Assembly: GCA_043781255.1 (NCBI GenBank) | Contig: JAYWBQ010000001.1 | Coordinates: 1 to 57,210 of the forward strand | DNA length: 57,210 nt | Direction of reading: 5' to 3' | Source: Minisyncoccota bacterium | Lineage (GTDB): Bacteria; Patescibacteriota; Minisyncoccia; Phycocordibacterales; UBA5272 | Shown: positions 1 to 57,210 of the stretch, one piece after another | How the letters are laid out: each line of letters opens with the position of its first letter | How positions within the stretch are numbered: the first letter of the stretch is position 1 | Program-made: the position numbers and the translations under genes | Notes under the pieces: generated by a model | Told to the model about the DNA's origin: nothing | The model's input: the letters and a program-made list of their open reading frames with translations, nothing else | Database searches by the model: none

Positions 1-99
1 AACCGTTGGTTTCCCAACATGATCTACTGCGGAGCACCTAATGCCCCGCCGACACAAAGCGGAGCTGTGAGGGAAGAGCTCTGCTCCGGGGCGGTTCAT
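1..99. repeat. Partial copy (cut by window edge) of a dispersed palindromic element, second copy at 49184-49284
   Basis: ggtttcccaacatga...ccccgccga(c/t)acaaagcggagctgtgagggaagagctctgctccgggg...ttcat is shared with 49184-49284. Confidence 0.85.
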
Positions 100-231
100 C
101 TATAACGACCAGACTAATTCTAGTTTACGCCATGGTATACTTAACTCTGTGGTGAAATAGCACCGTAGTCAAAAGTGGTGACAGAATAGTATATGTTTTT
201 AGATCACATTATTAATTAATAATAAAAAAAT

Positions 232-1023
232 ATGAATAATAAACTAACTGTAGGAATGTTTGCTATCGCGATAGCTGTATCTTTTTCCAACGCACACCCA
301 GTGAGTGCTATTGAGTTGCGCGCGCTCGATACGTCTCGAACTCCCAGCCCTACTCTCGTGCTCCCTCCTACCACGCCGACTCTTGAGGTTACTCCAACAT
401 CTCGTTCCATTATTATTCCAGTACCTCCTACTCCTACTCCTACTCCTACTCCTGCGCCGACTTTTTTGATTAGTCCTCCTGGATCACCAGCTACTCCGAC
501 AGTCATTCCATCTAACTTAGACTGGAAAATGTACTGTGACAAAATAACAGCTCTTGTGATCTCCGGCGTTAACATTACAGCGCCATCTGCCGAATTTGAT
601 CAGGTACGAGACTTAGTGACAAAGGCAAGCGCTATCTGCCAATCGATTCCAAATACCCCTCCTGCAGCACAGACCCCCTCTGGTGCAAGCACTCGTACTG
701 CCTCAAACCCTCTTACGGTGATCCCACAAAAACCGATTCTCACCTCCTTTCCCCTCAAGGGTACAGAAGGAACATTGGTCAAACTGGTGGGGAAAAATCT
801 CAAGGGCACCACGCTGGTGAAATTTGGAGATAAGGGTACGACCGTCATAGCAAATACCTCAACGAGTATTGATGTGTTTGTACCAGGTCTCGATTTTATT
901 GGCCCTAAACCTAAGGGAAAGATTACTGTCGTTACGCCAGCAGGAACATATGTAAGCAATTCTGTATTTACTACCATACCAGCTGACTGGTCGCACCCTA
1001 ATACCATTCCAGGGGGGATTTAA
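232..1023 (+). CDS. Secreted Pro/Thr-rich protein with C-terminal IPT/TIG-like Ig domain
   Basis: Signal-peptide-like N-terminus; PTPTPT linker; C-terminal PILTSFPLKG..GT.V.L.G.NL....V.FG pattern typical of IPT/TIG. Confidence 0.7.
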   Translation: MNNKLTVGMFAIAIAVSFSNAHPVSAIELRALDTSRTPSPTLVLPPTTPTLEVTPTSRSIIIPVPPTPTPTPTPAPTFLISPPGSPATPTVIPSNLDWKMYCDKITALVISGVNITAPSAEFDQVRDLVTKASAICQSIPNTPPAAQTPSGASTRTASNPLTVIPQKPILTSFPLKGTEGTLVKLVGKNLKGTTLVKFGDKGTTVIANTSTSIDVFVPGLDFIGPKPKGKITVVTPAGTYVSNSVFTTIPADWSHPNTIPGGI

Positions 1024-1224
1024 TAGTTATTAAATTATTAGCAAAGGTGATAGACAAGAAAGATTAGATTAATAAGTATAGAAACACACAGCTGGTATGC
1101 ACAACTCCTGAAACCCCATGGGCGTTGCCATCATGGGTGTTGAGATTGGCGGTATGGCGTTACTTGCTAGAAATGTTGGCGAAGGAAGAAAAATTACATT
1201 AAAATATGCTTATATTTTATATAT

Positions 1225-1701
1225 ATGGGATTAATCAAAAACAATATGGAAAATAATAAAGCAGTATCTTCAATATCAACTTTTGAGATGCAAACAGCTA
1301 TTGCGATAAATATTAAAGCTCCTGCAGACAAAATTATGCGCCTGCTGACAGACGCTAAGAATTTCACCAAATGGAATTCAACGGTAATTTCGGTTGAAGG
1401 TGAAATCAAGCAAGGTAAGACAATTAAGCTCATTTCTAAATTAGACCCGAAGCGGACTTTTAATCTCAAAGTAGTAGAACAGACAGCGACAACTTTGGTT
1501 TGGAAAGATGGTCTTGCGCCTATGTTTTCAGGAGTAAGAACTTTTACGTTATCACCAAAGCAAGACGGCTCAACTGATTTTTCAATGGTAGAAGTTTTCA
1601 AAGGAATTATGTTGCCAATGATAAAGAGTTCGCTTCCAGACTTCAAAACAAACTTTGAACAATACGCTGCGGACTTAAAAAAAGTCGCAGAAAATAATTA
1701 A
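1225..1701 (+). CDS. SRPBCC/START-like domain protein (start may be ATG 1246)
   Basis: INIKAPADKIMRLLTD..NF.KWN...VEGEI..G signature; C-terminal helix ADLKK.AE. Confidence 0.8.
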   Translation: MGLIKNNMENNKAVSSISTFEMQTAIAINIKAPADKIMRLLTDAKNFTKWNSTVISVEGEIKQGKTIKLISKLDPKRTFNLKVVEQTATTLVWKDGLAPMFSGVRTFTLSPKQDGSTDFSMVEVFKGIMLPMIKSSLPDFKTNFEQYAADLKKVAENN

Positions 1702-1720
1702 GCAAATACATCTTAACTAT

Positions 1721-2128
1721 ATGGATAAAAAACAAGGAACAAAGGAAAATCCGTGGAAACTTAAAACTCCGTCGCATACATCTGACTTCACAATGCACAA
1801 AGACGAGAAAGACGGCAAAGAAGTTTTAGTATGCACAGTTGGTAAAACTGTCTTGCTTTACGACTACCGTTGTCTTCTAGACCTTCAAACGATGCTTAAA
1901 AAGTACGGCGACTGGATGGAGCTTGGCAGTGCAGATGAACAAAAGGAAGCAAAGGAAGGAACAGTTGAAGCATGGGGACGGTCAGGAAAAAATCCAGTCG
2001 GTGGTTGGTACGGACTAAAGAAAGGACTTCGTGGACGATTTGGAATGTACATCCCGCCTCTCATGGAAGAATTAGGCCTCGCAGAACTGACACATGACCC
2101 AAAAGGAAATAAAATGAGAGCGAAATAG
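1721..2128 (+). CDS. Conserved hypothetical protein (DUF6855-like)
   Basis: GTKENPWKLKTP...GDWMELGSADEQK...VEAWGRS..NPVGGWYGLKKG.RGRFGMY pattern recalled from a conserved family. Confidence 0.65.
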   Translation: MDKKQGTKENPWKLKTPSHTSDFTMHKDEKDGKEVLVCTVGKTVLLYDYRCLLDLQTMLKKYGDWMELGSADEQKEAKEGTVEAWGRSGKNPVGGWYGLKKGLRGRFGMYIPPLMEELGLAELTHDPKGNKMRAK

Positions 2129-2330
2129 ATGAAATGGGGTGTAAATGGGGACAGTTAGCATATTTCTAATTCGCCTGAATGGCATCGGCTAACGTTCCTT
2201 CATAAGTCTATAGAACTTGTTAAAAAACCTTAAAAATTTGTTATACTAAAAAAAGACAGGACAAAATGGTTTGCCTGGTTTCAGGAGGTGTGTGAGAAAA
2301 AGATAAATTACTAATTAACTAATAATATTT

Positions 2331-2732
2331 ATGCTAAAAGAATTTAAACAATTTTTATTGAGGGGGAATGTCGTTGATCTAGCTGTTGGTGTCGTCGTCG
2401 GTGCAGCGTTTGGAACAATCGTTACCGCTTTAGTAACTGATCTTCTCACTCCTCTCATTGCGGCAATTGCTAAAGTGCCCGATTTTGGAGGACTCTCATT
2501 TACTCTCAATGGTAATCAGTTCATGTATGGTCACTTTATCAATGCACTTATATCCTTTGTCCTTGTCGCTGGAGCGGTATTCTTTTTTGTTGTCAAACCA
2601 ATGAATATGCTCATTGCAAAAGCCCGTAAAGAATCACCCGCAGATCCAACAACCAAGAAATGCAAAGAGTGTCTGAGTGAAATACCTCTTGAGGCAAGAC
2701 GTTGTTCACACTGCTCTCAAGTTGTTGGTTAA
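2331..2732 (+). CDS. mscL: Large-conductance mechanosensitive channel with C-terminal CxxC..CxxC zinc-ribbon tail
   Basis: MLKEFKQFLLRGNVVDLAVGVVVGAAFG.IV..LV.D; YG.FINA.I.F; C-terminal KKCKECLSEIP..ARRCSHC. Confidence 0.95.
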   Translation: MLKEFKQFLLRGNVVDLAVGVVVGAAFGTIVTALVTDLLTPLIAAIAKVPDFGGLSFTLNGNQFMYGHFINALISFVLVAGAVFFFVVKPMNMLIAKARKESPADPTTKKCKECLSEIPLEARRCSHCSQVVG

Positions 2733-2763
2733 TAATAGATTATCAACAATTGAATTAAAAACT

Positions 2764-2949
2764 GTGAAAACATTAAAATGCGATTTGTGCGACATAACAG
2801 CAGCAGGCGAAACTTTTGAAGCGTGGATGAAGGCACTTATGCCACACTATATGCAAGCTCACGCTGATGTAATGAACAACCCAAGCAAGACCAAAGAAGA
2901 CCAGCAGAAATGGATGGTTGAAAACAAGACACGATTTGAAGCGGCATAG
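2764..2949 (+). CDS. Small metal-binding protein (DUF1059-like), GTG start at 2764
   Basis: MKTLKCDLCD...GETFEAWM..LMPHY..AH: CxxC plus HxxxxH; the track ORF start at 2677 overlaps mscL and is unlikely. Confidence 0.65.
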   Translation: MKTLKCDLCDITAAGETFEAWMKALMPHYMQAHADVMNNPSKTKEDQQKWMVENKTRFEAA

Positions 2950-2968
2950 GGAGCATTCCCTACCTTTT

Positions 2969-3057
2969 TATAATTTCTTTTCAAAACGGCGGGGATTTGC
3001 GCGCGCACTTGGCGGAGGGGGCAAGTACACACAGATTTGTTTGTGCTTAGCACATCC
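2969..3057 (+). repeat. Truncated copy A of promoter-linked GC-rich element (see 4752-5035)
   Basis: TATAAT 2969-2974, then 6 nt, then tcaaaacggcggggatttg-gcgcgcac..gg.gga.ggggcaag...agattt.tttgtgc..agcac.atcc; about 62 of 79 positions match 4764-4842 by manual alignment. Confidence 0.85.
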
Positions 3058-3132
3058 ATAGGTTGATGTTGTTGAACTTCAATTTTTTGCGAGGATATAT
3101 AATAAAGACATTAACTACTTTATAAAATAATT

Positions 3133-4098
3133 ATGAACTGCAAACATTGTGATAATAAATTAGCGAATGATGTAAAATTTTGTAATAAATGTGGCAAACC
3201 CGTGGAGGCAGAAAAAATAGAAAAGGATATTGTGGAAATAGAATATTTTTCTATTTCTCCTAAACGATTAGCCCTTCTGTCAGTTTTAACATGGGGACTG
3301 TATGAAATCTTTTGGTTTTATAAAAACTGGGAAGCGATAAAAAAAGCCGAACAACAAAAAATTTCTCCGCTCGGAAGGGCAATTTTCGCAGTTTTTTACT
3401 GTAATGGTTTTTTTAAAAAAGTATTGCAGTCAGCGAAGAGGCATGGTTATAGCGATTCATATTCGCCTGGAATGTTGGCAACTGTTTACATAATTCTACT
3501 TTTAGTCGGCAATGGTCTTAGTAGAATTGAAAATACAACTCTCGAATTAGATGTTCTTTGGCTGTTGATTTTGATTTCCTCTTTTATTCCGTTGCTATCT
3601 GTACAAAAAGCTATCAATTTTAACAACTCAAAAATTATTCCTAATTTTGATAGAAACAGAAAATTTTCGAAGGGAGAAATAATCTTAACAGTTATTGGTT
3701 TCATTTGGTTTTGGTTAGTCGTCTTGGGAACGTTCTCCTCTCTAATTCCTGATAGTTATAACTCGTCTTCAAGTGGCTATACAACAGCAGAACTTGTTAC
3801 GGAAACAGTTAAAGAAGTAAAAGCCAGTATGATATTGCCAAGCAAGATTGACGAAGTAACGACACTTGTTGATGTTACAGCAGAACCAACAGCTATTCGT
3901 CACCACTACATGCTTTCGGGTGTTGACACAAGTAAGCTCTCAAATGATTACCTAAAAAGTTATTTAGGTTCAAGTATTTGTGAAAACGCTGACACTAAAA
4001 ATCTTCTAAACCAAAACATAAACATGGAGTATTCGTATGTTGTTGATTCGGGAGAAAGATATTTCATATCTTTTACTAAAGCTGATTGCTTACAATAA
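3133..4098 (+). CDS. Zinc-ribbon membrane protein
   Basis: N-terminal CKHC...FCNKCG; LLSVLTWGLYEIFWFYKNW (DUF4234-like); several TM segments; soluble C-terminal domain. Confidence 0.75.
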   Translation: MNCKHCDNKLANDVKFCNKCGKPVEAEKIEKDIVEIEYFSISPKRLALLSVLTWGLYEIFWFYKNWEAIKKAEQQKISPLGRAIFAVFYCNGFFKKVLQSAKRHGYSDSYSPGMLATVYIILLLVGNGLSRIENTTLELDVLWLLILISSFIPLLSVQKAINFNNSKIIPNFDRNRKFSKGEIILTVIGFIWFWLVVLGTFSSLIPDSYNSSSSGYTTAELVTETVKEVKASMILPSKIDEVTTLVDVTAEPTAIRHHYMLSGVDTSKLSNDYLKSYLGSSICENADTKNLLNQNINMEYSYVVDSGERYFISFTKADCLQ

Positions 4099-4100
4099 TT

Positions 4101-4583
4101 ATGTTTTGCGATAAATGTGGAAAAGAAATAAAGGATGGCGATAAATTCTGCAATAGTTGTGGGGCGGTTGTTGGTATGAATGAAAAGAAAAACTATTGGA
4201 AATATCTCGGCTACGCTTGGATAGTTATTGTTAATTTAATAACTATCGGCGTTGTGCTAGGTATTTATAGCAACTTGTACCAAACTTTTGAAGTCATTGT
4301 CGTATCACTTTTAATTTTGATTTATTTAAGTATTCAAACTTTTGCAATGACATACGGCAATGCAACAATAGACACAGCTTTTTCAATGAATTTTGAATTT
4401 CAGAGAATAAGAAAATTGGTACAAAAAAATCAAATTAACGAGGATGAGGAAGAAAATGAAAGAGAGGAAATACAGGAGGCAAGAAAAAAGGCTGATAAGG
4501 CAAAAATAAAGATGTACATAAATGCAGGATTTGCCTTCATTGTTTACATAATTGCTCTTTGGAATATTTTTAATTCGCTTTAG
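4101..4583 (+). CDS. Zinc-ribbon membrane protein (ATG 4101)
   Basis: MFCDKCGKEIKDGDKFCNSCG zinc ribbon; three hydrophobic segments. Confidence 0.75.
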   Translation: MFCDKCGKEIKDGDKFCNSCGAVVGMNEKKNYWKYLGYAWIVIVNLITIGVVLGIYSNLYQTFEVIVVSLLILIYLSIQTFAMTYGNATIDTAFSMNFEFQRIRKLVQKNQINEDEEENEREEIQEARKKADKAKIKMYINAGFAFIVYIIALWNIFNSL

Positions 4584-4763
4584 ATAAATATACCAGAAGA
4601 CGATAAAAATTTACTGATAGAAGGAAGCGCTTATAAAGTAATTAGGGGTGCTTTACGCTATGACGGATTTGCCACTTAAGATCGAGCACAAGCCACAAAG
4701 CAAAACTGATTCGACTAACCCTGTGTAATGAGGGAGGAATCTCCGTCATTTTATACTATTTCG

Positions 4764-5035
4764 TCAAAACGGCGGGGATTTGTGCGCGCACAGGGAGGAC
4801 GGGGCAAGCAGAACAAGATTTATTTGTGCCTGAGCACGATCCGCTTTGAGGGGTTAGTGCCGAACTCGGTCGAAGCCACAGAGTTTCAAGTTGCCACTAA
4901 ACACGGAGAGAAAGCGCCTCCCGCGAGTCCGCGAGTATGTCCAAGGTGCGCTGGTTTCGTATTCCCAGGCAATCGGAGCGTACGACGCGGTTTCAAGCCA
5001 CCACGCGCTCCTCCCGTGCGAGTCAGTCCTTATCG
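4764..5035 (+). ncRNA. Candidate ~270-nt structured non-coding RNA (unknown family)
   Basis: TATACT 4752-4757 six nt upstream; 4787-4799 pairs with 5009-5020 (12 bp, one bulge), extended by G-U-rich pairing of 4770-4780 with 5025-5035; internal stems; GC-rich relative to flanks; 5' part duplicated at 2981-3057. Confidence 0.5.
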
Positions 5036-5100
5036 GGATTTTGCTCAAAATACATTCGAACTTCGTCTAATACACATCGCCATACTAAAAAAGTATTGGA
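5023..5100 (-). pseudogene. Possible C-terminal remnant of a serine-recombinase-like gene
   Basis: Minus-strand frame reads SNTFLVWRCVLDEVRMYFEQNPDKD*, resembling the W..L..VRT(Y/F)F C-terminus I recall from CPR recombinase-family proteins; no N-terminal part present. Confidence 0.35.
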
Positions 5101-5145
5101 GTAGACACATAAACCGGTAAGATCGATATGTAGTACACTGGTAGC

Positions 5146-5673
5146 ATGCAAAAATTTAAAAAAGTATCAATAATACTGTTGATAATTTTAACCTCTTTGT
5201 TTATCATGGGAAGATATTTTTACTATGGTTCTTTGTTTAGAAATTGTATTTACACTCAAGAGAAAATAAATCTTCCAGAAAAAATTAAAAATGGTTATTT
5301 TATAACGGTTAAAGAAGCTTCTCTAATAAATATGAAGGGGGAGTATGGATGTCTTTCTTATTTTAAAAATATAAGCATTGATTTTTTACTTGCTCAACGA
5401 GAAGCTTCTTGGTCTAGTGGTGAGGGTAGGGATTTTTTTTCAGGTAAAAAGTTAAAAATGATTGATATAGTTTCTGTGACTAAACATGGTATTAGTACGA
5501 TAGATTCAGGCTCAGGTCCTCTTGAGTTTTATATTGTCGAAGATGAGTTTGGTGCTAAACATGTTATGTTGATACCTGTAAATGATGAAGATTATTTTGC
5601 TTTATTTTTCTCAGGTAGTGGTACGGTAGGTTTGCCAATTAATGATGATAATTTTAAAAAATTATTAAAATAA
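5146..5673 (+). CDS. Hypothetical membrane-anchored protein
   Basis: 175-aa ORF with N-terminal hydrophobic anchor; TACACT -10-like box 6 nt before ATG. Confidence 0.65.
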   Translation: MQKFKKVSIILLIILTSLFIMGRYFYYGSLFRNCIYTQEKINLPEKIKNGYFITVKEASLINMKGEYGCLSYFKNISIDFLLAQREASWSSGEGRDFFSGKKLKMIDIVSVTKHGISTIDSGSGPLEFYIVEDEFGAKHVMLIPVNDEDYFALFFSGSGTVGLPINDDNFKKLLK

Positions 5674-5727
5674 TTAGTGACACATATATCTATTTTAGAG
5701 CATAAAAAATATTCTATAATACCATTA

Positions 5728-5804
5728 TGGAGCTTGGAGCTTGGAGCTTGGAGCTTGGAGCTTGGAGCTTGGAGCTTGGAGCTTGGAGCTTGGAGCTTGG
5801 AGCT
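5728..5804. repeat. Heptamer tandem repeat (TGGAGCT)x11
   Basis: 11 perfect copies read directly. Confidence 0.97.
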
Positions 5805-5960
5805 TTGAGTGCTTAATCCACTTTCTCCGCCGCATTATGAGCGTACTCGCGACCAGATTTTGCGCAGTTCGAGAAGTTCGGCTGAATTAGCAAATTCACT
5901 TCTTGGAAGCGAAGACTTAGAAATCTAGCAAGATTTCTGGCAATTTCAAGGAGCCATTAC

Positions 5961-6059
5961 AGGATTGCGATTTTAACAGACTGGTTACAGTCTAAAAAAT
6001 CGGGAACCCTAAAGGATTGCGATTTTAACAGACTGGTTACAGTCTAAAAAATCGGGAAC
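5961..6059. repeat. Two identical 47-bp palindromic direct repeats (5961-6007, 6013-6059)
   Basis: aggattgcgattttaacagactggttacagtctaaaaaatcgggaac x2 with a 5-bp spacer; internal hairpin agactg/cagtct and cgattt/aaatcg. Confidence 0.95.
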
Positions 6060-6198
6060 ATACCCATGACTATGATTATACTTACACAAGTATAATCTTT
6101 ACAATTAGCAGTGTTCTTTCTGTCACAAAATTACTATCTCATCTGTTAATCTAGATATAAGGAGATATCATTCTCTGTATATCCTAATCCTTAAAACT

Positions 6199-7143
6199 AT
6201 GCTTAAAAAAATATTCTATACTACAGCTGTTCTAACCTCACTCACTTTTCAAGGTGTTTTTGCGTTCCAACCAAAAGAAATATCTCAGTATTTTAATGGT
6301 CCAACTATACAAGTAGTTACTTCTTCGAATGCTCTAGTTTCGCTATCACAGGCTGTACTAAAGGGATTAACTGATGAAGAAAAGTCAGGCATCTATTTTC
6401 AGTATTATGAGACGGAGCTGATGTGTATTGCGATATATCCAACGCCTGAAAATTGTTTACCAAAAAAGACTACGGTAGGGAAAACAAGTATCACGCTTAA
6501 CAACCTTAAATCTAATACTTCGTATACAGTTACCTATAAACGAGATAACACAATTAGATGTATCACAACACCGTGTCCAGGGAATGAGTTCGAAAGCCTT
6601 TCAACCTCATTCGTAACACTTCCAAAAAATACAACTTCAGACCAATCAAATGATATTTTGATTACACAAAATCTTGGCTATGGAAGTTTTAGCTCCCAAG
6701 TCGTGACACTTCAAAGTTTTCTCATACAACATGGGTATCTTAGAGGAACTGTGACAGGATATTTTGGAAACATGACTCGCAAAGCGGTGATGCAGTTTCA
6801 AAAAGATAACACTATTTTGCAATCTGGATTTGTTGGCCAACTCACTCGAAAAGCAATTATGAAAAAAGTCGAAGCTCTTGTTTCAGAAGAAAAGTTTGAA
6901 GGTAATGTAACAGCATATTCGACGGGATGTTTTTCTGACGGTGAATGTAGTATCTCTGTTGATGGAAAAAAAGTTGTGACAACTCTTGGAAGATCTCAAG
7001 AAGTGGTGGGTGCTGTACTAGGTATTCCTGATTTTGGGGCAATAGAAAATAAAGTAGGGTCTCATGCTCGTGTGTACGCAAAGAAAGTAAATAATGGGTA
7101 CACTCTTTACGGAAATACGAACTATTATATTGTGATTGAGTAA
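6199..7143 (+). CDS. Secreted protein with peptidoglycan-binding domain (PG_binding_1) and FN3-like segment
   Basis: Signal peptide; NLGYGSFSSQVVTLQSFLIQHGYL...TGYFGNMTRKAVMQFQK....GFVGQLTR; LKSNTSYTVT. Confidence 0.85.
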   Translation: MLKKIFYTTAVLTSLTFQGVFAFQPKEISQYFNGPTIQVVTSSNALVSLSQAVLKGLTDEEKSGIYFQYYETELMCIAIYPTPENCLPKKTTVGKTSITLNNLKSNTSYTVTYKRDNTIRCITTPCPGNEFESLSTSFVTLPKNTTSDQSNDILITQNLGYGSFSSQVVTLQSFLIQHGYLRGTVTGYFGNMTRKAVMQFQKDNTILQSGFVGQLTRKAIMKKVEALVSEEKFEGNVTAYSTGCFSDGECSISVDGKKVVTTLGRSQEVVGAVLGIPDFGAIENKVGSHARVYAKKVNNGYTLYGNTNYYIVIE

Positions 7144-7281
7144 TTGATTGAGTAATTGTAGTTAGTAAATGAATATTGAGATACAATTGAGATACATGGG
7201 TATAAGAAGGTTTTCCTTGGATATTAGTTTGGTATACTAGAATACAGACTATCTATTTAAGCTATTAAGAATAAAAAATAA

Positions 7282-7887
7282 ATGAAAAAATACATTATAA
7301 CAAGTGCTATGGTTCTCGCTGTGATAGCTTCCGTATCAGCTGAAGAAACAAGAACACAAGGAATACAACCTGTAAAAATGATGAAGACAATGCCTGTTAT
7401 GATGCGAGTTGCATCAGGAACACCAGAGCAAATGCCAATGAGAGAAATGACACCTCCTATTATTACAACAGGTGATATTGCAATAGATGTTCAGATCAAA
7501 GCACTTCAAGTAGAAATGGAAGCAAAGATAAAAATGATTCGTGATGACTATCGAGCGAAAATAAAAGCTCTCATCAGAGATAAAAAAGTTATAACTGGTA
7601 GAGATATGATGGAGCATGGTTCATCAACAATGCGTATGGAAGGTAAAGGAGAAGGTCGTTATGGTATGGGTGTACGAGGGTCATCAACCATGATAGTGCA
7701 TCATGACGGGCGTATGATGAATGGATCAGGAACACCAGAAGATGGTCGACCACCAATGATGCATGAAGGAAAGCAGATCCCTGAAGGTATGCAAGTAAGG
7801 GGGGAGAGTGCTGGAGCAGAAGGTAACGAGAGTGTGTCTTTACAGGTAGCTGTTAAGGGACTTTTCAGTAAATTCTTTGGAAGATAA
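7282..7887 (+). CDS. Secreted Met/Gly-rich hypothetical protein
   Basis: Signal peptide ending VSA/E; low-complexity Met/Gly-rich sequence. Confidence 0.7.
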   Translation: MKKYIITSAMVLAVIASVSAEETRTQGIQPVKMMKTMPVMMRVASGTPEQMPMREMTPPIITTGDIAIDVQIKALQVEMEAKIKMIRDDYRAKIKALIRDKKVITGRDMMEHGSSTMRMEGKGEGRYGMGVRGSSTMIVHHDGRMMNGSGTPEDGRPPMMHEGKQIPEGMQVRGESAGAEGNESVSLQVAVKGLFSKFFGR

Positions 7888-7936
7888 TAAAAGATATAGA
7901 ATAGCAAAGAAATAATGCTTACAACTTAGCATATAT

Positions 7937-7970
7937 AAAACCACGATACGAAAGTTTCGTGGTTTTGTTT
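7937..7970 (+). terminator. Intrinsic terminator
   Basis: aaaaccacga...tcgtggtttt hairpin plus T-run after 7887. Confidence 0.7.
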
Positions 7971-8096
7971 TCCTTTACCTCATAAATCTGCATCATTATT
8001 TAAAGTTTCCCTACTCTTATTTTTTTCTACGAGAAGTTATTTTATATTTTACTTGTACTATTTTTCATCTCCACTTTCATGTATAATGGTCCAATC

Positions 8097-8186
8097 GGAG
8101 GATTGGATGAGTGGCTTAAATCAACGGTTTACTAAACCGTCGACCTTTTATTAGGTCCGTGAGTTCGAATCTCACATCCTCCGCCA
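8097..8186 (+). tRNA. tRNA-Ser, anticodon ACT (A34), long variable arm, encoded CCA
   Basis: Acceptor GGAGGAT/ATCCTCC, G73, CCA; anticodon stem ACGGT/ACCGT with loop TTACTAA; variable arm GACCT/AGGTC; T-arm GTGAG-TTCGAAT-CTCAC; TATAAT upstream. Confidence 0.9.
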
Positions 8187-8253
8187 ACACGTTTTAGTAT
8201 CGGAGTCAACCCGTTTGCCTAAGTAAACGAAGCGACCCGAATACCTAAAATGT

Positions 8254-8291
8254 AAACAAAAATACATGATTAGTTCATGTATTTTTGTTTT
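8254..8291 (+). terminator. Terminator-like inverted repeat after tRNA-Ser
   Basis: aaacaaaaatacatga...tcatgtatttttgtttt. Confidence 0.65.
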
Positions 8292-8316
8292 GCTTAAAGT
8301 GGTAAAATAAATATAT

Positions 8317-8553
8317 ATGAACAAACAAGAAATCTTTACCAATCATTTTGCCAATAAATACCCAAACATATCAGACTGGCTAGAAGATGGTACTATTGAA
8401 ATCGGCAGAGGAGAGTATGGAAGTTCTTCATTTATTAAAGTTATAGATGAAGGAGGCTTAGTTTGGGAAGGAAAGGAAAGATATGCAACTTTAGATGAAG
8501 CTTTTGACGATACAGAAAAAGCAATTACTGATTGGCTCGATGAAAATACCTAA
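8317..8553 (+). CDS. Small acidic hypothetical protein
   Basis: 78-aa ORF with YPNI..W...G.IEIG...SFI...DEGGLVWEG pattern; TGGTAAAAT upstream. Confidence 0.7.
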   Translation: MNKQEIFTNHFANKYPNISDWLEDGTIEIGRGEYGSSSFIKVIDEGGLVWEGKERYATLDEAFDDTEKAITDWLDENT

Positions 8554-8561
8554 AATATCTT

Positions 8562-8897
8562 ATGGCTTTTTCTTTTTCGCGCTTAATAATTTTTGAAACA
8601 GATGTTCTTACAAGCAAAGAGGCTCTTACTCTTTTAAAAGAGAAAGGTTTTCAAATGGAAAGACTTGGTAATGCAGCATGTCTTGGAAAAATTGATGACT
8701 ACGATGTATGGCTCGGTTTTAAGAAAGGTATCCCCGCATGGAGATGTTCTTGTAAAAAATTAGGAAGCCCATGTTCTCATGCAATTGCTATAGCTTTAGT
8801 TTGGGATAGAAGTAGAAATGTGCCTGACCCAAGCATGGAAGATATTGTAGATCTCATAAATTATAAAGTATCCCTAAAACCAAATTCTTTTTTGTAA
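8562..8897 (+). CDS. SWIM zinc-finger protein
   Basis: WRCSC......CSHAIA = SWIM CxC-xn-CxH motif. Confidence 0.7.
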   Translation: MAFSFSRLIIFETDVLTSKEALTLLKEKGFQMERLGNAACLGKIDDYDVWLGFKKGIPAWRCSCKKLGSPCSHAIAIALVWDRSRNVPDPSMEDIVDLINYKVSLKPNSFL

Positions 8898-10993
8898 AAT
8901 GTCCTTCTCTTTTTATGTTGTCTTTCAAGAAATGGAACCTTTTCATCCAGAAAATCAATAATATGTTTCAATCCATCTCCGCGAAGTCTCCCTATATATT
9001 GCTTAAGTTTACCTTCGAAAGAAAATGGAAAAGCAAGAACTATACTGTCCACACCGTGCAAATCAAATCCTTCGCCAAGTAACTGTCCTGTTGTAAGAAG
9101 AACTTTAAAATTTCCAGCCTCTATTTGATCAAGTTTGGCTTTTCTTGAACGTGCAGAATCATCACCAGAAATGGCTATTGCTTCTACTTTTCCACCAAGA
9201 TACAGCTTAAGCATTTCTAAGTACTCTTTTCGTTCTGTGAGAACAAGTATCTTTTTCGACAGTAGTGATTCTTCTACAATAACTTTTGTTATTAGTTCAT
9301 TTCTTGCTGAGTCGTAACAAATCGTTTTAGCTAAAGTTTCATAATGGTCGGTTGTATAACGAAACGGAATAGACAGCTGTGTTGCATGAATACTTACATC
9401 AAATAATTTTTTGCTACCCATATCAGCTTCTTTCATTTCAGCAATAACGAGGCCAATAATAAGCTCAGTTATTTTTTCACTTCCAAATTTAGGTGCATGT
9501 GTAGCCGTAAGTCCAAAGAAGTACTTACTTTTGAACGATGAGATTAAATTACGATATGTTTTTGCAGGAATATGATGACATTCGTCGACAATAATAATTC
9601 CAAAAGAATCACTAATTTCTTGCAGATTTTTGTATCTCACGAGACTCTGAAGAGTTGCAACAGTAACTTGCTTACCAAGCTTTTTCTTTGTACCAGAAAT
9701 TGTTCCAATATTTATTTTTGGTATCCCAAGAAACTACTCAGTTCGTTCAACCCATTGAGATAGAAGCTGATTACGGTTAACTAAAATAAGTGCAGGCATC
9801 TTAAGTCGAGCGATGAGTTCAAGAGCTATAATTGTTTTCCCGCTTCCAGGTGGTGCGACAATAATCCCGTTTGTATGACTTGTTATTTCATCAAGTAGCT
9901 TAGTTTGTTCTTCACGTAATGAAATTATTGATTTATAGTTTATAGTCTCATGTTGTTTGTAATTGTGTGTGGCTGAATATAATATATTATTTTCGTCTAA
10001 AAAAGTTTTTAGTTCATCAAGAAAACCTCGTGGCAAGGTTACTTCGCTACCCTCGTCATGGATTAAATTAAAGTATTGTTCTATACCAAAAGAAGACATG
10101 CCTAATCTTTTCTTGGTAGCAAATTCTTTGTTAAAGATATTAAGAGTATCTTTGATGAACATAACAACACTAGTAGGTAGTTCTGACTTTTTAAGGTGTA
10201 GTAGACCGTCCACCAGAATATGTACTTGGTTAGTAGCTGGTGGTACCTCATTGGACATGCTATCTTTTTTATCGAACAAAGTTTCGTACACAATATCAAG
10301 TTCTTCTTGCGTGTGCTTATGAATTGTTTTCAAGAATTCCCACTGATTAGTATGTGGAATAAATGTTTCTAAATCACAAAATACAGACGCACCATTGAGA
10401 ACTCGTTCACCTTGAAGTGGTAATGCTATGAGATTACCAAAACCACCATCTGTTATAGTATCTTGGTTAGGAAACAATCTATCGAAACTAGCTTCTTTGA
10501 CAAACGGAGAATGGTTAAAAGTTTTGCGTATTATTTCAAGCATAATTGCTCTTGATTTAAAACATGGGTATGCATTTTCAAAAAAGACCCATGCATGTGC
10601 CCCATTACCAGATCGAGAAATTTCTGCGTATGCATGTATGTTAAAACTATTACACATAGTAATAAACTTTTGGACATCATTTTTCCAATCTCCTTCATCA
10701 AAATCTGCAGCGATAAAATATGAAGTATTGTCAGTAAGAATTGGGTAGATGCCGATTGTTTCTTTGCCAAGTAAATGATTGAATACAATTTCATCAGTAA
10801 CAGGGCATAAGGTCTTGCTCTCGAAGTCTTTCATCGTACCACCACGAGCTCTGTGTGCATTGAACTCATTCCAGTCAAAAGAATACGCAGGAGTCCACCC
10901 ACTTTTCTCACCTTTCTCCCATCTACGAGGATATACATCTGATCTTCCTCGAAAGATAGATTTGTAAAGTAAGAGTTTCTCTTGATTTGTCAT
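8861..10993 (-). pseudogene. AEP-type (TOTE-like) primase domain fused to SF2 DEAD/DEAH helicase, interrupted by one in-frame TAG at 9734-9736
   Basis: FRGR.DVY..RW, GIYP......F.AADFD, E.SRSGNGAH.WVFF, DR.FPNQD..GFGNLIALPLQ; Walker A APPGSGKT; DECHH; EGFD; QY.GR. The two track ORFs are in the same frame and join as ...WVERTE*FLGIPK...VATLQSLVRYK. Confidence 0.85.
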
Positions 10994-10999
10994 ACATCT

Positions 11000-12097
11000 T
11001 TATTTAACTTGATACTTTGTCTGCGGCCCGCTACCAATACGTTTTACCTTTTCTAATTTCAAAAGTCGTAGTAACGCCTGACGTACAGTTGCAATGATGA
11101 CACCTGTTTCTCTGGAAATTTGTACTGGTGTTACGTCTGTATGTAATAGTAAATACCTCCAAATAATAAGTTGTTTCGGTGACAGCATATCTTCGAATTT
11201 TTCCGCTTCGAGGTAGATGAGAGCTTTAGTGGCTTGTTCTTTTACTACTGATAGAAAATAATTAAGCCATGGTGATATTGTGTCGTTTTCTGTTTTGAAA
11301 CTCTCTTGAGATTTGCGAAGTGCATAGTAGTATTCATCTTTACGCTGTTCGATAATCTGTTCATGTGAGACATACTGCACAAATTGATACCCTGATCGCA
11401 AAAGAAGCATATTCGTGAGGACACGTGACATACGACCATTACCATCTTGGAATGGGTGAATTTTTAGAAATTCTACAAGGAAGTTTGCAATCACAAGTAA
11501 TGGATGAAAAAGATTTTCCTCAAGTGCGTCAAATGAATACTCGACAATTTCTGTCATTTCTTTTTGTGTTTGCCATGCCGGAGTAGTTTCAAAAATTACT
11601 TGTATGATTTCACCTTTTTCATTAGCAACACCAACAAGATTTTCCTGCTTTTTATAGCTTCCTTTATGAATTTTGTCTTTGTCTGAATATTTCATCAGCT
11701 CATTATGTAGTGACGTTATGACGCCTTCACGAAGCGGTAGTATCTGATAGCTATCAAAAACATTTTGAAGTGTCTCCAGATATCCCTGCACTTCTTGTGA
11801 ATCACGGTCGGAAAATTTCGAGATAGATAAATTACTGAGAATTTTTTTAACATCTTCGTCAGATAATTTTGACCCTTCAATACGAGTTGATGCTCCGGCA
11901 GATGTAATCAGTACTGATTTTTTCAGACTTGTAATTGCTTGTGGTGTCATGCGTAGCCCTGATTTGAACTCACCTCTGATACCATCTATTTCAGCCAAAA
12001 TAGACACAATATGTGGCTCTGGTGTACGGATTCGCTTGTCAAATTTTTCTGTATGTGGATTCATATATGATATATGCTGTATATTAGATAGTATCAT
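11000..12097 (-). CDS. Fic family protein (class II) with C-terminal HTH; likely start ATG 12064
   Basis: HPFQDGNGRMSR catalytic motif; N-terminal STRIEG inhibitory motif; C-terminal winged-HTH-like segment. Confidence 0.92.
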   Translation of the reverse strand: MILSNIQHISYMNPHTEKFDKRIRTPEPHIVSILAEIDGIRGEFKSGLRMTPQAITSLKKSVLITSAGASTRIEGSKLSDEDVKKILSNLSISKFSDRDSQEVQGYLETLQNVFDSYQILPLREGVITSLHNELMKYSDKDKIHKGSYKKQENLVGVANEKGEIIQVIFETTPAWQTQKEMTEIVEYSFDALEENLFHPLLVIANFLVEFLKIHPFQDGNGRMSRVLTNMLLLRSGYQFVQYVSHEQIIEQRKDEYYYALRKSQESFKTENDTISPWLNYFLSVVKEQATKALIYLEAEKFEDMLSPKQLIIWRYLLLHTDVTPVQISRETGVIIATVRQALLRLLKLEKVKRIGSGPQTKYQVK

Positions 12098-12253
12098 ATA
12101 GTAGTATATAGTGCAACTATACTACTAACTCAACGGGTTTGAATTACATAAAAACTATATTTTATAACGGTTATGATCTATAGACGACCCACTTAGTTCG
12201 AATCGCTTTATCCCCGCAAAATAGTTGTTTTGTTTACAAAACGACATATTTTG

Positions 12254-12359
12254 CGCAGTGCAAAGTCGGAGCGTATTCGCGACCAGACTTTGCCTCCGCA
12301 GCATTTCGTCGCAGTGCATTTCAAGGAGCGTACCCGCGACTATGAATATGCCTCCGCCA
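12254..12359. repeat. Two tandem ~56-bp hairpin units with conserved GGAGCGTAYYCGCGAC loop; related copy near 5825-5870
   Basis: cgcagt-gcaaagtc-ggagcgtattcgcgacca-gactttgc-ctccgc and cgcagt-gcatttca-aggagcgtacccgcgacta-tgaatatgc-ctccgc. Confidence 0.75.
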
Positions 12360-12398
12360 TAATGTAAAAGTATCGAACACGACCAAAATACATAATTC

Positions 12399-13070
12399 AT
12401 GAAAGTGCCAGAATCAAAAAGTAATAACCCGATACAGGAATCTGCACCAAGAAGATTATTTTCTGGACTTTCTTCGATTATGGATCAAGTTTTATTAAAT
12501 AAAGAAAGCAGAAGTTCTTTAAGAGTTGGTAAAGTTCTTTCGGTAGTCAATGGTGCTCTTGTTGTTAACGAGGCAAGTCCTGAATCAAGTACAAAAAGAA
12601 ATGAAGATGGGTCTTCCCAAATATCTCTTGGAGCTATGCCATTTCGTAGGGAAAATGTGGATAGTTTTGGCTGGGGAGTCGAGAGCGCTAAAGAACAGCT
12701 TCTTATTAAATTAGCTCATGAATCCGCCCATGTTTTTCAAAATCAAGCAGGATATGAGCAAGCTCTTGTTAATTTCTTGAATGGCTCAAATGATATCGAC
12801 AAAAAGTTCCATCCATATCTAGAGTTATATACATTTCTTAATACTAAAGGTGTTTGCAATGGACTTGCAAACATGGATGTATATCATCGACAAAATAGAG
12901 ATATAGGCTTGCTTAGCATGAATACTCTAGAAGATATGACTGAGTTTATTGGTGCATATCTTATTAGTGATGATTATTTTAGTTTTAGATTAGATGGCTC
13001 AAAGACTTCTCTGTCAGAAGAAGATAAGAAAAAGATTGCGATGTTAGTGATACAGATTATGAAGATGTAG
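12399..13070 (+). CDS. Hypothetical protein with HExxH zincin-like motif
   Basis: LAHESAHVFQ plus downstream LEDMTE. Confidence 0.6.
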   Translation: MKVPESKSNNPIQESAPRRLFSGLSSIMDQVLLNKESRSSLRVGKVLSVVNGALVVNEASPESSTKRNEDGSSQISLGAMPFRRENVDSFGWGVESAKEQLLIKLAHESAHVFQNQAGYEQALVNFLNGSNDIDKKFHPYLELYTFLNTKGVCNGLANMDVYHRQNRDIGLLSMNTLEDMTEFIGAYLISDDYFSFRLDGSKTSLSEEDKKKIAMLVIQIMKM

Positions 13071-13124
13071 TATTTTATCCAAAAATAGAGCCGATAAACA
13101 GATACATAGATATAACATACCCCA

Positions 13125-13409
13125 ATGAAACCTTTTACAAAAAAAGTTTTAGAAGTCGTTGCAGAAGTTTCTAAAGGGAAAGTTCTTACCTATTCCCAAG
13201 TCGCAGTTAAAGCTGGTAACTCTCAGGCCTCCCGCGCTGTCGGCTCAATCATGGCGAAAAATACTGATAAAAAGATTCCGTGTCACCGTGTTGTTAAGTC
13301 AGATGGAAGTATAGGTATGTACAACGGTATTTTAGGAAAAAACAAAGAAACAATCTTAAAAAAAGAAAGGGTACGTTTTAAAGAAAATGGAAAAGTATTT
13401 TTAGCTTAA
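13125..13409 (+). CDS. Short O6-methylguanine-DNA methyltransferase (MGMT family)
   Basis: GKVLTYSQVA..AG...ASRAVG...IPCHRVV.SDG. Confidence 0.9.
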   Translation: MKPFTKKVLEVVAEVSKGKVLTYSQVAVKAGNSQASRAVGSIMAKNTDKKIPCHRVVKSDGSIGMYNGILGKNKETILKKERVRFKENGKVFLA

Positions 13410-13642
13410 TCTTCTATGTCACTACTTAAAACTAATCGATTTATTTCATTCAGTCTTGCTTATAATAGAACCTATATATTCTTATAAAATTTATAAGAAT
13501 ATATAAATATAGCCATAACGATATTTATATTATGAAATAATCAAAAATATATATTTGAAACTCTCTATAAATCACTATGTTAATGTTACAAAATAGTATT
13601 TTATTTGCTTGCAAAATAATATATATATATATACTTTTTAGT

Positions 13643-14401
13643 ATGTCAGAAAATCAACCAAAACAAGAGTTAGCTTTAGAAACCGACGAGCAAGCACGAA
13701 ACAGATTGCAAGGCGCACCAGTTGCTCCACCTACAGTGATGGACAACCTTAGGGCGGCCCAAGCAAGCGGTGATTCTGCTGCGTTAGAGGCAGCAACAAA
13801 AGTAGCCGATGAGGCGTATATGGTGCCAAGCAGTAAGCCAAGTGATGAGACAACAGAGTTGCATGATGGACATGTGCAAGCAAGTCTACTAGCTGGGGAG
13901 ATTAAGAAAAGTAACGAGGAATCTGTCAAAATAGTGGAAGGAAATGAGGGATATTTACGGCAAAGAGAAAATGTTATCCGTGACCTTTCTTCAAGTATAG
14001 ATCCTAATAATCTAAAAGAAACATTTAGGGCTATTATAAAATTACAAAACATAGACCAATTAGATGAAGATGCTATTAGTATTATTCTGTCTCGTAAAGC
14101 GGTGACTGAGGAACAAAAAAAGACAGCTGATAGAATAAAAACATTCATTGGAAGAAAGGATTTATTTCAAGCTGCATCATCTGGAAGGAATCCAGACGGA
14201 TACACTTCAGAAATGTTTAATAGTGCTGAAAAAACATTTAAACAAAGAGTAAATAGTAGTTCTCCGGAAGATCGACCATACTTAGACAAACAAACCGAAG
14301 TACAACAAATGCTTGGGGAATGGAAGAGTCAAAAAACAGCAGCAAGACAAGAAGCTCAAGCAATATTAGGATTTTCTGATGACGATATGTATCACATGTA
14401 A
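13643..14401 (+). CDS. Hypothetical protein (ATG 13643)
   Basis: Long charged helical ORF; the track's upstream extension is AT-rich intergenic-like sequence. Confidence 0.65.
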   Translation: MSENQPKQELALETDEQARNRLQGAPVAPPTVMDNLRAAQASGDSAALEAATKVADEAYMVPSSKPSDETTELHDGHVQASLLAGEIKKSNEESVKIVEGNEGYLRQRENVIRDLSSSIDPNNLKETFRAIIKLQNIDQLDEDAISIILSRKAVTEEQKKTADRIKTFIGRKDLFQAASSGRNPDGYTSEMFNSAEKTFKQRVNSSSPEDRPYLDKQTEVQQMLGEWKSQKTAARQEAQAILGFSDDDMYHM

Positions 14402-14607
14402 TTTTTAAATTTTTTACTTTCCCATACTTATCATACTAGTTTAACTTTTTTGAAATCATAGGTCTTAATCTTTTCTACCCAGTATTTGTAAGCAGTATTC
14501 TAGGAAACTAACTTTCAGTTATTGTCACACTCGGTATTTATTTTTTAGCATATATTTTTTTAACACCCAAAAAATAATGATGTGCATCTTTGTGCTATTA
14601 TATAGCG

Positions 14608-15111
14608 ATGTACAAAAATATTATTATAAGTTGGTCTATTGAATTTGGGCCAATTATAGTATTTTTTGGGACCCTTAGCTTTTTAGGAGATACTAATAAA
14701 GGGTTTATTGCCTCAACTACTATTTTTAGTATTCTTACGATGGTCGCACTTATTGCATCGTATCTTTATGAAAAGCGTATCGCTTGGTTTCCTCTCATTG
14801 CAGGAGTATCTGTAATTACTTTTGGAATTCTCACATTAGTTTTTGAAGAACCAGCACTATTTATTCTGAAAGATACTCTCTATAATGGATTCTTCGGGGT
14901 ATTTTTACTTGGAGGTGTCTATATGCGTAAAGGTCTTCTTAAAAAACTCTTTGTTGCACTCTTTGACATGAGCGATAAGGGTTGGCACATTCTTTCTCTT
15001 AGATGGGGGATTTTTTTTATTATGTACCATATTTTCACTCTACAATTTTGTAAATTTGTTGTCCTTATTACAAGGATACCTTACTCTCGCCATAATATTT
15101 TTTATAACTGA
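14608..15111 (+). CDS. Septation protein A/YciB (IspZ) family membrane protein, probably 3'-truncated
   Basis: EFGPIIVFF...VITFGILTL.F....FILKDTLYNG.FG..L.GG...LLKKLF...F.MSDKGW..LSLRWG.FF; sequence after ~15020 loses family-like character and overlaps the convergent gene. Confidence 0.7.
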   Translation: MYKNIIISWSIEFGPIIVFFGTLSFLGDTNKGFIASTTIFSILTMVALIASYLYEKRIAWFPLIAGVSVITFGILTLVFEEPALFILKDTLYNGFFGVFLLGGVYMRKGLLKKLFVALFDMSDKGWHILSLRWGIFFIMYHIFTLQFCKFVVLITRIPYSRHNIFYN

Positions 15112-16167
15112 AGATTTTTTCCACAATTGATGAAGGTAAAAATCAATTTTATTAACATAATATATAAGTGTTGCAAGAATAATAAAAAGGAGTATACAAG
15201 CAATGTAATTTGAAACTTCGTGTCTCTTAATATTTTCAATAAGAATGTTTAGGATCACACTATGGAGTAAGTAAAGTGGGTATGTTATTGCTCCAAGTGT
15301 GACAAGTATTTTTTTGTAGGCTGTGCCTAAAAATGCATAGGAGGTATTGGGTATCTTTTTGAGCGAAATAGCTAAGAATAATCCAAAAAAAAGTGTAATG
15401 TGGAGAACGATGATGGTAGGACTATTTGTTGCGTAGCTGTGGTCTAATGCTTGAATTATTGCAGCACAATAACACAAGGCGATAGCTATGTAGTTGTAGT
15501 AAGCTTTGTTTTCCTTATAAATTCCATAAAATAAAATACCTGCAATAAAATACTGAGCGTATTCATAACCAAAAGGCATTAAAATATACCCCCCATATAC
15601 ATTAAGAAATGAAGAGGAATAAGGATTGTAAAAGAGTGTATGGCACAGTAGTGGTAGAGAGATTAACAATGCGATTTTTTGTAAAGATACATTTATAAAT
15701 GTTTTTATAAATAAGATAAAAGCAATAAAGAGATAAAATCTAAGTTCAATTTCAAGTGTCCAGTATGATCCATCAATAAAAGCATACTCCCCATAGTAAT
15801 GAGGCATCATTGTTAAATTAGCCAGGTACTGAAAAAGTGAGATGTGCACACTACTCATTAGGAGAGTAAACAGTGTCGTGATCGAGACACATATCCAGAA
15901 TACTGGGAACAGTCTAATAAAGCGTGCAGAAATAAATTCTCCAAATGTTCTCCCTTCAGAGCTAAGAGTTATAACAAAACCACTGATGAGAAAAAACAAA
16001 TTTACCCCAAGATAACCATGCTCAGTAAGTGGTGAAAGAAACTTAAGAAATTCTGGAATATACCCGAGATCAATTAATGAACTAAATTTATGAACAAATA
16101 AGATGCCGAGTGCTGCAAAAAAACGTAACAAATTTAGGGTAAGTATCTCTTCTTTCATATTTGCCAA
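15040..16167 (-). CDS. Acyltransferase-3 (OafA/YrhL-like) membrane O-acyltransferase; likely start ATG 16158
   Basis: LRFFAA..I..VH; GYLGVNLFFLISGFVI; RFIRLFP; YWTL.IE..FY; G.ITYPLYLLH. Confidence 0.9.
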   Translation of the reverse strand: MANMKEEILTLNLLRFFAALGILFVHKFSSLIDLGYIPEFLKFLSPLTEHGYLGVNLFFLISGFVITLSSEGRTFGEFISARFIRLFPVFWICVSITTLFTLLMSSVHISLFQYLANLTMMPHYYGEYAFIDGSYWTLEIELRFYLFIAFILFIKTFINVSLQKIALLISLPLLCHTLFYNPYSSSFLNVYGGYILMPFGYEYAQYFIAGILFYGIYKENKAYYNYIAIALCYCAAIIQALDHSYATNSPTIIVLHITLFFGLFLAISLKKIPNTSYAFLGTAYKKILVTLGAITYPLYLLHSVILNILIENIKRHEVSNYIACILLFIILATLIYYVNKIDFYLHQLWKKSSVIKNIMARVRYPCNKDNKFTKL

Positions 16168-16452
16168 ATTGTAGCATATTGCTATTACAGGAAGCCTATT
16201 TTGTTTTTTAAATATAGGAATACGGTGTCAGGCACTATTTTTTCATAAAATATACCGTATATAGCCCTCGCAAATCAAATCCCCACATTTGTAATGCTAC
16301 ACTTTACTAAGTGTTAAAAATAAAAACCTTGAGTGCAGGATTATACAACTTGAGATTGGGATATAAGTAACCAGGGGTGATAAAGGGGCATTTTGTGACT
16401 GTTGGAAGTTATTACGGAGCTTGTCTAGTGTATAAGCAAGTTTGTGACAGTG

Positions 16453-16490
16453 TTTATTCGCGAACAATACCCTGTGGCGTCAGCCCAGGG
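16453..16490. repeat. Partial copy of palindromic element end (matches 49081-49118)
   Basis: tttatt(c/t)gcgaacaataccc(t/c)gtggcgtcagccc(a/g)ggg, 35/38 identical, with a compensatory T-A vs C-G pair. Confidence 0.8.
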
Positions 16491-16553
16491 TTCTTTATTA
16501 TGACTTAGTTTCTAGAATCTAAGTATCAAATATTTTACAGAAAGTAGGAGTAA

Positions 16554-17072
16554 TTATTTTTCAAAATTTAGTAACCATTTTTTTCGCTTTACACCCCAAG
16601 AGTAACCATAATCCTCGTCTTTTTTTCTAACTACGCGATGGCATGGAATAAAGAGTGCTATCGGGTTTTTGCCGCAGGCGGTACCGGATGCATGTGCGGC
16701 ATACGGCTTCCCAACTTGCTCAGCAATATCAGTGTAAGTGATAGTTACACCAAAGGTAACAGTAGAGATAACTAACCAGATACTTTTTTGAAAATCTGTT
16801 CCGAGGATCTCTTTTGAAATTAAACTATTAGGTAGATCCTTTTTTTCAAAGAAATAATCATCTAAGGCTTTTGTTATAGCAGTAGGCAGATCTTTGTATT
16901 CTTTCTGTTTTTTATTTACAAAAATTGCATTTCTTACTTTACCTAGTATATCTAAATCTATTTCTAAATATCCAAGTGGTTTTGGACAAGTGTAGCAATA
17001 TTTAGTTAAAGTAAATTTTAAAACTTTGTCACCTGTCTTACTTGATGTGCTAAAGAGTAAGGTGTGATTCAT
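16554..17072 (-). CDS. Methylated-DNA--protein-cysteine methyltransferase (Ogt-like)
   Basis: GTDFQKSIW.....FG.T.TY..IA..VG.P.AA...G.ACGKNPIALFIPCHRVV. Confidence 0.9.
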   Translation of the reverse strand: MNHTLLFSTSSKTGDKVLKFTLTKYCYTCPKPLGYLEIDLDILGKVRNAIFVNKKQKEYKDLPTAITKALDDYFFEKKDLPNSLISKEILGTDFQKSIWLVISTVTFGVTITYTDIAEQVGKPYAAHASGTACGKNPIALFIPCHRVVRKKDEDYGYSWGVKRKKWLLNFEK

Positions 17073-17078
17073 AAACTT

Positions 17079-17543
17079 TTATTTACCGACCGATACAGTA
17101 AGGGTCACTTCTGTCATATCTTGGTTGTACATATCCATGTCATATCCGAAAGCCCTGTCGCACTCTTTATTACTCATAGCATTTACTTTATGCCACTCTG
17201 CTATTAAATTTTTTGGCATCTCACCTGTCACTTTTACATATTCATAATCTTGGGGAGGAATAGTGATAGTGGTAAAAGTCTTAGTATCTTGCGTAGAATT
17301 TTCTTCGGTAATAAATCCAATGAGCATATCATAACCTCGTTCTGCTAGATTGTCTGGGGTTAGATAATTAAAATACACCATGTGCAGTGTCGGATATGCT
17401 TTGTGTAAAATCTTATCAGACATATTTTCTGAAATAAATTTTGTCCAAGCATCAGCAATATCTTTTTGTTCTTGATTATTTTTTTTAGTTGTAGTTATTT
17501 TGTAACCCGTAACTTGAAATGCTCCGTGTGAATATTTTTCCAT
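17079..17543 (-). CDS. GyrI-like/Cass2 small-molecule (effector)-binding protein
   Basis: F.VTGY.I.TT..N...I..AW..F; Y.NY...GYD.LIG; IP.Q.Y....V.G.MP......W; RA..YD. Confidence 0.75.
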   Translation of the reverse strand: MEKYSHGAFQVTGYKITTTKKNNQEQKDIADAWTKFISENMSDKILHKAYPTLHMVYFNYLTPDNLAERGYDMLIGFITEENSTQDTKTFTTITIPPQDYEYVKVTGEMPKNLIAEWHKVNAMSNKECDRAFGYDMDMYNQDMTEVTLTVSVGK

Positions 17544-17578
17544 ATGGGTCTAGTATACCACTGTACACTTTTTACATA

Positions 17579-17611
17579 AAAAATAAGCTCAACAGGTGAG
17601 CTTATTTTTTT
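17579..17611. terminator. Bidirectional terminator-like hairpin
   Basis: aaaaaataagctca-acagg-tgagcttatttttt. Confidence 0.7.
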
Positions 17612-17666
17612 GTTCATTTCCTCTGTACTCTGCAGTTCTACAGGAGGGTAGATGATTGAGACAATA

Positions 17667-18212
17667 CTAGTGATATCGTTCGCGGATTTCAAAAAGAAGG
17701 TATGCTCCGATAAAAATACCGACAACATTTCCTAAGCCATTCATCATTCCTACAATACTAAGCACAGATGAGATAGCGCTCACCGTAAGAGCATAGAATG
17801 AATAATCCCAACCAGTTTTTTTCATTCCTTGTAGCGGCTTAAAAGCAAGGATGGAAAGAACAGCAGATATGATACCTAAAACAAGAGTTAGTAAAAGTAT
17901 TATGCCACGGAATCCTCCACCAAGAACGGCAAGCGGTGAAAGAACAATTCCAAGCATTCCAGATCCTAGAAGTGCGATAAGCGCGAGTACTCCAAAAATA
18001 ACAGAAAGCCAAGGAATAATATCAGAGATAACTTTTCTTCCACCTTCTGGTATATGAGGGAGACCTGAAAAAATAGGGGTAAGTAAAGCCTCGAGTGCCC
18101 CAGCGTGCCCTTTTAGTTTTGAAGTCACTTGATGGCGTGTGTGGTCAGTACCCTGATGTGGTTCTTGGTGACCTTCATGATGAGATTTATTATGATTGTG
18201 TGTATGTTCCAT
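17667..18212 (-). CDS. Membrane protein with His-rich N-terminus
   Basis: HTHNHNKSHHEGH leader; LPHIPE.GR...I.PW and four hydrophobic segments. Confidence 0.7.
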   Translation of the reverse strand: MEHTHNHNKSHHEGHQEPHQGTDHTRHQVTSKLKGHAGALEALLTPIFSGLPHIPEGGRKVISDIIPWLSVIFGVLALIALLGSGMLGIVLSPLAVLGGGFRGIILLLTLVLGIISAVLSILAFKPLQGMKKTGWDYSFYALTVSAISSVLSIVGMMNGLGNVVGIFIGAYLLFEIRERYH

Positions 18213-18351
18213 GTAGATATAATGTTACATTTAGTAACAACTCTAGTGTAATCCATTTATAAAAATCTAGATAGATCAGTTGTCCGTATGACCGGCAGCA
18301 TCTTTAAATTTCATCTTCAGATGTAGATGAAATTATGGTAGTCTACTTAGT

Positions 18352-18863
18352 ATGAAATGGATATTATTTACTGGCACCTGGAAACTTACAAATAGTGAAG
18401 TTGAACAAGATGTACGGGAAAGAGCTCGAGGAGTACTCGCTTGTGGGGATGGAATTGTAACGGGGGGGCAACAGGGGTTGATTATTTTGCTATGGATGAA
18501 GCAATGAAATTATATCCGGATGCTTCACGGCTTAAAGTTATTATCCCGGCAACATTTGCTAGTTATATATACGACTATCACACTAACTGGTGTATAGCAC
18601 CGATCACTACCGAAACGATAGATGATCTAAAGATGTTGTTACAGAAAATAAAAGATGCTAATGAGACAGCTCTTATAGAAATGCCGTATACAATTATCAC
18701 CCAAGACCATTATAATTTTCGTCATGACGAAGAAATAAAAATCTCAGACGAAGTATACGCATTTCAGGTAAATGATAGTACGGGCACACAAGATACGATA
18801 GACAAAGCTTTAAAAAGTGGCTTACCTATTACGCTTTATAAAAAATATAATATCCCTACATAA
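18352..18863 (+). pseudogene. SLOG-superfamily (DprA/LOG-like) protein, frameshifted at a G7 run (18462-18468)
   Basis: ATG 18352 gives MKWILFTGTWKLTN..VE.DVR...GDGIVTGG; the -1 frame continues GGATGVDYFA...STGT..TI.KA; one extra G restores a 170-aa ORF. Confidence 0.8.
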
Positions 18864-19182
18864 GTTTGTACATACCACACAATAACTTAAAATTAGCTCA
18901 CACAATCTAAAGGCTTCCTTTGTTTGATGTGGGAAATTAAGGTAGATACTTGTTGACACTGGAGTACTTTTTAATCTCTTTTAGGGTCATGCTGCCCGCC
19001 AGCTTGCTGCGGAAAGTTTTATGTATTAAACATTCCTATCTCGTCAACTTGCTGTGAGGTTGTTCATTGTATGATTGTCTTATGGAAAAACTTTTATAAA
19101 CTTTTGTATAGTATCTTGTGTACACAGGGGATTTATTTTTTTATAGGTGCTATTTCAGTTCATCGTGATAAAATAAAATATA

Positions 19183-20151
19183 ATGAAAAAAATCATGCGT
19201 ATGTTTTTTATGCTAACCATTCTAGGTTTTGGTTTTTTCCTGAGCACGTTTATAGGTAGTCACAATATGGGAGTGCTTAACCCAAAAGGGGTTGTAGCTT
19301 TAGCTGAGAAAAATCTACTTATTACAGCGTTTTTGCTCATGCTCATCGTGATTGTCCCAGTTTTTGTGATGCTTTTTTCTTTTGCATGGAGATATAGAGC
19401 AAGTAATACAAAAGCAAAGTACACTCCCGACTGGCACAGTAATCGTGCCCTTGAAATAGTGTGGTGGACAATTCCGGCTATTATTATTTTTATCCTGGCA
19501 CTTCTTACATGGAAGAGCACTCATGATCTTGACCCATTTAAGCCTCTCGCATCAAATGTAAAACCAATCACCATACAAGTGGTAGCACTTGATTGGAAAT
19601 GGCTTTTTATTTATCCTGATGAACATATAGCAACCGTTAACTACGTTGAGTTTCCAAAAGACACTCCGGTTCTTTTTAAGATCACATCTGATGCTCCTAT
19701 GAATGCTTTTTGGATTCCTCAACTTGGCGGGCAGGTATATGCAATGCCTGGCATGACTGCGCAACTCAATTTGATGGCAACTGAGAAAGGGGTGTATAAA
19801 GGCCTTTCAACAAACTTCAGTGGTGAAGGTTTTTCAGGTATGAAATTCGAAGTTCATGTCACAGAAGAAAACGAGTATCAAAGTTGGCTGTATACGGTAA
19901 GAGGGTCCCCGTATGTGCTTGACATCACAAGGTATACTGAATTAGCTAAGCAAAGTAAAAATAATGCTGTAGAATATTTTGCTTTAACAGATGATGATTT
20001 GTTTGGTAGAATTCTTATGAAGTTTATGGCTCCTATGGAAGGGGTAGATCACCATATTATGAGTGAAGGTATGGACCCTCTCATGAGGTCAGATACGTAT
20101 CCTCCCACTCATAATGACATACTCATGAATGAGAAAGCGTTGTCTCATTAA
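19183..20151 (+). CDS. cyoA: Cytochrome bo3 ubiquinol oxidase subunit II
   Basis: VLNPKG; AWRYRASNTKAKYTPDWHSN..LEIVWWTIP; IQVVALDWKWLFIYP; MNAFWIPQLGGQVYAMPGM; NFSGEGFSGMKF; no CuA cysteines. Confidence 0.96.
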   Translation: MKKIMRMFFMLTILGFGFFLSTFIGSHNMGVLNPKGVVALAEKNLLITAFLLMLIVIVPVFVMLFSFAWRYRASNTKAKYTPDWHSNRALEIVWWTIPAIIIFILALLTWKSTHDLDPFKPLASNVKPITIQVVALDWKWLFIYPDEHIATVNYVEFPKDTPVLFKITSDAPMNAFWIPQLGGQVYAMPGMTAQLNLMATEKGVYKGLSTNFSGEGFSGMKFEVHVTEENEYQSWLYTVRGSPYVLDITRYTELAKQSKNNAVEYFALTDDDLFGRILMKFMAPMEGVDHHIMSEGMDPLMRSDTYPPTHNDILMNEKALSH

Positions 20152-20172
20152 CTATAAATAATTACAAAAAAT

Positions 20173-22134
20173 ATGTTAGGAAAATTAACACTAGAAGTAC
20201 TCCCTCGCGATCCAATTGTTATTGTAGCTGCGATTTTTATGGCACTGGTTGTTTGTGGAGTAATCGGTGCATTATTTTACTACAAACGATGGAGCTGGTT
20301 ATGGCATGAATGGATAACTTCTGTTGATCATAAAAAAATTGGAGTAATGTATCTTATTCTTGCATTCGTCATGTTACTTCGGGGCTTTGCTGATGCAGCG
20401 ATGATGCGTACGCAACAAGCTCTCGCTGTTGGAGATAATTTAGGATTTTTACCACCGGATCATTATGATCAGATATTTACTGCTCACGGAGTTATCATGA
20501 TCTTCTTTGTGGCGATGCCGTTTATGTTTGGATTGATTAATCTTGTCGTTCCGCTCCAGATTGGAGCACGTGATGTAGCATTTCCATTTCTTAACTCAAT
20601 GAGTTTTTGGATGACAGTTGCGGGAGCTCTCCTTGTTAATCTTTCTTTAGTTGTAGGAGATTTTGCTGCAGTTGGATGGCTCGCGTACCCACCACTTTCT
20701 GAGCTAGAGTTTAGTCCTGGTGTGGGGATGGATTATTATATCTGGGCGATACAAATTGCAGGTGTGGGGACAACTCTTTCAGGCATAAATTTCTTTATCA
20801 CAGTGCTCACCATGCGCTGTCCGGGGATGACGATGATGCGGATGCCTGTTTTTACGTGGACAAGTTTTTGTGCGATGATTCTGGTTATTGTAACATTCCC
20901 AATTCTAACAGCGACACTTGGACTACTTTCGCTTGATAGAATTTTTGGAATGCATTTTTTCACATCTTCATTTGGGGGTAATCCTATGATGTATGTGAAT
21001 CTCATTTGGGCGTGGGGTCACCCTGAGGTATACATTCTTATCTTGCCTGCATTTGGTATTTTTTCTGAAATTGTGTCCAGTTTTTCACGAAAGAGACTTT
21101 TTGGGTATACGACAATGATTTATGCTACAGTAGCCATCACCGTACTATCATTTGGAGTGTGGCTCCATCACTTTTTTACTATGGGTGCTGGAGCAAATGT
21201 GAATGCATTCTTTGGCATTATGACGATGATTATTGCAATTCCTACGGGAGTGAAAATCTTCAATTGGCTCTTTACAATGTTTAGAGGTCGTATCACCTTT
21301 TCGTCTCCGATGCTCTGGATGATGGGCTTTATTGTTACATTTACATTCGGAGGAATGACAGGAGTTTTACTCGCTGTTCCTGGAATAGATTTTCAGTTAC
21401 ATAATAGCTTATTTTTGATTGCGCATTTTCATAATACAATTATCGGGGGAGTTATATTTGGATATTTTGCTGGTCTTTCATATTGGTTTCCAAAGTTTTT
21501 TGGTTTTACATTACATGAAAAATTTGGGAAGCTTGCATTTTGGCATTGGATTGTTGGATTTTTTGTAACGTTCACACCGCTGTATATTTTAGGTTTTATG
21601 GGAATGACCAGGCGACTTAACCATGTGAGTGACCTCGAATGGAGGCCGTTACTTATTATCTCTGGTGTAGGTGCTGCAATTATCGCTGTCGGGATTGTGA
21701 TGCAAGTGGTACAGCTTATTATTAGTATCAAGCACCGTAAGAAGAACCTCGACACAACAGGTGACCCGTGGGATGCCCGGACTCTCGAATGGTCAACGTC
21801 ATCTCCACCACCACTTTATAATTTTGCAGTTATTCCGATGGTGCATGGTCGTCATGCATTTTGGGATATGAAGTATGGAGAGGGAAACAAACATGCAGCA
21901 CCAGTTTACACAGATATTCATATGCCGAAAAATACTGGGATAGGTTTCTATATTGCGATCTCTAGTTTTTTCTTTGGTTTTGGTGTGGTGTGGCATATGT
22001 ATTGGCTCGCAGTACTTACGATTATCTTCGTCATTGGGTGTGTAATCGTGCGATCCTTTGATGAGGATATTGAGTACTACATAGACAGAGATGAGGTTGC
22101 ACGAATCGAGAATGGAAGAGCTGCTACACTATAA
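20173..22134 (+). CDS. cyoB: Cytochrome bo3 ubiquinol oxidase subunit I
   Basis: TSVDHKKIG; LRGFADA; [16 protein letters not shown]; WGHPEVY; WLHHFF; AHFHN; heme/CuB ligands and quinol-site residues present. Confidence 0.98.
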
Positions 22135-22139
22135 AATAT

Positions 22140-22751
22140 ATGACAACAAAAATATTAGACCATAAGCATATGATAAATCAAAAAGAAAATGATGTAGATG
22201 TAAAAACATTGTTTGGTTTCTGGGTATATATCATGAGTGACTGTATTTTGTTTGCAAGTATTTTTGCAGTGTATGCAGTTCTTCATACAAGTACGTTCGG
22301 TGGGCCATCGTCAAAAGAGTTATTTAGTATGCCATTTGTTCTTACTGAGACTATTCTTTTGCTGACAAGTAGTTTTACGTATGGTCTCGTTACACTCTAT
22401 GCTCGTAGAGAAAAAAGTAAAGCTTTAGTATTAATTTGGCTTGGTGTCACATTTGTTCTCGGAGCATTATTTCTTCTTATGGAAGTGAGGGAATTTTCAA
22501 ATCTTATACGAGAAGGTAATGGACCAGATAGAAGTGCGTTCCTTTCAGCTTTCTTTACGCTAGTAGGTACTCATGGACTTCATGTGACACTTGGACTTGT
22601 GTGGATGGGAAATCTTTTAGTTCAAGTTTGGTATAAAGGGGTTACTTCCGTAATGATGCGAAAACTTTCCATGCTTGGACTTTTTTGGCATTTCTTGGAC
22701 ATTATATGGATATTTATTTTTACTATTGTATATTTAATGGGAACTCTGTAA
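22140..22751 (+). CDS. cyoC: Cytochrome bo3 ubiquinol oxidase subunit III
   Basis: FGFWVYIMSDCILFA; SAFLSAFFTLVGTHGLHV; LFWHFLDIIWI. Confidence 0.97.
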   Translation: MTTKILDHKHMINQKENDVDVKTLFGFWVYIMSDCILFASIFAVYAVLHTSTFGGPSSKELFSMPFVLTETILLLTSSFTYGLVTLYARREKSKALVLIWLGVTFVLGALFLLMEVREFSNLIREGNGPDRSAFLSAFFTLVGTHGLHVTLGLVWMGNLLVQVWYKGVTSVMMRKLSMLGLFWHFLDIIWIFIFTIVYLMGTL

Positions 22752-22760
22752 CATACCATT

Positions 22761-23138
22761 ATGACAAATACTTTTGATGTAATTGATGAGAAGTTTGAAT
22801 CTTCAAAAAATGCACTTCACTCATATGTGACAGGGTATGTACTTTCCTTGTTGTTTACTTATATTCCATATCTTATGGTAACTAGACATCTTTTTGGTAA
22901 AGATAGTACTATTTTTGGGATTGCTGTGTTTGCGGTCATACAGCTTTGTGTTCAGGTTTATTTTTTCTTACATCTTCCTGCGCGCGTTAGACCATTTTGG
23001 AATTTTTTCGTGCTTATGTTTACAATCTTAATTATCTCATTTCTTGTGGTTGGGTCGTTATGGATTATGCATCATCTTAATATGAACATGATGGGAGTTT
23101 CGCCATTTCATTCTAATGAAGGATATGTTCCTCAATAA
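22761..23138 (+). CDS. cyoD: Cytochrome bo3 ubiquinol oxidase subunit IV
   Basis: SYVTGYVLSLLFT.IP; AVIQ..VQ..FFLH; VVGSLWIM.HLN.NMM; operon position. Confidence 0.93.
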   Translation: MTNTFDVIDEKFESSKNALHSYVTGYVLSLLFTYIPYLMVTRHLFGKDSTIFGIAVFAVIQLCVQVYFFLHLPARVRPFWNFFVLMFTILIISFLVVGSLWIMHHLNMNMMGVSPFHSNEGYVPQ

Positions 23139-23153
23139 GATACACACACGATT

Positions 23154-24017
23154 TTGATTAAAGACTATTATTCGCTTACAAAGCCAGGAATTATTTATGG
23201 CAATGCGATCACGCTTATTGCTGGTTTTGTGCTTGCTTCACACGGGAAGGTAGATTATCTACTTCTTTTTTTGGTATTTGTTGGCCTCTCACTTGTGATT
23301 GCTTCTGGATGTGTATTTAATAATTACATTGATAGAGATATTGATAGGTTGATGGAGAGGACAAAAAAACGCGCGATGGTACGAGGTTCAATTTCTCCTC
23401 TTGCTGCACGTATCTACGGTACAGTTTTAGGTCTTCTTGGTTTTGGTGTACTTCTTTTGTATACAAATATCATAACAGTCACTGTCTCTCTCGTTGGTTT
23501 TTTTGTCTATGTGGTTGTATATAGTATGTGGCTTAAGCGCTCCTCAACACACAGTGCTATTGTTGGAAGTATCTCAGGGGCGGTGCCGCCAGTTGTGGGA
23601 TACATTGCAGTAACGGGTCATTTTGATCTCGGAGCACTGTTACTTTTTAGTATTCTTGCTCTATGGCAGATGCCACATTCATTTGCGATAGCTATGTATC
23701 GATTGAGCGATTATACGTCAGCAAATATTCCTGTCCTTCCAGTAAAAAAAGGTATACAGCGTACAAAGGTACAAATACTTATCTATACTATATTATTTTT
23801 CATTGCGATAGAATTACTTTTTGCTTTCGGTTATGTTGGGATACTTTATTTTTTTGTAATGACAACACTTGGCTTGATGTGGATTAGACTATGCCTTTTT
23901 GGTTTGTACGGCACATCTGTGGTGGATAAAGATTGGGCACGGAAAATATTTTTATTTTCATTAGTCATATTAGTTGTATTTTGTGTAATGCTTGTTCTTG
24001 AAGCTACTTTTAGTTAA
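23154..24017 (+). CDS. cyoE: Protoheme IX farnesyltransferase (heme o synthase)
   Basis: LTKPGIIYGN; FNNYIDRDID..MERTK.R; GAVPPVVGY; WQMPHSFAIA..R..DY. Confidence 0.96.
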   Translation: MIKDYYSLTKPGIIYGNAITLIAGFVLASHGKVDYLLLFLVFVGLSLVIASGCVFNNYIDRDIDRLMERTKKRAMVRGSISPLAARIYGTVLGLLGFGVLLLYTNIITVTVSLVGFFVYVVVYSMWLKRSSTHSAIVGSISGAVPPVVGYIAVTGHFDLGALLLFSILALWQMPHSFAIAMYRLSDYTSANIPVLPVKKGIQRTKVQILIYTILFFIAIELLFAFGYVGILYFFVMTTLGLMWIRLCLFGLYGTSVVDKDWARKIFLFSLVILVVFCVMLVLEATFS

Positions 24018-24045
24018 AAATACCTAATCAGTGTAGAATGTCAAA

Positions 24046-25338
24046 ATGGAACAAAAAACGAAGGACATACCATCTGTGGGTAATGTTAGGTACGATCTTA
24101 TCGTAGTTGGCGGCGGGGCATCTGGTATGATGGCGGCAGGTCGCGCTGGAGAACTAGGACTCCGTGTTTTGTTATTGGAAAAAAATAAAAGGCTTGGAGA
24201 AAAACTCCGAATTAGTGGAGGAGGGCGGTGCAATATTTTAAATAACGAAGAAGATGTACGGGAGCTCCTTAAAAAATACGGAAGTAGTGAGCAAGCTCTC
24301 TACTCTTCATTTACACAGTTTGGCGTGAAAGAAAGTATTAATTTTTTTACATCCTGGGGATTACCGCTTATAACAGAGAATGGAAAGCGTGCATTTCCTC
24401 ATACACATAAAGCAGAAGATGTCGTGAAAATTCTTGAAGAGTACATGAAAAAGTCTGGTGTTGAAGTGATGCGTAACACTTCGGTGACATCAGTAAAAAT
24501 GGAAAATGGAATGATTTTAAAGCTTTTGTCTTCATTACAAGAATTTCATGCAAAAGAATATATTTTTGCAACAGGGAGTGTTTCTCATCCAGAAACTGGT
24601 TCAACGGGGGATGGTTTTACATGGTTACGTATTCTTGGTCATACTGTAGCTACACCTACCCCAACAATTGTTCCACTCGCTGTTAAAGAAAAATGGGTGA
24701 AAGAGCTCGCTGGAGTATCACTTGATGGGATGAAGATTACTTTTTTTGTAGATGGTGTAAAAAGTTTTAGCCTTGTTGGTAAAGTGCTCTTTACACACTT
24801 CGGTATATCAGGACCACTCATTCTTAATCATGCGTATAAAGTTGCGGATATTTTGCATACTGGGATTGTAACTGCAACTATAGACGCCGCAATGCAAAGT
24901 GATTTTCCTATTCTTGAAAAAGCTATTGTAAGTATTTTTGATGCAAATAAAAATAAAACATTAAAAAATGTTGTTAAAGAATTTGTTTTCAACGGTATGC
25001 AAAAAGGAGTAACAACAGTGCTGGAAGAATATATGAATGTTGATACGAAAGTGCACTCTATTACCAAAGAAGAACGAAAGAAAATAGTGCACCTTCTTAA
25101 AGCTCTCCCGCTTACTATTGAAGGCCTTATGGGGTTTGATCGAGCGGTAGTCGCAGATGGAGGTGTTTTACTTTCAGAAATCGACATGAAAACAATGCAG
25201 TCAAAAAAGGTAAAAAATCTTGCGATAACAGGGGACCTATTTCATATTAATAGACCTTCCGGCGGGTTTTCCCTCCAATTATGTTGGACAACAGGGTATG
25301 TGGCAGCGTCTTTTTTGGTTGATAAACTAAAGAAGTAA
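24046..25338 (+). CDS. HI0933/YhiN (BaiN-like) NAD(P)/FAD-dependent oxidoreductase
   Basis: GGGASGMMAA; LGEKLRISGGGRCN; P.TGSTGDG; LFTHFGISGP.IL; GGFSLQLCW.TG. Confidence 0.92.
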   Translation: MEQKTKDIPSVGNVRYDLIVVGGGASGMMAAGRAGELGLRVLLLEKNKRLGEKLRISGGGRCNILNNEEDVRELLKKYGSSEQALYSSFTQFGVKESINFFTSWGLPLITENGKRAFPHTHKAEDVVKILEEYMKKSGVEVMRNTSVTSVKMENGMILKLLSSLQEFHAKEYIFATGSVSHPETGSTGDGFTWLRILGHTVATPTPTIVPLAVKEKWVKELAGVSLDGMKITFFVDGVKSFSLVGKVLFTHFGISGPLILNHAYKVADILHTGIVTATIDAAMQSDFPILEKAIVSIFDANKNKTLKNVVKEFVFNGMQKGVTTVLEEYMNVDTKVHSITKEERKKIVHLLKALPLTIEGLMGFDRAVVADGGVLLSEIDMKTMQSKKVKNLAITGDLFHINRPSGGFSLQLCWTTGYVAASFLVDKLKK

Positions 25339-25468
25339 TTTAAAGTGATTTTAGTTGTCACAAAAAGACACTTGTTTTGTTATCTATAGTGTCGAGAGAA
25401 ATTATTTTTTACTCACAGGTAGAATCATATTTTTTTCTTCAGTTGCTATTAAATTACTTATTATACTT

Positions 25469-26593
25469 ATGAAAAAACCATTACTTACCATGTTGGCATT
25501 AGGGGCGCTTTTTGGAAGTGTCTCAGTATTTGCTGATAATGACGTTATCATACCTTCATCTCCAGTTCTAACAATAGTTTCTCCTGTTAAAGAAAAAGAA
25601 GAGTCTTCAGTATGGAAAAAAGCTTTTAGAGTGAAGTATATTGGAGACAATCTTATCAAAGAGCGTATCAATGCCCTAACTTCAAATATGAAAGTTGTTG
25701 CAGGAGACAAATCTCTTACGACTGAACAAAAAACCGCACTTACTACAATTTTGACAACTAACATTAATGGTCTCACCACACTCCGTGCGACACTTGCATC
25801 AAGTACAGATGCAACGACAACAAAAGCACTGGTGAGTTCAATTTTTAGCAACTTTAGAATTTATGGAATTGTTATTCCACAGGTACGAATTGAAAAGCGT
25901 ATTTATGATTTGCAAAATCATTCAACAAAACTTTCGGATATATTTTTGAGTATTCAGAAAAAAATTAATGATGCAAAAGTGAAAGGAAATGACGTCACTG
26001 TATGGCAAAAGAGTCTTGATGACGCTAAGGTCCTCGTGGCAAATGATATGAACACGCTTACCAATCTTTTTACAAAAGTAGCTCTTCTTAAACCTGCTGA
26101 CTATGGTACAACAAGTAAAGCTGTTATCGAATCAGCTAACAAAGACTTACGATTAGTACTAGAAGACTTCAATACTATTAAGAAAAATGCTCATCGACCA
26201 AGTGGTATGAATAGTTCTTCAAAGAAAATTAATGGTGACGAATCTTCGGAACATATGTCCTCACCACTTTCTGGAACTTCGTGGATATGGGTTTCTTCAA
26301 CAGTTAATGGAAGTGTGGCTGCCTCCCCAGCAGGAGGAAAGTTTGTGGTATCGTTTGGTAAAGAAAACCGAGTACATAGTACAACTGACTGTAATAGTAT
26401 AGGAGGAAGATACACAGTAGGAGTAAATGGTGTAGTATCATTTGGTCCATTTATGTCGACAATGATGCATTGTGAAGGCTCACATCAGTTACGGTATTCA
26501 CAGGCTCTTAGTAAGACAAGTTCATATACAATTAATGGAACTAGTCTTACACTCACGAACGCGTCTGGAACAATGTTGTTTACGAAGAAGTAA
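25469..26593 (+). CDS. Secreted helical protein with C-terminal META domain (ATG 25469)
   Basis: Signal peptide MKKPLL...VFA; LSGTSW.W...F......TDCN.IGGRY.....FGP.MST.M.C (META/HslJ pattern). Confidence 0.8.
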   Translation: MKKPLLTMLALGALFGSVSVFADNDVIIPSSPVLTIVSPVKEKEESSVWKKAFRVKYIGDNLIKERINALTSNMKVVAGDKSLTTEQKTALTTILTTNINGLTTLRATLASSTDATTTKALVSSIFSNFRIYGIVIPQVRIEKRIYDLQNHSTKLSDIFLSIQKKINDAKVKGNDVTVWQKSLDDAKVLVANDMNTLTNLFTKVALLKPADYGTTSKAVIESANKDLRLVLEDFNTIKKNAHRPSGMNSSSKKINGDESSEHMSSPLSGTSWIWVSSTVNGSVAASPAGGKFVVSFGKENRVHSTTDCNSIGGRYTVGVNGVVSFGPFMSTMMHCEGSHQLRYSQALSKTSSYTINGTSLTLTNASGTMLFTKK

Positions 26594-26611
26594 AGAAGAT
26601 AAAGAGGAAGA

Positions 26612-26649
26612 ACAAAGACGGGTCACGGATCATAGTGACCCGTCTTTGT
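26612..26649. terminator. Bidirectional terminator between convergent genes
   Basis: 15-bp perfect IR acaaagacgggtcac/gtgacccgtctttgt. Confidence 0.8.
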
Positions 26650-26667
26650 CTTTTGGTCTACTTTGTA

Positions 26668-27318
26668 TTAATGAGCAATTGTATAAGCACACACAGACGA
26701 TGCGCCGTGAGCAAGGAGAGCCCTTCTTGCCTCAGAAAGAGTCGCTCCTGTTGTTGTTACATCGTCAATGAGGATAATATTCATGCCAGCGACTGATCCT
26801 GCTACAACGAAGACATTTTTCTGATTTTGAAAGCGTTCTTTTCGAGATGAAATTATGGCTTGCCTTTTTTTTGAAACAAGGGGATTTCGTAGTAACGTAC
26901 TATTTGTTATTGGTAAAGAAATTTCTTCACTAATGCATTTTGCCAGCACTTCGCTATGGTTATGACCACGGACATATTTTCGAAGTGCTGGCATTGGTAT
27001 TGGAATAAGGGTATAGGATTCATACTTTTCCATGAAAGTAATTTCCTGTGCAAGTTTCTTTGCAAGAGGAATAATAAGATCTTTTCGGTGATAATATTTT
27101 ATTGCATGAATTATTTTCTTTATTCGAGGATCTTTAAAAGAATAGATATTCGTGATGAAAGGAGATGGTGTGGTGATTGCCGGTGAGAGTAAACTGAGAC
27201 ATTCTTTGCAAAGAGCGTCTCTATCATTTCCTTTTTTACAAATAAAACAGTAAGGAGGAAAGAATAATAATGTAATCAGCTTAGTATATTCTAAAAATAT
27301 TTTCATAATCATCCACAT
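26668..27318 (-). CDS. comF: ComF family competence phosphoribosyltransferase-like protein
   Basis: FPP.C..C....LC..C; IH..KY; PIP......RG.N.SE.LA; LIDDVTTTGATL. Confidence 0.92.
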   Translation of the reverse strand: MWMIMKIFLEYTKLITLLFFPPYCFICKKGNDRDALCKECLSLLSPAITTPSPFITNIYSFKDPRIKKIIHAIKYYHRKDLIIPLAKKLAQEITFMEKYESYTLIPIPMPALRKYVRGHNHSEVLAKCISEEISLPITNSTLLRNPLVSKKRQAIISSRKERFQNQKNVFVVAGSVAGMNIILIDDVTTTGATLSEARRALLAHGASSVCAYTIAH

Positions 27319-27373
27319 ACCTAAGTAAGTGTATAGAGAAAAAATAAAGAAAGATAGTATATACTGGTGGAGT

Positions 27374-28441
27374 ATGTTTCACCTTTTTAGTAAAGACGAA
27401 TTAGCACAAGCGATTGGATTGGATATTGGAACTTCTGCCGTGAAAGTCGTGCAACTTCGAAGAGAAAAAAATAAGATAATTCTAGATACGTATGGTGAGG
27501 TAGCACTTGGCCCGTATGCTGGCTTAAAAATTGGCCAAGGTGTACATCTTGGCGAAGAAAAGTTACTCGAAGCAATCAAGGATCTTTTTAAGGACGCAAA
27601 AGTAACTGCACGAGACACGGTAGTTGCAATTGATCCTTCAGGGGGGTATGTTTCGTTGGTGCATGTGCCAAAGGTGGAAGATGAACAGTTACGTACAATG
27701 ATGCCCCTTGAGGCGAGAAAATACATTCCTGTGCCACTCACTGATGTGCAAATGGATTGGTGGCATGTTCCAGATACGGTTAAATTTAGTAATGATAAAA
27801 AATTGACGAGTGTTGTGTTGGCTGCGGTGAATAACTCCACACTCATCGCATACGACAGTCTTGTAAAAAAATTAGATCTCAGAAATGTTGAATACGAAAT
27901 ACACGGCTACAGTCTTCTTCGTAGCTCACCCCCACATACTCATAACATGGTGATGTATGTTGATATTGGCGCACAGAGTACGACGCTTTCTCTTGTGTAT
28001 CAAGGGATTGTGCTTGATATGCATGTGATTACACGAGGTTCACAAGATGGCACCATGCAACTTTCTCGAGCTCTCTCCGTTACTCTTGATACCGCAGAAG
28101 AATCAAAAAGAGTTTTTGGGTATAAGGGGGATGATGCTAATCCGTACCTTAAAGATATTCTTGAACTTTCAAGTTATCCACTTTTTGGGGAGGTCGCAAG
28201 ACTATCCCTAATGTACGAAAGAAAGTATAATCAAACTATAGAAGGAATAATTTTAACAGGCGGTGGTGCACGTATTCCAGGCATGCTTACAACGTACAGT
28301 AAGACAGTGCATATTGCAGGAAGAATTGTAACACCGTTTGAGCAAGTGATCGTACCAGAATTTTTAACCGAAATGATGGAGCGTATCGGTCCGTCATATG
28401 CTGTAGCTCTTGGCTGCGCACTTAAAAAATTAATCTCTTAA
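27374..28441 (+). CDS. pilM: Type IV pilus assembly protein PilM (ATG 27374)
   Basis: IGLDIGTSAVKVVQL; EARKYIPVP; VDIGA; ILTGGGAR; AVALG.AL. Confidence 0.93.
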   Translation: MFHLFSKDELAQAIGLDIGTSAVKVVQLRREKNKIILDTYGEVALGPYAGLKIGQGVHLGEEKLLEAIKDLFKDAKVTARDTVVAIDPSGGYVSLVHVPKVEDEQLRTMMPLEARKYIPVPLTDVQMDWWHVPDTVKFSNDKKLTSVVLAAVNNSTLIAYDSLVKKLDLRNVEYEIHGYSLLRSSPPHTHNMVMYVDIGAQSTTLSLVYQGIVLDMHVITRGSQDGTMQLSRALSVTLDTAEESKRVFGYKGDDANPYLKDILELSSYPLFGEVARLSLMYERKYNQTIEGIILTGGGARIPGMLTTYSKTVHIAGRIVTPFEQVIVPEFLTEMMERIGPSYAVALGCALKKLIS

Positions 28442-28458
28442 TTAACAACTACCTCATT

Positions 28459-29214
28459 ATGGCATTCTCATTTACTCCAGGACAAATAGTACCACAAGGA
28501 AGTCAGTCACAAACTGGGGCAGGAGGGAGTGCTGTGCCTCAAGTTTCTGGCCCGCCATCAGACTCACCATTTCTTTTCATTCGAGAAAAAGGACAACAGT
28601 TTTCAGTAATGGCAGGGGTACAGATTGTGCTAGCTGTTGTGGCTGTACTCTCTATAATAGTTTCTCTAACTCTTTTTTCATATAGTGTATATCTTAAAAG
28701 TCAGATTGCTGATAAGAAAGCTGAAATAGAATTAAAAGAAAATGGTTTTGCTGATTATCCATATGAAGACATGAAGAGGCTATCTAATCGTATGGCAACA
28801 CTCGATAAACTTTTGCAAAAATATATTTCTCCACGATCACCACTTAAATTTCTTGAAAATGTAGTTGAAAATCAGGTTACGTTTGATGAGTTTAAATTAT
28901 CTAGAGAAAGAAATGACTTGTACACTGTTGTTTTTTCAGTTGTTACTTCTAATTATAAAACTTTAGTACAACAATTAGATGCTCTTAAACTTACTGAATA
29001 CCATAAAGTTATTTCAAACCCACAGTTAAATGGATTAGCAGATAGTGGTACCACTATAAAAATAATCGTAACAACACCAGTTTTCGTTCAAGGTAAATTA
29101 CCTGACGAAGTAGTTTTTTTTACTAATGATACAAAAACTGCTAGTACTACAGCAGTAGTGTCGTCAACTACCACTGCCACAAGTGCTTTATTGAAGAAGG
29201 ACGTAACACCATAA
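28459..29214 (+). CDS. PilN-like type IV pilus alignment protein
   Basis: Single TM followed by coiled coil; position between pilM and pilO. Confidence 0.65.
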   Translation: MAFSFTPGQIVPQGSQSQTGAGGSAVPQVSGPPSDSPFLFIREKGQQFSVMAGVQIVLAVVAVLSIIVSLTLFSYSVYLKSQIADKKAEIELKENGFADYPYEDMKRLSNRMATLDKLLQKYISPRSPLKFLENVVENQVTFDEFKLSRERNDLYTVVFSVVTSNYKTLVQQLDALKLTEYHKVISNPQLNGLADSGTTIKIIVTTPVFVQGKLPDEVVFFTNDTKTASTTAVVSSTTTATSALLKKDVTP

Positions 29215-29230
29215 TGCTCATAGATATTAT

Positions 29231-29824
29231 ATGTCACCAAAATTATTAAACATTCTTCTCGTTATGATTCCGTTAGTATTATATTATGGTTTTTTTGATC
29301 CGTTGTATACGGGTAATCCAGGGTTTGTCTGGACTCCCGAAAGTAGTATCAGACAACTTCAATCGTCAAATGTTCAGTATGCAAATAGTCTCGTCCTTGT
29401 TTCTGATGTAGATCAACGAGTAAAAAAAATTAATCAAGATTATAAGTTAGTATCTTCAACAACAACGAGTAAGGTGGAGTTAATGTTGCCTGATAGTATA
29501 GACCCAATTAAACTTAGAAATGAAGTTATTGCTATCGCAGATAAGGCTGAGATTTCAATAAATGGGCTTACTGTTAACACTGATGATATAAAATCAAATT
29601 CAAATGTTGGGGCGTATATAATTTCATTTACTGTTAAAGCTAGGTATCCATCGATTAAAAAACTATTAGAAGAATACGAAAAAAATAAAAGGTTCTTTAC
29701 TATTGATAGTTTAGCAATTAGGCAACAAGATACAAAAAATCTTTCTCCTGAAGAAGTTTCACGTCTCGACAAAGAAGCAATACAAGCAACGGTAAGATTT
29801 AACGTGTACTATCTCAAAAAATAA
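29231..29824 (+). CDS. pilO: PilO-like type IV pilus protein
   Basis: N-terminal TM; LMLPD..D; F.V...Y..IK..L...E...R...I. Confidence 0.75.
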   Translation: MSPKLLNILLVMIPLVLYYGFFDPLYTGNPGFVWTPESSIRQLQSSNVQYANSLVLVSDVDQRVKKINQDYKLVSSTTTSKVELMLPDSIDPIKLRNEVIAIADKAEISINGLTVNTDDIKSNSNVGAYIISFTVKARYPSIKKLLEEYEKNKRFFTIDSLAIRQQDTKNLSPEEVSRLDKEAIQATVRFNVYYLKK

Positions 29825-29825
29825 T

Positions 29826-30170
29826 ATGCAAATTAGCCTCTCAAAATTTTCAATGTTTCTTGCTGGCTTAGTTTCACTTGGTTGTATTGTGGGTGTTGGG
29901 TATCTTCTATTTACCATTTTTTTTACTGGTCCAGTAGCTGACCAAGCTCCAGTTCTTACTTTAGCAAATGTTAGAGATTTTGGTCCAAAGTTACAAAAAG
30001 CATCAGCAATTTTAGTTGATCCAACTTCAAAAATAGCATTAAACAAAAATAAAGATCTTCAGTTTCTCATTTCCCCACTTTTTTTGTCGTTTACTGAAAA
30101 TCCGGTTCAGATTGAACTAAGTAAGTCTCGTGGACGACCTGATCCTTTTGTCCCGTATGTTGCTCCTTGA
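29826..30170 (+). CDS. Small pilus-associated protein (PilP position)
   Basis: N-terminal TM; C-terminal GRPDPF.PY resembling the R.DPF motif; operon position. Confidence 0.6.
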   Translation: MQISLSKFSMFLAGLVSLGCIVGVGYLLFTIFFTGPVADQAPVLTLANVRDFGPKLQKASAILVDPTSKIALNKNKDLQFLISPLFLSFTENPVQIELSKSRGRPDPFVPYVAP

Positions 30171-31905
30171 CCTCTTTGTTAGTCAAAATAAATTAACAGA
30201 AATCGAAGCTAAAGAAATCGATGCAAGTATTTCTTCATCTGAAGGGGTGCTTGTTGATGATTTACTTACTAAAAAAAATATTACAAGCGATGAGATAACT
30301 GAGGTGCGCAGCACCCTTCACGGCCTCCCTATCTACCATGGCGACATTGGAGATAACAAAGAGCTTACAAAATATGTTAATATTGTTCAGTCAAAACAGT
30401 TCCTCGCAATTCCTCTTGAAATAAAAGATGAAGTACTTCTCGTTGGTGTTGTCGATCCTGAACATGGGAATGTGCTTTCGAGTCTTCAATTTCTTTTTGG
30501 TGCAGATCATCAGGCGTACAAAGTATACCTCATAACGTATGATGCTTTTAAGAAGCATTTCGGCATTACCTCACCGGAAGACCTTGAGGAAAAAGCAAGT
30601 GTTACTGATCAGGTTGACAATGAAGTGCTGTCTTATGTTGCAAAAGAAGATGATAAGTTAGATGACGATACTGAAGATGGAGAGATAGATCTTGAAAATA
30701 CGAGTGGACTTTTAGATAAAAACTTATCTAAACTACCTATTCCAGAAATTTTTAGTACAGTTTTGCGATACGCTATTGATAACACAGCGTCTGATATTCA
30801 CATAGAACATATCGGACTTTCCGTACGTGTTCGTGTGCGTATGGACGGGCGACTTGAACAAATTGCAGCGCTGCCATCTAAGTTACACCCGATGCTAATT
30901 GCTCGTGTGAAAATTCTTTGTGCGATGAAGCTTGACGAAAAACGAAAACCTCAAGATGGACGTTTTAGTACAAAATTCGGAGACAGAAAGATCGACTATC
31001 GCGTGAGTTCATTTCCTGGCTATTATGGAGAAAAGATCGTAATTCGTATTTTGGATAGCATTAAAGGAGTAAAACTTCTTAACGATCTTGGGTTTTCAAC
31101 ACTTCAGATGTCACAGATCCGTGAAGCACTCGGTGCACCATACGGTATGGTACTTATTTCAGGACCAACTGGATCTGGAAAGACAACAACACTGTATTCG
31201 ATGTTAAATGAAATTGATCGAGACCATAAGAATGTAGTATCTCTTGAAGACCCTGTGGAATATAACGTAGGTGGGATGAATCAGTCACAGGTATTCCCAG
31301 ATATCGGATATACGTTCGCGTCAGGACTTCGTTCGATACTTCGTCAAGATCCGGATGTAATCATGGTGGGAGAAATTCGAGATGGAGAAACAGCCCAGCT
31401 CGCTATTCAGGCGGCGCTCACAGGTCACTTGGTATTTTCGACAATTCACACCAACACAGCAATTGGTGTAGTAACACGACTCCTTGATATGGGTATCGAG
31501 TCCTATCTTATCGCCCCAGTTCTTATTGCAGCGCTTGGGCAACGACTCACACGTCGTATTGCAGAAGATTGTGGAGAAAAAATGGAAATGACACCGTCGC
31601 TTAAAGCAATGGTAGAGAAGCAGTTTGCAAGTCTCCCTGAAGAATATAAAGCAGAATTCCAAATCGAAAGGCCTCTCTATGAAGCAAAACCAAGTACTCA
31701 GTTCCCAACAGGAATGAAGGGGCGAGTGCCAGTGTTTGAAGTGCTTTCTATCACTGATGAAATTGAAGAAGCAATTTTGCGAAATAAAGGTGAAGAAGCT
31801 ATACGAGAAATCGCACGAAAAAATGGAATGCTTTCAATTAAAGAAGATGCGATGATTAAATGTATGGGAGGACTTGTACCCTTTATTGATTTGGCAGAAT
31901 TGTAA
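30157..31905 (+). CDS. pilB: Type IV pilus assembly ATPase PilB (GspE/PulE family; ATG 30157)
   Basis: ASDIHIE; RKPQDGRF; GPTGSGKTTT; LEDPVEY; LRQDPDVIMVGEIRD; TGHLVFSTIHTN. Confidence 0.95.
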   Translation: MLLLDLFVSQNKLTEIEAKEIDASISSSEGVLVDDLLTKKNITSDEITEVRSTLHGLPIYHGDIGDNKELTKYVNIVQSKQFLAIPLEIKDEVLLVGVVDPEHGNVLSSLQFLFGADHQAYKVYLITYDAFKKHFGITSPEDLEEKASVTDQVDNEVLSYVAKEDDKLDDDTEDGEIDLENTSGLLDKNLSKLPIPEIFSTVLRYAIDNTASDIHIEHIGLSVRVRVRMDGRLEQIAALPSKLHPMLIARVKILCAMKLDEKRKPQDGRFSTKFGDRKIDYRVSSFPGYYGEKIVIRILDSIKGVKLLNDLGFSTLQMSQIREALGAPYGMVLISGPTGSGKTTTLYSMLNEIDRDHKNVVSLEDPVEYNVGGMNQSQVFPDIGYTFASGLRSILRQDPDVIMVGEIRDGETAQLAIQAALTGHLVFSTIHTNTAIGVVTRLLDMGIESYLIAPVLIAALGQRLTRRIAEDCGEKMEMTPSLKAMVEKQFASLPEEYKAEFQIERPLYEAKPSTQFPTGMKGRVPVFEVLSITDEIEEAILRNKGEEAIREIARKNGMLSIKEDAMIKCMGGLVPFIDLAEL

Positions 31906-31914
31906 AAGAAAGAT

Positions 31915-31999
31915 AACAGATAATCAGACTACAGACATCAGACTAAAGTTTATATATCTTGTGTTAGTCTACAATGTGTTAGTTCGATGTCTGTAGTCT
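31915..31999. repeat. Degenerate heptamer arrays in inverted orientation
   Basis: cagataa/cagacta/cagacat units; perfect 14-bp IR 31926-31939 vs 31986-31999. Confidence 0.7.
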
Positions 32000-32089
32000 T
32001 TTTCGGTTCTAGAGTTATACAATTGTACTTCTTTACTTGCTTGGTATACTTCTTCGTATGAGGAAGTTTAAAGTAGCTTGTTCTTTTGA

Positions 32090-32117
32090 ACAACCTACAA
32101 CCTACAACCTACAACCT
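32090..32117. repeat. Heptamer repeat (ACAACCT)x4 just before pilT start
   Basis: Read directly; same unit as 57119-57210. Confidence 0.9.
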
Positions 32118-32122
32118 ACTCT

Positions 32123-33181
32123 ATGAACTACGAAACAGAACTTGATGATATTATTATGACACTTGTCAAAGAGGCTGGTTCTGATATTCACTTTACAGTT
32201 GGTCACCCTCCAATTCTTCGTATTAATCGTGAGATGATACCCCTTACAAGAAAACCAGAGATGACAGCAGAGCACACTCTTGGGTTTCTCCACCAAATGA
32301 TTGAAGAAAAACTGCTTACTAACTTTGTTGTAACACAAGAGTTAGATTTTTCGTACGAGCACAGAAACGAATATCGTTTACGTGGAAATGCGTCATTTCA
32401 AAAAGGGGTTATTTCAGTAGCTCTTCGTCTTATTCCTAAAGTAAAATCTCTCGTTGAGCTTGGTCTTCCTGATCAACTTGCTCATATTTCACGTGAACGA
32501 CAAGGCTTTTTCTTAGTTGTTGGATCTGTTGGACAAGGAAAGTCTACAACACTCGCTGCAATGGTTCAGCAGATTAACACAGAATCAAAACGCCACGTTC
32601 TCACGATTGAAAATCCTGTCGAATTTAATTTTGAACAAGAAAAATCACTTATTGAACAACGTGAAGTTGGTATCGATACTGCAAGTTTTTCATCGGCTCT
32701 TATACGCTCACTTCGCCAAGATGTTGATGTTATTATGATTGGTGAAATGAGTGATAGAGATACTATGCAAACAGCGGTCACCGCAGCTGAGACGGGTCAC
32801 CTTGTTCTTGCGACACTGCATAGCAACTCAGCTTCTCAGACAATTGATCGCATTATTGACTCATTTCCTGGAGATCAGCAAAATCAGATACGTCTTCAAT
32901 TGGCGTCTTCATTAATCGGTGTACTTTCACAACGTCTTATTCCAACAATTGCAGGGGGCCTTGTCCCTGTTTTTGAGTTACTTCTAAACACTGGGGCGGT
33001 TTCAAATATTATTCGCGAAAATCGTACGAATGAAATTGACAATATTATTGAGACTGGCTCAAAAGACGGTATGATTGACCTCGATAGATATTTGGCAGAC
33101 CTTGTGAGAAAAGGTATTGTTACGCGAGATATCGCGTACACGTATGCTCGTCGACGGCAGTTGTTTGATAGAATGCTATAA
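32123..33181 (+). CDS. pilT: Type IV pilus retraction ATPase PilT/PilU family
   Basis: GSDIH...G.PP..R; G.VGQGKSTT; QREVG.DT..F; AAETGHLV.ATLH; AVSNIIRE. Confidence 0.93.
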   Translation: MNYETELDDIIMTLVKEAGSDIHFTVGHPPILRINREMIPLTRKPEMTAEHTLGFLHQMIEEKLLTNFVVTQELDFSYEHRNEYRLRGNASFQKGVISVALRLIPKVKSLVELGLPDQLAHISRERQGFFLVVGSVGQGKSTTLAAMVQQINTESKRHVLTIENPVEFNFEQEKSLIEQREVGIDTASFSSALIRSLRQDVDVIMIGEMSDRDTMQTAVTAAETGHLVLATLHSNSASQTIDRIIDSFPGDQQNQIRLQLASSLIGVLSQRLIPTIAGGLVPVFELLLNTGAVSNIIRENRTNEIDNIIETGSKDGMIDLDRYLADLVRKGIVTRDIAYTYARRRQLFDRML

Positions 33182-33184
33182 AAT

Positions 33185-34411
33185 ATGTTATTTCACTATT
33201 CATGGCTCAATGATAACGGTAACAAAGAGGAAGCGGATATCGAAGCGACATCGCTTGATAATGCTATTGTTATTGTACAAAGTAAAGGTCTTAAAACTAT
33301 CCTCGAAGTAAAAGAAAAGAACGATAAAGAGAATAATGTCCTAGGGGCAATCAAGCAGTCAAAATTTTTTAAACAAGGAATAAAACCAAAAGACGTTGTT
33401 CTTTTTTCTCGTCAAGTCGCAACGCTTTTTGAGGCTGGAGTTTCTGCACTTCGTGCATTTCGTCTTCTCGCACAAGAAAATGAAAATAAAACTCTTCAGG
33501 AGCAAATTTTGGCTGTGGCTGATGATATCGAGTCTGGTATTTCACTTTCAGATGCACTTTCAAAACGTCCAGAACTATTCTCTAACTTCTATGTGAATAT
33601 GGTAAAAGCAGGAGAGGAAAGTGGAAAGTTAAATGAAGTATTCCTTTACTTGGCAGATTATCTTGATAGAAGTTACGAGCTTTCACAAAAGATTAAAAAA
33701 GCACTTAGTTATCCAAGTTTCGTTATTGGGACATTCTTTGCGATTATGATTGGTATGCTCACGTTTGTTGTTCCAAAAATGGCAAAGATGTTTGCAGAAG
33801 AAGGAGCAACGCTGCCTCTTGTAACGAGAATAGTACTTTTTATTTCAGATATGTTCGTAAAGTATGGGCCAATTACATTCCCTATAATAGCTATGGGAGT
33901 ATTTATGTTTATTAAATGGAAAAATACAGAAGAAGGAGGATATAAGGTTGATGAATTTACCATGAAAGTTCCTGTGTTTAAGGATGTTATTCAGAAGATT
34001 TTTTTGCAACACTTGGCGGATAACATGAATACGATGCTTTCAAACGGTGTGCCAATTGTAAAATCACTGGATATCACAACGTCAATCCTTGAAAACAGAG
34101 TGTATAAGCAGTTAATGGGAAGAGTGTCACTTAAGGTTCAGTCTGGAAAATCTTTTTCAAAAGCTCTTTATGAAGAGCCACTTGTTCCGAATATTCTTGT
34201 GCAGATGGTACACATCGGTGAAGAGACGGGAGAACTTTCCTATATTCTCAAAAATCTTGCAACGTTTTATCGTCGTGAACTTGATACGGCTATTGACAGT
34301 ATGATTGGTCTTATTGAGCCTGCCATGATTGTGAGCCTTGGTGTCGGTGTTGGAGTACTTGTGTCTGCTATCTTGCTTCCGATGTACTCGTTGTCAGATG
34401 CCATTAAATAG
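33185..34411 (+). CDS. pilC: Type IV pilus platform protein PilC (GspF family)
   Basis: FSRQVATL..AG; GEESGKL; KKALSYP; GEETGEL; LIEP.MIV..G..VG......LLPMY. Confidence 0.95.
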   Translation: MLFHYSWLNDNGNKEEADIEATSLDNAIVIVQSKGLKTILEVKEKNDKENNVLGAIKQSKFFKQGIKPKDVVLFSRQVATLFEAGVSALRAFRLLAQENENKTLQEQILAVADDIESGISLSDALSKRPELFSNFYVNMVKAGEESGKLNEVFLYLADYLDRSYELSQKIKKALSYPSFVIGTFFAIMIGMLTFVVPKMAKMFAEEGATLPLVTRIVLFISDMFVKYGPITFPIIAMGVFMFIKWKNTEEGGYKVDEFTMKVPVFKDVIQKIFLQHLADNMNTMLSNGVPIVKSLDITTSILENRVYKQLMGRVSLKVQSGKSFSKALYEEPLVPNILVQMVHIGEETGELSYILKNLATFYRRELDTAIDSMIGLIEPAMIVSLGVGVGVLVSAILLPMYSLSDAIK

Positions 34412-34414
34412 CAA

Positions 34415-34542
34415 CTCTTAGCCTTTAGCTATAAGCTCTTAGCTTTAAACGTAAAATCAACGTGCATAGCACTTCAGCGATAATTGACCCTCTAGGAGGG
34501 AGTAAACTTTATCTCTAAAGGCTAAAGGCTAAAGGCTAAAGG
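34415..34542. repeat. Inverted pair of heptamer arrays (cctttag-like, then (CTAAAGG)x4 at 34515-34542)
   Basis: ctcttag cctttag ctataag ctcttag versus ctaaagg x4, which is the reverse complement. Confidence 0.8.
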
Positions 34543-34637
34543 CTCTTCTACTTATCCACATGAATTTATTAGGTTCCTTGTTTTTTGAAACCATATAGGT
34601 ATATACTCAATACTATCTACAAAAGATAGAAAAAATT

Positions 34638-35351
34638 ATGTCAAACAAATTTACAAAAACAAGTTTCCGTGGATTCACCCTTATTGAACTCCTTGTGGTT
34701 ATCGCAATTATTGGGTTGCTTTCAACTATTATTGCTGCCCCAATTCAAAGTGCCCGAAAGAAGGCTCGAGATGCAAAGAAGATCGCCGAACTTAAGAGTA
34801 CTGAGCTTGCTCTTGAACAGTATGCTGAATCAAACCAAGCAACATATCCTAGTACTCTAACAGCACTATCACCACAGTTTATGCCACTCCTTTCTGGATT
34901 TGCTGCTTCCACTACTTCTTCTGCTCGTGATGCATTTGCATATGCAGTGTACACAGCACTCGCTACTGGAGGTGCGTCTTCAACCTTTGCATACCATTTA
35001 GGTGTTAAGTTAGAAGTATATGGACCAGCACTTGAAACTGATCGTGACTGTATCTTCGGTGCACTCGCTAATGCGCTCCTAACTCCTCGTTGTGCCGTGT
35101 ATAATGGGAATTCTCTATTCTCTGTTCTTGTTTTAAATGGATCTCAATTAGTAGTGGGTGTAGCAGCTTCTCCAACTCCTCAGTTTACTCCAGCTATGAA
35201 TCCTGCTTATGTTAACGGTGGTGGGTATGGAGGACAAGATTTTGAGGCTATAGCTTCTACTACTAATGCTACAAATAATCTTACAGAAGATCCTAAAAGT
35301 ACTTGTACTGTGTCAACAGATTGTGTGTTTGATGTAACATCACAGCAGTAA
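34638..35351 (+). CDS. Type IV pilin (probable major pilin)
   Basis: Class III signal RG|FTLIELLVVIAIIGLL; ARKKARDAKK; C-terminal Cys pair. Confidence 0.9.
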   Translation: MSNKFTKTSFRGFTLIELLVVIAIIGLLSTIIAAPIQSARKKARDAKKIAELKSTELALEQYAESNQATYPSTLTALSPQFMPLLSGFAASTTSSARDAFAYAVYTALATGGASSTFAYHLGVKLEVYGPALETDRDCIFGALANALLTPRCAVYNGNSLFSVLVLNGSQLVVGVAASPTPQFTPAMNPAYVNGGGYGGQDFEAIASTTNATNNLTEDPKSTCTVSTDCVFDVTSQQ

Positions 35352-35366
35352 TAAGCTAACCTTGAT

Positions 35367-36143
35367 TTGTTTATTGTGTTGTCTATCTTAGCTTTCATTT
35401 ACGGTGCATCAATTGGAAGTTTTGTGCAGGTTGTTGCCTCACGACTTCATGTCGCACCAATTATGAAAGGGCGTAGTAAGTGCCTCTCCTGCGGAGAGGC
35501 ACTTCGCGCATCTGACCTTATCCCTGTTATTTCATACTTTCTTCTGAAAGGAAAGTGTAGGTACTGTAAAAGTAAGTATGGAGTATCTGCTATTGTTATT
35601 GAAGTGTTATTTGGAGTAACGTTCCTCTCCTTGTATATATGTGTACTCGTTGGTCAACCAACACTCCTTATGGCGTTGATGTGGCTTGTATACTACACAT
35701 TATTATTTGGGGTTCTTGGAGTTATGGCTCTTTATGATAAAGCACATTCGTACATCCCTTTTTCCTTCTTGTCAGCATTTTTAGCACTTTGTGCGGTTAT
35801 GTTTGGAAGAAGAATGTTTAATGATTTCAGTTTCATAACAGTGTTATCCCCAGTATTTGTAGCCACACCATTTTTCCTTATTTGGCTTATTTCAAAAGGA
35901 AAAGGGCTTGGTTTCGGAGATGTAATTATTTTCTTTGGAGTAGGAGCTTTCTTTGGTTCATTGCAAGGATTTGCAGTGCTTATGATTTCTGTTTGGATGG
36001 GAGCAATATACGGTCTTTATTTTAAGTACATTGTCCACAAAAAAAATAAAGGAGTAACTCCAATTCCATTTGTACCGTTTATTGTGCTTGCTTTTCTCTT
36101 GGTGTTGTTCACAGGTATTGATGTGTTTTCTTTAAACTTTTAA
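35367..36143 (+). CDS. pilD: Prepilin peptidase (A24)
   Basis: GASIGSF..V...R; RSKC..C...L...DLIPV.SY..LKGKCR.C; LYD; GFGDV; IPFVPF. Confidence 0.93.
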   Translation: MFIVLSILAFIYGASIGSFVQVVASRLHVAPIMKGRSKCLSCGEALRASDLIPVISYFLLKGKCRYCKSKYGVSAIVIEVLFGVTFLSLYICVLVGQPTLLMALMWLVYYTLLFGVLGVMALYDKAHSYIPFSFLSAFLALCAVMFGRRMFNDFSFITVLSPVFVATPFFLIWLISKGKGLGFGDVIIFFGVGAFFGSLQGFAVLMISVWMGAIYGLYFKYIVHKKNKGVTPIPFVPFIVLAFLLVLFTGIDVFSLNF

Positions 36144-36149
36144 TTTAGA

Positions 36150-36300
36150 TAGGACCTACGCACTTGGTGACCTTCTCGAACCAGTAGGTGCGTGTCCTGG
36201 ACATAAGTCGAAACCCTTATTTCTTCGTCAACGTACTAAAAGTACGTTTCCTTAGAAATAAGGGTCTCTTCGCGAATCTCATCCAAGTGCGTAGGTCCTA
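36150..36300. mobile_element. MITE-like element (~150 bp)
   Basis: Perfect 18-bp terminal IR taggacctacgcacttgg/ccaagtgcgtaggtccta, TA at both outer ends; nested internal IRs cccttatttc/gaaataaggg and aacgtact/agtacgtt; no ORF. Confidence 0.75.
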
Positions 36301-36443
36301 TTAAAGTGGAAGCATTATTGTAAAATTAATTTTACAAAAGTTAGAAATAATCTTGAAGTTTCTTACTGTCATCTTCTTTACACTGTGCACAGGTAGTAAT
36401 TATTTTCCAAAAATTATTCCCGTTCTAGTGGTATGATGTGTAT

Positions 36444-37109
36444 ATGTTCGTACGGAAACTTTTTTCGTGGAAAAATAGAAGGAGAGGTTTTACACTCGTT
36501 GAGCTTCTCGTGAGCATGGGTGTTATGGCCGCTATTCTTGGAATCACAATGTCAGGTGGTCCACAATCAATTTCTAGAATTTCTTTGGCAGATAATACCT
36601 ATCAAGTTGAACTTTTACTGCGAGAAGCACAACTTCAAGGAAGTTCTATTAATTCACTTAATAATACTTTTGGCGGTGCGGGCCTTTATTTTAATCTTGC
36701 GACATCGACTAAGACGCTTAAATTTAGAGATAGAGCAATAGTTTCTACTGACCCATCCAAAGCAATTAGTGTTGGCGATGGCTTGTACTCAGATTCTCCA
36801 ATTGATGAGAAAGATTCATTTTTGATAACTACAAATCAAAACGTTATCGGAAAATTATGTGTCGCAACTACATCCCCGTCGGTATTCTTTTGTAACACAC
36901 TCAATACTCCCGCTATTAAAACTCTTACAGTTTCATTTAGTCGCCCAAAGCAAACTGCGCATATTTATATTAATAATTCAACAAGTACTGATTTTGCGGC
37001 AGCGTGTATACAGTTTGACGCACGTAGATCTCCAGAACATGGTTATGTTAAATCATTGTATGTTTATAAATCAGGAATGATTACTAAGAAAGCAAAAATT
37101 TGTGAATAA
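36444..37109 (+). CDS. Minor type IV pilin (FimT/GspH-like; ATG 36444)
   Basis: RRG|FTLVELLVSM; LREAQ. Confidence 0.85.
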   Translation: MFVRKLFSWKNRRRGFTLVELLVSMGVMAAILGITMSGGPQSISRISLADNTYQVELLLREAQLQGSSINSLNNTFGGAGLYFNLATSTKTLKFRDRAIVSTDPSKAISVGDGLYSDSPIDEKDSFLITTNQNVIGKLCVATTSPSVFFCNTLNTPAIKTLTVSFSRPKQTAHIYINNSTSTDFAAACIQFDARRSPEHGYVKSLYVYKSGMITKKAKICE

Positions 37110-37113
37110 TTTT

Positions 37114-37761
37114 ATGAAATTTTTTAATCATATTAGAATAGAAGAAATATCAAAAGGATTTACCTTGGTGGAATTACTTGTCGTTCTTGGTCTTTTTTCA
37201 GGTATTGCGACTCTTTCTCTCGGGGCACTTTTTAACGCCCAGTCTGTTAATGCACGACTTCAGGAAACACAGGCGATTCTGGATAATATCAATCTTTCTT
37301 CTCAGACAATAACTCGTGATATCCGTTTTGGGTCTGACTTCTACTGTACGCAGTCACTCCCTGCCCCTGCTCTTATTCCAACAGTGAGGAAAAATTGTGT
37401 CTTTGGAACTACTCCAGGATCAGTTCTTATTTTTAGAGCATCAGACGCAGAGAATGAACTTGATCGTGTTGCATATTATGTTGTTAATGGTGTACTTTAT
37501 AAAAATATTTATCAATATCTTGCGACAACAACAGTGCTCCAAATGACCTCAGATGACGTAAACGTGTCATCTATCACTTTTAATGTCAGCGGTGCACAAA
37601 CATCAACTGGAGTAAATGATGAATTAAATGCAATTGATTACCAACAGCCACTAATTAGAATTCTTATTTCTGGGGTTACTCGTCCTGCAAAAGCAAGTAC
37701 CCCACCAGCATCATTTGACATGGAGACATCAGTATCCCCACGTGAGATCGATAATCAATAA
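37114..37761 (+). CDS. Minor type IV pilin (PilW/GspJ-like; ATG 37114)
   Basis: KG|FTLVELLVV; ITRDIR; VAYYV..G.L. Confidence 0.85.
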   Translation: MKFFNHIRIEEISKGFTLVELLVVLGLFSGIATLSLGALFNAQSVNARLQETQAILDNINLSSQTITRDIRFGSDFYCTQSLPAPALIPTVRKNCVFGTTPGSVLIFRASDAENELDRVAYYVVNGVLYKNIYQYLATTTVLQMTSDDVNVSSITFNVSGAQTSTGVNDELNAIDYQQPLIRILISGVTRPAKASTPPASFDMETSVSPREIDNQ

Positions 37762-37775
37762 TATATTACCACTCT

Positions 37776-38579
37776 ATGAAAATTTTTTATAAAAAAATTA
37801 AAGGATTCACCCTAATTGAAACGCTCGCCTCAATTGCAGTGCTTTCTCTGGTAATTATAGGACCTCTCTCAGTAACCATTAGCTCATCTGCGTATGCACG
37901 AAATACAAAAGATACAATTGTTGCAACATATCTTGCAGAAGAAGCGGTGGAACTTTTACAAAATCAATATGACTCAATGTATGTCTATTGTAGAAAGAAT
38001 GCTTCTTCGACAGAAGTTGGGGGTCTCTGTGTTCCAAATTTACTCGAAACATCAACTAGTCAGACGGCGTGGAGACTATTTAAAGATAGACTATCTGGCT
38101 TAAGTGGTCAGCCAACATGCTATCTTCCAAAGAATTCTAACGGTACTGGTAGTTATCCAAATAATGCAATGGGTAATAGTGATGGTTGTTCATTTGATTA
38201 TCTTCATATGCAGGCGAGTAGTACGGAAGTTCTCGAGAGAACTGTTTCATCATCAGTTGCATGTAAGTATTTAATTCCTGTTGCTACATCTACAGCAAGT
38301 ACAGCAAGTCACATACCTGTACCTGGAACTGGATTTGTTACGTCTACTTCAACGAGCTATGTCTGTGCTGGGTTGCCTTTGCATATTGCATCAGGTCTAG
38401 TAGAGCCAAAACAATATATAAGATCTATCACGGTTGATCAACTGTCGACATTTGAGTTCACTCCTGCGAATGAGCAGTATAATGATGACCTTCGAATTAG
38501 TTCGAGTGTTCAATATAAGGGAGTGAATGGGGTATCTCACACTGTTAAGATTATTCGTTTTATGCACGCACGACCATAA
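37776..38579 (+). CDS. Minor type IV pilin (PilV-like)
   Basis: KG|FTLIETL; ATYLAEEAVE. Confidence 0.85.
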   Translation: MKIFYKKIKGFTLIETLASIAVLSLVIIGPLSVTISSSAYARNTKDTIVATYLAEEAVELLQNQYDSMYVYCRKNASSTEVGGLCVPNLLETSTSQTAWRLFKDRLSGLSGQPTCYLPKNSNGTGSYPNNAMGNSDGCSFDYLHMQASSTEVLERTVSSSVACKYLIPVATSTASTASHIPVPGTGFVTSTSTSYVCAGLPLHIASGLVEPKQYIRSITVDQLSTFEFTPANEQYNDDLRISSSVQYKGVNGVSHTVKIIRFMHARP

Positions 38580-38588
38580 TTAATTATC

Positions 38589-39272
38589 ATGAAAATAATT
38601 TTTAAAAAACATCAGCAGATTTTAGAGAGTAATTATACACGAGGTTTTGTTTTACCTTTTACAATGCTTATCTCTGTACTTGTTTTATTTATTACAACCG
38701 GAGCCCTTGCTCTTTTGTCTAAACAGCAATATTTTTCAACACTCTATAAAAAAACTCAAGCCGCGTATTATGCGGCGGACGACGCTATATCATGTGCAAC
38801 GCTCATTGATGATACGTATGTTGCGGCGGATGGTCTCGGAATATTTCCATCAAGTGTAGGGACTCCAACGTACGTAGATGATGTCTTAAGCTACGTGAGC
38901 AGTAAACCAGGTGCTCTACTTATTACAAAAGCAGATATTAAATGTGGGCAGTCGTTAATATTTGTTGCGGGGGGTTCTCCCTTATTTGACCCAGAGTTTA
39001 CAAGAGCTTCTGTTCCGTATGAGTATCACTTTATTAATCCTGTAACCAGTCTGGCTGATGTCGAACTAGGTCAAACATCTACGTATAATATGCAAATGGA
39101 TCTTGGTCTTGATCCAAGTGATCTTACAAATATAAGACATCTATATCGTTGTGCAAAAGTAACTGTGAACAAGACTACGTCATTTCGTCAAATTATTGCA
39201 CAAGGATACTCAACATGTGGGGGATCTAAATCAGTTGAACGAGCAGTTGTGAATACAGTAATTATACAGTAG
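38589..39272 (+). CDS. PilX-like minor pilin
   Basis: RG|FVLPF (no Glu5); AYYAAD.A..CA; C-terminal G...C....VERA. Confidence 0.8.
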   Translation: MKIIFKKHQQILESNYTRGFVLPFTMLISVLVLFITTGALALLSKQQYFSTLYKKTQAAYYAADDAISCATLIDDTYVAADGLGIFPSSVGTPTYVDDVLSYVSSKPGALLITKADIKCGQSLIFVAGGSPLFDPEFTRASVPYEYHFINPVTSLADVELGQTSTYNMQMDLGLDPSDLTNIRHLYRCAKVTVNKTTSFRQIIAQGYSTCGGSKSVERAVVNTVIIQ

Positions 39273-41315
<2,043 letters not shown>

Positions 41316-41323
41316 TTCTCATT

Positions 41324-41631
<308 letters not shown>

Positions 41632-41652
41632 GATAGTAGATACAAAATACAA

Positions 41653-43065
41653 ATGCAAAAAACATTACGACAATTACATGAAGAGATAAAAAATGGAGTG
41701 CTCACCATCGAAGCTCTTGTTGAGGGTTGTAAAAAAACAATTAAAGAGAAAGATGGCGATGTTCATGCGATGCTGGGGATGTATTCTGATGCACTCGTTA
41801 CTTCACAAATTGCGAAAGCAAAAGATATGTTTGCAAAAGGTACTGCAACCACACTCACCGGCATTCCGGTTGTCCTTAAAGATAATATTTTAGTGAAAGG
41901 TGAGGTTGCAACCGGAGGATCAAAAATTCTTGAGCACTATGTGGCAACCTATGATGCGACAGTAGTAAAAAAACTAAAAGAAGCAGGCGCAATTTTGCTC
42001 GGTCGAGCTAATATGGATGAATTTGCAATGGGAGGATCTACAGAAAACTCAGCATATGGTGAAACTAAGAATCCTCATGATCTCACTAAGGTTGCAGGAG
42101 GTTCATCTGGTGGATCATCAGCAGTTGTTGCATATGGTGGTGTGCCTGTATCACTTGGGTCTGATACCGGAGGGTCTATTCGACAACCAGCATCATTTTG
42201 TGGAATTGTGGGACTAAAGACAACTTACGGAGAAGTGTCTCGCTTTGGAGTGATGGCAATGGGAAGCTCATTTGATCAAATTGGTCCGTTTGGAAATACT
42301 GTAGAAGACGTAAGAGAAGTGTACAACGTAATTAAGGGGCATGACGTGATGGACGCTACTTCACTCCCTGAAGATGACAAAAGTAAGGAAAAAAGTGTCC
42401 TAAAAAAAGTAATAGGTGTCCCAGTATCATTTGTTAATCAGAAAGGAGTGAATGCTGAAGTTCTTGCTAATTTTAACGCTTCACTTGAGAAGTTTAAACA
42501 AGAAGGATACCTAATCAAAGATATTACTATTAGCCATCTAGAGAAAGCACTTTCTGTCTACTATGTGATCATGTTTGCAGAAGTATCCAGTAATCTCGCG
42601 CGTTACGATGGCATTCGCTATGGACTTTCTCATCCAGGGGAGACTAGTATCCGTAGCTATTTTGAATCTCGGACCGCGGGGTTTGGTCCTGAAGTTAGAC
42701 GTCGTATTTTACTGGGCACCTATGTGCTTTCCTCTGGCTATTATGATGCATACTACAATAAAGCAAATCTCGTCCGAAATATACTAAAGAAAGAATTCGC
42801 AAAATCCTTTACAGATATTGACGTTATAGCAACTCCGACCTCCCCAATACCAGCATTTGCTCTTGGTGAAAAATCTCATGATCCGCTCTCTATGTACTTG
42901 GCAGATATTTTTACTGTGCCAGTAAACATTGTAGGAGTGCCTGCGATCTCTGTTCCGTCGGGAAAAACATCAACCGGTCTTCCACTTGGGATGCAATTCA
43001 TTGCACCCCATAATCGTGAAGATCTGCTATTCACTTACGGGGAAGAATTAGAAAGGCTATACTAG
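41653..43065 (+). CDS. gatA: Asp/Glu-tRNA amidotransferase subunit A
   Basis: KDNI; NMDEFAMG.STENS; GGSSGGS; GSDTGGSIRQPA; RYDGIRYG; EVRRRILLGTYVLSSGYYDAYY. Confidence 0.98.
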   Translation: MQKTLRQLHEEIKNGVLTIEALVEGCKKTIKEKDGDVHAMLGMYSDALVTSQIAKAKDMFAKGTATTLTGIPVVLKDNILVKGEVATGGSKILEHYVATYDATVVKKLKEAGAILLGRANMDEFAMGGSTENSAYGETKNPHDLTKVAGGSSGGSSAVVAYGGVPVSLGSDTGGSIRQPASFCGIVGLKTTYGEVSRFGVMAMGSSFDQIGPFGNTVEDVREVYNVIKGHDVMDATSLPEDDKSKEKSVLKKVIGVPVSFVNQKGVNAEVLANFNASLEKFKQEGYLIKDITISHLEKALSVYYVIMFAEVSSNLARYDGIRYGLSHPGETSIRSYFESRTAGFGPEVRRRILLGTYVLSSGYYDAYYNKANLVRNILKKEFAKSFTDIDVIATPTSPIPAFALGEKSHDPLSMYLADIFTVPVNIVGVPAISVPSGKTSTGLPLGMQFIAPHNREDLLFTYGEELERLY

Positions 43066-43082
43066 AGATAGTTTCTAGTCTT

Positions 43083-43160
43083 TAGGTTGTGGGTTGTAGA
43101 AATGCAAAATCAAACAATGTGTATGTACTTCTATAACCTATAACCTACTCCCTATAATCT
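43083..43160. repeat. Degenerate inverted heptamer arrays (taggttg-type / tataacc-type)
   Basis: taggttg tgggttg tagaa ... ttc tataacc tataacc tactccc tataatc. Confidence 0.6.
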
Positions 43161-43167
43161 TGAGCTC

Positions 43168-44574
43168 ATGTATTCCTTTTCAATCGATTATCTTTTTAAT
43201 AGAGTGTACGATGTGTTGCTTTGGGTAAAATACACCTGGCTTTTTACAATTCTTAGAACTAATCCAGAGACTTACATTAAAGAAGTTGAATATAGGGATT
43301 GGGATGGTCTGCGTGACCGAGGATGGTTTGATGAGTACCTCACAAAATTACATGCCGCAGTACCAGAAGCCAGTGTAGGTCACTCTTTGTGGCAGCGCAT
43401 GCTCGAATCTATGGGATTTAAACTTCGTGATAGTGACTATGATGGAATTCCTGATGTGTCAGATAGTAGTCCATATGATACAAATAATCTGACAACAGCT
43501 GAACTAAAAGAACGATACCAGAGTGACTATTCTTTCTTGGATCATGTTCGTGATATTTTCGGTATTGGACCAAAAGATAGTGATAAAGATGGTGTGCCAG
43601 ATAGTTATGAAATAAAACATGGAATGAATCCACTTAGTCCTGATTCGGACAGGGATGGGGTCCTTGATGGTCAAGAGCTTGTACAAGGGACAGATCCAAT
43701 TAATAGCGACACTGATGGAGACCTTGTGCTCGACGGTCGAGATGAGGCACCACTTAACAAAGATATCTCTTCTATTAGTAAGGACACTGATGGCGATGGA
43801 GTTAGTGATAAAATTGAAGGATATTTAGGGACTGATATCACAAAAAAAGATACTGATGGAGATAATATTCCTGATAACATGGATACCTATCCTCTTGATC
43901 CAGAAAATATTGGGCAGTTTTCACAAATAGACTTTTCAAAATCTTCTGAAGGACTACATCTATCAATACAAAACCCAGTACTTGGACTATTTGCTGATAT
44001 GATTTCAATACTTGGAATTATTATTGCGTGTATTTTTGCATATGTTGTGATGCGATGGTTTATTGCATTCTTGGCAGGTATGACACATTACGAACATCAC
44101 TTTCATCATGATGACCATACACGTAAGGGTCATGTTATTTATGATACAAAATCTGAAGCTAAAGCGTCACACACTACGCATAATCCTGAGATGCCAGGAG
44201 GTATCCCTGGTCTTCCTGTTGGTGATTTTATAGATGTGGTTGCACCCACCCTACAAGAAATGTATGACCATCCGAAGTTTGCGGTGATACAAGGATATAT
44301 GAGTAGTCGGAGCGAAGCCTTGTGGAGGATTGGGATTATGGAAGCAGATAATGTGCTTCTCGAAGTGCTTGCTGAAAAAGGATATCAAGGTGAAGGTCTC
44401 GGGGAAAAGTTAAAAAATGCAAGCTTTAAGACAGTTGACCTCGCATGGGATGCACACAAGATGCGAAATAGAATAGCTCACGAAGGGTCTGATTTTCAAT
44501 TGACAGAAAGAGAGGCGAAACGAGCATTTATGTTGTATGAATCAGTGCTCCGAGATTTGAAGGCGATTAGATGA
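43168..44574 (+). CDS. Membrane protein with DxDxDG Ca-binding (TSP3-like) repeats and C-terminal HEPN-like domain
   Basis: Six D(S/T)DxD(G/x) repeats; TM at LFADMISILGIIIACIFAYVV; His-rich linker; IMEAD..L...GEKLK...AWDAHKMRNRIAHE (Rx4H). Confidence 0.75.
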   Translation: MYSFSIDYLFNRVYDVLLWVKYTWLFTILRTNPETYIKEVEYRDWDGLRDRGWFDEYLTKLHAAVPEASVGHSLWQRMLESMGFKLRDSDYDGIPDVSDSSPYDTNNLTTAELKERYQSDYSFLDHVRDIFGIGPKDSDKDGVPDSYEIKHGMNPLSPDSDRDGVLDGQELVQGTDPINSDTDGDLVLDGRDEAPLNKDISSISKDTDGDGVSDKIEGYLGTDITKKDTDGDNIPDNMDTYPLDPENIGQFSQIDFSKSSEGLHLSIQNPVLGLFADMISILGIIIACIFAYVVMRWFIAFLAGMTHYEHHFHHDDHTRKGHVIYDTKSEAKASHTTHNPEMPGGIPGLPVGDFIDVVAPTLQEMYDHPKFAVIQGYMSSRSEALWRIGIMEADNVLLEVLAEKGYQGEGLGEKLKNASFKTVDLAWDAHKMRNRIAHEGSDFQLTEREAKRAFMLYESVLRDLKAIR

Positions 44575-44615
44575 CATCTTGCCGCTTTTAGTCATCAGTC
44601 TTTAGCTACTCAAAT

Positions 44616-44662
44616 AAAGAATAAGAAAGGGGACATCTACGATGTCCCCTTTCTTATTCTTT
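44616..44662. terminator. Long inverted repeat (22-bp arms)
   Basis: aaagaataagaaaggggacatc-tac-gatgtcccctttcttattcttt. Confidence 0.7.
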
Positions 44663-44776
44663 CATGTTATGAAGACTAGAATTGGTCCCAAAACTACTCA
44701 CTTTACTCGAAGTAGTTTCGGGGCCCAGTATTCGATCTCTGGGAGTAAATGGCGCAGACCATTTACTTCCAGAGAG

Positions 44777-44824
44777 AAGAATACTAAAAGGAGCACTGAT
44801 TGCAGTGCTCCTTTTAGTATTCTT
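44777..44824 (-). terminator. Long inverted repeat directly downstream of tRNA-fMet
   Basis: aagaatactaaaaggagcactg-attg-cagtgctccttttagtattctt. Confidence 0.7.
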
Positions 44825-44825
44825 G

Positions 44826-44896
44826 TTGCGGGGACAGGAATCGAACCTATGTCCCGAGGTTATGAGCCTCGTGAGTTACCTCTACTCTACCCCGCT
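44826..44896 (-). tRNA. tRNA-Met(CAT), probable initiator tRNA-fMet
   Basis: AGCGGGG...CCCCGCA-A with A1:A72 mismatch; anticodon arm CGAGG-CTCATAA-CCTCG; T-loop TTCGATT; no encoded CCA. Confidence 0.88.
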
Positions 44897-44931
44897 ATGT
44901 TGTTGTATGTAATTTTTTAACGAGTATTAAC

Positions 44932-44992
44932 TAACCTCGGAGGTTATGAGAGCTATGAAGCTTCTTGTGAGTTACCTCTACTTTACCCCGCT
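44932..44992 (-). pseudogene. Degenerate duplicate of the 5' half of tRNA-fMet
   Basis: AGCGGGGTA(A)AGTAGAGGTAACTCAC...CTCATAACCTC with an insertion in the anticodon stem; no T-arm. Confidence 0.7.
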
Positions 44993-45142
44993 ATCTTTTT
45001 ACTTTTGTATTGTTTCATCTTCATGAAGACGAAGATCAATTGGCTCTTCTCTTAAAAGTTATATTATAGTACCACAGATATTCTTATTTTACAATCTTTT
45101 ATTTGATAAAACTATTATTTTATGATATAAATATCTGTATTC

Positions 45143-45219
45143 GTCGGCGTAGCTCAGTTGGTTAGAGCACATCACTCATAAAGATGAGGTCGGTGGTTCA
45201 ATTCCACCCGCCGACACCA
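45143..45219 (+). tRNA. tRNA with CAT anticodon (elongator Met or Ile2), encoded CCA
   Basis: GTCGGCG/CGCCGAC acceptor; GCTC/GAGC D-stem; loop CTCATAA (A31:A39 mismatch); GGTGG-TTCAATT-CCACC; ACCA. Confidence 0.9.
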
Positions 45220-45222
45220 TGG

Positions 45223-45254
45223 AAAAAACTAAAGTCGTACGACTTTAGTTTTTT
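45223..45254. terminator. 32-bp perfect palindrome between the tRNA and a convergent gene
   Basis: aaaaaactaaagtcgtacgactttagtttttt. Confidence 0.7.
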
Positions 45255-45264
45255 TGCTAGTACG

Positions 45265-46491
45265 TTATTCCTGCCACTTTTTCGCAACATCCTCTTTTTC
45301 TTTCTTGGAAGCTTCAATAAAGCCGTTCTCGATATGCGCTTGCTTAAGAAGTGTACGTGTGTATCTGTGGTAAAAGAATAATGGACATAATGACGACTTA
45401 ACTAGAGATATGGTGGTTGGGACATTCACCGCTTTGTCACCTTTGTTTTTATCCGTAAATGAGAACGAAAGTGCCACATTTTCGATATTGTAATTTTTGA
45501 ATTGCCCTTTCATTTGTAGTTCTTCCAAACACCTAAACAGAGGATGAAGGCCATTTTCTTGTTGAGTGCTCGGAAGAGAAATCCTCATCTTGTTCTTTTG
45601 CTTCTCACTTCCAAATGAAAATGTTACAGCTTTTATCTTCCAAGTGAGTAATGGAGTACCTCTGTTTGTCTTTGAAAAATCAAATGACTCATCTTTAAAA
45701 GACGAGAGGTCAAATGATTCAATTTTCTCTTCGTACCCACAACCACAAACAATCCGCAAGAATGTATCTAGGAAAAGAAGTTTTTCATACTTTGAACCAG
45801 TGTATGAAATAAGTATTTCCTTATCTTTTGGAAGGTATACAATGCGGACTTCTTCAATTTTTTTCGTAGTCTTTGTTTTTTCTATGTCACCACTTACATT
45901 GTCTCGCTTAGCAGTGAGTATCGGGGCACCTTCAAATGTTGCGCTTACATAGAGTATTTCGTCTAGTATTTTTGATTCAGTGAAACATTCAGTCACGCGG
46001 TCTTCTTTATTAGCAAGGCGAGTAAATTCCTTCGTGAGCTCCGTTATTTTTAGCTCTGCTGTGATGAGATCAACTTCTTTGGCTTCGTAGAGCATGTAGT
46101 TTGGTTTGACATAGAAGGTGTGGAGAAAAACCACTTCATCAAACAAATCTTTATGGAAAAGATAGTAGTAAAGTACTCGATCGTGATCAGATGTACACTC
46201 GATATGTGTCTCATGCTTTTTTATCTTTTTTTCTTTAAGTAGTGAAGAAAAAAGTTCTGTTGCGTGAGTGGTAGAAATACTTGTAAGAAGTGCTAGTTCT
46301 TTTTGTATGTCAATCTTTTGTTCTGGCGAAAGTGAGTTATAAAAGTCATTTAAAATCGCAATAACATTTTTTCGCACCGTCTGCTCGGTGATCTCAAAAA
46401 TCGCTATGATGTCGTGTCGCTTATAGAACTCAGTGATCAATTCGTGAGCATAGATTTTTTTGAAATAGTTTTTGGTGGAAAAGGAAGCCAT
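45265..46491 (-). CDS. Hypothetical protein
   Basis: 408-aa uninterrupted ORF with ATG start; no motif recognised. Confidence 0.75.
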   Translation of the reverse strand: MASFSTKNYFKKIYAHELITEFYKRHDIIAIFEITEQTVRKNVIAILNDFYNSLSPEQKIDIQKELALLTSISTTHATELFSSLLKEKKIKKHETHIECTSDHDRVLYYYLFHKDLFDEVVFLHTFYVKPNYMLYEAKEVDLITAELKITELTKEFTRLANKEDRVTECFTESKILDEILYVSATFEGAPILTAKRDNVSGDIEKTKTTKKIEEVRIVYLPKDKEILISYTGSKYEKLLFLDTFLRIVCGCGYEEKIESFDLSSFKDESFDFSKTNRGTPLLTWKIKAVTFSFGSEKQKNKMRISLPSTQQENGLHPLFRCLEELQMKGQFKNYNIENVALSFSFTDKNKGDKAVNVPTTISLVKSSLCPLFFYHRYTRTLLKQAHIENGFIEASKKEKEDVAKKWQE

Positions 46492-46582
46492 ATGAGTAGA
46501 TGTTAGGTGTTAGATAAAAGCAAGTCAGTATAAACAATAGCAGTTAGTGTAGCATGTCTAAATAAAGTAAGGGTGTATAAAA

Positions 46583-47648
46583 CCTGAATTAGTATTCTAA
46601 CTGCACACCCTCTACTTCTTCCAAAATACCTCATAAGGAGTTTTAAACGTAAGACGTTTACGTTCTCGTGTATTTAATATACGAACAACATGTCGTAACT
46701 CTTTCTCAGTGATTAAATTAAAATCATATTTCTTTGGAAAATATTGTCGTAGTAATCCATTAGTATTTTCATTAGTTCCCCGTTCCCACGAATGATATGG
46801 ATATGCAAAATATATTGTCATCTTAGATTTTTCCTCTAATGATTCCCAATCTGAAAACTCAGTACCGTTATCAAAGGTAATAGTTTTCTTGCTCTTCCTA
46901 GGGATACGTCTAAAATGTTTAAATGTAAGTGTCGTCACTAGTTCTGCATTCATACGAGGAAGAAGAAATGCTATGAGGTATCCAGTTCTTCTGTCTACAT
47001 AGGTCACAATACGTACCCGCTTGTCTTTACCAAGTACCGTATCTCCCTCAAAGTCACCAATACGTCCACGCCTGTCTACAACAGCAGGTCTTTCGTCAAT
47101 GCGTCGTTTCTTCTTTAGTTCTCGTTCCTTTTCCTTAATCTTCGTACCACGCCTTCTTCGATACTTACCTTTCTGTGAACGTAAATACAGCTTTAAATGT
47201 GGTGCTCGTTCTTGTATATATCTGTAGATAGTACTAGCAGCCAGCACTTGTTTTCTTTTCTTAAGTATCCCCGATATCTGTTCAGGGGATTTATGAAGTT
47301 TTAACTCTTTTGTAACAAACCTAAGAAGAACTCCTTTGAGCATACGAATACTATCCATAGCATCAACTCTATCCATATGCTTTGTGCGACGTACTTCTTT
47401 CGCATTGTAGGTATCTTTTCCTCCATGTTTTCTTACATGTCTACTGACTGAACTCGCCTCCTTGTTAATAGTTCTTCCTATTTCACTAAAGTTGTATCCA
47501 GCTCGCAACATCTTTGCTATACAAGACCAATCTTCAGTACCGATGTGTGTGTATGGCATATACAGTAACACTACCTATTGCAAGAATGGTATAAAAGACC
47601 TGTGCGGTTAGCCTGCAAACTTTTGTGCGGTTAGAATGAGAATTCAGG
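46583..47648 (-). mobile_element. IS30-family insertion sequence (1066 bp)
   Basis: 25-bp imperfect IRs 46583-46607 and 47624-47648 (21/25); AA(A) on both flanks consistent with a 2-3 bp target duplication. Confidence 0.9.
46612..47571 (-). CDS. IS30-family DDE transposase (likely ATG 47559)
   Basis: N-terminal HTH; SPEQI; TIYRYI; GDFEGDTV; TFDNGTEF; PYHSWERGTNENTNGLLRQYFPK; LN.R.RK.L.FKTP.E. Confidence 0.95.
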   Translation of the reverse strand: MLLYMPYTHIGTEDWSCIAKMLRAGYNFSEIGRTINKEASSVSRHVRKHGGKDTYNAKEVRRTKHMDRVDAMDSIRMLKGVLLRFVTKELKLHKSPEQISGILKKRKQVLAASTIYRYIQERAPHLKLYLRSQKGKYRRRRGTKIKEKERELKKKRRIDERPAVVDRRGRIGDFEGDTVLGKDKRVRIVTYVDRRTGYLIAFLLPRMNAELVTTLTFKHFRRIPRKSKKTITFDNGTEFSDWESLEEKSKMTIYFAYPYHSWERGTNENTNGLLRQYFPKKYDFNLITEKELRHVVRILNTRERKRLTFKTPYEVFWKK

Positions 47649-47708
47649 AAAGCTTACTTGAAAGAAGCTGTATTTATGGTAGAATATATAAGTTAGAAAA
47701 ATAAATAT

Positions 47709-47782
47709 GCGGTCGTAGCTCAGCTGGTTAGAGCACTGCCCTGTCACGGCAGGGGTCGTGGGTTCAAATCCCATCGACCGCG
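47709..47782 (+). tRNA. tRNA-Asp(GTC)
   Basis: GCGGTCG/CGACCGC-G acceptor; CTGCC-CTGTCAC-GGCAG anticodon arm; T-loop TTCAAAT. Confidence 0.95.
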
Positions 47783-47786
47783 CAAT

Positions 47787-47826
47787 AAGTAAAATCCACC
47801 ATTTTCCAAAATGGTGGATTTTACTT
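47787..47826 (+). terminator. Inverted repeat after tRNA-Asp
   Basis: aagtaaaatccaccatttt-cc-aaaatggtggattttactt. Confidence 0.75.
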
Positions 47827-48064
47827 TTCGTGCAGAGATAGAAGCACAGCGTCTGCGCGCTGTACGCTTCGGATCTGAAGAGGGGTTGCAGAATTTTATC
47901 GAGGAGTTTACGACGAGAAGTTCTGTGAACACTTTTCTAAGAGATTGACCTAGTATTATAAAATTTAAATTTCTATATGGATAGGAAAGTGTTTGAAATA
48001 TACTGGTATCTCAGGTTTGTGTGGTCTTAAAGTTAGTTCTTGTATATGATATAATTTATAACAT

Positions 48065-48772
48065 ATGAGAAAACTAAAAGAACAACCAACTCTGCATGAA
48101 TGGAATACCTCGAAAGAAAACGACCGTAAAAATTTGTCTCAGGTAGTCCCAAGTGAATTTCTTTTGAACCAAAGTAAGTTTCTTCTGAATCAAGAAGCTG
48201 AGATTTCTCGTTTAGAAGAAATAGCTACCCTTGATCCTCTTACGGGACTTTTAAATCGCCGTGCTTGGGACGCCGAAATCAAAAAAACTGTAAATGACTT
48301 TAAACGATACGAAGAGAATAATCCTACTAAACAGTATGCTGTTCTTGCTTTAGATATTGATTTCTTTAAAACAATAAATGATCGTTTTGGTCATGATGGT
48401 GGAGATGTTGTTCTTGTGAAGTCATCAGAATTACTTAAGAAGCTTTTTCGCTCTACTGATGTTATTGCACGTTTTGGAGGCGAAGAGTTTTTTGTTTTAA
48501 TTAAAGATGGTGATATTGAAAAATTTAAAGAGCGACTTTTTGCTCGCGAAACAGAAGATCCCGGCATTAGTTTTCAAATAGCATTAAAGGGCCAAAATGG
48601 GCTCGAGGAAATTTCGGTTTCTTTTAGTGGAGGACTGGCTCTTGTTATACCAACTACAGAAGGCGCTATTGAAGAAGCTAGACTGTTAGCGGATGATATG
48701 CTCTATAAAGCAAAGAAAAGTGGGCGTAATCATATTAAATTTCCAGACGGGGGAAAAGACGGGACTATTTAG
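48065..48772 (+). CDS. Stand-alone GGDEF diguanylate cyclase
   Basis: DPLTGLLNRR; LDIDFFK.IND.FGH..GD.VL; RSTDVIARFGGEEF; AD..LY.AK..GRN. Confidence 0.93.
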   Translation: MRKLKEQPTLHEWNTSKENDRKNLSQVVPSEFLLNQSKFLLNQEAEISRLEEIATLDPLTGLLNRRAWDAEIKKTVNDFKRYEENNPTKQYAVLALDIDFFKTINDRFGHDGGDVVLVKSSELLKKLFRSTDVIARFGGEEFFVLIKDGDIEKFKERLFARETEDPGISFQIALKGQNGLEEISVSFSGGLALVIPTTEGAIEEARLLADDMLYKAKKSGRNHIKFPDGGKDGTI

Positions 48773-49080
48773 TTATTTAATTCCGCAAACACCCTCCAGT
48801 TCTACTGGAGTGTGGTTAATTACGAAGTTTTTTATGGTTGTGGGCTGCTCATTTTTTAACTTTTTGATACAGTGATCCTTCATGTCTACCCACTCGAATA
48901 CACACATAATCAGCACGCATACAAGTGACTTTGGGCAGAGATTCAAGAAGAATTTAGGTATTGAGTTACTGAATGCTAAGAACATTCTTGCCTTCATCAT
49001 CATCTCTAGTATAGCGAGTATGGTGTTTATCCTTGAGTTCCCGAGGGTAAAGAAGGTGCTCGGCTTTGTTCTTCCTTTTT

Positions 49081-49284
49081 TTTATTTGCGAACAATACCC
49101 CGTGGCGTCAGCCCGGGGAGGTTCATTCGCATTTAAGACCTCGCAGCTCTGCTGCGAGGTCTCCGCTAAGGAAGGGTTTGGGGAACCAAAGGTTTCCCAA
49201 CATGATTCTAGTGCGGAACACCTAGATACCCCGCCGATACAAAGCGGAGCTGTGAGGGAAGAGCTCTGCTCCGGGGAGCTTCAT
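49081..49284. mobile_element. Composite palindromic non-coding element (REP/PATE-like)
   Basis: Hairpins ccccg..cgggg+aggttcat, agacctcgcagc/gctgcgaggtct, gggaacc/ggtttccc, ccccg..cgggg+agcttcat; parts repeated at 1-99 and 16453-16490. Confidence 0.6.
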
Positions 49285-49471
49285 TCTGTACTTCGGCGGT
49301 AAGTACCTAACACTGCTCCCCGTGTATCTCGTAATTATTCTCACATGGATACCAAAAAAGTTGTCATATCCAGTTCTTGGTGTGAGTATTCTCCTTAGTC
49401 TTTTTATGATCTTCCTCGTGTGACTGCAATTTTTCTATTTTTTGGTATAATCCATTAGATAGTAACTTTGT

Positions 49472-50371
49472 ATGAATTTTCAAGTGCTTCTTTTTTATAA
49501 ATATGTAACCATTACTAATCCTTTAGAATTAAAGGCTTTTTACACATCCCTGTGCGAAAAGTACAATCTTCTAGGTCGTACAATTATTGCAGAAGAGGGG
49601 ATTAATGCTACTGTTGAAGGATTATTTGAAGACACAGAAAACTTTGCCAAAGAATTACTTCTTGATTCACGATTTTGTGATATGCAAATAAAAAGAAGTA
49701 AAGGATATGGAATAACATTCCCAAAACTCCAGGTTAAAGTTAAGCAAGAAATAGTGGGCACTCGTTTCCCGAAAGAAGTTGACCCACGAATAAACACAGC
49801 ACCACATTTGTCACCTGAAGAACTTCGCAGTTGGTACGAGAATGAAAAAGACTTTGTGGTAGTGGATATGCGTAACTCTTATGAGTATGAGTCAGGACAT
49901 TTTAAAAATTCTATTGATCCTGGGATGGATGCGTCACGAGAGCTTCCTACATTAATTGAAAAAATAAAAAAAGAAACAAAAGATAAGACAGTGCTCACGG
50001 TGTGTACTGGAGGGGTGCGATGTGAAAAGATGTCTGAGTATCTGGTGCAGAGTGGCTTTAAAGATGTTTACCAGCTAGATGGAGGGATACACAGCTATAT
50101 GGAGAAGTATCCAGGGAAGGATTTTCTCGGTACGTTATTTACATTTGATAATCGTCTTGTTATGGACTGGGGAGGTAATGATCGTGAAGTGATTGGCACA
50201 TGTAAGAGATGTGGTGAAAAGAATGAGCAATATCAAAACTGCGCGAACGCGGAGTGCAATATGCTGTTCCTAATCTGTAATGACTGCATGTCAACGGAGG
50301 GTCCAGGATTTTGTAGTAAAAAATGTGAGCGTTCAACTGTGCGTGTTGTTAATAGAATAAGAGCTTCGTGA
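49472..50371 (+). CDS. trhO: O2-dependent tRNA uridine(34) hydroxylase TrhO/YceA (rhodanese family)
   Basis: LLFYKYV; GR.IIA.EGINAT; D.RN.YE...GHF; CTGG.RCEK; YQLDGGI..Y; FTFD.R; C-terminal Cys cluster. Confidence 0.88.
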   Translation: MNFQVLLFYKYVTITNPLELKAFYTSLCEKYNLLGRTIIAEEGINATVEGLFEDTENFAKELLLDSRFCDMQIKRSKGYGITFPKLQVKVKQEIVGTRFPKEVDPRINTAPHLSPEELRSWYENEKDFVVVDMRNSYEYESGHFKNSIDPGMDASRELPTLIEKIKKETKDKTVLTVCTGGVRCEKMSEYLVQSGFKDVYQLDGGIHSYMEKYPGKDFLGTLFTFDNRLVMDWGGNDREVIGTCKRCGEKNEQYQNCANAECNMLFLICNDCMSTEGPGFCSKKCERSTVRVVNRIRAS

Positions 50372-50477
50372 GCGACGAGCGAAGGAACGTCACTTTCGAT
50401 TTTTAAGCGTAAAAATCGCGTCGAAGTGACCACACTTTGACGTAGAGCAGAAAATTAAATAGATATATAGAAAACTC

Positions 50478-51236
50478 ATGAGCTCCGATCATCAAAACCT
50501 GTTACCACTTCTTGGAATATTCGACTCTGGTGTTGGAGGCTTTTCTGTAGCAAAAGAAGTAAGAAAAGTAACTAATGCAAATATTGTATATTACGGAGAC
50601 TGCTCTCGTGCCCCGTATGGCAATCGTGAGGAGTCTGAGATTGTGTCATTTATTAAAGATGATATTAGATTTTTGCAAGATATGGACGTTACTCATTTTG
50701 TAAATGCATGTAACAGTATGTCTGTCTTCACCACAAACCAGGTACTCAAAGAGTCTAATCTGAAGCCAGATAATTATATAGATATGATTCGAGCATTTGA
50801 TATCCATGCATTATTTACTCGTGATGCTATTGTGCTTATTATTGCAACAGCTGCAACGATTCATAGTGAAGCGTATCAAAAAGTCCTTACTAAAAAAGGG
50901 GTAGCGTTCTATACTTTTATATACGAAGACTTGGCATATGCTATCGAAAATAACGCGTCACGCAAAGAACTCCTTACTATTGTAGAAAAAAGTATTATAT
51001 TTGCACAAAGTATTAAGGCAACACACATTGTGTATGGGTGCACGCATTACCCGCTTATTGGCATGTTGTTTGAAGAAATTAAAAACAAGATTTTGTGGCA
51101 TGGGGAATTTATTGATCCTGCTATGTACGTTCTTGAAGAAGTGAAGAAATGGAATCTTAAAGGTCAGAGTTCTTTTGTGCCATATTCAAGTAAAGATACT
51201 CCCGCGTTTATTAGTAATGTTATAAAATTTCTTTAG
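50478..51236 (+). CDS. murI: Glutamate racemase
   Basis: GIFDSGVGG.SV; YYGD..RAPYG; NACNS; GCTHYP. Confidence 0.88.
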   Translation: MSSDHQNLLPLLGIFDSGVGGFSVAKEVRKVTNANIVYYGDCSRAPYGNREESEIVSFIKDDIRFLQDMDVTHFVNACNSMSVFTTNQVLKESNLKPDNYIDMIRAFDIHALFTRDAIVLIIATAATIHSEAYQKVLTKKGVAFYTFIYEDLAYAIENNASRKELLTIVEKSIIFAQSIKATHIVYGCTHYPLIGMLFEEIKNKILWHGEFIDPAMYVLEEVKKWNLKGQSSFVPYSSKDTPAFISNVIKFL

Positions 51237-51279
51237 GTTGTAGTTTTTTTAGAATGTGAATGTTATAGGTATTCATATT

Positions 51280-51340
51280 TACATAGGTTTCACCTATGTA
51301 AAATGAAGAGTAGATAAAATACATAGGTGAAACCTATGTA
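51280..51340. repeat. Inverted pair of 21-bp REP-like palindromes
   Basis: tacataggtttcacctatgta (51280-51300) and its exact reverse complement (51320-51340). Confidence 0.85.
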
Positions 51341-51368
51341 TTTTTAATTTTAATGGTAGTATAGCTAT

Positions 51369-52115
51369 ATGAAATTCGAAGATAAAGTCGAACAGCTACG
51401 TATTAAGAAACATCAAGGAAGGGAAACAGAAGAGTTTCTTAGTGATGTGAAGAAAATGACAGAAGGGGAGGCATTTGAATATCTATTAGGAGAGGTCGAT
51501 TTTTGTGGGGCAAAAATCGACCTCTCCTTACGCCCTATGATCCCACGTCCTGAGACTGCCCACTGGGTTGCGCAAGCAATTGAAGATCTTTTAAAGACTC
51601 GCCGAGAATTTGTGCTTCGTGTTCTTGATCTTTTTTCTGGATCTGGATGCGTTGGACTTGCCGTCGCAAAGAATATTCCAGAAGCAACAATAGACTTTAT
51701 CGAGCTTGATCCGAAGCTTAAACCAGGTGTGGAAAATTCTATAATTAGGAATAATATCAAAAAGCTTCGCACACGAGTTCTCACGGGGGACACATGGGAA
51801 GGAGCAGGTGGAACCTATGACGCTATCTTTGCAGTTCCACCTTATATCCCGCCACAGATGAAAGATGAGGTGATGAAAGAGCTCGGCGCTGAAAATCCAC
51901 TTTCATTTTTCGATAAAGAAGACGGTTACTATTATCACAAGCAAGTCTTGTCGAAGGCAAAAGACTTTCTAAAATCTGACGGTATCCTCTACCTAGAATT
52001 TGATATCACCCAACGAGAAAAAATAGAAGCTCTAGTTAAAGAACATGGTTTTACAGTCTATTCTTTTTTGAAAGATCCATATGGACATGAGTGCGCAATA
52101 AAGCTTGTAAAATAA
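51369..52115 (+). CDS. prmC: HemK/PrmC-family release factor glutamine methyltransferase
   Basis: EYLLG...F.G.......MIPRPET; VLDLFSGSGC.G; motif IV reads VPPY; G.LYLE. Confidence 0.8.
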   Translation: MKFEDKVEQLRIKKHQGRETEEFLSDVKKMTEGEAFEYLLGEVDFCGAKIDLSLRPMIPRPETAHWVAQAIEDLLKTRREFVLRVLDLFSGSGCVGLAVAKNIPEATIDFIELDPKLKPGVENSIIRNNIKKLRTRVLTGDTWEGAGGTYDAIFAVPPYIPPQMKDEVMKELGAENPLSFFDKEDGYYYHKQVLSKAKDFLKSDGILYLEFDITQREKIEALVKEHGFTVYSFLKDPYGHECAIKLVK

Positions 52116-52151
52116 AATTAAAACTAGTATGAGAATCCAGGTGAAAAATAT

Positions 52152-52180
52152 TTGACTTTATCATAAAAATGTTCTATTAT
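52152..52180 (+). promoter_or_regulatory. Sigma70-type promoter upstream of the DGR-target-like gene
   Basis: TTGACT-17 nt-TATTAT; boxA-like gttctttcaaaat just downstream. Confidence 0.65.
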
Positions 52181-52205
52181 AAAACTATATAAGTTCTTTC
52201 AAAAT

Positions 52206-52326
52206 AGTGGTCATAGCGATATGTATTTACTATGCAGGCCAACCCCAAGGCAAGACCTCGGGGGGTTGCAAGACCTTCATGAAAAAAAGAAACGGTGAAC
52301 GGAGAATACATATCGCTGTGACTACT
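52206..52326 (+). ncRNA. Structured 5' leader (candidate cis-regulatory RNA)
   Basis: 21-bp stem 52207-52227/52305-52325 whose only two non-Watson-Crick positions are G-U; inner hairpin caacccc/ggggttg. Confidence 0.55.
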
Positions 52327-52367
52327 GGACGTTTGATCAAGTACACAGCAATTGAAAGGGTGACGCC

Positions 52368-52988
52368 ATGACGAATCAGATCATGATCGCATCGCAGGAA
52401 ATGAACGACGGTCAAATTGAAAACTTCGTGAGCAAATTGCGTGACGCACTTCGCAAGAACCGTCAGCATTTCAGCAAGGACTCCGCACAGCATGTATTGG
52501 GGGTTCCAAACATTGGAATGGAGCTTCTTGATCCAATCCGTGTTCACGCGGAGGTTTTTGGCAACATAGTTGTTCGTCAAGCAACGGTCAACCGCACTCG
52601 TTCACAGTATGAAGCGCTCGTTGCAACAGGCCGCAGTCTACATCTGAACAAGTCTGTAGTAAAAACCATACCGAGTGCAACTGGAGATATTGAAGCCATC
52701 TTCGTTAACTTCGGCCAAAATGTTGACTGTGACAAGCTGGACAATGAGCTCGCCACCCTCGGCTTTGAATTGATTGTCGACCCACAAGGGCTTGCTGCTA
52801 TCAACGAGGCTGATCGTGCCTTTGCAGATGGTCACCCCAACGGCATTCAATGGAAAGACAGCAAAGGAAACTACTGCTACGTGGTCTTCAGTCGCTGGGG
52901 TACTGGGCCGAGTGTGTTCATGTACCGGCACGGCGACGGCTGGGGCGGTGCTTGGTGGTTCCCGTGCCGTCGCAAGGTGGCACTTTGA
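52368..52988 (+). CDS. Probable diversity-generating retroelement (DGR) target protein with CLec-like variable C-terminus
   Basis: C-terminus CYVVFSRWGTGPSVFMYRHGDGWGGAWWFPCRRK; 3' ~100 nt are A-poor with many NNC/NNT codons between invariant TGG codons; downstream actttg repeats and GC hairpin. Confidence 0.65.
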   Translation: MTNQIMIASQEMNDGQIENFVSKLRDALRKNRQHFSKDSAQHVLGVPNIGMELLDPIRVHAEVFGNIVVRQATVNRTRSQYEALVATGRSLHLNKSVVKTIPSATGDIEAIFVNFGQNVDCDKLDNELATLGFELIVDPQGLAAINEADRAFADGHPNGIQWKDSKGNYCYVVFSRWGTGPSVFMYRHGDGWGGAWWFPCRRKVAL

Positions 52989-53032
52989 ACTCACACACTT
53001 TGGACTTTTGGTTACTTTGACCTTAGTTCTTT

Positions 53033-53061
53033 AGGGCTATGCATCTTCTGTGCAGAGCCCT
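53033..53061 (+). other. Hairpin downstream of the DGR-like target (terminator or DGR target-recognition hairpin)
   Basis: agggct-a-tgca...tgca-g-agccct followed by T-rich sequence. Confidence 0.55.
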
Positions 53062-53314
53062 TTAATTTTGTATACTAGAAGACGAGAGTAGGTGAATACG
53101 TGGGCGATCAAGGTTTCCTACTACCGAAATCAGTATCCATACATCAAGAATATCTACGATCAAGGTTTTAGATAGAGTGGTGTATGCCGTCTACAGGTGT
53201 CTATATATAACCTGTAGGCTAGACACTTCAAAAATGAAGTTGACTTGGTATGTCTATTTAGGTGATTATGATCACGAATAAAATTCAATCTTTAGCATTA
53301 CACTATAACTAAGT

Positions 53315-53343
53315 TTGACAAAAAAGCTATAGTTTGCTATTAT
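53315..53343 (+). promoter_or_regulatory. Near-consensus sigma70 promoter of the DEAD-box helicase gene
   Basis: TTGACA-17 nt-TATTAT with extended TG. Confidence 0.8.
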
Positions 53344-53625
53344 GTGTCCATTATTTCCTTATGGATATCCATGTGTAATCAGGTCTAACAAGACGAATTA
53401 TTTGATCACGCTCGGGCTAACCATACATCTGTCTTCACAGATAGAAGAGTCTTCATCGAAACGAAGTCGAGCGCAAATAATTTAACTAATCGGATTCATA
53501 AGGCATCTCGGATTTTAGATAAACAATTTTTTGGTGCATGAACATTTTTTTTGTTCATCTCTTATTTTTATATTGTTGCCCTCTAAAGTACCTCGTTTTT
53601 TCTTGTGTGTTCTACAAATAAATAT

Positions 53626-55014
53626 ATGTATACAATAACAACTGGTGGGTCATCATCTGACTCACGAACTGATTCTCTGTCACCATCTCGGTCACGATCT
53701 CCTTCATCTGAAGGATCTCGCGGTCGTTCTTATTCATCTCCTCGTGAAGGAGGGTATTCTTCTAAAGACGGAGGATCTCGCGGTGGGTATTCTTCTCGCT
53801 CCACATCTCGTGGCGGTTTTTCTCGCGGAGGAGGAGCATCATCCGCACCTCGTGCTTTTAATGCAAAGCGGAGTTTCAAGAAAGACTATATTGACGAGAA
53901 TCTTTTTATTAATAAAGAAGCTGGCGTCACAGAAGTGGATCACTATGAGGCAAAGCATGCCTTTACTGACTTCGGTATCGCAGAAATGCTTTCCGCTAAC
54001 TTAACTGCAAAGGGACTTGTCACCCCGTCTCCTATTCAAGATCAGTCAATCCCAGTTGTTCTCTCTGGTAAAGATGTGATTGGTATTGCGTCCACCGGAA
54101 CTGGTAAGACTGCAGCATTCCTCATTCCTTTAATTAATAAACTTGTTGCTGATAACAACCATAAAATGATGGTACTTTGTCCAACACGTGAGCTTGCACA
54201 GCAAGTTGAGACTGAATTTGCCGCGTTTACTCGTGGTATGAAGCTCTTCTCTGTATCTTGTGTGGGAGGTGCACCAATCATGCGTCAGATCAAAGAGCTT
54301 GAACTCGGTGTGAACGCTGTTATTGGGACACCGGGACGTGTGAAGGATCTTATCGAGCGTGGCAAAATCAAGATGGAATACTTCGATAGTATTGTACTTG
54401 ATGAAGCTGACCGAATGCTCGACATGGGATTTATCGACGACATGCGTTCTATATTAGGTGCTATGCCAAAGACAAAGCAAGGGCTATTCTTTTCTGCAAC
54501 GTTTTCTCCTGAAATCAAGAGACTATGTACTGACTTCCTTAAGGATCCTATTACTGTTTCTGTAAAAACTCGTGATACAGCAGCATCTGTAATGCAAGAT
54601 GTTATTCGTGTGAATACAGATGCAGAAAAAGTAGAAGCGCTTCACGAAATTCTCCTTAAACCAGAATACGGGAAGGTTCTTATTTTTCGAGAAATGAAGC
54701 GTCATGTAGATGGACTAGCAGATGAGCTCACCAAGCGTGGATTTAAAGCTCTCGCCCTCCACGGTGATATGCATAACCGTGAACGAGAAAGAGCTGTAAA
54801 AGCGCTCGAGGCTGGTAAGGTACAAGTGGTGATCGCAACTGATGTTGCGGCACGTGGACTAGATATTTCAGATATTTCTTTGGTAATTAACTATGATATT
54901 CCAAATAACTATGAGACGTATATTCACCGTATTGGACGAACAGGACGTGCTAAGAAGCTAGGACATGCTCTTACTTTTGTGCCAAAGGCACGCGAAACAC
55001 GAGGAAGGTACTAG
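53626..55014 (+). CDS. DEAD-box RNA helicase with Ser/Arg/Gly-rich N-terminal tail (ATG 53626)
   Basis: Q motif PSPIQ; ASTGTGKT; PTRELA; GTPGR; DEAD; SAT; ARGLD; HRIGRTGR. Confidence 0.96.
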   Translation: MYTITTGGSSSDSRTDSLSPSRSRSPSSEGSRGRSYSSPREGGYSSKDGGSRGGYSSRSTSRGGFSRGGGASSAPRAFNAKRSFKKDYIDENLFINKEAGVTEVDHYEAKHAFTDFGIAEMLSANLTAKGLVTPSPIQDQSIPVVLSGKDVIGIASTGTGKTAAFLIPLINKLVADNNHKMMVLCPTRELAQQVETEFAAFTRGMKLFSVSCVGGAPIMRQIKELELGVNAVIGTPGRVKDLIERGKIKMEYFDSIVLDEADRMLDMGFIDDMRSILGAMPKTKQGLFFSATFSPEIKRLCTDFLKDPITVSVKTRDTAASVMQDVIRVNTDAEKVEALHEILLKPEYGKVLIFREMKRHVDGLADELTKRGFKALALHGDMHNRERERAVKALEAGKVQVVIATDVAARGLDISDISLVINYDIPNNYETYIHRIGRTGRAKKLGHALTFVPKARETRGRY

Positions 55015-55034
55015 AGTTTAGTTACTGTAGACAT

Positions 55035-55068
55035 AAAAAAGTAGCCACATTGTGGCCGCTTTTTTGTT
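55035..55068 (+). terminator. Intrinsic terminator
   Basis: aaaaaagtagccac-att-gtggccgctttttt. Confidence 0.7.
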
Positions 55069-55199
55069 TTCTTTTGCATCTTTTTAGTACATGCGATATA
55101 GTAGATATATACTTAGATAAACAGTATCGACTGTGTCGATTAAATTGTATTTTTGCATTTACTAAAGTCTAACCATTAAAACCTAATCACTAAATTTAT

Positions 55200-55742
55200 A
55201 TGTCATATCTACAAGAAGGAGCTTCAGTTCCACAAGTTACGTTTAAAACCCGTGTTCGCGACGAGTCAGTTGAAGGAGAAAATCCATTCCGTTGGCAAGA
55301 CCTTACTACAGATGATGTTTTTAAAGGAAAGAATATTGTTATCTTTGCATTACCAGGAGCTTTTACACCAACATGTTCATCAACTCATGTACCAGGCTAT
55401 GAAGCCCTCTATGATGAAATGAAGGCGCTCGGTGTGGATGAAGTCATCTGCCTTTCAGTTAACGATGCATTTGTTATGTTCCAGTGGAAGAAGAATCTGG
55501 GAATAAATAAAGTGTTTATGTTGCCAGATGGGAACACTGACTTCTCCCGCGCCATGGGAATGCTTGTTAAGAAAAACAACGTCGGCTTTGGTGATCGTTC
55601 ATGGAGATACTCTATGCATGTTGTTGATGGAGTTATTAAGAAGATGTTCATCGAAGAGGGAATGGCTGACGAGTATGCAGCTGATCCATTTGAAGTTTCT
55701 GACGGAGACACAATGTTTGCATATCTTAAGACTGGTAATTAA
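55200..55742 (+). CDS. Peroxiredoxin (Prx5/type II)
   Basis: FALPGAFTPTCS..H.PGY; C.SVNDAFVM; PDGN.DF...MGML; GFG.RSWRYSM. Confidence 0.95.
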   Translation: MSYLQEGASVPQVTFKTRVRDESVEGENPFRWQDLTTDDVFKGKNIVIFALPGAFTPTCSSTHVPGYEALYDEMKALGVDEVICLSVNDAFVMFQWKKNLGINKVFMLPDGNTDFSRAMGMLVKKNNVGFGDRSWRYSMHVVDGVIKKMFIEEGMADEYAADPFEVSDGDTMFAYLKTGN

Positions 55743-55762
55743 AGATTAAATTATATACAACT

Positions 55763-56275
55763 ATGTTTGAAATTACTGTCACGGCATATATTCGCCACCT
55801 TGGTAATTTGCGTGCGATATTAGAGAAAGCACATGTGTGGCAACTCGAAAAGAAAATTGGTGACGAGACTATCATGAATGCACGGCTTGCAATCGATCAG
55901 TTTCCTTTTGCATTCCAGGTGCAATCAGTAACTGTTGCCGCTAAAAATGGTGCAGGTGTGCTCTGTGGGGTTGAGTATCCTGTATTTCCAGATACCGAAA
56001 AAACTATTCCAGATCTGATTAAGAGAATCGAGACAACGATTACTTTCTTAGAGACACTCACACCCTTAATGGTAAAGAGTGATTTGGAGACAAAAGTTAT
56101 CCCGATGGCGTGGATGCCAGGAAAAGGTGTTGATGGAAAGTTTTATACCGAGGTGTATACAGTTTCAAACTTCTACTTCCATTATGTAACTGCGTACTCT
56201 ATCCTTCGCCACTACGGGCTAGATCTTGGGAAGGGAGATTATATGGGTGCTGTTGAATTCAAGGATGTAGTATAA
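55763..56275 (+). CDS. DUF1993 family protein
   Basis: ARL..D.FP...QVQ; E.T..DL..RI..T..FL; NFYFH.VTAY.ILRH.G..LGK.DY. Confidence 0.88.
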   Translation: MFEITVTAYIRHLGNLRAILEKAHVWQLEKKIGDETIMNARLAIDQFPFAFQVQSVTVAAKNGAGVLCGVEYPVFPDTEKTIPDLIKRIETTITFLETLTPLMVKSDLETKVIPMAWMPGKGVDGKFYTEVYTVSNFYFHYVTAYSILRHYGLDLGKGDYMGAVEFKDVV

Positions 56276-56287
56276 TTAACAGTATTC

Positions 56288-57007
56288 ATGAAACAAGCGC
56301 TTAGCATAAAAGGATTAAATAAAACATACGACGGAGGTAAGGTTGCGCTTAAAGGAATTGACTTCTCAGTAGATGAGGGAGGATTTTTTGCGCTCCTTGG
56401 ACCAAATGGGGCGGGAAAGTCAACACTCATTGGTATCTCGTGTGGACTTGTTACTAAGACAGAGGGGGAAGTGATTATTCAGGGACACAATATTGATACT
56501 GATGGAGATACTGCAAAGATTCATGTGGGTCTTGTTCCGCAAGAATTCAACTTCAGTATCTTTGAGACAGTTGAGAGTATTTTGTTTACTCAAGCTGGTT
56601 ATTATGGAATCTCACGAAAAGAAGTTGCTCCACAAATAGAAATGCTTCTTAAAAAATTGGGCTTAGAAGAAAAAAGAAATGTAAAATCAAGGACACTTTC
56701 CGGTGGAATGAAAAGGCGCCTGATGATCGCACGCGCTCTTGTGCATAAACCAACATTACTATTTTTGGATGAGCCAACAGCAGGAGTGGATGTGGAGCTT
56801 CGATTAGAAATGTGGGAATTCTTGAAAGAGCTAAATGAAAGTGGGGTAACAATTATTCTCACGACGCACTATCTTGAAGAAGCAGAGAAACTTTGTAAAG
56901 ACATTGCAATCATTAGTGGGGGAGAAATAAAGGTGAGAGGTACAACGGAGGAAGTGATGAATGGTCGCCCTCTTGAAGAAGTATATTTAGAAGCAACAAA
57001 GATGTAA
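56288..57007 (+). CDS. ABC transporter ATP-binding protein (YadG-like multidrug type)
   Basis: GPNGAGKST; VPQEFN; LSGGMKRR; LFLDEPTAGVD; TTHYLEEAE. Confidence 0.95.
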   Translation: MKQALSIKGLNKTYDGGKVALKGIDFSVDEGGFFALLGPNGAGKSTLIGISCGLVTKTEGEVIIQGHNIDTDGDTAKIHVGLVPQEFNFSIFETVESILFTQAGYYGISRKEVAPQIEMLLKKLGLEEKRNVKSRTLSGGMKRRLMIARALVHKPTLLFLDEPTAGVDVELRLEMWEFLKELNESGVTIILTTHYLEEAEKLCKDIAIISGGEIKVRGTTEEVMNGRPLEEVYLEATKM

Positions 57008-57118
57008 AAGGTGGCAGGTGATAGGTTGTGGGTTATAGAAAATTACAATACAATCATTACAATATAATCATTATGCTTGTGAAGAAAAATAAGTTCGTCT
57101 AAACTTTTTTATAGAATT

Positions 57119-57210
57119 ACAACCTACAACCTACAACCTACAACCTACAACCTACAACCTACAACCTACAACCTACAACCTACAACCTACAACCTACAAC
57201 CTACAACCTA
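57119..57210. repeat. Heptamer repeat (ACAACCT)x13+ running off the window end; degenerate inverted partner at ~57009-57038
   Basis: Read directly; aggtggc aggtgat aggttgt gggttat upstream is complementary in type. Confidence 0.95.

Follow-up and report, generated by a model that had tools for sequence, protein, structure and literature searches.

A probable end module of a serine-recombinase gene cassette in a CPR bacterium, previously read as a candidate structured RNA

Described systems closest to the locus

Large serine recombinases (LSRs) mobilise a range of integrative elements and prophages, among them those of the phiC31, Bxb1, A118 and TP901-1 integrases, of Ccr in SCCmec and of TnpX in Tn4451. 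The elements described here resemble them in that an enzyme with Resolvase, Recombinase and zinc-ribbon domains is encoded at one end of a small island, beside an attachment site that is short (about 48 bp) and partly symmetric around TTCGAA. They differ in that they target tRNA genes at the 3' end, in that the recombinase ORF crosses the crossover and has two alternative C-termini, and in the presence of inverted repeats of about 120 nt flanking the LSR gene and of inverted arms of about 200 nt bracketing the cargo.

The Int protein of myxophage Mx8 is a tyrosine recombinase. According to a review, its attP lies inside the int gene and integration gives the protein a new C-terminus, altering its specificity (PMC6070905). 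To that extent the present elements are alike, their attachment site falling within the 3' end of the recombinase gene; the enzyme here is, however, a serine recombinase, and both forms of its tail are found in assembled genomic DNA. The 2014 Islander paper holds that serine-family integrases were not known to target tRNA genes (PMC4383910), whereas 56 of our 65 LSR loci have a tRNA gene as their target. Compared with the tRNA islands described there, the order of parts is the same (tRNA gene, adjoining integrase, cargo and a far end resembling a tRNA 3' end), but the far-end repeat of our elements (TTCGAA, 16 nt, CCGCCA) imitates the tRNA end without being copied from it.

Two further groups of systems invite comparison. 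Integrons use a tyrosine recombinase and attC sites of 57-141 nt that are folded as single strands, and their cassettes are small, promoter-poor cargo units with sites whose ends are conserved and whose centres are variable and hairpin-forming. Here, too, small, promoter-poor cargo units are bounded by sites with conserved ends and hairpin-forming centres that vary in length and sequence, but the arms measure 200-680 nt, come in inverted pairs and accompany a serine recombinase. Large RNAs linked to mobile elements, such as HEARO/omega RNA, the IS110 bridge RNA, ROOL and GOLLD, share with the present elements a tract next to a recombinase gene that is rich in GC and in hairpins and free of ORFs; unlike them, the tract analysed here has no Rfam match at E<=10 and no long-range covariation. 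The bridge RNA may itself be missing from Rfam, and serine integrases are not known to use guide RNAs.

The DNA analysed, referred to as the window, is a stretch of 57,210 nucleotides from a Minisyncoccota bacterium (GenBank assembly GCA_043781255.1, contig JAYWBQ010000001.1, positions 1 to 57,210 of the forward strand). A sequence-only reading of it had proposed an undescribed structured RNA of about 270 nt, with its own promoter, partly duplicated and bracketing cargo genes. The analysis reported below makes it probable that positions 4726-5082 are the non-coding end module ("arm") of an LSR-driven integrative gene cassette. In this CPR lineage, elements of this kind occupy tRNA gene 3' ends, for the most part those of tRNA-Ser. 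Their family seems to be undescribed in the literature searched.

A repeated 5' core and a single full arm

The repeat on which the sequence-only reading was built is real. Positions 2948-3046 and 4731-4829 align over 99 nt with 77% identity (repeat family D1), and a covariance model of the repeat, R1, scores 117.2 bits at 2943-3065 and 121.9 bits at 4726-4849. The two copies, A and B, and the features around them are the following:

2943..3065, plus strand: copy A, a solo 5' core (R1 and repeat family D1), in the order AGGGAGC, hairpin H1 with TATAAT in its loop, near-palindrome TGCGCGCGCAC, G-rich run, gtgc/gcac hairpin
3133-4098 and 4101-4583, plus strand: two genes for zinc-ribbon membrane proteins, candidate cargo (ORF list, Pfam)
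4726..4849, plus strand: copy B, the 5' core of the full arm (R1)
4739-4752 pairing with 4766-4779, plus strand: H1 of copy B, with TATACT in its loop
4781-4792, plus strand: palindrome TGTGCGCGCACA of copy B, followed by a G-rich run
4826-4829 with 4834-4837, plus strand: hairpin GTGC/GCAC of copy B
4850..4972, plus strand: arm body, GC- and hairpin-rich (side-by-side alignment, GC profile)
4973..5034, plus strand: conserved 3' module (GAGCGTACGA ... GTTTCAAGCCACCAC ... hairpin)
5035..5082, plus strand: 48-nt motif, a putative attachment half-site (GGGATT...AAAATACATTCGAACTTCGTCTAATACACATCGCCA; motif alignments)
5023..5082, minus strand: antisense frame WRCVLDEVRMYFEQNPDKD ending in a stop, an alternative C-terminal tail of the LSR (BLASTP against P0001)
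5083..5151, minus strand: upstream part of a 42-aa open frame, with no detectable recombinase similarity

The gtgc-loop-gcac hairpin is read in both copies, as had been noted. Past it the homology of copy A stops, breaking off after atccata in the alignment, and copy A has neither an arm body nor a 3' motif; it is probably what is left of a second arm, cut down to the 5' core. A direct repeat of that core on either side of the zinc-ribbon genes departs from the usual architecture of these elements, in which cargo is bracketed by inverted arms of about 200 nt (19 of 19 loci).

Used as a DNA query, the element matches other sequences separately through its 5' part of about 80 nt and its 3' part of about 90 nt, in 13 of the 96 family genomes. 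It is bipartite: the 5' core and the 3' end are conserved, and the hairpin-rich middle between them varies. Differences in the middle, where the arm body tolerates changes of 190-400 nt, bring the total length to anything from about 270 to 680 nt among homologues. The arm body of the window has among its parts a gcgcct/aggtgc helix and a cgcg-agtc-cgcg hairpin. It aligns collinearly with the L080 arm except for about 190 nt that are present in locus L080 and missing from the window. The GC-rich middle would be a string of exchangeable hairpins. Its GC content is 0.56-0.58 in 150-nt windows over 4775-4999, the genome standing at 0.38. The GC-rich tract pointed out earlier is thus there (54-58% GC), but it is not unique, because 194 other stretches of the genome reach 53%.

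The 3' module and the motif are matched by nhmmer at 4973-5101 (E 1.8e-30). An end of the element at 5035, as first proposed, falls short, since the conserved element reaches 5082: the 48-nt motif ends in the manner of a tRNA 3' end (CGCCA), and it is there that homology to other loci stops. The motif occurs in a single copy in this genome. No inverted similarity was found between the left end (AGGGAGC...) and the right end (...ACATCGCCA), and identification as a MITE or an insertion sequence was rejected on the ground that the ends share no terminal inverted similarity. Repeats of a diversity-generating retroelement were discarded as well, the D1 mismatches being, on reading by eye, of all kinds and not adenine-specific. 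GCCAC-type direct repeats had been considered as protein-binding sites; 34 of 500 shuffles scored as high as the window, and between 113 and 415 of 500 as high as each of the other seven arms, amounting to no enrichment.

RNA structure within the arm

In an alignment of 16 sequences, fitted to the model's structure and taking in two weak hits, 13 of the 14 pairs of H1 are changed on both sides, with a covariation score of 0.382, where shuffles give 0.146 (none of the 500 attains the observed value) and slid registers at most 0.087; the same alignment contains 17 G-U cells, fitting pairing in a plus strand RNA. Covariation and wobbles together show some portion of the arm, at the least, to work as plus strand RNA, so that the arm may have a role at the RNA level. 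The hairpin, which covaries around the supposed -10 box, looks like a terminator. Standing at the opening of the 5' core and variable in sequence, it would probably serve as such in the plus strand RNA, closing the preceding cargo genes. The pair TAGGGA/TCCCTA with its T run, at 2947-2962, is the sole plus strand terminator-like site between 2700 and 5300.

The hexamers themselves are where the sequence-only reading had placed them (TATAAT at 2969-2974, TATACT at 4752-4757), each 6 nt before a common tcaaaacgg. They sit within the H1 loop. No -35 partner was found for either, and a promoter scan called neither, the 9 sites that it found in the region comparing with 8.3 expected. In homologues G088, G093, L084 and L134, where H1 differs in sequence or is missing, the box is absent. 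With a -10 box that homologues do not conserve and no -35 element, the proposal that the RNA has its own promoter is not supported.

Both stems thought to close the RNA can be formed by the window sequence and appear in its MFE fold: 4787-4799 with 5009-5020 (12 bp, one bulge) and 4770-4780 with 5025-5035 (10 of 11 pairs, four of them wobbles). The outer one, however, borrows the 3' arm of H1, the very hairpin that covariation supports. Neither closing stem is kept in homologues; the long-range stem is gone from L016 and L018, and its duplex energies match those of shuffles. In the window, the long-range match to 4787-4799 arises from two substitutions in the 3' module, which also make the local hairpin weaker. 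Pairing between the 5' and 3' parts of the arm is at shuffle level; in L080 and L084, pairing of the 5' core with the 3' module lies somewhat above it (11 and 8 of 200 shuffles as good). The sequence folds no better than shuffled sequence, as indicated by MFE z-scores of 0.07 on the plus strand and -0.22 on the minus strand (200 shuffles each). When the 3' module was aligned over 10 sequences (A1), it showed one invariant 7-bp hairpin with 0 of 7 pairs covarying; a further alignment took in 22 sequences.

The element was said to be unlike tRNA, tmRNA and other known RNAs, and in this respect the searches agree: no tRNA, tmRNA or Rfam family was found, either at gathering score or at E<=10. Four matches of chance level, all outside the arm, are what Rfam gives for 2900-5200 at E<=10, and the tmRNA and a weak RNase P match of this genome lie on other contigs. 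The genome has no match to RF00169, RF01854 or RF00013, and the element was therefore considered as its missing SRP or 6S RNA; this was rejected, since the element fits none of these models either and its middle is not conserved. A group II intron, a tmRNA-like RNA and a tRNA-like 3' end, suggested by GUGCG and TTCGAA...CCA, were set aside for lack of a model match and of a T-stem visible by eye.

These results make it very improbable that the locus is a free-standing structured ncRNA gene, read on the plus strand from the TATACT/TATAAT box and duplicated in part as copy A. Such a gene would account for a GC-rich, ORF-poor tract in a 38% GC genome, for conserved ends around a variable centre, as in many large RNAs, for the covariation of H1 with its plus strand wobbles, for the 12-bp stem of the window copy and for a compensatory change in the gtgc/gcac hairpin, which is GCGC/GCGC in L084; yet it has to contend with a promoter box that lies in a hairpin loop and is not conserved, a body that tolerates large changes in length, a 3' module devoid of covarying pairs, folding and pairing at shuffle level, the loss of the long-range stem in homologues and the failure of Rfam to recognise it. 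Moreover, the last 48-60 nt are accounted for by recombinase coding and docking.

Recombinase tails, tRNA genes and the cassette reading

The association with a recombinase was borne out by an architecture survey of 80 metagenomic LSR loci. At 53 of the 55 loci that could be assessed, the LSR start lies 120-133 nt downstream of the end of the motif. A convergent tRNA gene overlaps the 3' end of the LSR gene in 56 of 65 loci, 53 of these tRNAs being tRNA-Ser, and in two loci an inverted motif takes the place of the tRNA. Whole islands in genomes G030, G088 and G093 run in the order tRNA, LSR, cargo, arm-motif, flank. Locus L080 is the intact counterpart of the window, with cargo genes, 5' core, arm and motif followed by LSR and tRNA, and the window arm is collinear with those of both L080 and L084, each of which has an intact LSR. 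LSR similarity was seen in only 3 distinct loci among the first 27 family-genome loci, which were examined with 1.5 kb of flank per side and many of which are bounded by contig ends.

The 3' end of the arm had also been described as overlapping a recombinase remnant in antisense, and the antisense strand there indeed encodes the C-terminal tail of a recombinase, stop included. By BLASTP the antisense frame is identical to the full-length LSR P0001 at 13 of 17 positions (E 1e-9), corresponding to residues 499-515 of 516; this tail is all that remains of an LSR at the window. The frame is kept in 22 of 27 motif rows. Its proline codon occurs in all four synonymous forms, and differences at codon positions 1, 2 and 3 number 1049, 816 and 1264, most of them thus at position 3, in a count over 20 rows of which 2 are spurious picks. 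In G030 and G088, C-terminal remnants of an LSR read in frame into the antisense frame of the motif. Tails of the motif type end 15 of 81 LSR homologues (9 of them at least 480 aa long), and 43 of the 81 end in a W-R-x-x-D-S-N-P-R-type tail, which we read as the antisense of a tRNA T-arm. With the motif lying beside LSR genes and its antisense strand encoding their tail, the proposed connection with a recombinase-driven, cargo-carrying element is supported.

Within the 42-aa open frame, BLASTP aligned a recombinase at residues 24-40 only; because 5083..5151 is without detectable recombinase similarity, the flank does not correspond to the upstream copy of the LSR 3' end that is usual. Two other derivations from recombinase genes were considered. 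Six-frame BLAST gave no support to the 3' module as decayed N-terminal coding sequence (AWWLET versus AWHPDR), L016 alone having a true LSR fragment (residues 121-181). The aagcaaggaa... module, taken for an LSR remnant, seems better understood as half of a long A/T-rich inverted repeat in L080 and L084.

The last 48 nt would be half of the recombinase attachment site, a docking half-site with a predicted crossover point, mimicking a tRNA 3' end (TTCGAA ... CGCCA). Their opposite strand codes for the last 18 or so residues of the LSR when its gene is joined to the site; joined to the tRNA instead, the gene yields a protein with a tRNA-antisense tail.

Codirectional arm and LSR genes at the fixed spacing given above, with H1 acting as a plus strand RNA hairpin, could also be the mark of a cis-acting structured mRNA leader, tuning LSR expression and insulated by H1 from the cargo operon. 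L084, L101 and L129 have the LSR reading into the arm from its opposite side, and in this flipped form the arm would be antisense to the LSR 3' end. We consider such a leader quite unlikely: many proximal arms have only the 48-nt motif in common (3' module matches begin at model position ~58), two unrelated types of arm exist, and distal arms without a downstream LSR are 91-100% identical to the proximal ones.

All 19 loci with two opposed motifs have inverted arms, 194-240 nt long and 91-100% identical, that bracket 1.7-3.5 kb of cargo. Inverted repeats of about 120 nt, with a median identity of 99.2%, flank 47 of 48 LSR genes, the LSR unit between tRNA and arm is found in both orientations, and the loop of the 3' hairpin occurs as TCC or GGA, as after a flip of the palindrome. 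These observations are what a DNA-level recombination structure would lead one to expect, with the arms working as long inverted repeats or folded single-stranded sites for inversion or exchange of cargo, likened to integron attC or invertase sites. It is a doubtful explanation nonetheless, as the window arm is without an inverted partner, the wobbles of H1 favour RNA over DNA pairing, and serine integrases make do with double-stranded sites of about 40-50 bp and have no need of arms.

The end-module reading applies to the window in a decayed form. A tblastn search with an LSR found nothing on the window's contig (C1), and the genome has no full-length LSR of matching type, its one relevant sequence being a truncated copy (residues 7-186) on another contig (C8). 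The window motif has neither a tRNA at its junction nor an inverted partner arm; a decayed tRNA-Ser at about 5790-5830 and an intact one at 8097-8186 are both on the plus strand, not in the usual convergent position. There being no LSR, junction tRNA, partner arm or copy of the LSR 3' end, it is by arm homology alone that the window copy is placed in the family and, with the cognate LSR missing, it is classed as a relic and not as an active element. Loss of the cognate recombinase gene would have left the arm as an immobile remnant of a putatively mobile element.

The zinc-ribbon genes between the two copies would probably be former cargo and plausibly form one cargo unit, as the sequence-only reading had it. 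Both have zinc-ribbon Pfam matches, of which PF13240, on the second protein, is the only one above cut-off. Among the 96 family genomes, 4 encode the 321-aa protein, one of them being the genome of the window and the other three having it at 25-31% identity. Synteny of the left flank is too diverged to follow; the 60-aa gene alone was recovered, in 5 other genomes, none of which has a 5' core after it.

As regards the window itself, a false candidate for a new RNA class is removed and the GC-rich tract is explained as the relic of a mobile element. For the family, since the reading frame of the LSR crosses its own attachment site, the C-terminus of the enzyme changes with the state of the DNA. 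One tentative possibility, which we put forward as a conjecture, is that arms and recombinase make up a natural self-switching cassette of which the window holds a dead copy. The LSR, between near-identical inverted repeats of about 120 nt and placed between a tRNA 3' end and a pseudo-tRNA site, would flip, its two orientations giving two C-termini and two upstream regions; the arms would permit inversion or exchange of cargo, and the arm, in part as plus strand RNA, would take part in control. The change of C-terminus could be a simple means of controlling direction or stability. The LSR enzymes and their short sites might serve as orthogonal integrases. Small serine-recombinase cassettes at tRNA genes appear to be numerous in CPR bacteria, whose genomes are under 1 Mb, and they may lie behind many of the contig breaks and strain-variable islets seen in metagenome bins of these bacteria.

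The repeated element and its relatives

The element comprises a solo 5' core (copy A, 2943-3065) and a full arm whose own 5' core (copy B, 4726-4849) is followed by a body, a 3' module and a terminal 48-nt motif (5035-5082). A sequence-only reading had taken it for a partly duplicated RNA gene with its own promoter. The repeat itself was confirmed: 2948-3046 aligns with 4731-4829 over 99 nt at 77% identity, and a common tcaaaacgg stands 6 nt downstream of both hexamers, TATAAT (2969-2974) in copy A and TATACT (4752-4757) in copy B. Neither hexamer has a -35 partner, and the promoter scan, which called 9 sites where 8.3 were expected, picked out neither of them. The hairpin bearing TATAAT is missing or replaced in the copies of G088 and G093, two genomes of another genus, indicating that the supposed promoter is not a conserved feature. 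The GC-rich tract was likewise found (0.56-0.58 over 4775-4999, against 0.38 genome-wide); however, 194 stretches of the same genome reach at least 53% GC, and the tract is therefore not beyond chance. Rfam gave no match, whether at gathering score or with the cut-off relaxed to E<=10, and no tRNA or tmRNA was called at this location by ARAGORN.

Used as a DNA query, the element matched 13 of the 96 family genomes searched, its first ~80 nt and last ~90 nt being matched separately and many of the matches being situated at contig ends. Where a single contig holds both ends, the element measures ~410 nt (G029) or ~640 nt (G057), as compared to ~350 nt in the window. With a covariance model built on the 5' core, this part was detected in 11 of the 96 genomes, scoring above 90 bits in only 4. 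The more distant copies of G088 and G093 retain AGGGAGC, TGTGCGCGCAC and GGGnGGGnGGGGCAAGCAC. The last 48 nt (5035-5082) are kept across many loci, with homology ending directly after ...CCGCCA.

The motif and the tail of a large serine recombinase

The antisense strand of the motif contains a conserved frame, (W)RC[VL]LD[EK]VRxYFxQNP.., which 22 of the 27 motif rows preserve; of the other five, two are noise-level hits. All four proline codons, CCC, CCG, CCT and CCA, are used in this frame, and differences are commonest at codon position 3 (20 rows, two of them spurious picks); this looks like coding variation. In genomes G030 and G088, what is left of the C-terminal end of a large serine recombinase (LSR) continues in frame into the motif-encoded tail. 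The intact LSR genes of G030, G088 and G093 terminate within the antisense of tRNA-Ser, tRNA-Val and tRNA-Glu. When the G030 remnant was used as a protein query, 81 LSR homologues from CPR bacteria were recovered. Fifteen of them carry the motif-encoded tail at their C-terminus (at least 480 aa long in 9 cases) and 43 a W-R-x-x-D-S-N-P-R-type tail that we read as the antisense of the tRNA T-arm; another 14 terminate no more than 3 residues from W-R and 9 end otherwise. Similarity between the window's 42-aa antisense ORF and such an LSR is confined to the 17-residue tail (13/17 identical, E 1e-9). Thus, the recombinase-like remnant previously noticed at the 3' end is real but nothing except the tail survives.

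The surroundings of the motif were analyzed in the best 80 metagenomic loci (L076-L155) for one LSR of this kind. Of the 55 assessable loci, 53 have a motif oriented as in the window whose end lies 120-133 nt upstream of the LSR start. At the LSR 3' end, 56 of 65 loci show a convergent tRNA that overlaps or adjoins the gene (tRNA-Ser in 53; Asp, Pro and Ala in one each); two loci have an inverted motif in the tRNA's place. In 47/48 loci, the gene's 3' end recurs in inverted form within the 200 nt preceding the LSR (medians of 120 nt and 99.2% identity). Between the tRNA end and the pseudo-tRNA motif, LSR genes of this set and of G030 and G088 are found in both orientations, the reversed unit, running into the motif, being the minority (L084, L101, L129). 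The two orientations would yield two alternative C-terminal tails, which suggests a possible self-inverting recombinase gene; their meaning, the crossover point and the role of the arm body are what we infer. The order of the whole island in G088 and G093 is tRNA, LSR, cargo, 5' core-arm-motif, flank. All 19 loci with two opposed motifs have inverted-repeat arms of 194-240 nt (91-100% identity) flanking 1.7-3.5 kb of cargo, as in two loci of this group:

L051, 3027-3230 and 5215-5420: inverted arms
L074, 4870-5105 and 6606-6950: inverted arms

The cargo between the inverted arms of G030 includes a 366-aa ORF that, by eye, resembles D-Ala-D-Ala ligase.

By domain content, the enzyme is an ordinary LSR. 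What sets these loci apart from ordinary LSR systems is the tRNA target, the ORF spanning the crossover, the inverted repeats flanking the gene and the inverted arms flanking the cargo. The Islander paper describes serine integrases as not known to target tRNA genes (PMC4383910). The closest precedent for a recombinase with an integration-altered C-terminus is Mx8, described in a review of myxophages (PMC6070905). Full-text searches of literature outside subscription journals turned up no description of this family; an apparently unrelated inovirus study was among the matches.

Pairing within the arm

One hairpin of the 5' core varies in concert on its two sides:

4739-4752 with 4766-4779, + strand: H1, conserved hairpin of variable sequence

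Among 16 aligned cores, in an alignment made to fit the model and with two weak hits among its members, both-side changes affect 13 of the 14 pairs of H1. H1 scores 0.382 for covariation; shuffles score 0.146 (0/500 reach the H1 value) and slid registers at most 0.087. Seventeen G-U/U-G cells are compatible with the + strand only. A same-direction gene stop precedes the 5' core in copy A, in loci L016, L018 and L080 and in G093, and this site in copy A is the sole + strand terminator-like match in 2700-5300; for these reasons H1 is a candidate terminator of the cargo genes. H1 also takes the bases that the sequence-only reading paired with 5025-5035, so that the proposed outer stem (4770-4780/5025-5035), a weak pairing that appears in the MFE fold, falls. 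The claimed helix 4787-4799/5009-5020 (12 bp, one bulge) is present in that fold.

The fold as a whole is no more stable than that of shuffled sequence (MFE z = 0.07 on the + strand, -0.22 on the - strand). The 3' module offers a single invariant 7-bp hairpin with zero covariation, and in the gtgc/gcac hairpin a single compensatory change was seen, different hairpins occupying the same place in other loci. Pairing between 5' core and 3' module is at shuffle level in the window, L016 and L018 (shuffles as good in 33, 113 and 33 of 200); the counts for L080 and L084 are 11/200 and 8/200. Given how little these tests favour an RNA fold, there is no support for a ~270-nt structured RNA that spans the arm. 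The arm may act in cis within a messenger, or the inverted arms may act at the DNA level.

The window copy and its surroundings

Several features nearby deserve mention. At 5727-5940, ~10 tandem GGAGCTT units lead into an apparent decayed tRNA-Ser (D-arm-like tgagtgcttaatcca joined to ctttctccgcc) and then a ~110-nt module, of which G056 (L060) has three copies, two behind tRNA-Ser genes and one by itself. A ~53-nt unit (ggattgcgattttaacagactggttacagtctaaaaaatcgggaac) forms two direct copies at 5962-6060 and recurs at 80-91% identity in G049, G067 and G054, of the same genus. ARAGORN identified tRNA-Ser with anticodon ACT, which is unusual in bacteria, in three genomes of the genus (window 8097-8186; L051 7059-7148; L060 1627-1714); this is the tRNA adjoining the LSR in G030. 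The product of the MscL channel gene (2331-2732) is extended at its C-terminus by a zinc-ribbon-like tail, CxxC...CxxC (weak PF10571 match), and zinc ribbons also open both putative cargo genes downstream of it. Whole-genome model searches of the window's genome (97% complete) gave, on contigs C10 and C30, a tmRNA match of 102 bits and a full-length RNase P match of only 24.9 bits, the latter at a contig end, and no match to SRP RNA (small or large) or 6S RNA; the weak or missing RNAs are either divergent or unassembled.

L080 is the intact counterpart of the window locus. Its order is XRE-type regulator, two other genes, 5' core, arm, 3' module, motif, remnant ORF, LSR and tRNA-Asp. The window arm is collinear with that of L080 except for ~190 nt missing from the window, and downstream of 5082 there is neither an LSR 3'-end copy nor an LSR. 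The motif occurs only once in the window's genome (0.9 Mb), whose sole LSR of matching type, on contig C8, is truncated. Six LSR genes or fragments lie elsewhere in the genome, on C8, C2, C32, C43, C28 and C47, the copy on C8 being cut after about residue 190. Copy A is the 5' core alone, homology being lost past atccata. The 321-aa zinc-ribbon gene between the copies is present in 4 of the 96 family genomes. Five other genomes carry the conserved 60-aa gene that lies ahead of copy A, and in none of them does a 5' core follow; inspection by eye of G034 and G075 showed an apparent tRNA beside this gene in both. It is plausible that the genes between copies A and B are cargo, and in our reading 2943-5082 is what is left of one or two cassettes that have lost their recombinase.
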